Positions 1-64,000 of a stretch of DNA of 64,000 nt are shown piece by piece. A program made the position numbers and the translations under genes. The stretch covers positions 22,880,001-22,944,000 of the forward strand of contig NC_058368.1 of assembly GCF_018350175.1 (NCBI RefSeq), written 5' to 3'. The first letter of the stretch is position 1. The number at the start of each line of letters is the position of its first letter. The notes under the pieces were generated by a model. That model saw only the letters and a program-made list of their open reading frames with translations, was not told the origin of the DNA and ran no database searches. This DNA is from Felis catus. Lineage: Eukaryota.

Positions 1-1910
1 GGATACAAAATTAATGTATAGAAATCGGTTGCATTCTTATACACTAACAATGAAGCAACAGAAAGACAAATAAAAAAACTGATCCCATTCACAACTGTAC
101 CAAGAATCATAAAATACCTAGGAATAAACCTAACCAAAGATGTAAAAGATCTGTATGCTGAAAACTACAGAAAGCTTATGAAAGAAATTGAAGAAGATAA
201 AAAGAAATGGAAAAATATTCCATGCTCATGGATTAGAAGAATAAATATTGTTAAAATGTCAATCCTACCCAAAGCTATCTACATGACATTCAATGCAATC
301 CCAATAAAAATTGCACCAGCATCCTTCCCGAAGCTAGAACAAGCAATCCTAAAATTTCTATGGAACCACAAAAAACCCCAAACAGCCAAAGTAATATTGA
401 AGAAGAAGACCAAAGTGGGAGGCATCACAATATCAGACTTTAGCCTGTACTACAAAGCTGTAATCATCAAGACAGCATGGTATTGGCACAAAAACAGACA
501 CACAGACCAATGGAATAGAATAGAAACCTCAGAACTAGACCCACAAAAGTATGGCCAACCAATCTTTGACAAAGCAGGAAAGAATATCCAACGGAAAAAA
601 GACAGTCTCTTTAACAAATGGTGGTGGGAGAACTGGACAACAGCATGCAGAAGGATGAAACTAGACCACTTTCTTACACCATTCACAACAATAAGCTCAA
701 CATGGATGAAGGACCTGAATGTGAGACAGGAAACCATCAAAACCCTAGAGGAGAAAGCAGGATAAAACCTCTCTGACCTCAGCCGCATCAATTTCTTACT
801 TGACACATCTCCAAAGGCAAGAGAATTAAAAGCAAAAATGAACTATTGGGACCTCATCAAAGATAAACAGCTTCTGCACTGCAAAGGAAACAACCAACAA
901 AACTAAAAGGCAATCGACGGAATGGGAAAAGATATTTGCAAATGACATCGGACAAAGGGCTAGTATCCAAAATCTATAAAGAACTCACCAAACTCCACAC
1001 CCAAAAAACAAATAATCCAGTGAAGAAATGGGCAGAAGACATAAATAGACACTTCTCTAAAGAAGACATCTGGATGGCCAACAGGCACATGAAAAGATGC
1101 TCAACGTCACTCATCATCAGGGAAATACAAATCAAAACCACACTGAGATATCACCTCATGCCGGTCAGAGAGGCTAAAATGAACAAATCAGGAGACTATA
1201 GATGCTGGAGAGGATGTGGAGAAATGGGAACCCTCTTGCACTGTTGGTGGGAATGCAAACTGGTGCAGCTGCTCTGGAAAACAGTGTGGAGGTTCCTCAA
1301 AAAATTAAAAATAGATCTACCCTATGACTCAGCAATAACACTGCTAGGAATTTATCCAAGGGATACAGGAGTGCTGATGCATAGGGGCACTTGCACCCCA
1401 ATGTTTACAGCAGCACTTTCAACAATAGCCAAATTATGGAAACAGCCTAAATGTCTATCAACTGATTAATGGATAAAGAAATTGTGGTTTATATATACAA
1501 TGGAATACTACTTGGCAATGAGAAAGAATGAAATCTGGCCTTTTGTAGCAATGTGGATGGAACTGGAGAGTGTTATGCTAAGTGAAATAAGTCAGGCAGA
1601 GAAAGACAGATACCATATGTTTTCACTCACATGTGGATCCTGAGAAACTCAACAGAAGACTGGGGGGAGGAGAAGGAGGGGAAAAATTACAGAGAGGGAA
1701 GGAGGCAAACCATAAGAGACTCTTAAATACTGAAAATAAACTGAGGGTTGATGGGGGGTGGGGAGGAGGGGAAAGTGGGTGATGGGCATTGAGGAGGGCA
1801 CCTGTTGGGATGATCACTGGGTGTTGTAGTGAAACCGTTTTGACAATAAATTTCATATTAATAAAATACACAAGATTTCAAAGATTTAGAATGGAAAAAT
1901 AAAAAAAAAA
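1..1910 (+). mobile_element. Felid-type L1, 3' part of ORF2 (frameshifted) plus 3'UTR and A tail; runs off the window start
   Basis: ORFs 178-765 and 936-1469 closely resemble the C-terminal ORF2 at 28050-29350; G-rich 3'UTR, AATAAA, A-rich tail. Confidence 0.95.
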
Positions 1911-2689
1911 CCCCATAGAGTATTTTCCATTATAGTAGCATGGCTGTTATATAAATATAATACATGGCATCTTAGTATTTCATTATCCTTACCCTTATTT
2001 TTAGAAAAGTGTTATATATGACTTAATCATTATCTTACAGTTCACTCACTTTCCTGAGACACAGCTCTCAGAAAAATGTACCTCTTTTAAAAAAACAATG
2101 TCTTGTGGTAAATACTAAAACCTTTGTGTAAAGTGCATGAGAGGTTAATGATCTACCATACAAATATAGAACAGATATCCTTTTTGGCTTTTTCAGAGCC
2201 ACAGGCTTTTCTGCCTTTTGTGTTCACTTCCTGTCAAGTTTGGCATTTCAAAAGAAGCTTAAAAATTTGTTTGTAAGTTTGTTATCAAATTGGAACTCTA
2301 AAAATATAAGCCATTCATTATAACTATATTGCTATGTAAAACAGGCTTTCATTTAAAGTTTGGAAAAATAATAAAAAAAGAAATACTTTAAGTTTTTTCT
2401 TATGTAAAAGTTGTGTAACTGAAGGAAGAAATCCACTAATGTTTGGTGACTAAAGAAAAGTAGTACCACAGAATCCATTTTAATGAGTCAGCTATATTTA
2501 ACAACAATTAAAGGATACTCAACTTTCTTGGGACTTATTAAAAGTAAAACAATAACTAATAACTAGTACTTCTATGATCTCCATATAATAAGTACCCCTT
2601 CATAGCAGTACTATTCAGAAGATATGATGTATTTAATATAGGAAAATAGAAATAAAATATTTAGGGTATCCTAAATATTCTTTAAGCAG

Positions 2690-4100
2690 GCATATTTGTA
2701 AAAATGTTATCAGTAAATACTATGCATAACTCTTTCAGTCATGATGACGAAGTAACAAATAGGACTTGTCTTCAACAACTCCAAAATTGAACTACATAAA
2801 TGAAACAATTGTTTTCTGACACTGAACAATAGGCAGCAAAGGACAGTAATCCCAGAGAGAAAGAAAACAAATGGTAAGCCTGACTGCTGCCTCAGTTTAC
2901 TGCATGGAGAGAATTCCCAGGCTACAACACAAGGAGAAGACATTGAAATAAATCCCAAAGGTCCCTCTCACAGAACTGAAGGATTCAGTTCTGAGTCAGA
3001 ACTGAGAATTCAAGGAAGCCAAAGTAGCTAAAATTAGCTGGGCACAGTACCAGAGAAGGGAGAGTTACATAGAAAGGAAAGAGGTGCAAAGAGAGAGCTC
3101 CAGAGATCTGCAGAGGGTTAGTCTCAAGTCTTCTTCAGAGGAGAACCCGTCAGTGCGTACAAACTACTGAAGCCAAAGAAAAAGCCATTGGGAAAAGCAG
3201 AACCATTCCCGAAGCTGACACAGGTCCAGGAAGAATTCTGATTTCTACCACCCAAAGTGGAAAAACCTATTTAATACATGGAACATGAGGTAGAGTACTC
3301 AGAAGGGTGTTACAGATTAGTCATAAATTAAAGACTGCTCTGGCTTTGTCTAAAAACAACAATAACAAAAGCCCTGAAAAGGGTCAAATTATTTTCAAGA
3401 AACTAAACTGTGTACCAAAACACAATTCAAGCACAGTGAAAGGAGTATGAAAGTATCTAGGACTCCATAAAGTAAAGCTCACAAAGTCTGGTATCTGATA
3501 AGAAATTACAAAGCAGACAAAGAAAAGCAGGGAAATATTAAAAAGGAGAAGTATCAGTCAATAGAAACTGACCTAAAATACAGAGATGCTAGAATATGTA
3601 GGCAGGGACTTTAAAACAGTTATTATAACTATATTCTACATGATCAAGAAAGTCAAAGAAAGCCCAAACATGTTTTTCCCCATTAAATTAAAGAGAGTTT
3701 AGAAGACGTAAAAAAAGATTCAAATAAAACCTCAAGATGATAAATACAGTGTCTAAGATTAAAAGTGCAATAGATGGAATAGCAATTAGACATTCAGAAG
3801 AAAAAATTAATGAACTTGAAGATATAGCTATAGAAACTATCTAACATGAACAACAAAACACCTGGGGGAAAAACAAACAAACAAAAACAAGAACAAAATA
3901 GAAGATCAGTGAGCTGTGAGACAATTTCAAGTCACCTAATATATTTATGACGGGAATCCCTGAAGGGAGGGGTGGGAGGAGTCAACTAAAATATTTTAAC
4001 ATAATAATAGATAAAAATTTCCAAATTTGATGAAACCTATAAAGTCCACATATCCAACAACTTTAAGCAAGTGAAACATGAAGAAAATGAAACCAAAGCA
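2690..4100 (+). mobile_element. Ancient L1M-type 5'/ORF1 relic
   Basis: Degenerate A-rich ORF1-like sequence (aatgaacttgaagatatagc, gagctgtgagacaatttcaag); boundaries approximate. Confidence 0.55.
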
Positions 4101-4102
4101 CA

Positions 4103-6470
4103 CACAGGCCTACCTTAAGAAACAAGAAAAAGCTCAAATAAACTATCTAAACTTACACCTAAATGAACTAGAAAAAGAAGAACAAAGCCCAAGATGAGTA
4201 GAAGAAAGTAAATAACAAAGAGCAGACATAAATGACATAGACATTAGAAAAAAAAAATCAAATGAAACCAAAAGCTGGTTCTTTGAAAAGATAAACAAAA
4301 TTAATAAGCCTTTAGCCAGACTCATCAATAAAAATACAGACCTAAATAAATAAAATCAGAAATGAAAGAGAAGTATCAACTTATACCATATAAATAAAAA
4401 GGATTATAAGAGACTATTATGAAAAATTGTATGCCAACAAATTAGACAACCTAAAAGAAATGGATAAATTCCTAGAAACATATAATCTCCCAAAACTGAA
4501 TCAGGAAGATATAAAAAATCTGAATAGATCAATTACTAGTAATTAAATTGAATCAATCAAAAAACTGCCAAAAATAGAAGTCCAGGAACCAGAATATTCA
4601 CAGGTGAATTCCACCAAACATTTAAAGAAGAATTAATACCTATTCTTCTCAAACTATTCCAAAAGACAGAAGAGGAAGGAAAGCCTCCAAACGCATTCTC
4701 TGAGTCTGCTGATACCCTGATACCAAAACCAGACAAAGACTACAAGAAAACTATAGGCCAATATCCCTCATGAACATATATGCAAAAATCCTCAACAAAA
4801 TGTTAGCAAACCACATTCAACAATACACCGAAAGGTTATTCACCACAATCAAGTGGGATATATCCACAGATGCAAGGACAGTCCAACATTTGTAAATCGA
4901 TCAACATGATACGCCACATTAATAAAACAAGGATAAAAACCATGTGATCATCTCAGTACATGCATAAAAAGCATCTGACAAAATTCAACATTCATTCATG
5001 ATAAAAACTCTCAACAAAGTGGGTTTAGAGCTAACACATCTCAACACAATAAAGGACATATATGAAAAACCCACAGATAGTATAACTCAATGTTGAAAAA
5101 CAGAGTTTTTCCTCTAATATCAGGAACAAGACAGGAATGTCTACTCTCACCACTTCTACTCAACTTAGACCTGGAAGTCCTACCCATAAAATCAGATACA
5201 AAAAAGAAATAAGAGGCATCCATATTGGTAAAGAAGTTAAACTGTCACTATCTGCAGATGATAAATATACAAAATCCTAAAAAGCTCCACTAAAAAACTA
5301 TCAGAATAAATGAATTCAGTGAAGTTTCAGAATACAAAATTAATTCCAATAAATTGGAAGCACTTCTGTTAACACTGATAACAAAGTAGCAGAGAGAGAA
5401 ATTTAAGAAAACAATTCCATTTAAAATTATACCAAAAAGAATACCTCAAAATAAAGTTAACCAAGGAGGTGAAAGATCTGTATCTGAAAATTATAAACAC
5501 TGATGAAAGAAACTGAAGATTGCACAAATGAATGGAAAGATATTCCATGCTCATGGACTAGAACAACGAATATTGGTAAAATGTCTGTGTTACCCAAAGC
5601 AATCTAGATTCACTGCAATTCCTATCAAAAATATCAACAGCATTCTTCATGAAACTAGAATAATACCGAAATTTGAATGGCCAAAGCAATCTTGAGAAAG
5701 AACAAAATTGGGAGTACCACAACCCCAGATTTCAAGATATACTACAAAGCTGTAATAAATAACAAGAGTATGGTACTAGCACAAAAACAGACACATGGAT
5801 CAATGGAACAGAACAGAGAACCCAGAAATAAAACCACATTTATATGGTCAATTAATTTATGACAAGGCAAGAATACAGAATAGGAAAAAGACAGTCTCTT
5901 CAATAAATGGTGCTATGAAAACTGGACAGTTACAAGCAAAAGAATGAAATTGGACCACTTTCCCATACCATACACAAAAATAAACTCAAAATTAATTAAA
6001 GACCTAAATATAAGACTTGAAACCATAAAACTCCGAGAAGAAAATAAAGGCAGTAATTTCTCTGATACTGGCCATTGCAACATTTTTGTGGCTATGTTTC
6101 CTAAGGCAAGGAAAACAAAAGCTAAAATAAACTGTTATGACTACATGAAAATAAAAAGTTTCTGCACAGGGAAGAAAATCATCATCAATACAAAAGGGCA
6201 GGCTGGTGAACGGGAGAAGATATGTGCAAATGACATACTCAAGGAGTTAATATTCAAAATACATTAATATTCAAAATACATACAACTCAACACTAAAAAA
6301 AATATGAATCAAAAATGGGTAGATGATTTGAATAGACATTTTTCCAAAGAAGACATAGAGCCAACAGATACATGAAAACATGCTCAACCAGTATTCATCA
6401 GGGAAATGCAAATCAAAACTACAATGAGCTATCACCTTACACCTGTCAGAATGACGATTTGAAAAGACAA
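4103..6470 (+). mobile_element. Degenerate carnivore L1 ORF2 fragment (RT to C-terminal region), 3'-truncated
   Basis: Decayed [11 protein letters not shown] and ADD motifs; ORF fragment [16 protein letters not shown]; many indels. Confidence 0.9.
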
Positions 6471-6473
6471 TAG

Positions 6474-6709
6474 TTGACCAGTGGCCTTATGGATAAGATA
6501 AACAGTCAATCAACTCCTATCTTATATGCTATATACATTATATACCATATTCTTACAATAAAGCAAGCTAGAAAAAATGTTATTAGGAAAATTATACAGA
6601 AAGGAAAATACAGTATCTATAATAGTGTACTGTATTTACAGAAAAACATCTGGGTATAAGTGGACCCATTCATTTCAAAGTCTTCTGTTCAAGAGTCAAT
6701 TCAACTGTA
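6474..6709. mobile_element. Tigger2-like (Tc1/mariner) DNA transposon end fragment
   Basis: Ends aagtggaccc...ttcaagagtcaa..caactg followed by TA, resembling the Tigger2 terminal inverted repeat (recalled). Confidence 0.7.
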
Positions 6710-6711
6710 CA

Positions 6712-6950
6712 CATTGCCTATAAGAAATCTACTTTAAGTATAAAGACACAAATAGGTTAAAAGTAAAAGGATGGGATAAATAGGCCAAGCTTGTATTAAT
6801 GAAAAGAAAGCTGGAGTGGTTTTACTAATATCAGACAAAGCAGTTTTCAGAGCAAAGAATATTACCAGCGATAAAAGGGGTCATTTCATAATAATTAAGG
6901 TGTAGATTCATCAAGAAGACATTATAATTCTAACTGTTTATGCACCTAAA
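6712..6950 (+). mobile_element. Old L1 ORF2 endonuclease-region fragment
   Basis: aaagctggagtgg...atatcagacaaa and gtttatgcacctaa match the KAGVA/ISDK and VYAPN coding motifs. Confidence 0.75.
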
Positions 6951-7902
6951 TTCTATATGTAAGACAATAAACTAGGTTTTGTTAAAGAGATTATTTAAAA
7001 ATTAAGACAGGGGCTTTTAATTTTTAGGAACTCTCTAACCCTCTGCCTTTCCTAGAACCTCTTATCTCAAGGTCACTTCCTTCAAGTATTGAAGACTTTG
7101 GTCCCCAGTCCACACTCGTCCTAACACATGTCCTGGGTGACTTCACTGTTCACTCAGCCTCTTGGTTCCTTGACCACCTCATTTCCAATGGTGTTCATGA
7201 GCATTCCAACTCATTTATGCATTCCTAAGGTTATTTCTTAGAATACAGTAAACTATGCAGAAATGTTCTAGCTCTGGAATATGAAGTTGAAATCTCTTTC
7301 TATTAAATTTCATTAAAAGAGGTTTCTTAAAACCTCCACTTTCTCCATCAGCCTCCTATCTCTTCTATGCAACTGAAACTACTAAACTTACCACTTTAAT
7401 CAATCTGACCAACTTCCTCACTTTATTTGCCCCATTATCAGTCTACCACATCTGTGTTGGCAAACCCTAATATCCTGGGTCAATCTAGCTGTTGGTCTTT
7501 TCTAATCCTACATCTAGTTGCTAGGTGGTGCTGGAAAAAATCATGCCACCACAAAGAGTTGGGGTGGCACTACAAATTTAAAATTTCTACCTTCAAAATT
7601 TCCTTCAGTGCTGCTAGGTAATCCTCTTATCTTTCATCACTCAGTTCTATTATTCTCCTCAGCAACAATTTCAAATTGTATGCACTCTCCTCAAACTTCT
7701 GACTATACTACTTTGCACTCCCTACTACCCTCTATCAACTCATCCTCAGCAAACTACTCAGCTCTATTTTATATATAAAAATAAAGCCATCAAATGGAAA
7801 CTTCTTCATTTTCTGCCATGGCACCCACATACCAACCTTACTGGTAACTGCTTCCGTTCTTTACATTTTGCCACACGATATGTGCCATCCCACCTTGCTT
7901 CC

Positions 7903-8143
7903 CTTTTAATTTTTTTTTAGTATTTATTTTTGAGAGAGAGGGAGACAGAGAGACAGAGAGAGAGACAGAGAGAGAGACAGAGAGAGAGACAGAGAGAGAG
8001 AGGGAAACACAGAATCTGAAGCAGGTTTCAGGCTCTGAGCTTCCGGCACAGAGCCTGACATGGGGCTTGAACCCATGAACCATGAGATCATGACCTGAGC
8101 TGAAGTCAGATGCTTAACTGACTGAGCCACCCAGATGTCCACC
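7903..8143 (-). mobile_element. Carnivore SINE (SINEC) with expanded (GA)n
   Basis: T tail, (GAGAGACA)n tract, reverse complement of the tRNA-derived head. Confidence 0.93.
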
Positions 8144-8174
8144 CTGCCTCTCTTCAAACAAGACATGACACCTA

Positions 8175-8555
8175 TTCAAGGGAGCCCCTTGAATCTGGAC
8201 AGGACCTGTGATTCCTCTCACCAACAGAATACAGCTTTCAGCTATAGTTCTTTCAGAAGCTTCTTGGAAGCCAGATGCTATGTAAGACAAATGACTACCC
8301 TAAAACCAAAATGCTGTGAGATGTCACCTGGAGTAAGGAAAATAGAAGGGAGGAAAGAAAAGGTGACCATGTATGAGGGGCAGCCAGGCGCCAGACTTGT
8401 GAGTTAAGAAGCACCGTGGAAGTGGATCTTGCCCCTGATACCACACCGTCAGGAACGAACTGCCCAGTCAAACTCTTCCTAAATCCCTGACCCACAGAAT
8501 CATGAGCAAAATAAAACGGGTGTTTTAACCCACTAATGTGTCATCCAGCAACTTC
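8175..8555 (+). mobile_element. MLT1 (ERVL-MaLR) solo LTR relic
   Basis: cccttgaatctgg...accaacagaat and cctgacccacagaatcatgagcaaaataaaa...ttttaacccacta are typical MLT1 motifs (recalled). Confidence 0.7.
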
Positions 8556-9045
8556 AGAACACTACTAGTGACTCTATTCCATCAACATTTAATCCTACCT
8601 TTCCCATCTTGAAAAATAATCTTCCCTCCACCTCACACACTTGGCAGCTGTATCTTTATTTCCCTTCACAGACAAGACTCTCATAAAAGTTATCTACAAT
8701 CACTGTCTCCACTTTATCTCTCATTCACATCTCTTCAAAATTCCACTGCAACCTACTCCTGCCTCTACCACTTCTATTAACAGTCCTTGCTACCATCACC
8801 AGTGGCCTTGTTGCCCAAACGAATGAATAGTTTTCAGTTCTTACTGGCTGCTCCTATAGTATCTGAAACAGCAACCACTGACTCAGACCCTGTAATGTCT
8901 TTCTCTTTATGACACCACTTCTGATTTTCCTCTTATCTCTCTAGCTGTTCTATTTCAATCTCTTCTGTAGGCTTCTCTTTTCTGTCTAGCTCTTAAATGT
9001 CAGAGAGCCTCAGGATTCTATCTTTAGCCACCTTCTCTTCTTAGA

Positions 9046-9462
9046 CAGCAGTCCCCCTCAACTGCAGTTTTGCTTTCTATGGTTTCAATTACCCAGTCAA
9101 CTGCAGCATAGAAGCAGAAGATTCTCCTTGTAGGGTACGATCGGACAGTCAGTAGGAGCCTAAATTCACCTCACTTCATTTCATCACATAGGCATTTTAT
9201 CATCTCACATCATCACAAGAATAAGGGTGACTATAATACAATAAAATACTTTGAGACAGACCACACAAATTTTAGAGTATATTGTTACAACTGTTCTATT
9301 TTATTTTTGTTGTTGTTAATCTCTTACTATGCCTACTAATAATAAATTAACTTTATCACAGGTATATATGTATAGGAAAAACAGTACATAATACTATTCA
9401 TGGTTTCAGGCATCCACTGGGGGTCTTGGAACACATCCTCTGTGGATAAGAAGGAACTATTG
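9046..9462. mobile_element. MER44/Tigger7-like non-autonomous DNA transposon
   Basis: Degenerate TIRs cagcagtccccctca... and ...ggataagaaggaactattg followed by TA; internal ggcatccactgggggtcttggaac. Confidence 0.8.
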
Positions 9463-9695
9463 TACTACATTCTCTCTTTAGGTGATCTTATCCATTCTCC
9501 AAACTTTAGTTACTCGGTAAAAACATACAGATTAACAGCTTCAGAGCCAGAGAGACTTGTGTTCAAACCACAGCTCTGCATTTAACTTGTGTGGTCTAGG
9601 ACAAGTTATTGAAGTTCTCTAAGCATTAATTTATTCATTTAGAATACTACATCAAAAATCATCACAAAAATTAAATATTAAAAGAACTACTCACA

Positions 9696-9895
9696 GGGCA
9701 TCTGGGTGGCTCAGTTGGTTGAGTGTCGAACTCTTGGTTTAGGCTCAAGTCATGATCACACAGTTCGTAGGTTTGAGCCCGTGTCTGGCTCTGCACCATC
9801 AGTGTGGAGCCTGCTTGGGATTCTCTCTCTTTGCCCCTCCCCCTCACATGCCTATGCACATGTGCTCTCTCTCAAAACATAAACATTAAAAAAAT
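9696..9895 (+). mobile_element. Carnivore SINE with TSD aaaagaactactca
   Basis: A/B-box head, CT tract, A tail; TSD at 9680-9693 and 9896-9909. Confidence 0.93.
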
Positions 9896-10411
9896 AAAAG
9901 AACTACTCATCACAGTGCCTAGCACAAGATGAACTGTCAATAAAGGGTAGAAACTGTTGTTATTATATACGTGTCAGCAGCTCTCAGGTTCATATTCCTA
10001 GCTTAGATTTCTTTCCTAAGCTCCAGACATACATAACCAACTGCTACTGGACACATCTACTTGAATGACCTACAATCACTTCAAACTCAACATAATCAAA
10101 TGAAACTCATCTTTCCAAGGAAATTTCATCCAATCCCAGGTATCTTAGTGAAAGACACTACCTACATTTCATCATTAGTTGACCCCTCTCTATCCTTCAC
10201 TCCCACTTATTAAATTGCACATGCATAATATGATGTCAGATACTGTTCTGAGTGCTTTATATACAGTAACACAATTAATATGAGACATGCACAGGTAATA
10301 AGATATAAAGTTTATAAATGACTAATAAGTAGTATAAATAGACACTGTAAGGCTGTAAAGGAGGAAGAATGACTACAGACTAGGATGATCATGAAAAACA
10401 GAGTGGAAGTA

Positions 10412-10630
10412 GGGGCGCCTGGGTGGCGCAGTCGGTTAAGCGTCCGACTTCAGCCAGGTCACGATCTCGCGGTCCGTGAGTTCGAGCCCCGTGTCAGGCT
10501 CTGGGCTGATGGCTCAGAGCCTGGAGCCTGTTTCCGATTCTGTGTCTCCCTCTCTCTCTGCCCCTCCCCTGTTCATGCTCCGTCTCTCTCTGTCCCAAAA
10601 ATAAATAAACGTTGAAAAAAAAAATTAAAA
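10412..10630 (+). mobile_element. Young felid SINE (SINEC_Fc-like)
   Basis: CpG-intact ggggcgcctgggtggcgcagtcgg head; TSD aaaaaca(g/a)agtggaagta. Confidence 0.96.
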
Positions 10631-10796
10631 AAAAACAAAGTGGAAGTAGAACTAAAACTCCGGTAAATAAAAAGGCAGAGGAAAGTATTTTAAATTGGGC
10701 CTATGAAGTGAATAAAGACTCAGGGATAGGCAGAAACAAACATGGTTGTGTGAGTTATAGTAAAAGAAAAGTCTGAATGGAGAAGAGAATACAAGG

Positions 10797-12082
10797 GAGA
10801 CATTCTCAAACATTTTGGACTCATAACACTTTTACATTCTTAAAATTACTCAGGATTATTCAAGACCCAAAAAACTTTGTTCATGTGGACTTTATCTCTC
10901 AATATTTACTGTATTAGTTATTTTTAAGTATAATTAAGTTTAATTTAAAACAGAAAATTTCTAAGAATGTGATTTAAAGAACCAAAATTAACCATTGTAT
11001 GTTAATATATGTTAAATAATGTTAATATTTTATAAACTCATTATATGTTAAGCATAAATGGCCATATTTTTCAAAAAAAAAATTAGTGAGCACACTGGCA
11101 CTGTTTTATAATCTTGTAAATCTCTGGTTTCCTAGAAGAGACCTGAATTCTCATAACTGTCTCTATATCTACTTTGTTGCACGAACAACAAGGTACTGGT
11201 TGCTTGCATAAGAAAACCTGGCCTCACACAATAGGTAGTTGGAAAAAGGAGTGTTTTAATAGAGTTTTCAGATAATAATGGATATATCTTTGATACTACC
11301 CTAAAACTTGGCAAGCTATAGTTCCTTAAAGGTTAATTGCAATATGGAATTGGGAACAACATCAATAAACAAAAATAAACTTTTCCTATTCTGAGACCTT
11401 AAAATCTGTTGGCCTGGGGCACCTAGGTGGTTCAGTTAGTTAAGTGTCCGACTCCTGGTTTTGGCTAAGGTCATGATCTAACAGTTGGTGAGATCGAGCC
11501 CCAAGTCAGGCTCCATGCTCACAGCATGGAACCTGCTTGGGATTTTCTACCTCTCTCTCTGCCCTTCACTGAATTATGGAGATCTTAACAAATGTTGACA
11601 AATCTCCTTATACGATATCAAGTCACATTTATTAACGTACCACTGATTTCATCAGAAGTCTGAATGCTTAGAGTGGATACAAGCTTAACAAAATTCTCAT
11701 TTTCACTTGAAAACTCAAAATTCACCATTGGCAATATTTATTGTCAGTTGTTTTGAACCATGTGTGCGTGAAAATGGAGATTCAATAAAATTAATACTTC
11801 TTACTGGTTCATCAATGACATTCTTAAATAAAACTGACTGTTCTGTTCTGTATTTTAATTGAGAGTTTGTGGTGGTGAAGAATACAATGACTACTCGCAA
11901 GTTGGATGCTGATCTAATACCTACAAAGGTGCCAAAACTCTTACGTCACTGATATAAATGTCAACAGAGTAAAAAACAGAAGTAACATCTGAATAGCAAC
12001 ATAAAAATACTTCTTATCTTGCAGATTCCCTAAAATGGTTTGAGGGACACCAGGGAGTGTAAGACCATACTCTGAACTGCTG
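10797..12082. mobile_element. Charlie1-like hAT DNA transposon relic, interrupted by a SINE
   Basis: Begins ttctcaaacattttggactc...ttttacattcttaaaaatta...gacccaaaaaactttgttcatgtgg and ends gaccatactctgaactgctg, resembling Charlie1a termini (recalled). Confidence 0.7.
11416..11568 (+). mobile_element. Carnivore SINE, 3'-truncated
   Basis: ggggcacctaggtggttcag head, no A tail. Confidence 0.85.
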
Positions 12083-12176
12083 ATACAAGAAAAAAGAAGA
12101 CAAAGCTTCCAAAAGAGAACCTTGAGGGATCAAAGAGTTGACCTAAATAAAGTTCCCATTCTAAAAACTTGCATCC

Positions 12177-12385
12177 GGGGTGCCTGGGTGACTCAGTTGA
12201 GCATCTGACTTCAGCTCAGGTCATGATCTCGCGGTTCATGAGTTCAAGCCCCGCGTCAGTCTCTGGTGCTGACAGCTCAGAGCCTGGAGCCTGCTTCAGA
12301 TTCTGTGTCCCCCTTTCTCTCTGCCCCACCCCTGCTTGTGCTCTGTCTCTGTCTTTCAAAAATGTATAAACATTAAAAAAAAATT
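12177..12385 (+). mobile_element. Felid SINE
   Basis: Head, gagcctggagcctgcttcagattctgtgtc core, A tail. Confidence 0.93.
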
Positions 12386-13056
12386 TTAAAACCTCCACCT
12401 GATTCCTTTGACCCTCTTCACATGCTGGGTAATTTTCAAGTTGTATCCTGGATGTCATAAATGTTAAGTTGTAAAGATTCTGGATTCCGTCGTTTTTCCC
12501 TCAAATGAGTACTGTTTTCTTTTGTTTTTAAGCAGACAATTATTTTTGCTGAACTTGAACTATAAACTGTTTATTTGGGCATTAGCACCTGTCTCACTTC
12601 AGATCCTTTGTCTTTCATTAAGCTGCTTTGAATCTATTACACTGCAATAACTTAGGTCTCAGACAGAGATGTGGGTAGACAGAATCTGGGCACTCTTTCT
12701 CTGGCTCTTTCCTTTGCAAAATCTGTGCATTCTATTCAGTAGCCAAGGTTTCCCCAGCTTCAGTTTTCTAGTTTCCCTGGCCTGAAAGCCTGCAGTTTTC
12801 CCACTGGCACCCCCCGCCCCACCCCATCCTATTATAACTTCTCACCTAAAAAGCTTCCTTCCCAGCTCAGGGGTCCCCTTCACGCCTAAAGAGTCTGTCT
12901 ACTCTTCCTGTCCAGGGGTTTCAGGCAGTTGCTTTTTGGATTACATAGAGGTTTTATAGCTTTTTTGAGGGGAGTCATATGGTAGTCTCTTCCTCCATCA
13001 TTACCAGATATACAGATCCCTCACAGAAGGTTTTTGTTTAGTTAGCATTATGAGAT

Positions 13057-13306
13057 TTGGTTTTTTATGTTTATTTATTTCTTCTGAGAGAGAGAAAAAA
13101 AGGGAAGGGGAGGGAGGGAGGGAGGGAGGGAGGGAGGGAGGGAGGGAGGGAAAGAGAGAGAGAGCGAGAGAGAGCGAATGAATATCCCAACCAGGCTCCA
13201 CACTCAGCATGGAGCCCAACACAGGGCTCGATTGCATGACCATGAGATCATGACCTGAGCTGAAATCAAAAGTCAGAACTTAACAGACTGAGTCACCCAG
13301 GCACCC
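13057..13306 (-). mobile_element. Carnivore SINE containing (GGGA)n microsatellite
   Basis: T tail, (GGGA)n at about 13108-13151, reverse-complement head. Confidence 0.92.
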
Positions 13307-15804
13307 TGAAATTTGCATCTTAAAATGATTTCTCTAGTTGCTGTCAGAGAAATAGTCTTAAGGAAGTTAGAGATGCAAGGAGATCAACAGAAAGAGTCCA
13401 CAATATCCCCAGAAAGAAAGACCACTTAGAAAATAAAATACCCAATGTACTTTGGTTTATAAAGATTTTATTGAGAGAAACCTGATGAATTTTGAATACA
13501 CTAAAAGAAAGATATCCAAATCTCACCTCATCATCTACTGGCATTATAAACTGCTTAAGTGATTTAAAAGGCTTAAACATCTGGAAGTCATTTAATCTAA
13601 CTCTTAGGTATGGTTTGTTCTAAATTGCCTCTAATTTCTTTAAATTTCCATAGAACAAAAGTTCACTAAGTTTTCCAATAGACTTTTTAGCATTTTATAC
13701 TTATATATTACCTGTTAAACTCTCTGGTATCGAAACAAAGAAAGGTGTGCTTTTTCCTTATTCTATTCTTGATTTATTAAATCTCAAGATTGTGTAGCAA
13801 AGATGCTAAGACCTTTCCCCATGCAACCATTAAAAATCCAATGATGTTCTTTCTTTCATTAAATTATTGGAAGGAAAAGTAAGTAGTACCTCACTTGATG
13901 TTTCCCTGGGTAAACAACATTGTTTGAATCTACAGTTTAATGAAAAAATTGTATTGTGATACAGAATCAAAAAATTATTAAAGTTTTCTCTCTTGATCTG
14001 GGTGTTGGCAACATGGGTGTGTTCAATTTGTGAAAAATTCATCAAACTATAAACTTGTTATATATACTTTTCTGCATATATATTATACTTCAATTTAAAA
14101 AAAAACAATCTGCGAAAGCTGAGATATATCTATGGTATGTACCTTCTCTAAAATGTCAATTATTCTCATGGGAAAAATTCACAGTATTCTATTTGTGTAG
14201 TGTGACTTATCTTCACAGTTACCCTATTCCCTTATCAAAAAGGTAAACATTTTAGAAGTAAAATATGTGACATATTAAATATTAAATATTTGACATATTA
14301 AAAATATATGACAATAAAAATCATCTATAACTTCATCCCCTAGCAATACCAACTGCATTTAGAATTTAAATTTAGAGGCTTATGACCTCCATATCATTGT
14401 ATTAATATATGATACCCTTTTCTAGGCTTTGGGCATGTCACTTTTTCTCCAAAATTTCTCAAAAATAAAGGAACATTGTTTAGAATCCTAGACCACCAGT
14501 AACTGAACTAAACAGGCTTGAACACAAGCAATTTATAAACAGTAAATGTCTACTACTTCCTCCATAAGTTTCAGAGCCCATGTCTTTTATCTTCACAATG
14601 TCTACCCCAATGCAAGGCATGTTGCAGACGTGTACTGATGGAAAAAAAAAAAAAACTAATTCTTTAAAAGAAATGACAACAGTCACTTTCATATGATACA
14701 GTAATGTTTTGATTTCAATGTCTAGAAGAAGAGGGCATATCAATCTCTGAAAAGTACTCTTTATTAATTTCTTTACCTATTTATTCATTTTTGCCATTCT
14801 CATTTAATCCCCCAGAAATCCCCTAGATTTCTCCTAACTACTCCGGATCTTATAAAGTGGAAGCTCCTGTATAATGGGGTTACTAAATTCAACTATAGCA
14901 ATGCAACAGCTTTCTATCTACTTGGCTTACTTCTCTCCTGTTCTATCTACTCTGTCCCTACAGCAATGCAAGAAAACACTAAGACATAAGTTATCTCTTA
15001 GCCATTAAACTTTTAAAACATCAAAAAATTTAAACTAAGGCTTACATGTATAGATTAGAATTCTAGTGTAACTAAAATCAAAGTTTTCATTGCCATTTCT
15101 ATATACTAGCATAAATGAAAAGTTACATGCTTAGCATGGAACAAACTTTCAAAAGAAACCAACCCCATATTAATCTACAAATCTGGTGAGTCACAAAGTA
15201 TTACCCAACTATGGAGATTTAAAAAGCATAACACAGAAGAAATTCAAATAAGTATCTTACTATTGCCATCTTTATGAAACAAAGGCCTTATCAATAGCTT
15301 ATATGCTATAAATAAAATACCTAGAGAATATCATTTGTGCTCCTACAATGCTATAAACAATAACTGTAATCAAACAATATTATAGGGTTTTGGACTATCT
15401 TTAATGATAGAACAAAAAAAATCCAAATAAATTCAACCAGAAAACTATACTTTTAAATCATTTAAATAGCATAATTTTAATTTTTACCTTTTTTTAGAAT
15501 TTAAGAGCATTTAAATTTTCAAATATGCCATCTCTAAATATACTGCTCAAATACTTTATTCTGCTTTGCTTTAAAGTACCATGTTTTAATTAAAGCTATT
15601 CCTAAATAAATCATTGTAGCGGATGGTCTAGGGAGCCCAAGTAAAAGAGAAAACTCCATGCTAATATTCCACTTGATTCTTGGGATATACACTGAATTAC
15701 AGTGTTCATTAAACTGCATTTGCTCTTGAGGTAAATTTTAACAAATAGTTCTAACAGATAACTGTTATCAATTTGCATATTAATATTTTTAATTGTTTTA
15801 GCTA

Positions 15805-16035
<231 letters not shown>

Positions 16036-16154
16036 TTAGGTATGAAATGTTAAGTCTTGAATTATGTATTTTTAGCTTGGAAGGTTTTACCAAACAAAAA
16101 CTTAAAACACAGCAGAAAAGCTACACAAAAATTTCTATTTAGAACAGATTTGTT

Positions 16155-16267
16155 TTTCATTTTGTTTAATTTATTTTAAGTAGCCTCCATGCCCAACATG
16201 GGGCTTGATTTCACAACCATGAAATTGAGAGCTGTGTGCTGTACAGATTCAGCCAGTCAGGTGCTCC
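16155..16267 (-). mobile_element. Short carnivore SINE (head-only type)
   Basis: T-rich tail, aagtagcctccatgcccaacatggggcttga...agccagtcaggtgctcc. Confidence 0.75.
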
Positions 16268-17123
16268 TAGAGCAAAACTTTTATTGTGGAGTCCAAGGAC
16301 CCAAAAGAAATAGGCTTCTAAATTTTGAGTGTATGTCCACACGTTTTTCCTAAATAGAGGGCTTATGCTTCTATCAGATTTTCAAAGATTTAAATACCCT
16401 ACCCTTATATCAGGAACAAGTATAATATCTAACCAGCAATGCATTAGCATATCCATTTTAACAACCTCAATAATCCCTGATGTTGGGAGGGAAGGATTCT
16501 TTAAAATTTTGCTAATTTGGTTAGAAAACAGCAACTCTTTTAAATGTGTATTTTCTGGTTATTAATGAGGATTCAGTTTTCCACATATGTTTAGCAGTTT
16601 TAAGTTTCTCTTTTATTGTGTATTTGTATCCTAGGTAAATTTTCTTTTGTTTTCACAAACAAGACTTCTTAATATCTACAATATTATTTGCAAAACAATA
16701 CATGTCTAAAATTGTATCGTTTAAAAAACACCATCAGTGGCTTCTGTTCTGTTTATCTGGTGAACCATAGCTCCAATCTTTGGTCTCATTGCCATAAAGC
16801 CTATAGCAGTGTTTCCGTATAGGGAAATGCTACTTTTGTACTCCTTGGAAATTCACAATCTCCTGTCTTGAAAGGAATTTCAAAGGTTCATTTCCTAGAT
16901 TCAGGATAGCCCAGAATAAGAGCCTAATGAAATACTATTCCCAAGATGACCTGAAATAATTAAGATAATAACACATTTAAATGATTTATGGTGACTACTT
17001 ATATTCTTCAGTATATACTGATCTAACATATGCATATCATCCCCTTAACTCCACTCCCCCCCCCAAAAAACACACCACACCTTAGGTAAGTTTTTTAAAC
17101 TTTAAACTGAACTAAAATGTTTA

Positions 17124-17360
<237 letters not shown>

Positions 17361-17419
17361 TTAATGTCTTTTTTATGTCAGCATTAAATTTTCTTTCCAT
17401 TATGTTCTTTTTAACTTAC

Positions 17420-17476
17420 TGATTTAAGCATAGATTCCATTACTCGGTAATATAATCGGACTCCAAGTTTGTATCT
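17420..17476 (-). CDS. RB1: RB1 exon 14 (RYKLGVRLYYRVMESMLKS)
   Basis: 57 bp; tttctag acceptor, GTAAGT donor. Confidence 0.97.
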
Positions 17477-17717
17477 CTAGAAAGAAAAAAAATTAGATTC
17501 CACTACTTTAAAAATCATAATTATTAATTTTAAAGAAGTTTTCTCTTGAAACATATTTCTGATACTTCTTAGGAAACCGAATACCAAGAGACCACAAAAA
17601 CTAGCTTATCTAAAACTTAAGACTTCAGTATAAAATGTTTAAATTCCCAATAAATTATCAAGAGGGAAGGTCCAGTACTTGGTTTTCCTTCATTTCCACT
17701 TCAGTCCATATCAGTTG

Positions 17718-17718
<1 letters not shown>

Positions 17719-17754
<36 letters not shown>
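17719..17754. repeat. (CA)n microsatellite, intron 13
   Basis: Perfect dinucleotide run. Confidence 0.97.
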
Positions 17755-17757
<3 letters not shown>

Positions 17758-18697
17758 TATACATGGTGCTAGGGTTAACTCTTTTATATACTAATGTAAT
17801 GCTTCTTGTGGCCTCGGTTACGTATTTTCACATTAGCTCTCCAGGACTGAGAATAGTCTGTCCATAAAACTGAAAAGGCAATCATCTGACCCAATTGATG
17901 TTACCCGTAAAAAGTTTTAACCAAATAAATAGTTCCTATTAGTTCAAAGAATAACAAAATTTTAGATATACACACACAAACCATATTCCTTCATTCAAAT
18001 TATAAGCATAAATTTCATATATAACCAAAAAAACTTATAAATACAATTATTTAAAACACTATTAGCATCCAAATATAACCTCACTACGCTGAAATAAATG
18101 TATACAGATTATAGTTTTCAAACATATTTTTGTTACCTCACTATTTCCACACAATGAAGCAGAGCAAATACAGAAACCTAAATCTCAAAGAAGTTTAATG
18201 GCAGTTCATAAATGGCAGAACCAGATATAAACCCAGGGTTCTGATTCAGAGCCCATATCTTTACCCAATGTACTGGTTTTAGATATTCTGAAATAATAAT
18301 AGTAGTAAAATGGTATCACTACCACCGATAAATAGCAGGTATAATATGATCCCATTCAGAGAAGTATATGCATTCACGAATATTCATATATGTATAAGCC
18401 AAAGACTATACACCAAAAATTTAATAGTATCAAAGATTTTAATTTTTTCTACTGATTTTTTAAAAAATTTCTACAATTTGTCTAAAAACTTCTACATGTT
18501 TACTTTTACTTTCTGTAATAGTGTAAGGGGCATTTTCTTATAAAATTTTCCATAAGCAGCAGCATACACAGGCAGGTAAGATACAGAATCTACCAATATA
18601 AGACAAATATTATTGTAATATTTTCACAATTTGGAAAGACATTATATTTGAAATTATTTCTATTATACTGACACCAATCGAAATGAACTCAAGTTAC

Positions 18698-18814
18698 CTG
18701 TGATCCAATTTCCATACATCCCTGTCCCACAGCTTTAGCAAATTTCTCTTTAAAGATGCATCCAATATCCTTCACCCTTTTCAGGATACTTTCCTTTGGA
18801 TTCACTGTGCAGTT
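18698..18814 (-). CDS. RB1: RB1 exon 13 ([39 protein letters not shown])
   Basis: 117 bp; ctttaaag acceptor, GTAACT donor. Confidence 0.97.
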
Positions 18815-19110
18815 CTTTAAAGAGGAAAAACTTAAGTCAATGTTGAGGATACTATTCAATCATAATTAACATGTCTGTCCTATGATATACAACTTTTCAC
18901 TTTTTGATTATTTACACTATGGAAATGCTTCCATAAAAACTAGGTAAACACAACTACTGAAAATAAAAGGAGCATAAAGAATTTCATTTTAGGATGTTAG
19001 TAACCAAAAAACACTAAAGCACAAATAAAAAACCCTACTATCTAAATTTTCTGCTGCTATGTTAAAGAAGAGATTTGGTAGCCCCTCCATCCATCAAAAA
19101 AGAGCCTCAA

Positions 19111-21880
19111 AGACATTACAAACTGATACCATGAAAATACAAAGGATCATAAGTGACTACTAAGAACAATTATACACCAACAACTGGAAAACCTAAAAGA
19201 AAAAGAAAACTTCTTAGAAACATACAAACTACCAAATCTGAACCATGAAGAAACATAAAACCTGATCAATCAAGAAACAAAAGTAATAATCAAGAAACAG
19301 AAGTCAAGATCCAGACAGCTTCACAGGTGAATTTTATCAAACGTCCAAAAAGGAATTAATACCAAAACTTCTCACACCCTTCCAAAAAATAGAAGAAATA
19401 ACACTTCCAAACACATTTTACAAGGCCAGCATTACCCTGACACCAAAACCAGACAAGGATACCACATGAAAACAAAATTATAGGCCAATATCCCTGATGA
19501 ATGTAAATGCAAAAATCCACACAGAACAAACGATTAGGAAGCCAAATTAAACAATATGTTAAAGGATCATATACCACAATCAAGTGATATTTATTCCAGA
19601 GATGCTAGGATGGCTCCACATTCACAAATCAATCGATATGATACATTAACACAATGAAGGATAAAAATCATACAATCTCAATAGATGCAGAAAATTCTTG
19701 ACAAAATTCAACATCCATTTACAATAAAAACTCTCAACAAAGCAAGTAGAGAGAGAACATACTTCAAAATAATAAAAGCCATTTATGACAAGCCCACAGC
19801 TAACATCATATTCAGTGATGAAAAGCTGACAGATTTTCCTGTAAGATCAGAAACAAAGACGCGCACTCTCCTCCCACTTTTATTCAACATAGTATTGAAA
19901 GTCTTAGCCAGAGCAAATTGGCAAGAAAAAGAAATAACAGGCATCCAAACTGGAAAAGAAGTAAAACTGTGTCTATTGATACATGACACATTATATATAA
20001 AAAACCCTAAAGACTCCATCAAATCATTGTTAGAATAAACAAATTTAGTAAAGTTGCAGGATACAAAATCAATGGACAGAAATCAGGTGTGTTTCTATGC
20101 ACTAATAATGTACTACCAGAAAGAGAAATTAATAAAAAATCCCATTTACAATTGCATCAAAAAGAATAAATTACCTAGAAAAGAAACTGAAGAAGACAAA
20201 AATAAATGCAAAGATATCCCATGTTCATGGGCTGGAAGGATTAATATTGTTAAAATGTCCATACTACCCAAAGCAATCTACAGATTCAATGCAATCCCTA
20301 TCAAAATTCCAATGGCTTTTCCACAGAAATAAGTGATCCAAAAGTTTGTACCCATCAACAAAAGATTAAAGTAATCTTGAGAAAGAACAAAGAACAAATC
20401 ACACTACCTGATTTCAAACTGTATTACAAAGCTATAGTAATCAAAACAGTACATCATTAGCACAAAACAGACATGCAGAGCAGTGGAACAGAATAGAGCC
20501 CAGAAATAAACTCATGCATACAATTAATCTGTGACAAAGGAAGCAAAAATATACAATGGGGAAAAAACGGTCTCTTCAATAAACAATGCTGGGGAAACTA
20601 GACAGCCACAGGAAAAAGAATAAAACTTGCCAACAATACAAAAAATTAACTCGAAGTGGATTAAAGACCTAAATATAAGACACGATACCATAAAACTCCT
20701 AGAAGAAAACATAGGAGATAAACTCCTTGACATTAGTCCACAAAACAAAAAGGAAACCAATCTACTGAATGAGAGAAATATTGGCAAATCATATATTTAG
20801 CAAGGGGTTAATATTCAAAATATATAAATAACTCATACAAGTCAACAAATAGTCTGATTTTTTAAAAAAGGCAGACCTGAATAGACACTCTTCCAAAGAA
20901 GACATACAGATAGCCAATCAACACATGAAAAGAAGTTCAACATCACTAATCATCATGGAAGGGCAAATCAAAACCACAATGAGATATCACCTTATACCGG
21001 TCAGAATGGCTACAATTATAAAGACCAGAAATAACAAACAATGACAAGGATGTGGAGAAAAGGGAGCCCCATGTACTGTGGGAATGTAAATTGGTACAGC
21101 TACCATGGAAAAGAGTATGGAAGTTCCTCAGAAAATTAAAAATAGAACCATTATATGATCTAGCAATTCCACTTCTGGTATTTATCTGAAGGAAACAAAA
21201 ACACTAACTCAAAAAGATCTGTATCCCATCTTCACTGCAGCATTATTTACAGTAGAAAAGACATGGAAACAACCTAATTGTCCATGACTGAATAATGGAT
21301 AATATATATATGTATGTATGTATGCACGTGTATAAAATGGAATGTTATCCATCCACAAAAAATGAAATCTTCCATCTGTGACATGTATGGAACTTGAGGG
21401 TATTATGCCAAGTGAAATAAGTCAGACTGAGAAAGACAAATACTGCAAGAACTCATTTATATGTGGACTCTGAAAAAAAAAAAAAGACAAACACAAAAAA
21501 TCAAGCTAGATACAAAAAACAAATTGGTATTGCCTGAGTAGGGGTTGGAGGTGGGCAAAATGGGTGAAAGCTATAAGAAGTTACAAACCTTCAGTTATAA
21601 AATAAATAAAATAAGTCATGAGGATGTAATATACAGCATGGTGACTATAGATAATAATACTGTAATGTATAATTGGAAAGTTGCTAAGAGAATAAATCTT
21701 AAAAGTCCTTATCACAAGAAAACAAAAATTTCTAATTTTTTTCTAATTTCTAATGTATGATGACATGGGAACCAGACTTACTGTGATCATTTTGCAATAT
21801 ATACAAATATTTAATCATTATGTTACATATTTGAAACAAAATGTTATATATATATCAATCATACTCCAACAAAAGTAAAC
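19111..21880 (+). mobile_element. Older L1 (L1MA9/L1_Carn-like), 5'-truncated ORF2 plus 3'UTR
   Basis: Decayed RT-region ORF fragments (19685-20038, 20054-20332); 3'UTR cagttataaaataaa...gcatggtgactatag...aaagttgctaagaga. Confidence 0.88.
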
Positions 21881-22189
21881 TAAAAATGAAACAATTATAA
21901 TATGATTACTAAAATAAAAAGAATCTCATGTACTCTCATATTTATGAGAGTTAATTTCAATTAAGAGTTATTTTCAATTAAGAGTTAAATTGGGGTGTAT
22001 ATTACCCTAAAAATACAAATAATAAAATTAAAACTATGATTTGAGTTTGGTATCATATCTTAATTATAAACTGTGCTAACAGTTAAGTATTATTAAATCA
22101 TTTCACTACCTTTTCAAAACACATAATAGAGAAATGGTTACAAAAGAAGTTTCAATACATACATCATATGGGGTGGGGCTCTATTTAGT

Positions 22190-22375
22190 AATTAAAATTT
22201 ATCACAAGATGATTACTAAAATGCATATCATGTAATTCATATTGTAATCTATTAAAACACAGATTTTAGATAAATTAAAATTTATCTAAATTTATCACAT
22301 AGATAAATTAAAATTTATCACAAGATGATTACTAAAATGCATATCATGTAATTCATATCGTAATCTATTAAAACA
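22190..22375. repeat. 70-bp direct duplication with a palindromic spacer
   Basis: 22190-22259 equals 22306-22375 with 1 mismatch; 12-bp inverted repeat 22265-22276 / 22279-22290 in the spacer. Confidence 0.92.
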
Positions 22376-22482
22376 TACCAAAAACTTGATTCCCTTCAGC
22401 TATAACCAAAGAGTGACTATATTCTTACAATCTTTATGGGTCAAATACATTCAAAATACTATAAATTAGAAAATAAACTTTT

Positions 22483-23811
22483 GGCCTCAGCAATCACACA
22501 ACAAAAAGAAATAAAAGGCATCCAAAGGGGCAAGGAAGAAGTCAAACTTTCACTATTTGCAGATGACATGATACTCTATGTAGAAAACCTGAAAGATTCT
22601 GCCAAAAAATTACCAGAATACACAAATTCAGCAAAGTAGCAGGAAATAAAATCAATATGTAGAAATCTGTTGCATTTTTATACAGCAATAACGAAGCAGC
22701 AGAAAAAGAAATCAAGGAATCAATCCCATTTGCAACTGCACCAAAAACAGTAAGATTCCTAGGAATAAACCTAACTAAAGAGGTGAAAGATCTATACTCC
22801 GAAAACCATAGAACACTTATGAAAGAAACAGAAGATGACACAAAGAAGTGGAAAAGCATTCCATGCTCATGGATTAGAACGAACATTGTTAAAATGTCTA
22901 TACTACAGAAACCAATCTACACATTTAACGCAATCCCTATAAAAATACCACCAGAGGGGCGCCTGGGTGGCTCAGTCAGTTAAGTGTCCAACTTCAGCTC
23001 AGGTCATGATCTCACACTCCGTGAGTTCAAGCCCCGCATCGGGCTCTGTGCTGACAGCTTAGAGCCTGGAGCCTGCTTCAGGTTCTGTGTCTCCCCCTCT
23101 CTCTCTGCCCCTCCCCTGTTCATGCTCTGTCTCTGTCTCAAAAGTAAAACTAAAAACATTTTAAAAAAAAATTAAAAAAAAAATACCACCAGAATTTTTC
23201 ACAAAGCTAGAACAAACAACGCTAAAATTTTTATGGAGCCACAAAAGACCCCAAATAGCCAAAGCAATGTTGAAAAAGAAAACCAAAGCAGGAGGCATCA
23301 CAATCCCAGACTTCAAGCTGTATTACAAAGCTGTAATCATCAAGACAGTATGGCACTGGCACAAAAACAGACACATAGATTAATGGAACAGAATAGAGAA
23401 CCCAGAAATGGATCCACAACTATACAGTCAATTAATCTTCAACAAAGCAGGAAAGACTATCCAATGGGGAAAAACACAGTCTCTTCAACAAATGGTGTTC
23501 AGAAAACTGGATGGGAACATGCAGAAGAATGAAACTGGACCACTTTCTTACACAAAAATTCAAAACGGATGAAAGACCTAAATGTGATACAGGAAACCAT
23601 CAAAATCCTAGAGAACCTCTTGGGAACTATTGGGACCGAAAAAAAAGCTTCTGCACAGCAAAGGAAACAATCAACAAAACTAAAAGGCAGCCTACAGAAT
23701 GGGACAAGATATCTGCAATGACATTATCTGATAAAGGGTTAGTAACCAACATTTACAAAGAACTTATCAAACTCAGCACCCAAAAAACCACCTAGTTAAG
23801 AAATGGGCAGA
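22483..23811 (+). mobile_element. Host L1, left part: 5'-truncated carnivore L1 ORF2, split by the full-length L1
   Basis: [11 protein letters not shown] motif in ORF 22436-22639; sequence resumes colinearly at 30000 after the duplicated aagaaatgggcaga. Confidence 0.92.
22956..23178 (+). mobile_element. Felid SINE inserted in host L1
   Basis: Perfect 15-bp TSD aaaaataccaccaga at 22941-22955 and 23179-23193. Confidence 0.95.
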
Positions 23812-24742
23812 TATAGTAAGCGGCAAGATGGCAGCTTAGGAGGACGCTGGGCTCACCGCGCGTCCTGCTGATCACTTAGATTCCACCTACACCTGCCTAA
23901 ATAACCCAGAAAACCGCCAGAGGATTAGCAGAACGGAGTCGCTGGAGCCAAACGCAGACGAGAGGCCCACGGAAGAGGGTAGGAAGGGCGGCGAGGCGGT
24001 GCGCGCTCCACGGACTGGCGGGAGGGAGCTGGGGCGGAGGGGCGGCTCGCCGGCCAAGCAGAGACCCCGAGTCTGGCTTGCAAAAGCGGAGGGGCCTGAC
24101 GGACTGTGTTCCCACAACAAGCGCGACTTAGCGTCTGGGAGGTCATAAGTTAACAGCTCTGCTCGGAAAGCGGGAAGGCTGGAGGACAAAGGGAGGGAGA
24201 GCTGCTGAGCCCCCTGACAACAGAGCTCAGTTTGGTGGGGAACAAAGGCGCTCGCCAGCGCCATCTCTCCTGCCCATCCCCCAGCCAAAATCCCAAAGAG
24301 AACCAGTTCCTGCCAGGGAACTTGCTCGCTCCGCGCAAACACCCAACTCTGTGCTTCTGCGGAGCCAAACCTCCGGCAGCGGATCTGACTCCCTCCCACT
24401 GCCACAGGGCCCCTCCTGAAGAGGATCACCTAAGGAGAAGCGATCTAAGCCTGCCCCTCCTGCCCCTGTGCACCTTGCCTACCCACCCCAGCTAATACGC
24501 CAGATCCCCAGCATCACAAGCCTGGCAGTGTGCAAGTAGCCCAGACGGGCCACACCACCCCACAGTGAATCCCACCCCTAGGAGAGGGGAAGAGAAGGCG
24601 CACACCAGTCTGACTGTGGCCCCAGCGGTGGGCTGGGGGCAGACATCAGGTCTGACTGCGGCCCTGCCCACCAATTCCAGTTATACACCACAACACAGGG
24701 GAAGTGCCCTGCAGGTCCTCACCACGCCAGGGACTATCCAAA
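23812..24742 (+). promoter_or_regulatory. L1 5'UTR / internal Pol II promoter, CpG-island-like; YY1-type motif CAAGATGGC at 23824-23832
   Basis: High GC and many CpGs in an otherwise AT-rich, CpG-poor window; YY1 core near the 5' end as in other mammalian L1s. Confidence 0.8.
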
Positions 24743-25637
24743 ATGACCAAGCGGAAGAATTCCCCTCAGAAGAATCTCCAGGAAATAACAACAGCTAATG
24801 AACTGATCAAAAAGGATTTAAATAATATAACAGAAAGTGAATTTAGAATAATAGTCATAAAATTAATCGCTGGGCTTGAAAACAGTATACAGGACAGCAG
24901 AGAATCTCTTGCTACAGAGATCAAGGGACTAAGGAACAGTCACGAGGAGCTGAAAAACACTTTAAACGAAATGCATAACAAAATGGAAACCACCACAGCT
25001 CGGCTTGAAGAGGCAGAGGAGAGAATAGGTGAACTAGAAGATAAAGTTATGGAAAAAGAGGAAGCTGAGAAAAAGAGAGATAAAAAAAATCCAGGAGTAT
25101 GAGGGGAAAATTAGAGAACTAAGTGATACACTAAAAAGAAATAATATACGTATAATTGGTATCCCAGAGGAGGAAGAGAGAGGGAAAGGTGCTGAAGGGG
25201 TACTTGAAGAAATAATAGCTGAGAACTTCCCTGAACTGGGGAAGGAAAAAGGCATTGAAATCCAAGAGGCACAGAGAACTCCCTTCAGACGTAACTTGAA
25301 TCGATCTTCTGCACGACATATCATAGTGAAACTGGCAAAATACAAGGATAAAGACAAAATTCTGAAAGCAGCAAGGGGTAAACGTGCCCTCACATATAAA
25401 GGGAGACCTATAAGACTCGTGACTGATCTCTCTTTTGAAACTTGGCAGGCCAGAAAGAATTGGCACGAGATTTTCAGGGTGCTAGACAGAAAAAATATGC
25501 AGCCGAGAATCCTTTATCCAGCAAGTCTGTCATTTAGAATAGAAGGAGAGATAAAGGTCTTCCCAAACAAACAAAAACTGAAGGAATTTGTCACCACTAA
25601 ACCAGCCCTACAAGAGATCCTAAGGGGGACCCTGTGA
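24743..25637 (+). pseudogene. L1 ORF1p (about 297 aa if repaired), single +1 frameshift in an A8 run at 25082-25089
   Basis: MTKRKN...coiled coil in one frame; RHIIVKL, ARKNW and YPASLS motifs in the +1 frame; removing one A joins them with no other stop seen. Confidence 0.9.
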
Positions 25638-25687
25638 GACAAAGTCCCAGAGACATCACTACAAGCATAAAACATACAGACATCACA

Positions 25688-28600
25688 ATGACTCTAAACC
25701 CATATCTTTCTATAATAACACTGAATGTAAATGGATTAAATGTGCCAACCAAAAGACACAGGGTATCAGAATGGATAAAAAAACAAGACCCATCTATTTG
25801 CTGTCTACAAGAGACTCATTTTAGACCTGAGGACACCTTTAGATTGAGAGTGAGGGGATGGAGAACTATTTATCATGCTACTGGAAGCCAAAAGAAAGCT
25901 GGAGTAGCCATACTTATATCAGACAAACTAGACTTTAAATTAAAGGCTGTAACAAGAGATGAAGAAGGACATTATATAATAGTTACAGGGTCTATCCATC
26001 AGGAAGAGCTAACAATTATAAATGTCTATGCGCCGAATACCGGAGCCCCCAAATATATAAGACAATTACTCATAAACATAAGCAACCTTATTGATAAGAA
26101 TGTGGTAATTGCAGGGGACTTTAACACCCCACTTACAGAAATGGACAGATCATCTAGACACACGGTCAATAAAGAAACAAGGGCCCTGAATGAGACATTG
26201 GATCGGATGGACTTGACAGATATATTTAGAACTCTGCATCCCAAAGCAACAGAATATACTTTCTTCTCGAGTGCACATGGAACATTCTCCAAGATAGATC
26301 ATATACTGGGTCACAAAACAGCCCTTCATAAGTTTACAAGAATTGAAATTATACCATGCATACTTTCAGACCACAATGCTATGAAGCTTGAAATCAACCA
26401 CAGGAAAAAGTCTGGAAAACCTCCAAAGGCATGGAGGTTAAAGAACACCCTACTAACGAATGAGTGGGTCAACCAGGCAATTAGAGAAGAAATTAAAAAA
26501 TATATGGAAACAAACAAAAATGAAAATACAACAATCCAAACGCTTTGGGACGCAGCGAAGGCAGTCCTGAGAGGAAAATACATTGCAATCCAGGCCTATC
26601 TCAAGAAACAAGAAAAATCCCAAATACAAAATCTAACAGCACACCTAAAGGAACTAGAAGCAGAACAGCAAAGGCAGCCTAAACCCAGCAGAAGAAGAGA
26701 AATAATAAAGATCAGAGCAGAAATAAACAATATAGAATCTAAAAAAACTGTAGAGCAGATCAACGAAACCAAGAGTTGGTTTTTTGAAAAAATAAACAAA
26801 ATTGACAAACCTCTAGCCAGGCTTCTCAAAAAGAAAAGGGAAATGACCCAAATAGATAAAATCATGAATGAAAATGGAATTATTACAACCAATCCCTCAG
26901 AGATACAAACAATTATCAGGGAATACTATGAACAATTATATGCCAACAAATTGGACAACCTGGAAGAAATGGACAAATTCCTGAACACCCACACTCTTCC
27001 AAAACTCAACCAGGAGGAAATAGAAAGCTTGAACAGACCCATAACCAGCGAAGACATTGAATCGGTTATCAAAAATCTCCCAACAAATAAGAGTCCAGGA
27101 CCAGATGGCTTCCCAGGGGAGTTCTACCAGACGTTTAAAGCAGAGATAATACCTATCCTTCTCAAGCTATTCCAAGAAATAGAAAGGGAAGGAAAACTTC
27201 CAGACTCATTCTATGAAGCCAGTATTACTTTGATTCCTAAACCAGACAGAGACCCAGTAAAAAAAGAGAACTACAGGCCAATATCCCTGATGAATATGGA
27301 TGCAAAAATTCTCAATAAGATACTAGCAAATCGAATTCAACGGCATATAAAAAGAATTATTCACCATGATCAAGTGGGATTCATTCCTGGGATGCAGGGC
27401 CGGTTCAACATTCGCAAATCAATCAACGTGATATGTCACATTAACAAAAAAAAAGAGAAGAACCATATGATCCTGTCAATCGATGCAGAAAAGGCCTTTG
27501 ACAAAATCCAGCACCCTTTCTTAATAAAAGCCCTTGAGAAAGTCGGGATAGAAGGAACATACTTAAAGATCATAAAAGCCATTTATGAAAAGCCCACAGC
27601 TAACATCATCCTCAACGGGGAAAAACTGAGAGCTTTTTCCCTGAGATCAGGAACACGACAAGGATGCCCACTCTCACCGCTGTTGTTTAACATAGTGCTG
27701 GAAGTTCTAGCATCAGCAATCAGACAACAAAAGGAAATCAAAGGCATCAAAATTGGCAAAGATGAAGTCAAGCTTTCGCTTTTTGCAGATGACATGATAT
27801 TATACATGGAAAATCAGATAGACTCCACCAAAAGTCTACTAGAACTGATACATGAATTCAGCAAAGTTGCAGGATACAAAATCAATGTACAGAAATCAGT
27901 TGCATTCTTATACACTAACAATGAAGCAACAGAAAGACAAATAAAGAAACTGATCCCATTCACAATTGCACCAAGAAGCATAAAATACCTAGGAATAAAT
28001 CTAACCAAAGATGTAAAGGATCTGTATGCTGAAAACTATAGAAAGCTTATGAAGGAAATTGAAGAAGATTTAAAGAAATGGAAAGACATTCCCTGCTCAT
28101 GGATTGGAAAAATAAATATTGTCAAAATGTCAATACTACCCAAAGCTATCTACACATTCAATGCAATCCCAATCAAAATTGCACCAGCATTCTTCTCGAA
28201 ACTAGAACAAGCAATCCTAAAATTCATATGGAACCACAAAAGGCCCCGAATAGCCAAAGGAATTTTGAAGAAGAAGACCAAAGCAGGAGGCATCACAATC
28301 CCAGACTTTAGCCTCTACTACAAAGCTGTCATCATCAAGACAGCATGGTATTGGCACAAAAACAGACACATAGACCAATGGAATAGAATAGAAACCCCAG
28401 AACTAGACCCACAAACGTATGGCCAACTCATCTTTGACAAAGCAGGAAAGAACATCCAATGGAAAAAAGACAGCCTCTTTAACAAATGGTGCTGGAAGAA
28501 CTGGACAGCAACATGCAGAAGGTTGAAACTAGACCACTTTCTCACACCACTCACAAAAATAAACTCAAAATGGATAAAGGACCTAAATGTGAGACAGGAA

Positions 28601-29755
28601 ACCATCAAAACCTTAGAGGAGAAAGCAGGAAAAGACCTCTCTGACCTCAGCCGTAGCAATCTCTTACTCGACACATCCCCAAAGGCAAGGGAATTAAAAG
28701 CAAAAGTGAATTACTGGGACCTTATGAAGATAAAAAGCTTCTGCACAGCAAAGGAAACAACCAACAAAACTAAAAGGCAACCAACGGAATGGGAAAAGAT
28801 ATTCGCAAATGACATATCGGACAAAGGGCTAGTATCCAAAATCTATAAAGAGCTCACCAAACTCCACACCCGAAAAACAAATAACCCAGTGAAGAAATGG
28901 GCAGAAAACATGAATAGACACTTCTCTAAAGAAGACATCCGGATGGCCAAGAGGCACATGAAAAGATGTTCAGCGTCGCTCCTTATCAGGGAAATACAAA
29001 TCAAAACCACACTCAGGTATCACCTCACGCCAGTCAGAGTGGCCAAAATGAACAAATCAGGAGACTATAGATGCTGGAGAGGATGTGGAGAAACGGGAAC
29101 CCTCTTGCACTGTTGGTGGGAATGCAAATTGGTGCAGCCGCTCTGGAAAGCAGTGTGGAGGTTCCTCAGAAAATTAAAAATAGACCTACCCTATGACCCA
29201 GCAATAGCACTGCTAGGAATTTATCCAAGGGATACAGGAGTACTGATGCATAGGGCCACTTGTACCCCAATGTTCATAGCAGCACTCTCAACAATAGCCA
29301 AATTATGGAAAGAGCCTAAATGTCCATCAACTGATGAATGGATAAAGAAATTGTGGTTTATATACACAATGGAGTACTACGTGGCAATGAGAAAAAATGA
29401 AATATGGCCTTTTGTAGCAACGTGGATGGAACTGGAGAGTGTGATGCTAAGTGAAATAAGTCATACAGATGGGGTGCCTGGGTGGCGCAGTCGGTTAAGC
29501 GTCCGACTTCAGCCAGGTCACGATCTCACAGTCCGTGAGTTCGAGCCCCGCGTCAGGCTCTGGGCTGATGGCTCAGAGCCTGGAGCCTGTTTCCGATTCT
29601 GTGCCTCCCTCTCTCTCTGCCCCTCCCCCATTCATGCTCTGTCTCTCTCTGTCCCAAAAATAAATAAAAACGTTGAAAAAAAAATTAAAAAAAAAAAAAT
29701 AAGTCATACAGAGAAAGACAGATACCATATGGTTTCACTCTTATGTGGACCCTGA
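25688..29755 (+). CDS. L1 ORF2p (endonuclease, reverse transcriptase, CCHC domain), 1355 aa including an 81-aa in-frame SINE-derived insert
   Basis: Open frame from ATG 25688; motifs [37 protein letters not shown] and [18 protein letters not shown] all present. Confidence 0.93.
29470..29696 (+). mobile_element. Young felid SINE inserted in frame within L1 ORF2
   Basis: Perfect 16-bp TSD aaataagtcatacaga at 29454-29469 and 29697-29712; net insertion 243 bp. Confidence 0.97.
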
Positions 29756-30448
29756 GAAATTAACAGGAACCCATGGGGGAGGGGAAGGAAAAAAAAAAAC
29801 AAGTTAGAGTGGGAGAGAGCCAAAGCATAAGAGACTCTCAAAAACTGAGAACAAACTGAGGGTTGATGGGGGGTGGGAGGGAGGAGAGGGTGGGTGATGG
29901 GTATTGAGGAGGGCACCTTTTGGGATGAGCACTGGGTGCTGTATGGAAACCAATTTGTCAATAAATTTCATATTAAAAAAAAAAAAAGAAATGGGCAGAA
30001 AACATGAATAGGCACTTCTCCAAAGAAGACATCCAGATGGCTAACAGACACATGAAAAGATGCTCAACATCATTCATCATCACGGAAATGCGTATCAAAA
30101 CCACATTAAGATACCATTTCACACCAGTGAGAGTGGCTAACATTAACAACTCAGGAAACGACAGATGTTGGCAAGGATGTGGACAAAGGGGAATCCTCTT
30201 GCACTGTTGGTGGGAATGCAAACTGGTGCAGCCACTCTGAAAAACAGTATGTAGTTCCTCAAAAAGTTAAAAACAGAAATACCCCACAACCCAGCAATTG
30301 CACTGTTAGGTATTTACCCAAAGGATACAAAATAGATTCAAAGGGATACATGCACCCAAATGTTCCCAGCAGCATTATCAACAATAGCCAAACTATGGAG
30401 ATAACCCAATGTCCATCTACTGATGAATGGATACAGAAGATGTGGTAT

Positions 30449-30453
30449 ACACA

Positions 30454-30498
<45 letters not shown>
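30449..30498. repeat. (CA)n microsatellite within L1
   Basis: Dinucleotide run with one interruption. Confidence 0.95.
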
Positions 30499-30501
<3 letters not shown>

Positions 30502-30643
30502 TGCACATATACATAGGAATATTACACAGCCATCAAAAAGATTGAAATATTGCCATTTGTAGCAGTATGAATGGAGCTAGAATGTATTATGCATATGGGA
30601 ATGGGAGGATAGAAGAGAGTGAAACAAACCACAGCAGTCTCTT

Positions 30644-31300
30644 ATTTTTTTTATTGACAATGCTTTATTTTTTTTTAGTTTAAATGCAAGTTAGTTAGCC
30701 TACAGCATAGTATCGGTATCAGGAGTAGAACCCAGAGTTTCATCACTTACATGAAACACCCAGGTCTCATCCCAACAAGCACCCTCCTTAATGCCCATCA
30801 CCCGTTTAGCTCATCCCCCCATTCACCTACCCTCCAGCAACCCTCAGTTTGTTCTCTACATTTAAGAGTCTCTTATAGTTTGTCTCCCTCTGTTTTCATC
30901 TTATCTTTCCATCCCTTTCCTTATGTTCATTTGTTGTGTTTCTTAAATTCTACCTATGAGTGAAATCATGTGATGTTTGTCTTTGACTTATTTTGCTTAG
31001 CATTAATACATTCTGGTTCCATCCACACTGTTGCAAATGGCAAGATTTCATTCCTTTTCATCACCGAGTAATATCCTGTGTATAAATACACCACATCTTT
31101 ATCCATTCGTCAGTTGATGGACATTTGGGCTCTTTCCATAATTTAGCTATTGTTGATAGCGCTGCTATAAACATTGGGGTTCAGATCAGCTTTTTTGTGT
31201 TGTTTGGATAAATACCTAATAGTGCAATTGCTGGCTCATAGGGTAGTTGTATTTTTAATCTTCTGAGGAACCTTCATACTGTCTCCCAGAGTGGCTGCAC
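30644..31300 (-). mobile_element. 5'-truncated carnivore L1 3' end, inverted relative to host (sense to RB1)
   Basis: T tail then reverse-complement 3'UTR and ORF2 end; flanked by degenerate caaaccac...ctctta repeats. Confidence 0.9.
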
Positions 31301-31564
31301 CAAACCACCAGAGACTCTTAATCACAGAGAACAGGATTGACAGAGGAAGGTATAGGAGACAAACTAGATGGGTAATGGGTACTAAGGAGGTCACTTCTTG
31401 TGATTATCACTGGATGTATGGAAGCAATAAATCACTGAATTCTACTTCTGAAACCAATACTGCACTGTATGTGAACTAACAAAAATTTAAATAAAAAAAG
31501 AGTGAAACAAAATAAGCTTTCTAAAACCAAGCTTAATTATACCTTTCTTTGAAATATGAACACT

Positions 31565-31959
31565 GGAGCACCTGGGTAAGCATCTGACTCTCGATTTCAG
31601 CTCAGATCATGATTTCATGGTAGGTCGCAAGATGGAGTCCTGCATTGGGCTCACACTGGGCATGCAGACTTCTTAAGATTCTCTCCTGAGGTGCCTGGGT
31701 GGCTCAGTCTGTTGAGCATCTGCCTCTTAATTTCAGCTCAGATCAGGATCTCATGGTTTGTGAGATATAGCCCCACCTTAGGCTCTGCACTGACAATGTG
31801 GAGCCTGCTTGGGATTCTCGTTCTCTACCCCTTCCCTGATCATGCTGTCTTTCCCTCTTTCTCACAATAAATAAACATTAAAAAAAAAAAAAACTCTCTC
31901 CCTCTGCCCCTCCCCTATTCACTCACTTTCTACCCTCACCTCTAAAAAATAAATAAATA
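31565..31959 (+). mobile_element. Nested SINE pair: older SINE interrupted by a second SINE (about 31688-31892)
   Basis: Two heads and two A tails; outer TSD aaatatgaacactg at 31552-31565 and 31960-31973. Confidence 0.88.
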
Positions 31960-32087
31960 AAATATGAACACTGTCATTCAAAAATTTCACATTCTATAAA
32001 ATCAATAATTCTTTGGGAAAGAAAACAGCACACATATGTTAGAAACAATAACAAAGAAGCCTCTCCTGTCATAAAGTCATTGTTGCC

Positions 32088-33667
32088 TGGCACAAAAACA
32101 AACACTCAGATCAGTGGAACAGAACAGAAAACCCAGAAATGGACCCACAAACGTATGGCCAACTAATCTTTGGCAAAGTAGGAAATAATACAATGGAATA
32201 AAGACAGTCTCTTCAGCAAGTGGTGCTGGGAAAACTGGACAGTGACATGCAGAAAAATGAACCTGGACCACTTTCTTACACCATACACAAAAATAAACTC
32301 AAAATGGATGAAAGACCTCAATGTAAGACAGGAAGCCATCAAAATCCTCGAGGAGAAAGCAGGCAAAAACCTCTATGATCTTGGCCACAGCAACTTCTTA
32401 CTCAACAGGTTTCCAGATGCAAGGGAATCCAAAGCAAAAATGAACTATTGGGACCTCATCAAAATAAAAAGCTTCTGTACATTGAAGGAAACAATCAGCA
32501 AAACTAAAAGGCAACCAACAGAATGGAAGAAGATATTTGCAAAAGACGTATCAGATAAAGGGTTAGTATCCAAAATCTATAAAGAACTTATCAAACTCAA
32601 CACCCAAAAAACGGGCAAAAAACATGAATAGATACTTCTCCAAAGAAGACATTCAGATAGCCAACCGACACATGAAAAAATGCTCAACATCACTCAGCAT
32701 CAGGGAAATACAAATCAAAACCGCAACGAGATACCACCTCACCCCTGTCAGGATGGCTAACATTAACAACTCAGGCAACAACAGATGCTGGTGAGGATGA
32801 AGAGAAAGGATCTCTTGTGCACTGCTGATGAGAATGCAAACTGGTACAGTCACTGTGGAGAACAGTATGGAGGTTCCTCAAAAAATTAAAAATAGAACTA
32901 CCCTATGACCCAACCATTGCACTACTAGGTATTTATCCAACGGATACAGGTATGCTGTTTCGAAGGGACACATGCACCCCAATGTTTACAGCAGCACTAT
33001 CAATAGCCAAGAAAGAGCCCAAATGTCCATCAATGGATGAATGGATAAAGAAAATGTGGTATATATACACAATGGAGTATTACTTGTTAATCAAAAAGAA
33101 TGAAATCTTGCCATTTGCAACTACGTGGATGGAACTGGAAGGTATTATGCTAAGCAAAATTAGTCAGAGAAAGACAAATACCATATGACTTCACTCATAT
33201 GAGGGTTTAAGATACAAAACAGATGAACATAAGGGAATGGAAGCAAAAATAATATAAAAACAGGGAGGGGGACAAAACCTAAGAGACTTACATATGGAGT
33301 ACAAACAGAGAGTTACTGGAGGGGTTGTGCAAGGAGGGGATGGGCTAAATGGGTAAGGGGCATTAAGGAATCTACTCCTGAAATCATTGTTGCACTATAT
33401 GATAAGTAATTTTTTTTTCAACGTTTATTTTTGGGACAGAGAGAGACAGAGCATGAATGGGGGAGGGGCAGAGAGAGAGGGAGACAAAGAATCGGAAACA
33501 GGCTCCAGGCTCTGAGCCATCAGCCCAGAGCCCGACGCGGGGCTCGAACTCACGGACCGCGAGATTGTGACCTGGCTGAAGTCGGACGCTCAACCGACTG
33601 CGCCACCCAGGCGCCCCTATGATAAGTAATTTGAATGTAAATTTAAAAAATTAATTAATTAAAAAAA
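32088..33667 (+). mobile_element. 5'-truncated felid/carnivore L1
   Basis: ORF2 C-terminal fragments plus 3'UTR; 17-bp TSD ataaagtca(t/c)tgttgcc at 32071-32087 and 33668-33684. Confidence 0.94.
33413..33617 (-). mobile_element. Young felid SINE inserted in L1 3'UTR
   Basis: TSD tatgataagtaattt at 33398-33412 and 33618-33632; CpGs intact. Confidence 0.95.
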
Positions 33668-34025
33668 ATAAAGTCACTGTTGCCAAAACATTCACTTAAA
33701 TGCCTACAACTTCTAAGATTTTACTTACAGAAGATGTCATTCATTATAAAAATAAAGAAACCTGAACTAATAAAGACATAAACTCAAAGAAGAACTTAGT
33801 GATCCTCAAAACATGCTCTTAAGGTAAGCAATTTGCAATCTAGATAGGAAAAAATGCAGTTAGGCTGTTAAGCTTCATTTAATGTTAAACTTTACATTGA
33901 GCTCCAGAGAATGCCCGAGGTAGAATATTCTGCCAAACTAAAATATTGTAAAATAAAAAAAGAGCTCCTACATACTCAAAATGTTAGAGGAAATATTCAA
34001 AATGAATTTGAGAAGATAGATTATT

Positions 34026-34290
34026 GGGGGAAAACGAGAGACGGGTGGGGGGGGGGGAGAGAGAGAGAGAAGCAAACCAGACGAGTCTCAACTATAGAGA
34101 ACAAAAAGGGTAGCTGGAGTGGTGCTGGGTGATGGGATGGGCTAAATGGGTGATGGGCATTAAGGAAGGCACTTGAGATGAGCACTGGGTGTTAATGTCA
34201 GAGATGAATCACTAAATTCTACACATGCAACCAATTTTACCAGATATGCTAACTAACTAGAATTTAAATAAAAACTTGAAATAAAAATAA
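34026..34290 (+). mobile_element. Carnivore L1 3'UTR fragment
   Basis: gggctaaatgggtgatgggcattaaggaaggcacttg...gatgaatcactaaattctac, A tail. Confidence 0.85.
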
Positions 34291-34297
34291 GAGAACA

Positions 34298-34477
34298 GGG
34301 ACGCCTGGGTGGCTCAGTTGGTTAAGCGTCTGACTTCAGCTCAGGTCACAATCTCCCGGTTCGTGGGTTCGAGTCCCTCACTGGCCTCTCTACTGTCACC
34401 ACAGAGCCCACTTCATATCCTCTGTCCCCCTCTGTCTGTCCCTCCCGTCCCCCTCTCAAAAATAAACATTTTTAAAA
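34298..34477 (+). mobile_element. Carnivore/felid SINE
   Basis: Head gggacgcctgggtggctcag, CT tract, aaaataaacatt. Confidence 0.9.
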
Positions 34478-34761
34478 ACAGAACAAAGAGATTATCATTC
34501 TTTTAACTTCTATCATTATTTCTTTTAAAAGTTCTAAGTAACTGAGTAGCTATTTTTGGGAAATATTCTTGTGCTACAGATAATCCACATATAAAAGCAA
34601 CTTCAAGCAATTTGGATAAACAAAATCAGTTCTGAGCCAACACAATTATGAATATGATGACAAAATACTTTGTTAATTCATGGGGGGCATATAAGCAAGA
34701 AGATGACAACAGAGTATGACAAAGCCACAGGCAGGTCACGGTATTAAATGTTAACCATACA

Positions 34762-34978
34762 GGGGCGCCTGGGTGGCTCAGTCGGTTAAGCGTCCGACTT
34801 CAGCTCGGGTCACGATCTCGCGATCCATGAGTTCGAGCCCCGCATCAGGCTCTGGGCTGATGGCTCAGAGCCTGGAGCCTGCTTCCGATTCTGTGTCTCC
34901 CTCTCTCTCTGCCCCTCTCCCGTTCATGCTCTGTCTCTGTCTCAAAAATAAATAAATGTTAAAAAAAAAATTAAAAAA
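34762..34978 (+). mobile_element. Young felid SINE
   Basis: Perfect TSD aaatgttaaccataca at 34746-34761 and 34979-34994. Confidence 0.96.
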
Positions 34979-35151
34979 AAATGTTAACCATACAGCGCAC
35001 AGAGTTATTGGAATATGGCAAATTGTAATAATTCTCTTGGCCTTATCCAATTTCCATGGATGAGCATTTCTGTGAATCCTAACCTTTATTTAAATTTAAA
35101 TAAGGAGTGAAGAAGCAAGCAAGCAACGTACACATTAGTTTTCATTATTTC

Positions 35152-35378
35152 TTTTTTTTTTTTAATTTTTTTTAACGTTTATTTACTTTTGAGACAGAGA
35201 GAGACAGAGCATGAATGGGGGAGGGTCAGAGACAGAGAGGGAGACACAGAATCTGAAACAGGCTCCAGGCTCTGAGCTGTCAGCACAGAGCCCAACACGG
35301 GGCTCGAACTCACGAGCTGTGAGATCATGACCTGAGCTGAAGTCGGACGCTCAACCCACTAAGCCACCCAGGCACCCC
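35152..35378 (-). mobile_element. Felid SINE
   Basis: Perfect TSD agttttcattatttc at 35137-35151 and 35379-35393. Confidence 0.96.
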
Positions 35379-35848
35379 AGTTTTCATTATTTCATTCTGT
35401 CTCTAGTTTTTGCACAGCAAGGGCCCTTCAGATGTCAAACTCAGGTCTATAGGAATTGGGAACTGCAATACACACAAGTTCAGACAAGAAATGTAAGTAA
35501 AAATGGGCTGAAAACAGGATAAAAAAGACTATAGAGATATGGTAAATGTTAAATCCTAATACCACATTCAAAGAAAAGATCTTAAAAGCAGTCAGAAAGA
35601 AAATATACACTAACTATAATGAAACAACAGTCAGATTCACAGATTTCTTAAACAGTAATCAGGAGAGCCAGGAAATAGCAAAATAGTATCTACAAACTTC
35701 TAAGAGAAAGTAAATATCTAGAATTGAAGATTCAGCTAAACTACTTGACAAAAAGTAAGACTAAAGAAATTTTAATAAAGAAAACACAAACCTTTTAAGT
35801 TCATCCCAAACTGACACTCACTGAGGAAATTATTTAAATATGTATTTG

Positions 35849-37228
35849 ACACATAGATCAATGGAAGAGAGTAAAGAACCCAGAAATGGACCCACAAATG
35901 TACGGTCAACGCATCTTCAGCAAAGCAGAAAAGAATATCCAATGGAAAAAAGTTCTTCAGCAAATGGTGTTGGGAAAACTGGACAGTGACATGCAGAAAA
36001 ATAAACCTGAACCATTTTCTCACATTATACACAAAAATAAACTCAAAATGGATGAAAAACCTATGTGTAAGACAGAAAACCATCAAAATCCTACAGGAGA
36101 AAACAGACAACAACCTTTTGACCTTGGCCATAGCAACTTCTTACTTGACTCCAAAGGCAAGGGAAACAAAAGCAAAAATGAGCTATGGGGATCTTATCAA
36201 GATAAAAAACTTCTGCACAGTGAAGGAAACAATCAACAAAACTAAAAGGCAACTGATAGAATGAGAGAAGATACTTGCAAATGACATATCAGATAAAGGG
36301 TTAGTATCCAAAATCTATTAAAAAAATCAAACTCAACACCCACAAAACAAATAATCCAGTTAACCAAGAGGCAAAAGACATGAATAGACACTTCTCCAAA
36401 GAAGACATCCAGATGGCTAACAGACACATGAAAAGATGCTCGACATGACTCAGCATCAGGGAAATACAAATCAAAACCATAATGAGATACCACCTCACAC
36501 CTGTCAGAATGGCTAACAACTCAGGCAACGACAGATGTTGGTGAGGATGTAGAGAAAGGGGAACACTTCTGCACTGTTGGTGGGAATGCAAACTGGCATA
36601 GCCACTGTAGAGAACAGTATGGAGGTTCCTCAAAAAATTAAAAATAGAGTTACTCTACAATCCAGCAATTGTACTACTAGCTATTTATCCAAAGGATACA
36701 AAAATGCTGATTCAAAGGGGCACGTGCACCCCAATGTTTATAGCAGCACTATCAAATAGCCAAAGTATGGGGAGAGCCCAGATGTCCATTGACTGATGAA
36801 TAAAGAAGATGTAAATAAAATCATACATACAATGGAACACTACTTGGCAATCAAGAAGAATGACACTTTCCAGTTGCAACAGAACTAGAATGTATTATGG
36901 TAAGTGAAAGAAGTAAGCCAGAGAAAGATAAATATCATATGATTTCACTCATATGTGGAATTTAAGAAACACAACAGATGAACATAGGGGAAGGGGAGAA
37001 AAAATAAAAACAGAGAGGGAGACAAGTCATAAGAGACTCTTAAATACAGAACAAACTGAGGGTTGCTGGAGGGAAGGGGGGATGGGCTAAATGGGTGATG
37101 GTTATTAAGAAGGCATTTATTGGGATGAGTACTGGATGTTATATACGTAAGTGATGAATCACTAAATTTTACTACTGAAATTATTATATGTTAACTAACT
37201 TGGATTTAAACAAAATAAAACAAAAAAA
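35849..37228 (+). mobile_element. 5'-truncated carnivore L1 (ORF2 end plus 3'UTR) within an older L1 ORF1-like relic
   Basis: Decayed ORF2 fragments, 3'UTR, A tail; possible short TSD aaatatgta. Confidence 0.9.
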
Positions 37229-37502
37229 TATGTACCTGAAGAAGAAAGAAAATGAAATCAGAAATGAAGTCTAAGTTGCAAGAAAGAATTTGTCAACAAG
37301 CAAGGCAAAGATTAAACGTGAAAAAATCCAAAAATAGCACTAAGTGAAACAGTACTACCAACATCTAATTTGGAGGTTTCAAAAAAGCAAGAAATAAGAT
37401 AACAGACAAGGGCATGTTGGTTGGGAGATGTTTAAAAAAATATTCAGTATTTTTAATAATTTTTCTAATTTTAAATTTCTTTATCAAAATAACAAAGTTT
37501 CA

Positions 37503-37628
<126 letters not shown>

Positions 37629-38464
37629 TTAAGCAATGAAGGAAAGCAAATAAATAAAATGTATCTATTTATCTATTTCACAAGTTAAATCTTCAAACTC
37701 ACTATTTCTTGTTTATATTTAAGAAGTTCTCTGAAATAAGACTTTACAAAGCCCTTAGTGTACTGTTATTTACAAGGACTTACATTTACTTAAACCTTTA
37801 GGAAAGAACATGTTCATAATCACTAAGATCATAATTAAAAACACTGATATGTTTATTTACGAATAAAACTACATTTCAGTACACAATTAATTGGCAAAAC
37901 TAATGATATTTTAGGAAAAGCACATATAAACTGCTATCAAAATGGTAATTTAAGAAAACATTACAATTAAAGTTTTTCAAATACAGTAGCATATACCCTA
38001 ACTCAAATGAAAAAACACATGACTTTACAAAGATTTTCAAGATGAAACAAACATTTTAGAAGTCATCACTGTTAAAGCATAAAATTGGGTCAGTCCCTTA
38101 AGATTTCTTTAATGCTATAATTATGTGTGTGTGTGTTGTACAGTAAATACTAATGTTCCAATTTTGGAATGGTAGCACATTGCTACTATAGGTACTGTTT
38201 AATAGTGCAAAGAACTATAGAATGTTTATGGCTGAAAGGTTCCTTAAATATTGTTCAGTGAACATGTTCAGTGAGAATTTTCTTCCTCTTTTTTGTAACC
38301 TCAGTAAGAATTACTCAGTTTGGAAAAAGAACTTGTCTTTATATCTTCTAAACTCTTTTGGTGAAAGTTTTCTTTTAGGAAAAAACATGTCAAACATCCC
38401 TGGTTTTTCTTTGAATCATCTTTGTTATTATACCAAACTATTTTTTTTATAAATACTTAACATT

Positions 38465-38695
38465 TTTATTTTATTTTGCTTTATTTTTATTTTTTAATGT
38501 TTGTTTATTTTTGAGAGGGACAGAGAATGAGCATGCATGAGTGGGGGAGGGGCAGAGAGAGTAGGAGGCAGAGAATCTAAAGCAGGCTCCATTCTGTCAG
38601 CACAAAGCCCTACACGGGGTTCAGACTCCTGAACTGTGAGATCATGACCTCACCCGAAGTCGGACACTTAACCAACTGAGCCACCCAGTTGCCTC
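38465..38695 (-). mobile_element. Carnivore SINE
   Basis: T tail, GA tract, reverse-complement head. Confidence 0.9.
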
Positions 38696-38779
38696 TACAC
38701 CGAACCATTATACCTCTCTCAACTGATATTTGTACATTCTCACCTTTCAAACATTATTGCTTTTATAACTTGTACATCC

Positions 38780-40150
38780 TCTAATCTACTTAAGCCACAT
38801 TGACTAAAGCCACAAATAACTAATTGCTAAAACTAAAAGATCCTTCTCACTTGTTCTGATACCCGATTTCCTTCAAACATGTGACACTCAAACACCTGCT
38901 CTTTCCTAAAATTCCCTCCCTCCCTTGGCTTTTTTGGCTTCATCCTCTGAGGCCCCTTCTCATTCTCTTTAACTTCTATCTAGTCCTTAAATGCTAGCAT
39001 TCTTTAGGGTTCAGCCCTTAGCCATTCTTGGTATTACATACCTTTACTTCAGGCAACCTCATCTTTCTTTATGGTTTTAACTTTCCCTGATGATTCTCAA
39101 ATCTGTAAGAGCTTATATCCTTCTGCTTACTACTTCTTCATATCCCATAAATGCCTCATGAATAATATTCTGAATATTATTCATCAAATATTCATCAAAT
39201 ATTTATCAAACCTGTTCTTGTTCATTTTGACTGCCTACTCTTGGCTTGGATATTCAGCATTTCTCAATTGAATTACTGCTATAGAGCAGTTCAGGGATTT
39301 TGACTATGTGTATGGTAATCAGGTCTATGCACGTGTAGTTTAGAAAAATACCTCGTCAGGTTATTCTAATTTGCACCCTTGGTTAAGAACCACTGTGACA
39401 CATTGAGAGGTCAATTTCTCACTATGTCCTCCTTAGTCCATCCCCTTGCAAACTACTACCATGAAATTCAGAAGCAAAAAAAGGACAAGTTTCAGGAAGA
39501 GGGAAAAGCAAGTGTGAAGGTCTTCAAGTATAAAGGAAGAGCTTTAAGCATTCAGGAAACTGGCTAGTTCATCATGAGCAGGCCAACAAGATGAGGTGAG
39601 AGAGGCAACAGAAGCTGGATCTTATAGGCACTGTCAAGGAATGTGCATTTCAACTGCAACAGGAAGCAATCAAAGGTTTAATATGGTGAACATGATCTGA
39701 CTCACATTTCTAGATTACTATTCTGGGGCTCTCTGGAGAATATATTTGGCGGTGGGGAGAGAGGAAAAGTGAGGAGAGTAGACACAGCAAGATCAATTAG
39801 GAGGCTACTGCAAAAAAATCCAAAACAAAGAGAAAGAGATCTTGGACAAGGGTGGTGAGACTGCAAATGGAGAATAGGAGATGGACTCGAGGTATTTAAA
39901 AGGTAGATTCAACAAGACTTGGTAAGAGATTAGATGTAGAAAGTGAGGAAAAGGACAGAAAAATGCTTCTAATCCAAGTTTATGCAGAGCAAAGGATAAT
40001 ACATCTTTTTCTTCTTTATTTACTGAGATGGAACACATTCCCACTCTAGCTTATATTCTTTAAGGACAGACAGAACTATGTCTAATAATCATATCCTCAG
40101 CAACTAGTAAAATACCTGGCATGCAAAGACCACTCAATATGTTTGTCGTG
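38780..40150. mobile_element. Highly decayed L2/MER5-like fragments
   Basis: L2-like pyrimidine- and purine-rich stretches, cctggcatgcaaagaccactcaatatgtttg 3' end, and a ggttaagaaccactg hAT-like end; boundaries uncertain. Confidence 0.5.
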
Positions 40151-40239
40151 TGTATATACAAATATACAATAGAATGAACAAACCCAAAGGACTATAAGGC
40201 ACAGAATAATAACAGTGAAAATCAAAAGAAAATTCATAC

Positions 40240-40317
40240 CTAACTGGAGTCTGCGGAAGCATCGTATTCACCTCTTCATCAGAGCTACTTTTTCGTGGTG
40301 TTCTCTGCATTTCAAAA
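40240..40317 (-). CDS. RB1: RB1 exon 11 (FEMQRTPRKSSSDEEVNTMLPQTPVR)
   Basis: 78 bp; acttag acceptor, GTATGA donor; T356 and T373 TP CDK sites retained. Confidence 0.96.
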
Positions 40318-41177
40318 CTAAGTAATGATAAACAAAGTCATTAATATATAGTTTGTGCTTTATAAATCAAAAGAGCAGTATATTACCATCATACAAAATG
40401 GTAAGTCAATAACAAGTGATAGGAAACAGACGATTCAAAAGCTGTTTAAGTAAGTCAAATTTTATTTTTTTCACCATTGTTTTTAAGTTGGGTTTTTCTT
40501 CCACTAGGTTTATGAAAAACAGGTGCACCAATTCATTAACAATTTTTTAAAAGTGAAAGTTAGATGCTATCTCTAAATGCTAGATGGTATTACTAACCAA
40601 GCTGTTCAGTATTAAAAAATATCAAAGCTTAAGTTTCTTAACCATTACGCCTTCCAAAGACCTTACTTTGACTTAAACTTGAAACATTCTGTATTTAACC
40701 TATAAATTATATAGATTTTCAGTTACATATTCAAAAACTTCATGCTAACGACATAAACATAATAAATTTTTTGTAATTACTCTCAATCACTCCTATTTTA
40801 GGATTATACATGACAATTCAAGAGAATATACTTTTGTATTAACATTTAAAAAAAAGAACCAAGCAATAATAGTAGATGAAAGGGTGGGAAAGAGAGACCA
40901 CTACTTAAGTAAACTAATTACTTCAACAATTTTCTTTTCATGCACATTTTAAAAATTATATTCAATAAAAAATAGTTGTTATAGAGAATAATTCACATTA
41001 AATCTCTATTTGTTAATATATGCTTATCAGCTTTATAGAAAGGCATTTGAAGTAACTTATTATAAATGATATTTAAAGATCACAAAGTTGAACAAAAACC
41101 TATTTAACCTACGTGTATCAATATCAACCTATAATGTTATAGCAAAAGCATCTCAACAAACAGACCATGTACAATAC

Positions 41178-41287
41178 CTGTCTATAGGATCAGCCTGAAG
41201 AGTTTTATCATGATCCAGAAATAATCTTGCATCAAGATCTTTGTTTTTAAGGTAAATTTCTTCATATTGTTTAGAGAGACTTTCCAC
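41178..41287 (-). CDS. RB1: RB1 exon 10 ([36 protein letters not shown])
   Basis: 110 bp; ttcttttgag acceptor, GTATTG donor. Confidence 0.96.
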
Positions 41288-41680
41288 CTCAAAAGAAAAA
41301 AAATACTGGTGATTATCCTTTTCATATCATTTCGTCTCTTAGTCCACAGAAGTACAGATTTAATTAAAGAATCTTTGTACAGCATACAATTTTATAATAT
41401 AGACAGAGTTCACATGCAGTAATAGAGCATATCTAAAAGTGACATTAAAAAATTGCTATCTTTTTAACTCTAATCTTAAACGGATTTTATGCATGCACCC
41501 CATTCATTAGAGTTTTTTGTAGACAATGATCACCAATAACACAAAATAGTACTGAGACAGATCTGTAAGACAAAAGTAAGTATTATTTTAATCAACTTAA
41601 TTGCCAAGATGCTCCAAATAGCCCATATATCCCTCACTTTTAATCTTCCACTATGATTATGAATATAAGAATATTTTTCA

Positions 41681-41886
41681 GGGCGCCTGGGTGGCTCAGT
41701 TGGTTAAGCATCCGACTTTGGCTCAGGTCATGATCTCACATTTGGCGAGTTCGAGTCCTGCAACAGGCTCTGTGCTGACAGCTGAGTCTGGAGCCTGCTT
41801 CCAATTCTGTGTCTCCCTGTCTCTCTGCCCCTCCTCTGCTCATATTCATTCTCTGTCTCTCTCTCTAAATAAATAAACATTAAAAA
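41681..41886 (+). mobile_element. Felid SINE
   Basis: TSD aagaatatttttca at 41667-41680 and 41887-41900. Confidence 0.94.
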
Positions 41887-42347
41887 AAGAATATTTTTCA
41901 AACATTATAACAAACTCCTGATTACACATTCTGCCTATCTTTTCTAAATTCTTTGGTGGCATTCCAACTCCCCGCCCAATTAACGTATCACAATGTATTC
42001 CTAATCTCAGATACCTTTTCATTTGTTAGAATCTGTAATTCTTTTGTAAGTTCTGATTCATTATTTTCTAAACATAATTAAAACCAATGCCCAGTAAATA
42101 ACTATTTGGCATGACTTCTGCTATGACTTTTAAAGTCAAAATATTTCTAACCTGAGAGAACTAAAATTGCATTTTAAAAGGAGTGGTAGGAAGAAATCCA
42201 GCTAGTGTAAATTTTTTTCTATGTAAGTTTTTTAGGTAGAACAGTTATTCATGTTAATTAAGTTCAATCACTGTGCCCTATCTTAGTGAGGCGCTAATTA
42301 TCAATCATTTATTGACTGGCAGCTATTACTGCTATTTGAAAGATGCT

Positions 42348-42785
42348 GGGGGCACCTGGGTGGATCAGTGGGTTGAACATCTGACTTCGGCTCAGGTCAT
42401 GATCTTGTGGTTTACGAGTGGAGTCCGGCGTGGGGCTCTGTGCTGACATCTCAAAGCCTGGAGCCAGCTTTGGATTCTGTGTCTCCCTGTCTCTGCCCCT
42501 CCCCCACTCATTCTCGGTCTCAAAAATAAATAAACATTAAAAAACCATTTAAGAAAGATGCTGGGGTGGGGGTGTGGGTAGCTCAGTGGGTTAAGCATCC
42601 AACTCTTGATTTCCGCTCGAGTCATGATTTCATGGTTCGTGGGTTCGAGCCCCATGTCAGGCTCTGCACTGGCAGTGTGGAGCCTGCTTGGGATTCTGGC
42701 TCCTTCTTTCTCTGCCCCTCCCCCAATCACACACTCGTTGTCTCTCTCTCTCAAAATAAATAAATAAACAAACATTTTTAAAAAA
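42348..42785 (+). mobile_element. Two head-to-tail SINEs (about 42348-42550 and 42563-42780)
   Basis: Two complete SINEs bounded by three copies of aaa(g/a)atgctgg. Confidence 0.92.
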
Positions 42786-44111
42786 TGCTGGCGTAAAGTT
42801 TATTTTAGGATTTCTACTAAAACTGTAATCCTTTCTAATGAAGGAATAAAAATTACTATGAGTGTCCAAAATTCTTTAGAGCTGTGAGCAGGTTATTTTT
42901 TGGCACATCAGTTGATAAGAAAGCTCAGTAATACAACATTTGACCCCATTTCTTGCTTCTCTAGTGTCTTTTGCACTGCATCCCAATCTTAACAAATTAG
43001 CTGGAGTTCACTGAACAGACCAAACTATCATAAACTATTGTCCCTTTGAATCTATAATTTCTAACACTGAAAATATCTTTCTTTCTCATAAAGCTTATTC
43101 ACTTCAGAAATCACATCTCCAAACAATTTTCCACAAAACCCATCTGCCCCACTTTGGATTAGGTGGATATCACAGCACCATGTGCAGACTTGTATCAGAC
43201 TCTTGCAGACTCCTCTAATGTTCTATTTCTTTGTCTTTTTCGTACTATGACCTTGTTGACTGTGAGTTAAATCTCTAATGAATAATATCTAGCACAATGC
43301 CTGGCACACATTAAGCACTCAATAAATGATTGTTGGATGAGTAAGTTTATTAATTCAAGGACTAGCTACCAATTTGGGGAGTAGAATCAGCAGACTAGCT
43401 ATCTGATTCCATGTCTTTTGGTCTTGATAACTAATACCAGGTGCTTCTAAAACATTGCTTTAGCACTGAGTGCTTGTTCTTCATCATTTATCTAAGCATT
43501 CTTTTCTCCACATCTTACCACGTAAAGTTCTAGGTTGTTCTGTTCTCATTGGAGAGCAAGATATTTGAGGCAAAATATGAAAAGAAACAAAGATGGATGG
43601 CACACCACTAAGGTAAAACATTTCTGCAATATAATCACAGCCATTTCAACCAAATTTCTTTTCAATTAAGTAGTTTAAAGTATTCCAAAGAGATGCTCCA
43701 TAATATAGTAATGCCAATAATGTTGATAGCATCAATCCATGGATCCTATGCTCAAGGATGTAGAGCAAATCAGAATCAAAATTTGATTGTGAATATTTAA
43801 TTATACTGTACTTAAATATAATGGCCTTCAGAAATCCAAAAGCCCACACTTTGATTTTTTAAAATTTCAGTATAAATCAACTTCTAGTGAAAATTATAAA
43901 TGCTGCTTATTTATACATCTGAATATATACTCAAAAGGTTTTTCTGTTACTTATATAAAGTTGGCTTAGCACAATTCTACTTAGATTTCTTTCCTTGGGC
44001 AAAAAATATTTAATACACAGCAAAGCAACTTTAAGAAATTAGGCAGCTATTCCTTCCTCCCAAAAGTCCCAAAACACATTAACTTTTTATTAGTTAATTT
44101 TTCCTTCCTAC

Positions 44112-44189
44112 CTCTGGAAGTCCATTAGAAGCTACAATTCCAAGAGAATTCATAAAAGGTATGAAATTTTTGAAATAAACATTTTTCAC
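44112..44189 (-). CDS. RB1: RB1 exon 9 ([26 protein letters not shown])
   Basis: 78 bp; tttttcag acceptor, GTAGGA donor. Confidence 0.96.
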
Positions 44190-44399
44190 CTGAAAAAGAT
44201 AAAGTTACAACACAGCCATTAAAAGAAAAACCTTAATGTCTGTCACTTTTAACACTAGAATGAAAGTGCTAAATGACATTTTAATCAATGACTTACATTC
44301 AACCTAATGTGATACTTATTTATAATTAATTCAATTATTTACTTTTTAATTTACGTGAGGCAGATTTCAAGTCCTAGAATGGAAGTGGAGTAGAGGACT

Positions 44400-44560
44400 G
44401 TTAATGAAATGGGATTTATAAGAAGAAAACCCATTGAAACCAATCTCAGTATTCTGCATTTAACAAATGATGAAAAGATGGCTCAAAAAAATTAGGCAAC
44501 TTGACCAAAGTTACACAGCTAGGAAGTGGCAGAGCTGGAATTAAAACCCAATGTATCATC
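44400..44560. mobile_element. MIR relic
   Basis: catttaacaaatgatgaaa...caacttgaccaaagttacacagctaggaagtggcagagctgg core. Confidence 0.7.
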
Positions 44561-45468
44561 AAAGCCAAGACGCTTTACTTCTCCCTACTATCTCTGATTT
44601 CTCCCTGAAGCATATTTTTAGGCCACTTCATATTTATCATGATAGCTAGCTTAGGGAACAGTCAAGTATTTTTGCAGAAATTTAGGAAAATAACCTGTTT
44701 TTACAAGAAAATAATTTCACAAACATAAAGGATACCCCATAATTCAATTCAAAATCACATAAAAATATTTTGTAGAATGATGCATTTTCATACAAAAGCA
44801 TCCTACATTTATTTAACATAGATAATAAAGACTGTAATAGGAAACCTGGAGTCATATTCCAGGCTGTTGTGCACTTGCAGTGTGCTACAAAATTTTAAAC
44901 AACTTACTTATTTTCATTTAACTTCTCAAAATCTGAAGTCTACATATATTAAGGTAGAAATAATATCAGTTCATATCTTCTACTTCACATATAAGTTATA
45001 AAAATTGGCTTTTGTAATACTTTTTGTTTTTTAATTAACTCCCACTTAACTGGAGTATTTATAAGGTAGGTAGTTTTAACTAACCAATTAGTATTAACTA
45101 ACCAATAATTATATAGCCATAAATGTAACTAATCAATATATAACCAAAAACATTATATGTAAATACCCACTGTCAATTGACTGTCAATGACTACCATAGT
45201 TTTTAATCATCTACACTTTAAAAATCATTCCCATATTCTAAGTTACAGAAGTTATTTAAAATGAAAAAATTTTAATCATTTATTCCTGATTTTAGAAATA
45301 AAATTTTATAAGTAGTTCTGAAATCCATAGAATTAACAACCAGAAATTAGCAAACTGTATTTATGTCTGTTCATTATCTTAAGGGACTTAGCAATAGACT
45401 GGGTTAAAAAATATTTCAACTACATTTGTCAGCTTATTAACAGATTATTTGTGATTCTAGAAAGTAAA

Positions 45469-45475
45469 ACACACA

Positions 45476-45525
<50 letters not shown>
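45469..45525. repeat. (CA)n microsatellite, intron 8
   Basis: Dinucleotide run with one interruption. Confidence 0.96.
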
Positions 45526-45528
<3 letters not shown>

Positions 45529-46344
45529 TAAAGTTGATACATCTGTATCCACAGGTATACATCTGCATCTTTGCTAAAACTGACAAAAGCCACAGTACTA
45601 GAATTTAGGTATCTTGGTAAATCATTCCAACACTTCTTAAACTAAATTTTGAGATCATACTCCATTCCTTCCCAGTTGACAGAGAAATTTCAAAGATGCA
45701 ACATTTCATACAGCTATCTGGCAGTAGTGAACTGTGGACAATATAACAATCTATGAGAGAAACAGCATTGTACACTAAAAGGAGAAACTGGTAGCAGATT
45801 TACCAAAATCTAGACTCTGTTAGTAATTAGCTATCAATCTCTAGAAGCTCATTCACTCATTACTAAAAGGAGGTTGAGTACATTGTTTCTAACATTCCTT
45901 CCAATTCCAACACCCCAGATTCTGTGAACAACATAAGCAATTCCAGGATGTTCAAGTATATTCTCTACCATCCATTAGTATCTGGTGTAATATTTGGAAA
46001 GAGTGTATAGGCTGAACAGCAATTTAATGTTGATATTACTTAACACCAGGATTTTCTTGCAGGGTATTTTAAAACTTAGGAATTATCAGTAGCCACAGAA
46101 GAATCAAAGAACAAATTCATTTGAAAACTACTGCCTTAATGATGCACCTTTCAGTGATTCCTGAATAAGGGAGGCACTCTCTTTAAAATCAAAGTAACTT
46201 AATATGAAAAGTAATTTTTTTCTAAATATTTTGCTGCAAAAGAATTAGCACTAATTACAAAAGCAACTTGTCACGAAAGAAGTATATACTGTTAGGAAGA
46301 ACTTATATCTAAATCTACTTCATTTTAAAGAAATCATGAAGTTA

Positions 46345-46509
<165 letters not shown>

Positions 46510-48059
46510 TTAGATAAGAACAATTGCACATTCCACTGTATAAAATAATGAAGTATTCTAACTCGGGGGATCAGAAATAATCTTGGTAACATTCTGCTAC
46601 TTTTATTTATTAGGCTTCATTAAAAGGCTAATAGTCTCATCTGTTTATTGAATATTTGTTTTATTTACTGATAATAGCTTTTGCCATCCCTATTCTCTTC
46701 TGCCCCCAACCAGCCAAAAAAGAAACAATTATAAACAAGATGTAAAGCCCTATAGGCAAATATGGAGAAGGCAAGGGAAATAGCCAACTTATAAACTTAC
46801 TCTAAAATGTATCCTACTCAGTCTGTAAGGGAAAAAAAGGTTTCCTATCTTGGAGAGTCTTAAAAAGAGTAAGTATTTATGGATTTAATTGCTAGACATA
46901 GTATAAAAATAAATAAAATTTTAAAGTTTGAGCAAAACCCACAATAAATTATGCTTTTAAAAATATATATATTAATATGTAAATATTAATATATATGTAT
47001 TATATTAATATATATGTATTATATGATAAAGGGTGATTTTTTAAAAATCTTCTGTATTTTCAGTATTCCCCATTTAAACTGAAAATGGATTCAACTATTA
47101 AAAGAGATTACAAATGACTAAATATAAAATGTATTAACTGCCTCCGGGCCTAACCACCAACTTACAGGAAATTGAGAGAATATAGGAACATGTTAAACTA
47201 TACAACAAAATGCAGTCAGAAAAAATTAAACCATGTGAAGCTTCACAGAATAAACCACCTAATTACTTAATAAATCAGTTATAAGAAAAAAAAAGACAGA
47301 AAAGGAAGTTTTTTTTGTCTCAAAAGCGTATCAACCAGTCATAAGGTATAGATCTTATTTAGATTCTGATTTAGTCAACCTGTAAAAAAAAAAAAAGTTT
47401 AAAATCACTTTTAAAAGGCAAGTGAAAATCTGAACACTTACTAGTTATTTGGTGGTATTAGGTTAGAAATCACTATTGATTTTCAGGTGTGCTAACAGTC
47501 ACTATGCTTTTTAAAAAGACTACCTTTTAGAAATACATACTAAAATTTGTAAGAAAGAAATGGTATACAAAGATGTGCTTCAAAATAATATAGCTGATGC
47601 AACTAGGCAGCAGATGGGGTTCCTGGTTGACCATAAATTATATGCTGAAGGCACGTGATTAAGTACATGAGGCTTATTATACTACTGTCTACTTTTGTAT
47701 ATTCATCTGGAATTTTCATAATAAAAAGGTAATTAAAAGTTTACCCTCAAATGCTATCTACTCTTCAACACTCAGTTCATATCCACCTCTTTGATATGGT
47801 CTTCCTTGGTCTTCCCCTGCTTTCTCGTCGCTTGAACTCTCATAGCATTTACTATATTTTGACCCAGATCACTTAGAAAGTGATAATATACTGATTACTT
47901 ACTTACTTGTCTTATCTCTACTTCTATACCTTATACTACTTGAGGGCAGAGTCCAGGTCTGATTTCTTTATCATCCCTTCAGCTCTAGAACTATGTTTTG
48001 GACCTAGTCGATATTAAATAAACAACTGTTGAGTAATGATGTAGAAGGTGCATAAATTA

Positions 48060-48221
<162 letters not shown>

Positions 48222-48489
48222 CTAGAAACGGGAGATTGAGATCTTTAAATCAGGGAAAATTGTAGGTATGGGCATATGCATACACTCATTTATTTAAGAG
48301 TCACTAAAGGCATATTAAAGCTTAAAATTTTTTGTTTCACAAAAACTCAAGATTTGAAACATATAAAATATAAATGAAATATATAAAAGGTTATGAAATT
48401 ATAAATGAAGTATAAATCTACCATGAGAATTTGACATTTAGCTATTATTATTATAATTCATTCCCTATGTCTAAATTCATTTTGTTTCT

Positions 48490-48620
48490 GGAGCATCTGG
48501 GTGGCTCAGTTGGTTAAGCATCCAACTTTGGCTCAGGTCATGATCTCACAGTTCGTGAATTCAAGTCCCATGTCAGGCTCTGAGCTGACAGCTCAGAGCT
48601 GGAGCCTCCTTTGGATTCTG

Positions 48621-48651
<31 letters not shown>

Positions 48652-48715
48652 GCCCCTCCCCCACTCATGCTCGCTCTCTCTCCCTCTCAAAAATAAGTAA
48701 ACATTAAATAAGTAA
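48490..48715 (+). mobile_element. Felid/carnivore SINE
   Basis: Head, (CT)n, A-rich tail. Confidence 0.92.
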
Positions 48716-49775
48716 GTAAATACATAAAATGGTCAAGTGAAGTCAGATCAAATCCTCCTCCAATACCCAATGAAATTAAAGGAAAACATGTACTGGCTAA
48801 GTGTCAGTACCAACACCAAATTTAAGAGATACTGACTCAGAGTATCCTCATCTTTTCCTCCTCTTACGTGGAGGGCACAGAAATTGCTGATGAGAGAAGG
48901 GTAAAAGAGAGGAAGTAAATGGTAGCTAACTTTCTGATAAACACAGAGACTCCAGTATATTGTGCTGAACTGGGGGCCAATCTGAATCCCAACACAATCC
49001 TGTTACGGAAACAGGATGTAATTATCACTATAAATGTTCTATTGTAGAGTTCATTCTAACAAGAATCTCAGAACAACAAAGACTCATACCATTCTAGATA
49101 AATTCTCTACTTTCTCCCTCACCCCGACTAAAAATAAATATAATAAAAAGGCTTTACTCATATTGTAGCTCTTTGGGGAATACAACGAGCCAAAGATAAA
49201 ATGCAAAGTGAGTGAAAAGAGATTTATTCACACTACATCAGAGAAAACAGAACATCAAACACCAACCACAACAGAGAAACTAGAACATCAGGTCAGGGTT
49301 GCCTACAAAAAGTCCTAGTAACATGAGGTGGGGGAGAGCATGAGAAACACAGCAGTTATGCAAACACAGTACAGAAAATAAAACAAGAAAAGAAATAAAA
49401 GAATCACAATGTAAGAAGGGGAAAAAAATCAGAGAACCCAATCTGGAAGATAATATACGAGAAGAAAACGCCCTATGACTCCTTGCACTAAGAAATAAAA
49501 AGCACAAGTTATATAAAAATAAGGAGCTAGAAAAGCTAAGGAAAAACTGAGGACCAAATAACACCATTACAAACACAGTTTAGCTCAAAACAGAAGAAAG
49601 GCTCGAGACAAAAAACAGTTAATACATAAGAAAAAGACCAAAGATCAGAATAGTACGAGAAAAGATACTAAATATGGAGGACAAAAACAATCCAACATAA
49701 GACAGCTAAGTTCCTGAAACAGAATAGAATAGCACCTAACTGAATAGAATAATATTTAAAAATGTAGTGCATGAA

Positions 49776-49925
49776 GGGTTCCTGGGTGGCTCAGTTGGTG
49801 ATCTCCTGGTTCATGGGTTCAAGCCCCACGTTGGACTCCGCGCTGGCAGTGCTGACCCTGCTTGGGATTCTCTCTCTGCCCCTCCCCCACTTGTGCTTTC
49901 TCTCTCTCTCAAAATAAACTTGAAA
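49776..49925 (+). mobile_element. SINE with internal deletion
   Basis: Head joined directly to gatctcctggttcatggg; flanking aaaaatgtagt repeats. Confidence 0.85.
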
Positions 49926-50098
49926 AAATGTAGTATGTTAAGATTTCTTTGAAATAAAGTGCAGACCTTCAGTTTAAAAAGAGATATAGTGTTACAAGGA
50001 AAACTAATACAGAATAATAAAAAACAAAAGAGATATTCTAGTTAAGATAATGAACCTCAAACTTAAAAAAAAATCAAGTATTTAGACAGTAAATAAGT

Positions 50099-50292
50099 GG
50101 GGGCACCTGGGTGGCTCAGTCAGTTAAGCATCTGACTTCAGCTCAGGTCATGATCTCACAGTCCGTGAATTCAAGTCTCGCATCAGGCCCTGTGCCAACA
50201 GCTCAGAGCCTGGAGCCTGCTTCGGATTCTGTGTCTCCCTTTCTCTCTGCCTCTCCCCCACTCGCACTATCTCTCAAGAAAAAAAAAAAAAA
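50099..50292 (+). mobile_element. Felid SINE
   Basis: Head, core, poly(A); TSD agtaaataag. Confidence 0.93.
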
Positions 50293-51222
50293 AGTAAATA
50301 AGGGGCGGAAATTAAGCTAGTCTCCAATTTTTTAATAGCAATGTTTAATGCCATAAGACAGTGTCCTGAGGAAAACAAGTATGACACAAAAATAGGATAG
50401 ACAGCCAAGTGGTCCTTCAAGTATAAAGCCTATGGACATGACTCATAAACAACACAGAGAATATGGTGCCAAAAAGCCTGTTTTGAAAAACTCCTTCTTG
50501 GTAAAATCCAGCCACTAAAGATGAATCAAAATAAAGAACTCAGAAATGGAGAAGCTGTAACAGAGAAGTGACAACAAACTTAGAATCCACCAAAACAGAG
50601 AAGTGAGAATAAACAAGTAATTTTAATTATAGAAGAGAATGTATGTGTTATAATCTTTGATAACGTTAATACAAAAATGCAAAAATCTTAAAGTAGGGAA
50701 TGGGAGGTAACAGGAAGAGTGGTAATATTATTGCTCTTTTCTTTCAAGCAGATTAATACCTTTAAATCGAAACACAAGGTAAAATTAAAAAGACTGTAAC
50801 CTTAATTTTTTAATAATGTTTTATAATCTTAGAGAAATTATAACTGGAATGACAGTCTAATTTTAATGATAATTATTTCTAGGTAGGTTTTGGGTAATTT
50901 TCTACACTTTTCTTTGCATTTTCTGTATTATTTGAATTATGTATTGTGACTGTATCATTTTTATAAAAACAGTAACATTATTCTTAAAAAAAAGGGAAGA
51001 AGGATAAAAGGTATTAGAAACAGAAATGAAATAAGACATTTCCAAAGCTGCTTCCAGTGCCATAATTACGAGAACTTGCTAAGAGTTCACAAGCCACACA
51101 GAGAATTGGGGAGTGGGGGGGCGGGAGTAACATTAAACTGAATAAAAAATTGAGCATAGTCCAAAATAATTATCAATTATTGCATTTGAAACATTCACAT
51201 GTAACAAAAACAATGACTTTAC

Positions 51223-51290
51223 CTTTAGCTAGTAAAAATGTGATCCAAGAAGCTTTTAGCACCAACAGAGAGTTTATTTCAGTAGATAGC
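51223..51290 (-). CDS. RB1: RB1 exon 6 ([22 protein letters not shown])
   Basis: 68 bp; ttaccag acceptor, GTAAAG donor. Confidence 0.96.
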
Positions 51291-51341
51291 CTGGTAAACA
51301 AACAAAGCAGAAAAAAATTTTACACTGACAGTCTTCAACTA

Positions 51342-51495
51342 TTTTTTTCCTTTTACTTATTTATTTTGAGAGAGAGAGAGAGTACATGCACACACAAGGT
51401 GTAGGTAGAGAGAGGTAGAGAGAGGCAGAGAGGGAGGGAGAATACTAAGCAGGCTTCACCAACAGTGTGGAGCAATTGAGACACCCAGGCACCTC
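51342..51495 (-). mobile_element. Internally deleted SINE
   Basis: T tail, GA tract, cacccaggcacct end. Confidence 0.75.
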
Positions 51496-52406
51496 TTCCT
51501 TCTTTTTAAATTACAGGCCTAAGTTGATTGCGTAAGAGAATACAATCCATTTTAAATGTACAATTTACACATTAACTCAATTTGCTTCAATTCAGTGAGT
51601 GGTTTTACCAATATTTATATTTAGCCCATGTACAAAATGTACAAAATACATTTTGTAAAGGAAATATTTAACATTTCAATTCTAATCGAAAAATATGCAT
51701 AAAAAGTGGTATACTATGATGCACTTGGTTTCCAATTACTTAATACTTTCCTGCCCTTTGCTTTCTAATTAAAATCAACATTTAAGCAGAGAGAGAGAGA
51801 GGTTTGGGTGACTCTACTAATTTAACACTATGCTTTGATAACTTGTTGGTATTAACAACTGGAATAGATTAATTAATAAACATATAATTTCCCTTTATAT
51901 CAATCATCTTCAATACCACTAGTTCAGTGGGGCAGAATATCTCATATACTACTCATACCATTTCCAAAGAAAATCTCTAGAGCTCTTACATGGGTATACT
52001 GTTGGAGCATGTACCATATACATTTAAAAAGATAATTTGGAAATTTTAATATACACTTCACATTTACTCTTACAAAAACACTATGCTTTTAGTCTTACTA
52101 AAGTTAATAAAGTGCTTATAATGGACCCTCAAAAAAATTTTAGCCAGTGAATATGCATTTTCCCCTGAGCAGGTGATATGTTGCACTGAATGAACTTCCA
52201 CCCTATTAGTTCACCTTGCAGTAAAGCACATGTATTTCGTACCACTGTCTTTGTGAGAAGGTAAGTAATCTGCACGGAGTATAAATCTATGACCTTCATT
52301 TATTAGGTAGCATGTTATAATCTATCAAACTAACCCTGACATTAACATGTTTGGGATTATTCCAGAAAAATCTTTAAAAAAAAAAAAAGAAAAAAAAAAA
52401 AAGACA

Positions 52407-52625
52407 GGGGCAGCTGGGTGGCTCAATGGTGTCCAACTCTTGCTTTCAGCTCACGTCATGATCTCATGGTTTATAAGTTCGACCCCTACATTGGGCTCTG
52501 TGTTGACAGTGTAGAGCCTGCTTGGGATTTTTCTCCTTCCCTCTCTCTATGCTCCTCCCCTACTCATGCTGTCCTCTCTCTCTCAAAATAAATAAAATAT
52601 TTTAAAAAAATAAATAAAAATAAAA
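52407..52625 (+). mobile_element. Carnivore SINE close to the exon 5 donor
   Basis: Head follows an A-rich run; tail ends about 35 bp from exon 5. Confidence 0.9.
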
Positions 52626-52658
52626 GAAGATAAAAATAACATGCCAGGAAATACTTAC

Positions 52659-52697
52659 AAACTGCCAGGTTGTGTCAAATATATATGTTCACATGTC
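52659..52697 (-). CDS. RB1: RB1 exon 5 (TCEHIYLTQPGS)
   Basis: 39 bp; ttttag acceptor, GTAAGT donor; phase fits neighbours. Confidence 0.95.
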
Positions 52698-53129
52698 CTA
52701 AAAGGAAAAAATAATTATATTACCATTATGGCTTTTTTAAAAGTTACTTTTAAATTTTTTTCATAACTTAGAAATCAATTTTATCATGCTTTATTCATCT
52801 TATCTCCAGAAGTATACATCTTATTATTTTTCTTTTTATCCAGAAGTATACATCTTAAAGACAAAAAATTTCAGCATTATTAAAAATGTTAAAGTAGGTT
52901 TTTCCAATACATGACATTTCCACATATCACTGTTAATATTTAACTACAAAAGGACTGGATTCCTCATGGGCATTTGTAACTCAGAATGTATTTTGTAATT
53001 AAATCTTGACCTAGTTAGAATCTCAGATCAGGTCGTAAAAGTTTATTTAACTATTAGTCTCACTAAAATAACTCAACAGTACTATAAACCATGTTTTTTT
53101 AACAATGGTGGAGTAAAAATTTCCACAGA

Positions 53130-55900
53130 CCTGTTTCCCAGTGTAGTAACTATAACTGGTTGAAATTATTTTAAAAATCATTTAAAGTCTCTGGAAATTC
53201 TCCTGAGGGAATACATCAAAAAAGGAAACATTTGTTCATGAAAATCTACTAACTCTTGGTAAGAACAAAAATAGACTGGAATTCATAGCAAAACTCACTT
53301 CCTCCTCCTCTTTAGCTCAGCATCATAAAGCTCTACCCTGGGCAGGTGCAGCCAAGACACAGGACTCCCTCTCTCTGCAGTTCCCAGCCCAGAACTATCA
53401 CTCTGGGAAAGGAAGGTGGCCAGAATTTCTAATCACCCCCAGCTTTGTATGCAGAAAGTCTATCCCAGGCAAGAGTAACTGGGAGGTCTAGGGCTCCCTT
53501 CCTCCACTTAGCTCCCACTCAAAGGGTGAAAGTTCTATTCCAGGCACAGCTGATCAAGAATACTGGGGCCTTGACTTCTTTTACCCCACTTAGTTCACAG
53601 TACAGAGGTTCCAGATATGAAAAGCAATCTGAGAAGATTAGGGGCTACCATGTTTTCTCAGTGCCCTACTCTTAAAGTGGAAATGACACTCTAAGAGAAG
53701 AGGTGCACATTTTCCATTCTGACCTCATAGCAGTGGCAAAGTGATGCCCAGGAAAGAGGCAAGTCTTCAGAAAAAAAGAGGTCTGAAGCTCTCTCCAAAG
53801 GAATTAACTTCATTTGGAACACAGTGTGGGAACTTTCAAGGCTAAGTGCCATTGAAAACAATGGAAATTTTGGTGGTGAGCATGTAAGAGGAGGCGAGCA
53901 ATTGTATGAAAGCAACAAGCTGAATCCTAGACCACTTATGAGAGAACCAGGGGAAGAAGGAGCTAAGAAGAGCTCAAAAAGAACAAGCCTCAAGGCTGAC
54001 CTCAAAGACTATTTCTGAAAAGGGAGCCAATTTAATGAGATCAGACTGTGAAACAATTTGAGGCCCAGACATTGTCAAAAACAGCAAAATAATCATTCAC
54101 CAATTAATGGAAGGTATATCAACAAAGTGGTTAACTTAACAAGAGAGATCAGGGGGAAAAAGACTGTCAAAGAGAATCTCTTGAAAATGAGTCACCTCAG
54201 AGTGACTGTGCACATGTCCAATGGCTACACTGAAGAGCATTATCAAAGGCTACACACTGTGGGACTAACATACTTCACTGAAATAACACAGCTAGGCCAC
54301 CAAACAAATGCAGAACGACAACAGAAAGCCCCACAACATAGGAGAATCAGTACCTAGACTTACTAGGGTGTTATCAAAATGTTCAGTTTTCAAGAATAAA
54401 TGAAAATATGCAAAGAAATAGTAAAGTATGAACTCTACATGAGAAAAAAGCATGCAATAGAAATTGCATTAAAGAGAGCCCAGATGTCAGACTTAACAAA
54501 GACTTCAAAGGAGCTGTTATAAATATATCCCCCCCAAAAAATAAGTAAATAAATATATCCAGATAACTAAAAGAAATCATGCTTAAGGAACAAAGAAAGG
54601 AATTCTGATACTGTCTCATCCAATAGAGAATATCAATAAAGAGATATTATTTTAAAAGAACCAAATGGAAATTTGAGTTGAAGAGTACAACAACCAAAAT
54701 GAAAAATTCACTAGATAGGCTCAACAGATCTGACCTGGCATAAGAAAGAAACACTAAACTTGAAGACAGACCAAAAGAGATTATGGTTTGTGAAGAACAA
54801 AGGGGGGGACGGGGAAGAAGAAAAATGAAGAGATTCACAGAAATGTGGGACACCAAAAAACACACGAATACATTTGTAATGGGAGTACCAGAAGTGGGTG
54901 GAGAGATAGGAGCAGAAAAAAAAAATTTAAAGAAATAGCTGAAAACTTCCTGAATCTGATGAAAAAACATTAATTTACATACCCAAAACACATAAACTCC
55001 AAGAAGGATGAATGTAAAGGAATCCATACCCAGATATATGACAGTAAAGTGTTAAAAGACAAAGAGAAAAACAGGAAAAAGATGATACAGCATATATAAA
55101 GGAACCCAATAACATTAACAGCTGACTTCTCATGAAACAATGAAGACCAGAAGGCAGTAAGATTACATATTCAAAGTGCTGAAAGAAGAAAAATGTTAAC
55201 CAAGAATCATATCCAGCAAAACTGTCAAGAGTGAAAATAATAAAAGAGACATTACCAAATAATAAAAGAGAATTTGTTGATAGCAGACTCATTAGAAATA
55301 CTAAATACTAAATATTTCTCACAAGAAATACTAAAAGAAGTTCTTCAGGCTGAAAATAAGTAACACTAATTCATATCCACATGAAAAAACAAAGAGCACT
55401 GGAAAAGGTGAAATTATTGTGCTATAAAAGATGGTAATAACTGCGTATTTCTTCTCATAACTGATGTGAAAGCAACTGTATAACACGGTATGTATATAAC
55501 TGTATTTGGGGGGCTATAACATATAGAAATGTAATCTATTTGCACAAAAGAGGTGGGTGGAATCAAAGCTGTGTTGGAGTAAACAAATGACACTAGATGG
55601 TAAACTGAATCCATAGGAACAAATGAGGAGAACAAGAAATGGCTTAATAAGACAATTAATGTAACAAACTATAAATACACACTTGCTTTTCTCCATACTC
55701 TCAACTACTTTAGAAGACATACAACACAAATGTCTGTAAACTGATAAATAAAATGTGATAAAACCATACAGTGGAATATTGCTCCATAATAAATAGTAAC
55801 AAAGTAGTGAAACATGCTACAACATGGATAATCCATGAAAACATGCTAAGTGAAAGAAGCCAGTCACCAAAAATATGTAAATAAAAAATGTATATAGGCA
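53130..55900 (+). mobile_element. Ancient L1M-type relic (5' region, ORF1 and 3' fragments)
   Basis: Decayed ORF1-like sequence (gaaatgtgggacacc, gctgaaaacttcc, aacagctgacttctca); 3' motif gctacaacatggat...gctaagtgaaagaagccagtcac. Confidence 0.7.
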
Positions 55901-56059
55901 AAATTACTACCTTTAATAAAAAGTAGTTTATAATTACAAAAAGGATTTTTTATAATTACAGAAAAGATGTTTAATGTCCAAAGCATTGTTTTAAACTGTA
56001 ACTTAATGTAACTCAAACTAAAATGCTCTCATACAGTAAAAGATAATTGCATTCAATAT

Positions 56060-56795
56060 ATGTCTGTGCTAATATGGTAGCCACAAGCACTTACAGCAAG
56101 CTACCGAACACCTGCAATGTGGCTAGTACAAATGAAGTTGTGCTGTAAATGTGAATTATACACCAAAGTATTAAAAAATACTTAGTATGAGAAAAAGAAT
56201 GTGAAATATTTCATTAATAACTTTTATATTGGTTTTATGTTTTATTAAAATATAACTCATATAGCATAAAGTTTATAATTCTAAAGTATATAAATTCAGT
56301 AATTTTAGTGTATTCACTTCGTTTTACAACCATCACTACTATCTAATTCCAGAATATTTCTATCGTCCCCCCAACCCCCCAAACAAACCCCCTATCTATT
56401 AGCAATACTCCTTGGCAATCACTAATTTACATTTTGTTTCTATGGATATGCCCATTTGGACACTTCATATAATGGAATATATGCTCTTTTGTGTCTGGCT
56501 TCTTTCACTTAGCTTAATGTTTTCAAGGTTCATCCATGTTGTAGTATCTAAAAGCACTTTATTCCCTTTAATAGCTGAACAATAAAATAATCTACCTTTG
56601 GTTATTATGAATAATGTTGCTATGAACATTTAGGCAAAAATTTTTGTGGGAATTATACATGTTGAAATGAGATATTTTGAAATATCTAAGTTAAATGAAA
56701 TGTTAAAATTAATTTCACTTGTTTCTTTTTATTTTTGTCACATAGCTACTAGAGTATTTAAAATTCATGGCTTACATTATTATATTTCTCTATAA
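56060..56795. mobile_element. MER33-like hAT element interrupted by an antisense old L1 3' fragment (about 56240-56655)
   Basis: aatatggtagccac...aatgtggctagt and aaaattaatttcacttgtttc motifs on either side of a minus-strand L1MB-like segment (recalled). Confidence 0.65.
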
Positions 56796-58011
56796 TAGCA
56801 TTAACAAAGCTAATATTAACTTTAAAAGCTACCATTTATTATGCATTAATATGTGCTGGCAAGTGAGCTAACCGGTAACATTGTCTTATTTAATTCTCAC
56901 AATTACCCTGTAAGGAAAATATTACTGGCTATATTTTAGACCGAAATTGATGTTTAGAGAAGTTAAGGAACTTTTCCTAACTCACACACTCAGTAAATGA
57001 CTAAATTAATATTCATACTTAGATCTTTTTCGTCATATATATTGCCATATATATATGCACACATACAGTCTGCTCTGAAATGAACAGGCTTTGATACCAG
57101 TTAATTTTCCTAATTGCTCTTCAGAAAAAAGTACAAATAAGATAGGAAAAAAACCTGACAATCCACTTATATAACTAGTTAACAAAAAAGGCCCAAGTGA
57201 TCTGTTAAGGCCAGATCTGACTGTCATTCCAGATCAAAATCATTCAATGACTCCATCCCCTGCAAGGCAAAGTCCAAGCTCACTATCAGTCTGAACCCTT
57301 CCTACCTTTCAGCCATCAGCAAAACAAAGTACATAATGCTACTGCTTTGCCTTTGTACACATGCTAATCACTCTGCCTGGGAAGTTCAGTCACAGTTCTA
57401 CACATTTTGCTTGGTGAATTTATCCTTAAGCCTTTTCAGATATTGCATTTTATAGTTTTTACTTGATCAAAAGTACCCTGCAATTACCCTTCTCACCCTT
57501 GAACATACACGACATTTTGCCCACTATATAATTTCTACTTCTCATATATAATCTTCTAAAAGAGAGCATCACATGCATTACTGCACTTATTTTTATTAAA
57601 GAATATAATTTATTTACTATAAGCTTCTTTATGATCATAGTGTGATAGATTTTATATCCCCAGCACCTAACATATAACTGAGTACTAACAGACACTTAGT
57701 TAATGCTTGTTGTAGTTTCTTAATTTATTTGCAATAAAATAAGTTGATAGCTAGCCTAAAGATTCTTAAAGTATATTCTACAAAACACTATTTCCAGGAG
57801 GTTTTAATTGATGTTAAATGCATATAAACAAATATTAGTAGTCTAATAAATTTAGGAAATGATGAACTCAACAGATTCCACATATTTTATTATATAGGAC
57901 TTTTAAGAATCCTGAGTTGCCAATGTACAGTGTGACTCTTTAAAGGGGATATAGTATATAAATTTTCCCAAACTGGGCGAGAAATATTTTTTTGTTTTAA
58001 AAACATGTGGA

Positions 58012-58370
58012 AGGGTGCTTGGGTGGCTCAGTCGGTTAAGCATCTGACTTCAGCTCAGGTAACCATCTCTTGGTCTGTGAGTTGGAGCCCTCCATCGGCT
58101 CTGTGCTGACAGCTCGGAGTATGGAGCCCGCTTCAGATTCTGTGTCTCCCTCTCTCTCTGCCCCTTCCCCACTCGCGCTCGCTTGCTCTCTCTTGCTCTG
58201 TCTCTCAAAAAGAAACAAACAATTAAAAATTTTTTAAACATTTGTGAAGGGGCATCTGGCTGACTCCATCAATAGAGCATGTGGCTCTTGCTCTTGGGGT
58301 CATGAGTTCAAGCCGCATACTGGGCATAGAGCTTACTTAAGGAAAAAAAAAAAAACCCAAAAACAACAAA
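58012..58370 (+). mobile_element. Felid SINE (58012-58240) followed by a short head-type SINE (58248-58370)
   Basis: Two tRNA-derived heads, each with an A-rich tail. Confidence 0.88.
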
Positions 58371-59067
58371 CAGTGGAAAGTTTACTATGTTTATTATAGG
58401 CATTGGAGTCATCACTGTCTGCATTACCTCATTTAGTACATTAAAAAACCTAAGAGGATAGGCACCATTATCAATTCAGCTTACACACTAGAAAACTAAG
58501 CACTAAAGTTAGGTAACTAGCTTGTCCAAGACCACACAGTACGTGTTGGAGCCCAAAGTAGAATACAACTTCCTTTACAACTTTTTATTTACCTAAAATA
58601 TTAACTTTCATATTTTTTACCCAAGTGAAATGAGCCCCCAAGTGGACACAGCAACAGGCACATGCCAGATTTGGCATTGTATCCAGTGGCAGTGGGGACC
58701 TAGATGAAGAGTGTATTAAAAACTCAACCCACATTTATCTTAATTTTATCTTGCTCCCCATTGAACAGTAATGAAAAGTCTTCTAACCACCACTGAGAAT
58801 ACAAATCATAGCTTGGCAGTATACGTCAGCTACACCTACTGCATGCTTTCTCTTTCTAAACAAAATAACACCATTAGGAAGAAGTTTAAATTTTAAGGTC
58901 ACTCTTCCATTGAGAACTAGAAGTCTTCTTCTGGCAGAGAAGGCTAAAGTGGGAACTAAGCGTAAAGTTCGTTAAAGCAAATGAGAAATATGAAAGGACC
59001 ATATAACAATTTTGGAGGAAACATTCAGAATTGTGTATAACTGGATAAAAAAGAAAGCTATAAGAAC

Positions 59068-59068
<1 letters not shown>

Positions 59069-59098
<30 letters not shown>
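59069..59098. repeat. A30 homopolymer in intron 4
   Basis: Uninterrupted A run with no adjoining SINE or L1 body. Confidence 0.93.
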
Positions 59099-59101
<3 letters not shown>

Positions 59102-59228
59102 AATAGCAAAGGGGACAAATCTAAGGGGTAATATCCAACAATATTACTAAACAGAGTTCCCAGACAGAACCTAATCATGAACAGTAACATGCAAAATGGA
59201 GGTAATCCTAATAAGATTTCTACTTTAC

Positions 59229-59348
59229 CTTTCCAATTTGCTGTAGAGTGCACACAATACCTTATACTTCTTCAACAGTCTTGACATAGCATTATCAACT
59301 TTGGTACTCGTATCAACTTCTTTTAGTAAATCAAAGAATTTGTAGACA
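59229..59348 (-). CDS. RB1: RB1 exon 4 ([40 protein letters not shown])
   Basis: 120 bp; ttttag acceptor, GTAAAG donor. Confidence 0.97.
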
Positions 59349-62154
59349 CTAAAAGAAAATAACAGAAAAAAGTGAATCTGTAACTGAAAAAATGTTTTAT
59401 TTCATTTTCAAAGCAGAGACATTTCAATTAAAAAGTTTATTAGCTCTACACCAAATCACTATTATATTCTTTAGAAGGAATTACTTTTTACATTTTACTA
59501 GACTTTGAAGAGTAAAAATCAACTAGCTTCAACTTACACCCCTGTATCTGTATACCTATGCCTACATTTATTTATACAAAAACAAGGGTTATGACAGGCA
59601 TATACATACATATTTATTTCCATACCTACCCATATGCTTTGAAAATCATAAGTTCACATCTATTTATCTTATTCCAACAAAAAACATGGTTTTTTGAACA
59701 CATGGTTCATTCCCGTGTTTCCATTTCCATATGTATAACTCTTCATTCACAGTGAGAAACCTAGGATCTACTTATCTTTATTCATTTAGTCAACCCCCCC
59801 CCCCCCCGTATGTAACTACCTTCCATCTCCAAAGCTATCCCCTCTCCCATATGGGCACTCTCCTCTCCTGCTCAGACTGACTCCCCATCCTAGACTGCCC
59901 TCACCCCTCTACATGGACATCTTCCTCACCCTAGGAGACTGCTGACTCCCCTACGGTAACTGCCCTCACCTCACATGTGCCATGACTCTCTACACTGGCT
60001 TACTACACACCCTGCTTGGTCTCTGACACTGCACACCAAGCAGTCCAGATCATAATCCCCACCCCCAACCACAGCCATGTGAATGCCTTCCTTATCTCAT
60101 TTGGACTCTAACATCCTTCTTGGACCCCGTGGCTCTACCCTATCACAGATGCACATACCTACTTTCTTCACTGCACCCCCCCAGTGGTTTTAGGACTGAA
60201 TTGTTGGGGAAGGGAAAATAAAAACTGAATAAAATTTTTAAGTTGTTTAAATAATCTCTTTAAATCATTATTGTTTTCTATAAAAAATTAATCTATGTGA
60301 AATATTAACACGTTTTTCACCAATGAGAAACAGGGCACTAAAGACAGCAATCATCAACTGCACCTCACACACTCATTTCTAATCAAGATTGTCTAAGGAA
60401 TTATACCAAAGCAGCTAAATGAACTAAAGGGTAGTCACCAGACCCACCCATAGGCTGTCTGGCAACTAATGAATTATAGGTTTCATTCCAAAAATGGACT
60501 GGACCCCTCAGACACTTATCTTGAGAACTGTAAAAATAAAAGCTTCAGCTAATCAACAGAGGGCAAAAAAACCCAAAAGAAGGTTATTAAAATCCTCAGG
60601 ATATAGAAGGGACTGGGGCAGCCACAACAAGCTATGTGGAACAGCAAACAAAGAAGCAGAAATAATGTGGAGTAAATGATCATGATGCTGCTCAGAAAAG
60701 GGAATGGAGTAAATGTGTAGATACCTCCAGAGAAAAAGAAATCAACCTCAGAACAGCATTTATTCATGAACTATTCTCCATGAAAATTCCAGTTTTTATG
60801 AGATATATGGCAATATCTATGGAGGACCATGGAAACTGAATTGTTACTAGGGGTAACTTAATTGAGTATTCCTTCTGTAGCCCTTCTGTGAAGGAAAGAG
60901 AAGAGGAAAGGCTAGAGGGAGGAAAAGCAGGTATAAAAAGCCATAATTAAGACACACGGATCTGTAAGTAACTACATATTCTAGAGCAGTGCTCCATGAA
61001 TTGGTACTGGTTTGTTATCCGTCCACAATTAAATAAGTACAGAAATTGAGGGTAAGCATATAAAAACTTTCACAATTTAACACTAATTTTATGCCTGCTA
61101 AATATAATAAAAATAAAAATATAAAATATAAAAATAAAAAATATTACTATAAGTTTTTCATTTCATTTTTTTTTGGTAATCAATTGACATTATATATTTT
61201 TAAATGTCAGTCCATGATATACTGAGGAAAAAAGTCCTTTACCAAAGCACATTTAAGAAGCAGTGGTCTAGATAACATTACTGGGTAGTTATTAGAACAG
61301 AGAGATGCCCTAAGAAAAAGTCATAACAAATCATTACTACATTTATTTTAGGGAGATTAGTTATGACATGCCCAATTATAAAACAGTGCTGCTTATGAAT
61401 ACTCAGGAAAAAAGTATAGGAAAACATTTGCCAGGAAAATTCTTTCATGTTACAAATAAAAGATGTATTCGCTTTTCTCTTTCATATTTATTTAGTAGTC
61501 TATAAATAGCTATATAACACTGAATTGCAGCCATCTGTTTAATTTTATCTTTCCCAGTGGACTGAGTTTCTTGAGGTCACAGACTATTTCTCACCTCCAT
61601 ATCATTAGAACCTAGCACAGTATCAGAGTGCCTAACAGTTATTCCAGTTTTGTTTTTTTTTTTGTAGGGGAAGGGAATGGAGGGGTGGTCTGTAGAAGGA
61701 AAGAGCTCAAGACCTCAACAGTACCTATGGTCGAGTCGAGTCATAAATGCTGATTCTATAAACTGCTTACTTCTCTATTTGCTGTAAGCTATTTAATTCT
61801 CATATAAAGTAGCTAATAATTTTCACTTTACAGATGAGGAAACTGAGACTTAATAAAGCTAAGCAATCTGCTCCAAGTCATACAGCTTGTAAAACAACAG
61901 AGACCAGATTAAAACCTGCTCTGTCTCAACCAAAGCATCCATATTCTTTTCAATCCTCTAGGACAGATGAATCGTCTAGGTAGATGGAACATCTAACATG
62001 TAAATATACAAATTAATGTAGAAATTTACTTATACATTTAGATTATTTCTCAGTTATATAAAAATATTTTGATTTAGTGATTTTATTAATCAAGTTAAAC
62101 TGAAATCTGAGCAGTAAACCAATTCTAATTCACCAGGTTAAATATGAACATACA

Positions 62155-62445
62155 GTATTATGCTGAGTGAAATAAGTCATTCAGAGAAGGACAGATATGA
62201 TAGCTTTTCACTCATGTGATCTTGAGAAACTTAACAGAAGTCCATGGGGGAAGGGAAGGGGAAAAAAACAGAGAGGGAGGGAGGCAAACCACAAGAGACT
62301 CAAATACAGAAAACAAACTGAGGGTGAGGGTAAGGGGAAAATGGGTGATGGGCATTGAGGAGGGTACTTGTTGGGATGATCACTGGGTGTTATATGTAAG
62401 CCAATTTGACAATAAATTATATTCATAAAAAAATAATAAAAAATA
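62155..62445 (+). mobile_element. Short felid L1 3' end
   Basis: Similar to the 3' ends at 1570-1860 and 29700-29975; AATAAA and A tail. Confidence 0.92.
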
Positions 62446-63212
62446 TACAAGGTCTTTGTTTCCACATTTTATTTGGAGGCAGTAAGAAAAAGAGTTACTG
62501 AACAACACAGAAATTTATCTCATTTAAATAAAACACCAATTATGTTTAATTCTAGATGATTTTATCCAAGAAAAAACATATACTACTACCTTTCTGGCAA
62601 CATTATTTACTGTTACATTTTGTAAATACACTGCAAATGAAATGACTGGAAGTCCCATAAACTTTATCTGCTCAGGATACAGTTCAGAAGTTACTAGAAA
62701 CAAATTAGTAAATGCTTCTTATAAGGCTTATAAACTCAACAACAAACATTAATTCCTAGAGCAACTATGGACACTCAGCTAAATTTCCAGTCTCAAAAAG
62801 CATATAATTATGCATATATTACATTAAGCAATCTTAAACATTAATAAATCTTAGCTAAATTCCTTTAAGATAGACTTACAGTACTTTTATAAGTTTTAAT
62901 CTAATAAGTCTACATTACAAACCCTTGTTCTTTTTGTCCACTTCATCAAGAGCTACAACTAGGAAAGTTCTAGAGAGTGAGAGACATGATGAAAAATTTC
63001 CCAGGACACAAACTGCGATATTCTTGAGAAAGTGCAACATAAATATACATTCATTAAGGCTTCATGAGAGAAAGTTCACTAGTTGACCTAAGTCCTTTAA
63101 AAGTTTTATTTAATTTCAACATTTCTCACTAGTTCTCTAAAGTCTATTAAGAGGAAAGTTCAGAAATACTTTTCTTTAATGGCAGAGGCCTATATTGATG
63201 TAAGAAATTTTA

Positions 63213-63371
<159 letters not shown>

Positions 63372-63749
63372 TTATTCACACACTGGATACTATACTAAAA
63401 TTATATGATGATTTTTTTCTTACTCAATTTAACTTGCTTTTAAATTCTTATGATGGCATATAGTTGAGAGTATTTAATTCCACACTAACAAAAAATCTTT
63501 AATTTTATATTATAAAGCAAAAAATACTAGAAAGATCAAAAAGTTAAATTATAACTTACTGTGAAAAATTGAGGGGTCAGTTCTCTGAAGCAAATATTTT
63601 CATTTTTCAATAATCCAATGTCATCAGAGCCAACTTAAAAGATTTGAGTTCATAACAATTGTTTTTTTTTTTAAAAAAAGAAGCCTACTTTCTTATCTTC
63701 ATTTTGCTCTGATACACTTATTTTTTTACCAATCTACTGACTCAAGTAT

Positions 63750-63925
63750 TTTGTAACCTCATGAAATTCATATCTCTCAGTGCCATAATTGCCTCCTTTG
63801 TAAAATGGAAATAATAATACATATCTCACTTGGTAAGAATTAAGTGAGAGTATACATCTAAAGCCCTTAGAATAATGCCTGGCATATAATTAGTACCTGA
63901 TGAGTGATGGCTATGATTATCATTA
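63750..63925. mobile_element. MIR relic
   Basis: tctctcagtgcc...cctttgtaaaatggaaataataata...aatgcctggcatata core. Confidence 0.7.
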
Positions 63926-64000
63926 GAATACTTTTTCCCTTAAAAATATGTATCTCTTTCTAAATATGTAAGTGTTGTAGGTAAAACTTGATTACATTAG

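What the first reader, a model, noticed from the sequence alone, without database searches (positions are those of the whole stretch)
29454..29755. SINE inserted in frame inside an otherwise open L1 ORF2, giving a 1355-aa ORF2p-SINE chimera
Seen: a complete young SINE plus its 16-bp TSD adds exactly 243 bp (81 codons) with no stop. ORF2 reads ...SEISHT-[[10 protein letters not shown]...[11 protein letters not shown]][14 protein letters not shown]. The insert lies 14 residues from the C-terminus, downstream of the EN, RT and CCHC motifs. Known: these SINEs are mobilised by L1 ORF2p, and ORF2p alone can drive SINE retrotransposition (shown for Alu). Inference: the locus could still encode a working ORF2p with a SINE-derived tail, or the L1+SINE could have moved as one unit. 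The SINE also puts AATAAA and an A-run inside the ORF, which could yield stop-less or poly-Lys-stalled mRNA. In-frame insertion is not very improbable by chance, since this SINE subfamily is open in this frame.
Basis: partly seen in the sequence, partly recalled or inferred. Interest (0 to 1): 0.75.

Follow-up and report, generated by a model that had tools for sequence, protein, structure and literature searches.

The report
SINE landed inside a young L1
A short mobile element (SINE) jumped into the last few codons of a young cat-type LINE-1 copy and by chance kept its reading frame open; it is a one-off nested insertion, not a new kind of element.

Summary
A full-length tRNA-derived SINE (29470-29696) sits between perfect 16-bp target-site duplications (29454-29469 and 29697-29712). 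It adds 243 bp, or 81 codons, without a stop. ORF2 therefore runs 25688-29755 (1355 aa), and the insert lies 14 codons before the stop.

The host is a full-length young L1 (23818-29987) with its own TSD. It is 98.7-99.4% identical to eight paralogs. Its ORF1 is frameshifted.

The evidence points to a private insertion that happened after the L1 arrived:
- The 5' junction 25-mer occurs once in the 2.43-Gb genome.
- The uninterrupted form of the site occurs 221 times.
- All eight fetched paralogs carry the empty site.

The open frame fits chance, roughly 7% per sense insertion. Of 20 sister SINE copies, 12 are open in this frame and none in the other two frames.

Whether the chimeric ORF2p works is untested, and four points weigh against it:
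- The insert splits a tail conserved between cat and human.
- Private changes are mostly amino-acid-changing (11 codons against 4 silent).
- One private change, W572R, hits a tryptophan conserved in the RT region.
- The SINE adds AATAAA and an A13 run.

Read-level checks could not be run.

Side observation: six other L1 copies carry independent SINEs at the same L1 site.

Verdict: ordinary nested retrotransposon insertion, low interest.

The parts
23798..23811 (+). 5' copy of the L1's own target-site duplication (AAGAAATGGGCAGA), inside an old, degraded L1 fragment
   Evidence: The same 14-mer recurs at 29986 directly after the L1 A-tail.
23812..23817 (+). Six extra bases (TATAGT) between the TSD and the L1 5' end
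   Evidence: Alignments to all 6 full-length paralogs start at window 23818; these bases match neither the flank nor the paralogs.
23818..29987 (+). Full-length young L1: 5'UTR, ORF1, ORF2, 3'UTR and A13 tail, carrying the nested SINE
   Evidence: 98.7-99.4% identical to 8 paralogs; 6 of them align from 23818. 27 private substitutions in 5,889 ungapped columns, 0.46%. Poly(A) signal at 29960 and A-run at 29975-29987.
24743..25636 (+). ORF1, broken by a frameshift in a homopolymer A-run at 25082-25089. The ATG frame stops after 119 aa and the rest continues in another frame.
   Evidence: Three-frame translation and ORF list. Paralogs have a 297-aa ORF1, and the A-run length differs by one base from 5 of 5 paralogs that carry the motif.
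25688..29755 (+). ORF2 reading through the SINE: a 1355-aa chimeric ORF with EN, RT and CCHC motifs present
   Evidence: Aligns to human ORF2p 8uw3_A over residues 4-1259.
29454..29469 (+). 5' copy of the SINE's 16-bp TSD (AAATAAGTCATACAGA), native L1 sequence
   Evidence: Exact repeat 243 bp downstream. Paralogs have a single copy, seen as a 16-bp overlap of the two BLAST segments.
29470..29696 (+). Sense-oriented full-length tRNA-derived SINE. tRNA-like head at 29476-29560, CT-rich stretch at 29604-29618, two overlapping AATAAA from 29659, then an A-rich tail (A9, TT, and the A-run that begins at 29687).
   Evidence: Of 40 scored copies (888 candidates), 3 are 99% identical and most of the rest 96-97%.
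29697..29712 (+). 3' copy of the SINE's TSD
29713..29755 (+). Last 14 codons of ORF2 ([14 protein letters not shown]) plus the stop, displaced by the insert
   Evidence: This tail aligns to the end of human ORF2p and is conserved among the rows of alignment A1 that reach the C-terminus.
29756..29987 (+). L1 3'UTR, AATAAA at 29960, A13 tail at 29975-29987. The first TTTT after the SINE is at 29918.
29986..29999 (+). 3' copy of the L1 TSD; its first two A's merge with the A-tail

Best explanation
This is an incidental nested insertion. A young full-length L1 inserted at this locus, into an old L1 fragment, by ordinary target-primed reverse transcription. Later a young tRNA-derived carnivore-type SINE was inserted in the sense orientation by the same L1 machinery. 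It landed at an endonuclease-like site in the L1 (bottom strand TTATTT/C), 14 codons before the ORF2 stop, and made a 16-bp TSD. The SINE body is stop-free in one of its three frames. This copy entered in that frame with a total added length divisible by three, so ORF2 still reads through. That is chance, not design. The locus is one decaying L1 copy. ORF1 is frameshifted and ORF2 is accumulating substitutions in a neutral pattern. The SINE adds polyadenylation hexamers and an A13 tract that should lower any full-length product (inferred). Shown here: the anatomy, the uniqueness of the junction, the empty site in paralogs, and the frame statistics. Inferred: the order of events, the age (roughly 2-5 million years for the L1, using a recalled neutral rate), and the effects on mRNA and protein.
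For: Anatomy and perfect 16/16 TSD. The 5' junction 25-mer occurs once in 2.43 Gb. The 3' junction 31-mer occurs once at 0 mismatches. The uninterrupted 39-mer of the same L1 subfamily occurs 221 times. All 8 of 8 fetched paralogs (98.7-99.4% identical) have the empty site with one copy of the 16-mer. In the 2-kb ORF2 search all 40 scored copies, of 2,130 candidates, are at least 99% identical, so the family is young. The SINE has 3 relatives at 99% identity. Frame statistics: 12 of 20 sister SINEs are open in the window's frame and 0 of 20 in either other frame. Six other L1 copies carry independent SINEs at the same site, with different TSDs, SINE variants and host L1 subfamilies. Their insert lengths mod 3 are 1, 0, 2, 1, 0, 1 and none reads through. 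This is what chance predicts. Decay of the host: ORF1 is frameshifted. There are 27 private substitutions in 5,889 columns. Of the 16 that lie in ORF2, 12 bases change 11 codons and 4 are silent. W572R is among them, where human ORF2p has GMQGWFN. An open ORF2 is common among young copies: 2 of 6 full-length paralogs have an intact 1274-aa ORF2.
Against: Only one assembly was examined. Polymorphism, a SINE-free allele and the true A-tail length therefore remain unchecked. The chimeric ORF still holds every catalytic motif checked. Human ORF2p truncated at residue 1262, one residue from the equivalent position, still makes cDNA in the LEAP assay (PMC13103738, passages). Some activity of a tail-disrupted protein is therefore not excluded. 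Only 7 of the 50 non-self near-matches to the 5' junction and 6 of the 12 to the 3' junction were fetched.
Confidence: 0.88

Rival explanations
1. Functional chimera. The locus makes an ORF2p with an 81-residue SINE-derived insert that keeps endonuclease and reverse-transcriptase activity and can mobilise SINEs in trans. It would be an 'ORF2-L1' type driver even though ORF1 is broken.
For: ORF2 is open and keeps the EN, RT and CCHC motifs. L1Base 2 recognises L1s with intact ORF2 and disrupted ORF1 as possible drivers of Alu (PMC5210629, passages). [quoted passage not shown] The 5'UTR is full length.
Against: The insert separates a tail conserved from cat to human from the C-terminal domain. 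Deleting that whole domain lowers TPRT and nicking (PMC10830416, section 9). Deleting residues 1211-1275 weakens the Cryptic:CTD contact (PMC13103738). The private W572R change lies in a conserved RT-region motif. The pattern of 11 changed codons against 4 silent changes shows no constraint. AATAAA and an in-frame A13 tract are expected to cut output: 12 A's lowered reporter output by 15-35% in E. coli (PMC5263891, passages). There are no expression data.
Confidence: 0.08
2. Composite element. The SINE entered the source L1 first, and L1+SINE was then copied to this locus as one unit.
For: It cannot be excluded from one copy. A TSD inside the L1 would be carried along, so the internal TSD does not date the event relative to the L1's arrival here.
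Against: No second copy of either junction exists in the assembly. Of the near-matches, the 7 fetched for the 5' junction and the 6 for the 3' junction are unrelated sites or independent events in older L1s. There are 221 empty-site copies.
Confidence: 0.03
3. The in-frame property is fragile or artefactual. The lengths of the A9 and A13 runs, and of the ORF1 A-run, could be miscalled in the assembly or could vary between alleles, so the 243-bp figure may not hold in the animal.
For: Homopolymer runs are the usual sites of assembly error and of length polymorphism (general knowledge). The ORF1 break is itself a one-base difference in an A-run.
Against: Nothing in the sequence suggests a misassembly: the TSDs are perfect and the flanks are colinear with paralogs. 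No reads could be laid.
Confidence: 0.1

Closest known systems
Nested retrotransposon insertions (a SINE inside a LINE-1), the ordinary product of L1-mediated target-primed reverse transcription
   Same: Sense-oriented SINE with an A-rich tail. Perfect 16-bp TSD beginning at an A-rich, endonuclease-like site. Empty site preserved in paralogs.
   Different: Nothing in kind. The only unusual point is that the host ORF2 stays open across the insert.
[quoted passage not shown]
   Same: Full-length element with a disrupted ORF1 and an ORF2 without stops.
   Different: ORF2 here is not the native 1274-aa protein. It carries 81 foreign residues and 15 residue differences from both intact paralogs. 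L1Base 2 listed 1 intact L1 and 0 ORF2-L1s for the older cat assembly.
Human ORF2p C-terminal truncation 1262-delta (constructs of Christian et al. 2017, reused in PMC13103738)
   Same: The break falls at the equivalent place. Cat T1260|E1261 aligns to human residues 1261|1262 in 8uw3 numbering.
   Different: That construct deletes the tail. Here the tail is kept but moved 81 residues away. Only its LEAP result was seen. Its retrotransposition result is in a paper that is not held.
Can-type tRNA-derived SINEs of carnivores, with AATAAA and pol III terminator signals in the tail (PMC9599045, abstract and outline seen)
   Same: tRNA-like head, CT-rich stretch, AATAAA, A-rich tail.
   Different: That paper treats canid subfamilies. 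The felid subfamily name is not established by any search here.

Membership tests
LINE-1 (L1), full-length copy | ORF2 with APE-type endonuclease and reverse transcriptase, homologous to mammalian L1 ORF2p | tested here: met
   Pfam PF03372 (E 1.6e-23) and PF00078 (E 9.9e-47). Aligns to human ORF2p 8uw3_A over residues 4-1259, E = 0.
LINE-1 (L1), full-length copy | 5' end coincides with that of other full-length copies; 3' poly(A) signal, A-tail and flanking TSD | tested here: met
   6 of 6 full-length paralogs align from window 23818. AATAAA at 29960, A13 tail, and the 14-bp TSD at 23798 and 29986.
Retrotransposition-competent L1 (both ORFs intact) | Intact ORF1 (297 aa in paralogs) | tested here: not met
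   ORF1 stops after 119 aa because of a frameshift in the A-run at 25082-25089.
Retrotransposition-competent L1 (both ORFs intact) | Native, uninterrupted ORF2 (1274 aa in paralogs) | tested here: not met
   Open, but 1355 aa with an 81-residue SINE-derived insert.
ORF2-L1 (L1Base 2 class: ORF2 intact, ORF1 disrupted) | ORF2 intact and able to act in trans | tested here: inconclusive
   No stop and all checked motifs present. However, there is an internal insert and a W572R change. Activity is not testable with these tools.
tRNA-derived carnivore SINE | tRNA-like head with pol III A and B boxes | tested here: met
   ARAGORN finds a tRNA-like fold at 29476-29560. Box-like motifs lie at 29483 and 29539; the box consensus is recalled. 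Rfam's tRNA model gave no match at E up to 1.
tRNA-derived carnivore SINE | CT-rich region, AATAAA, A-rich tail, flanking TSD, many near-identical genomic copies | tested here: met
   40 of 888 candidates were scored, and apart from the window's own copy they are 96-99% identical.
Composite L1-SINE mobile unit | The same internal junction present at more than one locus | tested here: not met
   The junction 25-mer and 31-mer each occur once at 0 mismatches.

The most novel reading that the evidence does not exclude
The SINE-interrupted ORF2 is still translated into an active endonuclease/reverse transcriptase. An insert 14 residues from the end would then be tolerated, as the LEAP-positive human 1262-delta truncation hints. 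In that case an L1 copy disabled for its own spread (ORF1 broken) would survive as a trans-driver of the very SINE family that hit it. A weaker second point: the L1 site GTG|AAATAAGTCA may be a preferred landing site for SINEs, so that SINEs repeatedly disrupt the C-terminus of their own driver.
Probability: 0.08. Interest if true: 0.35.

Novelty: new member of a known kind. Interest (0 to 1): 0.14.

Why it matters
It matters little beyond annotation. ORF finders will report this locus as an intact or oversized ORF2, so it should be flagged as a SINE-interrupted ORF2 in an L1 with a broken ORF1, not counted as an active L1. Two small points have some wider use. First, this long-read felid assembly holds L1 copies with both ORFs intact (2 of the 6 full-length paralogs sampled), whereas L1Base 2 listed 1 for the older cat assembly. 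Second, one L1 site near the ORF2 stop has been hit independently by SINEs in at least seven L1 copies. That gives a natural set of C-terminal disruptions of ORF2p for anyone studying how much of the ORF2p C-terminal tail is needed.

Tried and rejected
1. Reads. The look-up of sequencing runs listed 24 runs, all kept as Logan contigs, with word shares of 0.62-0.84. No read evidence exists on A-tail length, a SINE-free allele or expression.

2. Structure. The C-terminal 214 residues of a SINE-free paralog were folded with a 34-row alignment. The model has mean pLDDT 67, pTM 0.32 and pLDDT below 50 in the tail. It is too poor to say whether the last 14 residues are part of the fold, so I ran no fold search and did not spend the second job.

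3. Papers. Christian et al. 2017 (Genetics 205:1139) reports the retrotransposition phenotype of the 1262-delta truncation but is not held. A follow-up search found only PMC13103738, which gives its LEAP result. The trialanine scan preprint (10.1101/721357, passages) gave no text on the last residues, and its supplements are closed.

4. Hot-spot controls. The same gapped pattern design was run at two other L1 sites.
   - Control A lies 20 bp downstream and is not A-rich: 4 raw hits, 0 SINEs, in 13,285 motif copies. The target site has 7 SINE-bearing hits in 12,140. Fisher p = 0.006, or 0.012 without the window's own locus.
   - Control C is A-rich and upstream: 1 raw hit, 0 SINEs, in 3,455 copies. 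p = 0.36, which is uninformative.
   - Recurrent use of the site is shown. A true hot spot relative to other A-rich sites is not shown.

5. The search of earlier findings returned nothing, by place or by words.

6. An Rfam scan of the SINE at E up to 1 gave only three weak, unrelated matches.

Full report
**What is there**

The window lies in a 2.43-Gb, 71-contig animal genome. Its SINE and L1 types are those of a felid.

An ORF on the + strand runs 25688-29755 and encodes 1355 residues. It has an APE-type endonuclease at residues 10-229 and a reverse transcriptase at 516-772. It aligns to human L1 ORF2p (8uw3_A, 1275 aa) over residues 4-1259. The motifs QETH, GDFN, SKIDH, SDHN, FADD and the CCHC stretch are present.

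The 16-mer AAATAAGTCATACAGA occurs at 29454 and 29697, 243 bases apart. Between the two copies lie 227 bases with these features:
- a tRNA-like head at 29476-29560 (ARAGORN);
- A- and B-box-like motifs;
- a CT-rich stretch;
- two overlapping AATAAA from 29659;
- an A-rich tail (A9, TT, then a 13-base A-run at 29687-29699 that runs into the TSD).

The inserted peptide is 81 residues. It follows T1260 and is followed by the 14 residues [14 protein letters not shown] and the stop.

**The host element**

Alignments to eight paralogs fetched from the same genome are 98.7-99.4% identical. For the six full-length ones, every alignment starts at window 23818.

The element ends in AATAAA (29960) and an A13 tail. 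It is flanked by a 14-bp TSD (23798 and 29986), with six extra bases at the 5' junction. It sits inside an old, degraded L1 fragment.

ORF1 is broken. The ATG frame stops after 119 residues, at a frameshift in an A-run at 25082-25089, and the rest of ORF1 continues in another frame. Paralogs have a 297-aa ORF1, and the run length differs by one base from all five paralogs that carry the motif.

Paralog ORF2 is 1274 aa and ends ...[20 protein letters not shown]. Two of the six full-length paralogs (L017, L022) have both ORFs intact.

**Private event or mobile composite**

- The 5' junction 25-mer occurs once in the genome.
- At up to 3 mismatches there are 51 hits including the window's own. 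I fetched 7 of the other 50: all four with 2 mismatches and three with 3. None has the L1 sequence next to the SINE in this arrangement. The other 43 were judged only from the printed 25-mers. Each differs from the query at three positions, mostly in the L1-derived half. The other half is the very common start of the SINE.
- The 3' junction 31-mer occurs once at 0 mismatches.
- The uninterrupted form of the site, as a 39-mer of this L1 subfamily, occurs 221 times.
- All eight paralogs show the empty site with a single copy of the 16-mer.

The SINE is therefore private to this copy. Nothing indicates that L1+SINE moved as a unit.

**Age**

The window's L1 has 27 private substitutions in 5,889 ungapped columns (0.46%). 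The two intact paralogs have 0.15-0.17%. With a recalled mammalian neutral rate of about 1-2 x 10^-9 per site per year, this suggests a few million years. This is an inference.

For the SINE search, 40 of 888 candidates were scored. Three relatives are 99% identical and most of the rest 96-97%. The TSD is perfect, so the SINE is young, and it must be younger than the L1 insertion if it arrived at this locus.

**Is the open frame surprising**

Only one of the three sense frames of this SINE is stop-free. Among 20 close sister copies, 12 are open in that frame through the first 214 bases and none is open in the other two. The 8 closed ones carry a 2-base gap relative to the window's SINE, and in the printed tails the A-run between AAATAAATAA and CG is two bases shorter.

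A sense insertion therefore keeps an ORF open with probability about 1/3 x 1/3 x 0.6, roughly 7%.

**The same L1 site in other copies**

A gapped pattern found 11 places. Seven of them, the window's own and six others, are SINEs inserted right after ATAAGTCA... in an L1.

The six others sit in older L1 subfamilies; for the three compared by BLAST (L002-L004) the L1 3' end is 82-83% identical to the window's. They carry different SINE variants, and their TSDs of 10-18 bp all begin at the same AAATAAG. This points to the same first-strand nick site (bottom strand TTATTT/C). One locus (L004) has two SINEs in tandem there.

Their added lengths mod 3 are 1, 0, 2, 1, 0, 1, and none reads through. 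That again fits chance.

The site motif occurs 12,140 times. Two control sites were tested with the same pattern design:
- A control site 20 bp downstream gave 0 SINEs in 13,285 copies. Fisher p = 0.006, or 0.012 without the window's own locus.
- An A-rich control gave 0 in 3,455 copies and is uninformative.

Recurrent use of the site is shown. A special hot spot is not.

**Could the chimeric protein work**

Points in favour:
- All checked catalytic motifs are present.
- ORF1-defective, ORF2-intact L1s are a recognised class of possible SINE drivers (PMC5210629, passages).
- Human ORF2p truncated at 1262, 1249 or 1129 still makes cDNA in LEAP assays (PMC13103738, passages).
- The insertion point, cat T1260|E1261, aligns to human 1261|1262.

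Points against:
- The displaced tail is conserved between cat and human, and among the rows of the 34-row mammalian alignment that reach the C-terminus.
- The C-terminal domain as a whole is needed for efficient TPRT and nicking (PMC10830416, section 9). It engages and melts target DNA (PMC7617806, passages).
- Removing residues 1211-1275 weakens its contact with the Cryptic region (PMC13103738).
- Of the 16 private substitutions in ORF2, 12 bases change 11 codons and 4 are silent, a neutral-looking ratio.
- The window's ORF2p differs from both intact paralogs at 15 residues. One is W572R, in the motif GMQGWFN that is shared with human.
- The SINE places AATAAA and an in-frame A13 tract (four consecutive AAA codons) inside the ORF. 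Tracts of 12 A's lowered reporter output by 15-35% in E. coli (PMC5263891, passages), so this would be a modest brake rather than a block.
- Premature polyadenylation at the SINE would give stop-less mRNA (inference).

An AlphaFold model of the isolated C-terminal domain was too poor to help. No read or RNA evidence could be obtained.

**Verdict**

This is an ordinary nested SINE-in-L1 insertion in a decaying young L1 copy. It is open in frame by chance, unique in the genome, and there is no sign that it spread. The residual novel reading, a still-active ORF2p with a SINE-derived insert, gets about 8%.

Noticed in passing
L002 (G000:C1:168062311-168063741), L003 (C1:176457644-176459074), L004 (C15:104951937-104953367), L023 (C1:136599400-136600700), L024 (C16:107168600-107169900), L025 (C17:103707500-103708800): Six other, older L1 copies carry independent SINE insertions at the same L1 site. 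Their TSDs all start at AAATAAGTCA and are 10-18 bp long. L004 has two SINEs in tandem there. Counts: 7 of 12,140 motif copies against 0 of 13,285 at a neighbouring control site.
   Followed up: partly
L017 (G000:C46:30996700-31003300) and L022 (G000:C18:91479740-91486340): These two full-length paralogs have both ORFs open (ORF1 297 aa, ORF2 1274 aa) and only 0.15-0.17% private substitutions. The assembly therefore holds apparently intact young L1s, whereas L1Base 2 listed one for the older cat assembly.
   Followed up: partly
window 27401 (ORF2 codon 572): A private T-to-C change turns a tryptophan into arginine in the motif GMQGWFN, which is shared by the cat paralogs and human ORF2p. It may impair the RT on its own.
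   Followed up: partly
L003 positions about 680-1010 (reverse strand): Upstream of the SINE's TSD, the L1 sequence is in inverted orientation. This looks like a 5'-inverted (twin-priming-like) L1 whose junction lies next to the recurrent SINE site.
   Followed up: no
window 23798-23811, 28892-28905 and 29986-29999: The young L1 inserted into an old L1 fragment at the position homologous to its own ORF2 sequence. The 14-mer TSD also occurs inside the young element at 28892.
   Followed up: no
window 34303-34387: The only Rfam hit at gathering score in the window is a tRNA (29.9 bits against a cut-off of 29). It could be the head of another SINE; I did not look at it.
   Followed up: no
window about 30448-30500: A (CA)n microsatellite lies inside the old L1 fragment downstream of the young L1.
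   Followed up: no
G000:C37:43384847-43384871 and C37:43638760-43638784 (L008, L009): Two loci 254 kb apart give identical 25-mers and identical BLAST coordinates for their SINEs. This is probably a segmental duplication.
   Followed up: no
window 29470-29930: The SINE tail has no run of four T's, and the first TTTT downstream is at 29918 in the L1 3'UTR. A pol III transcript started in this SINE would therefore run about 220 bases into the L1 3' end (inference).
   Followed up: no
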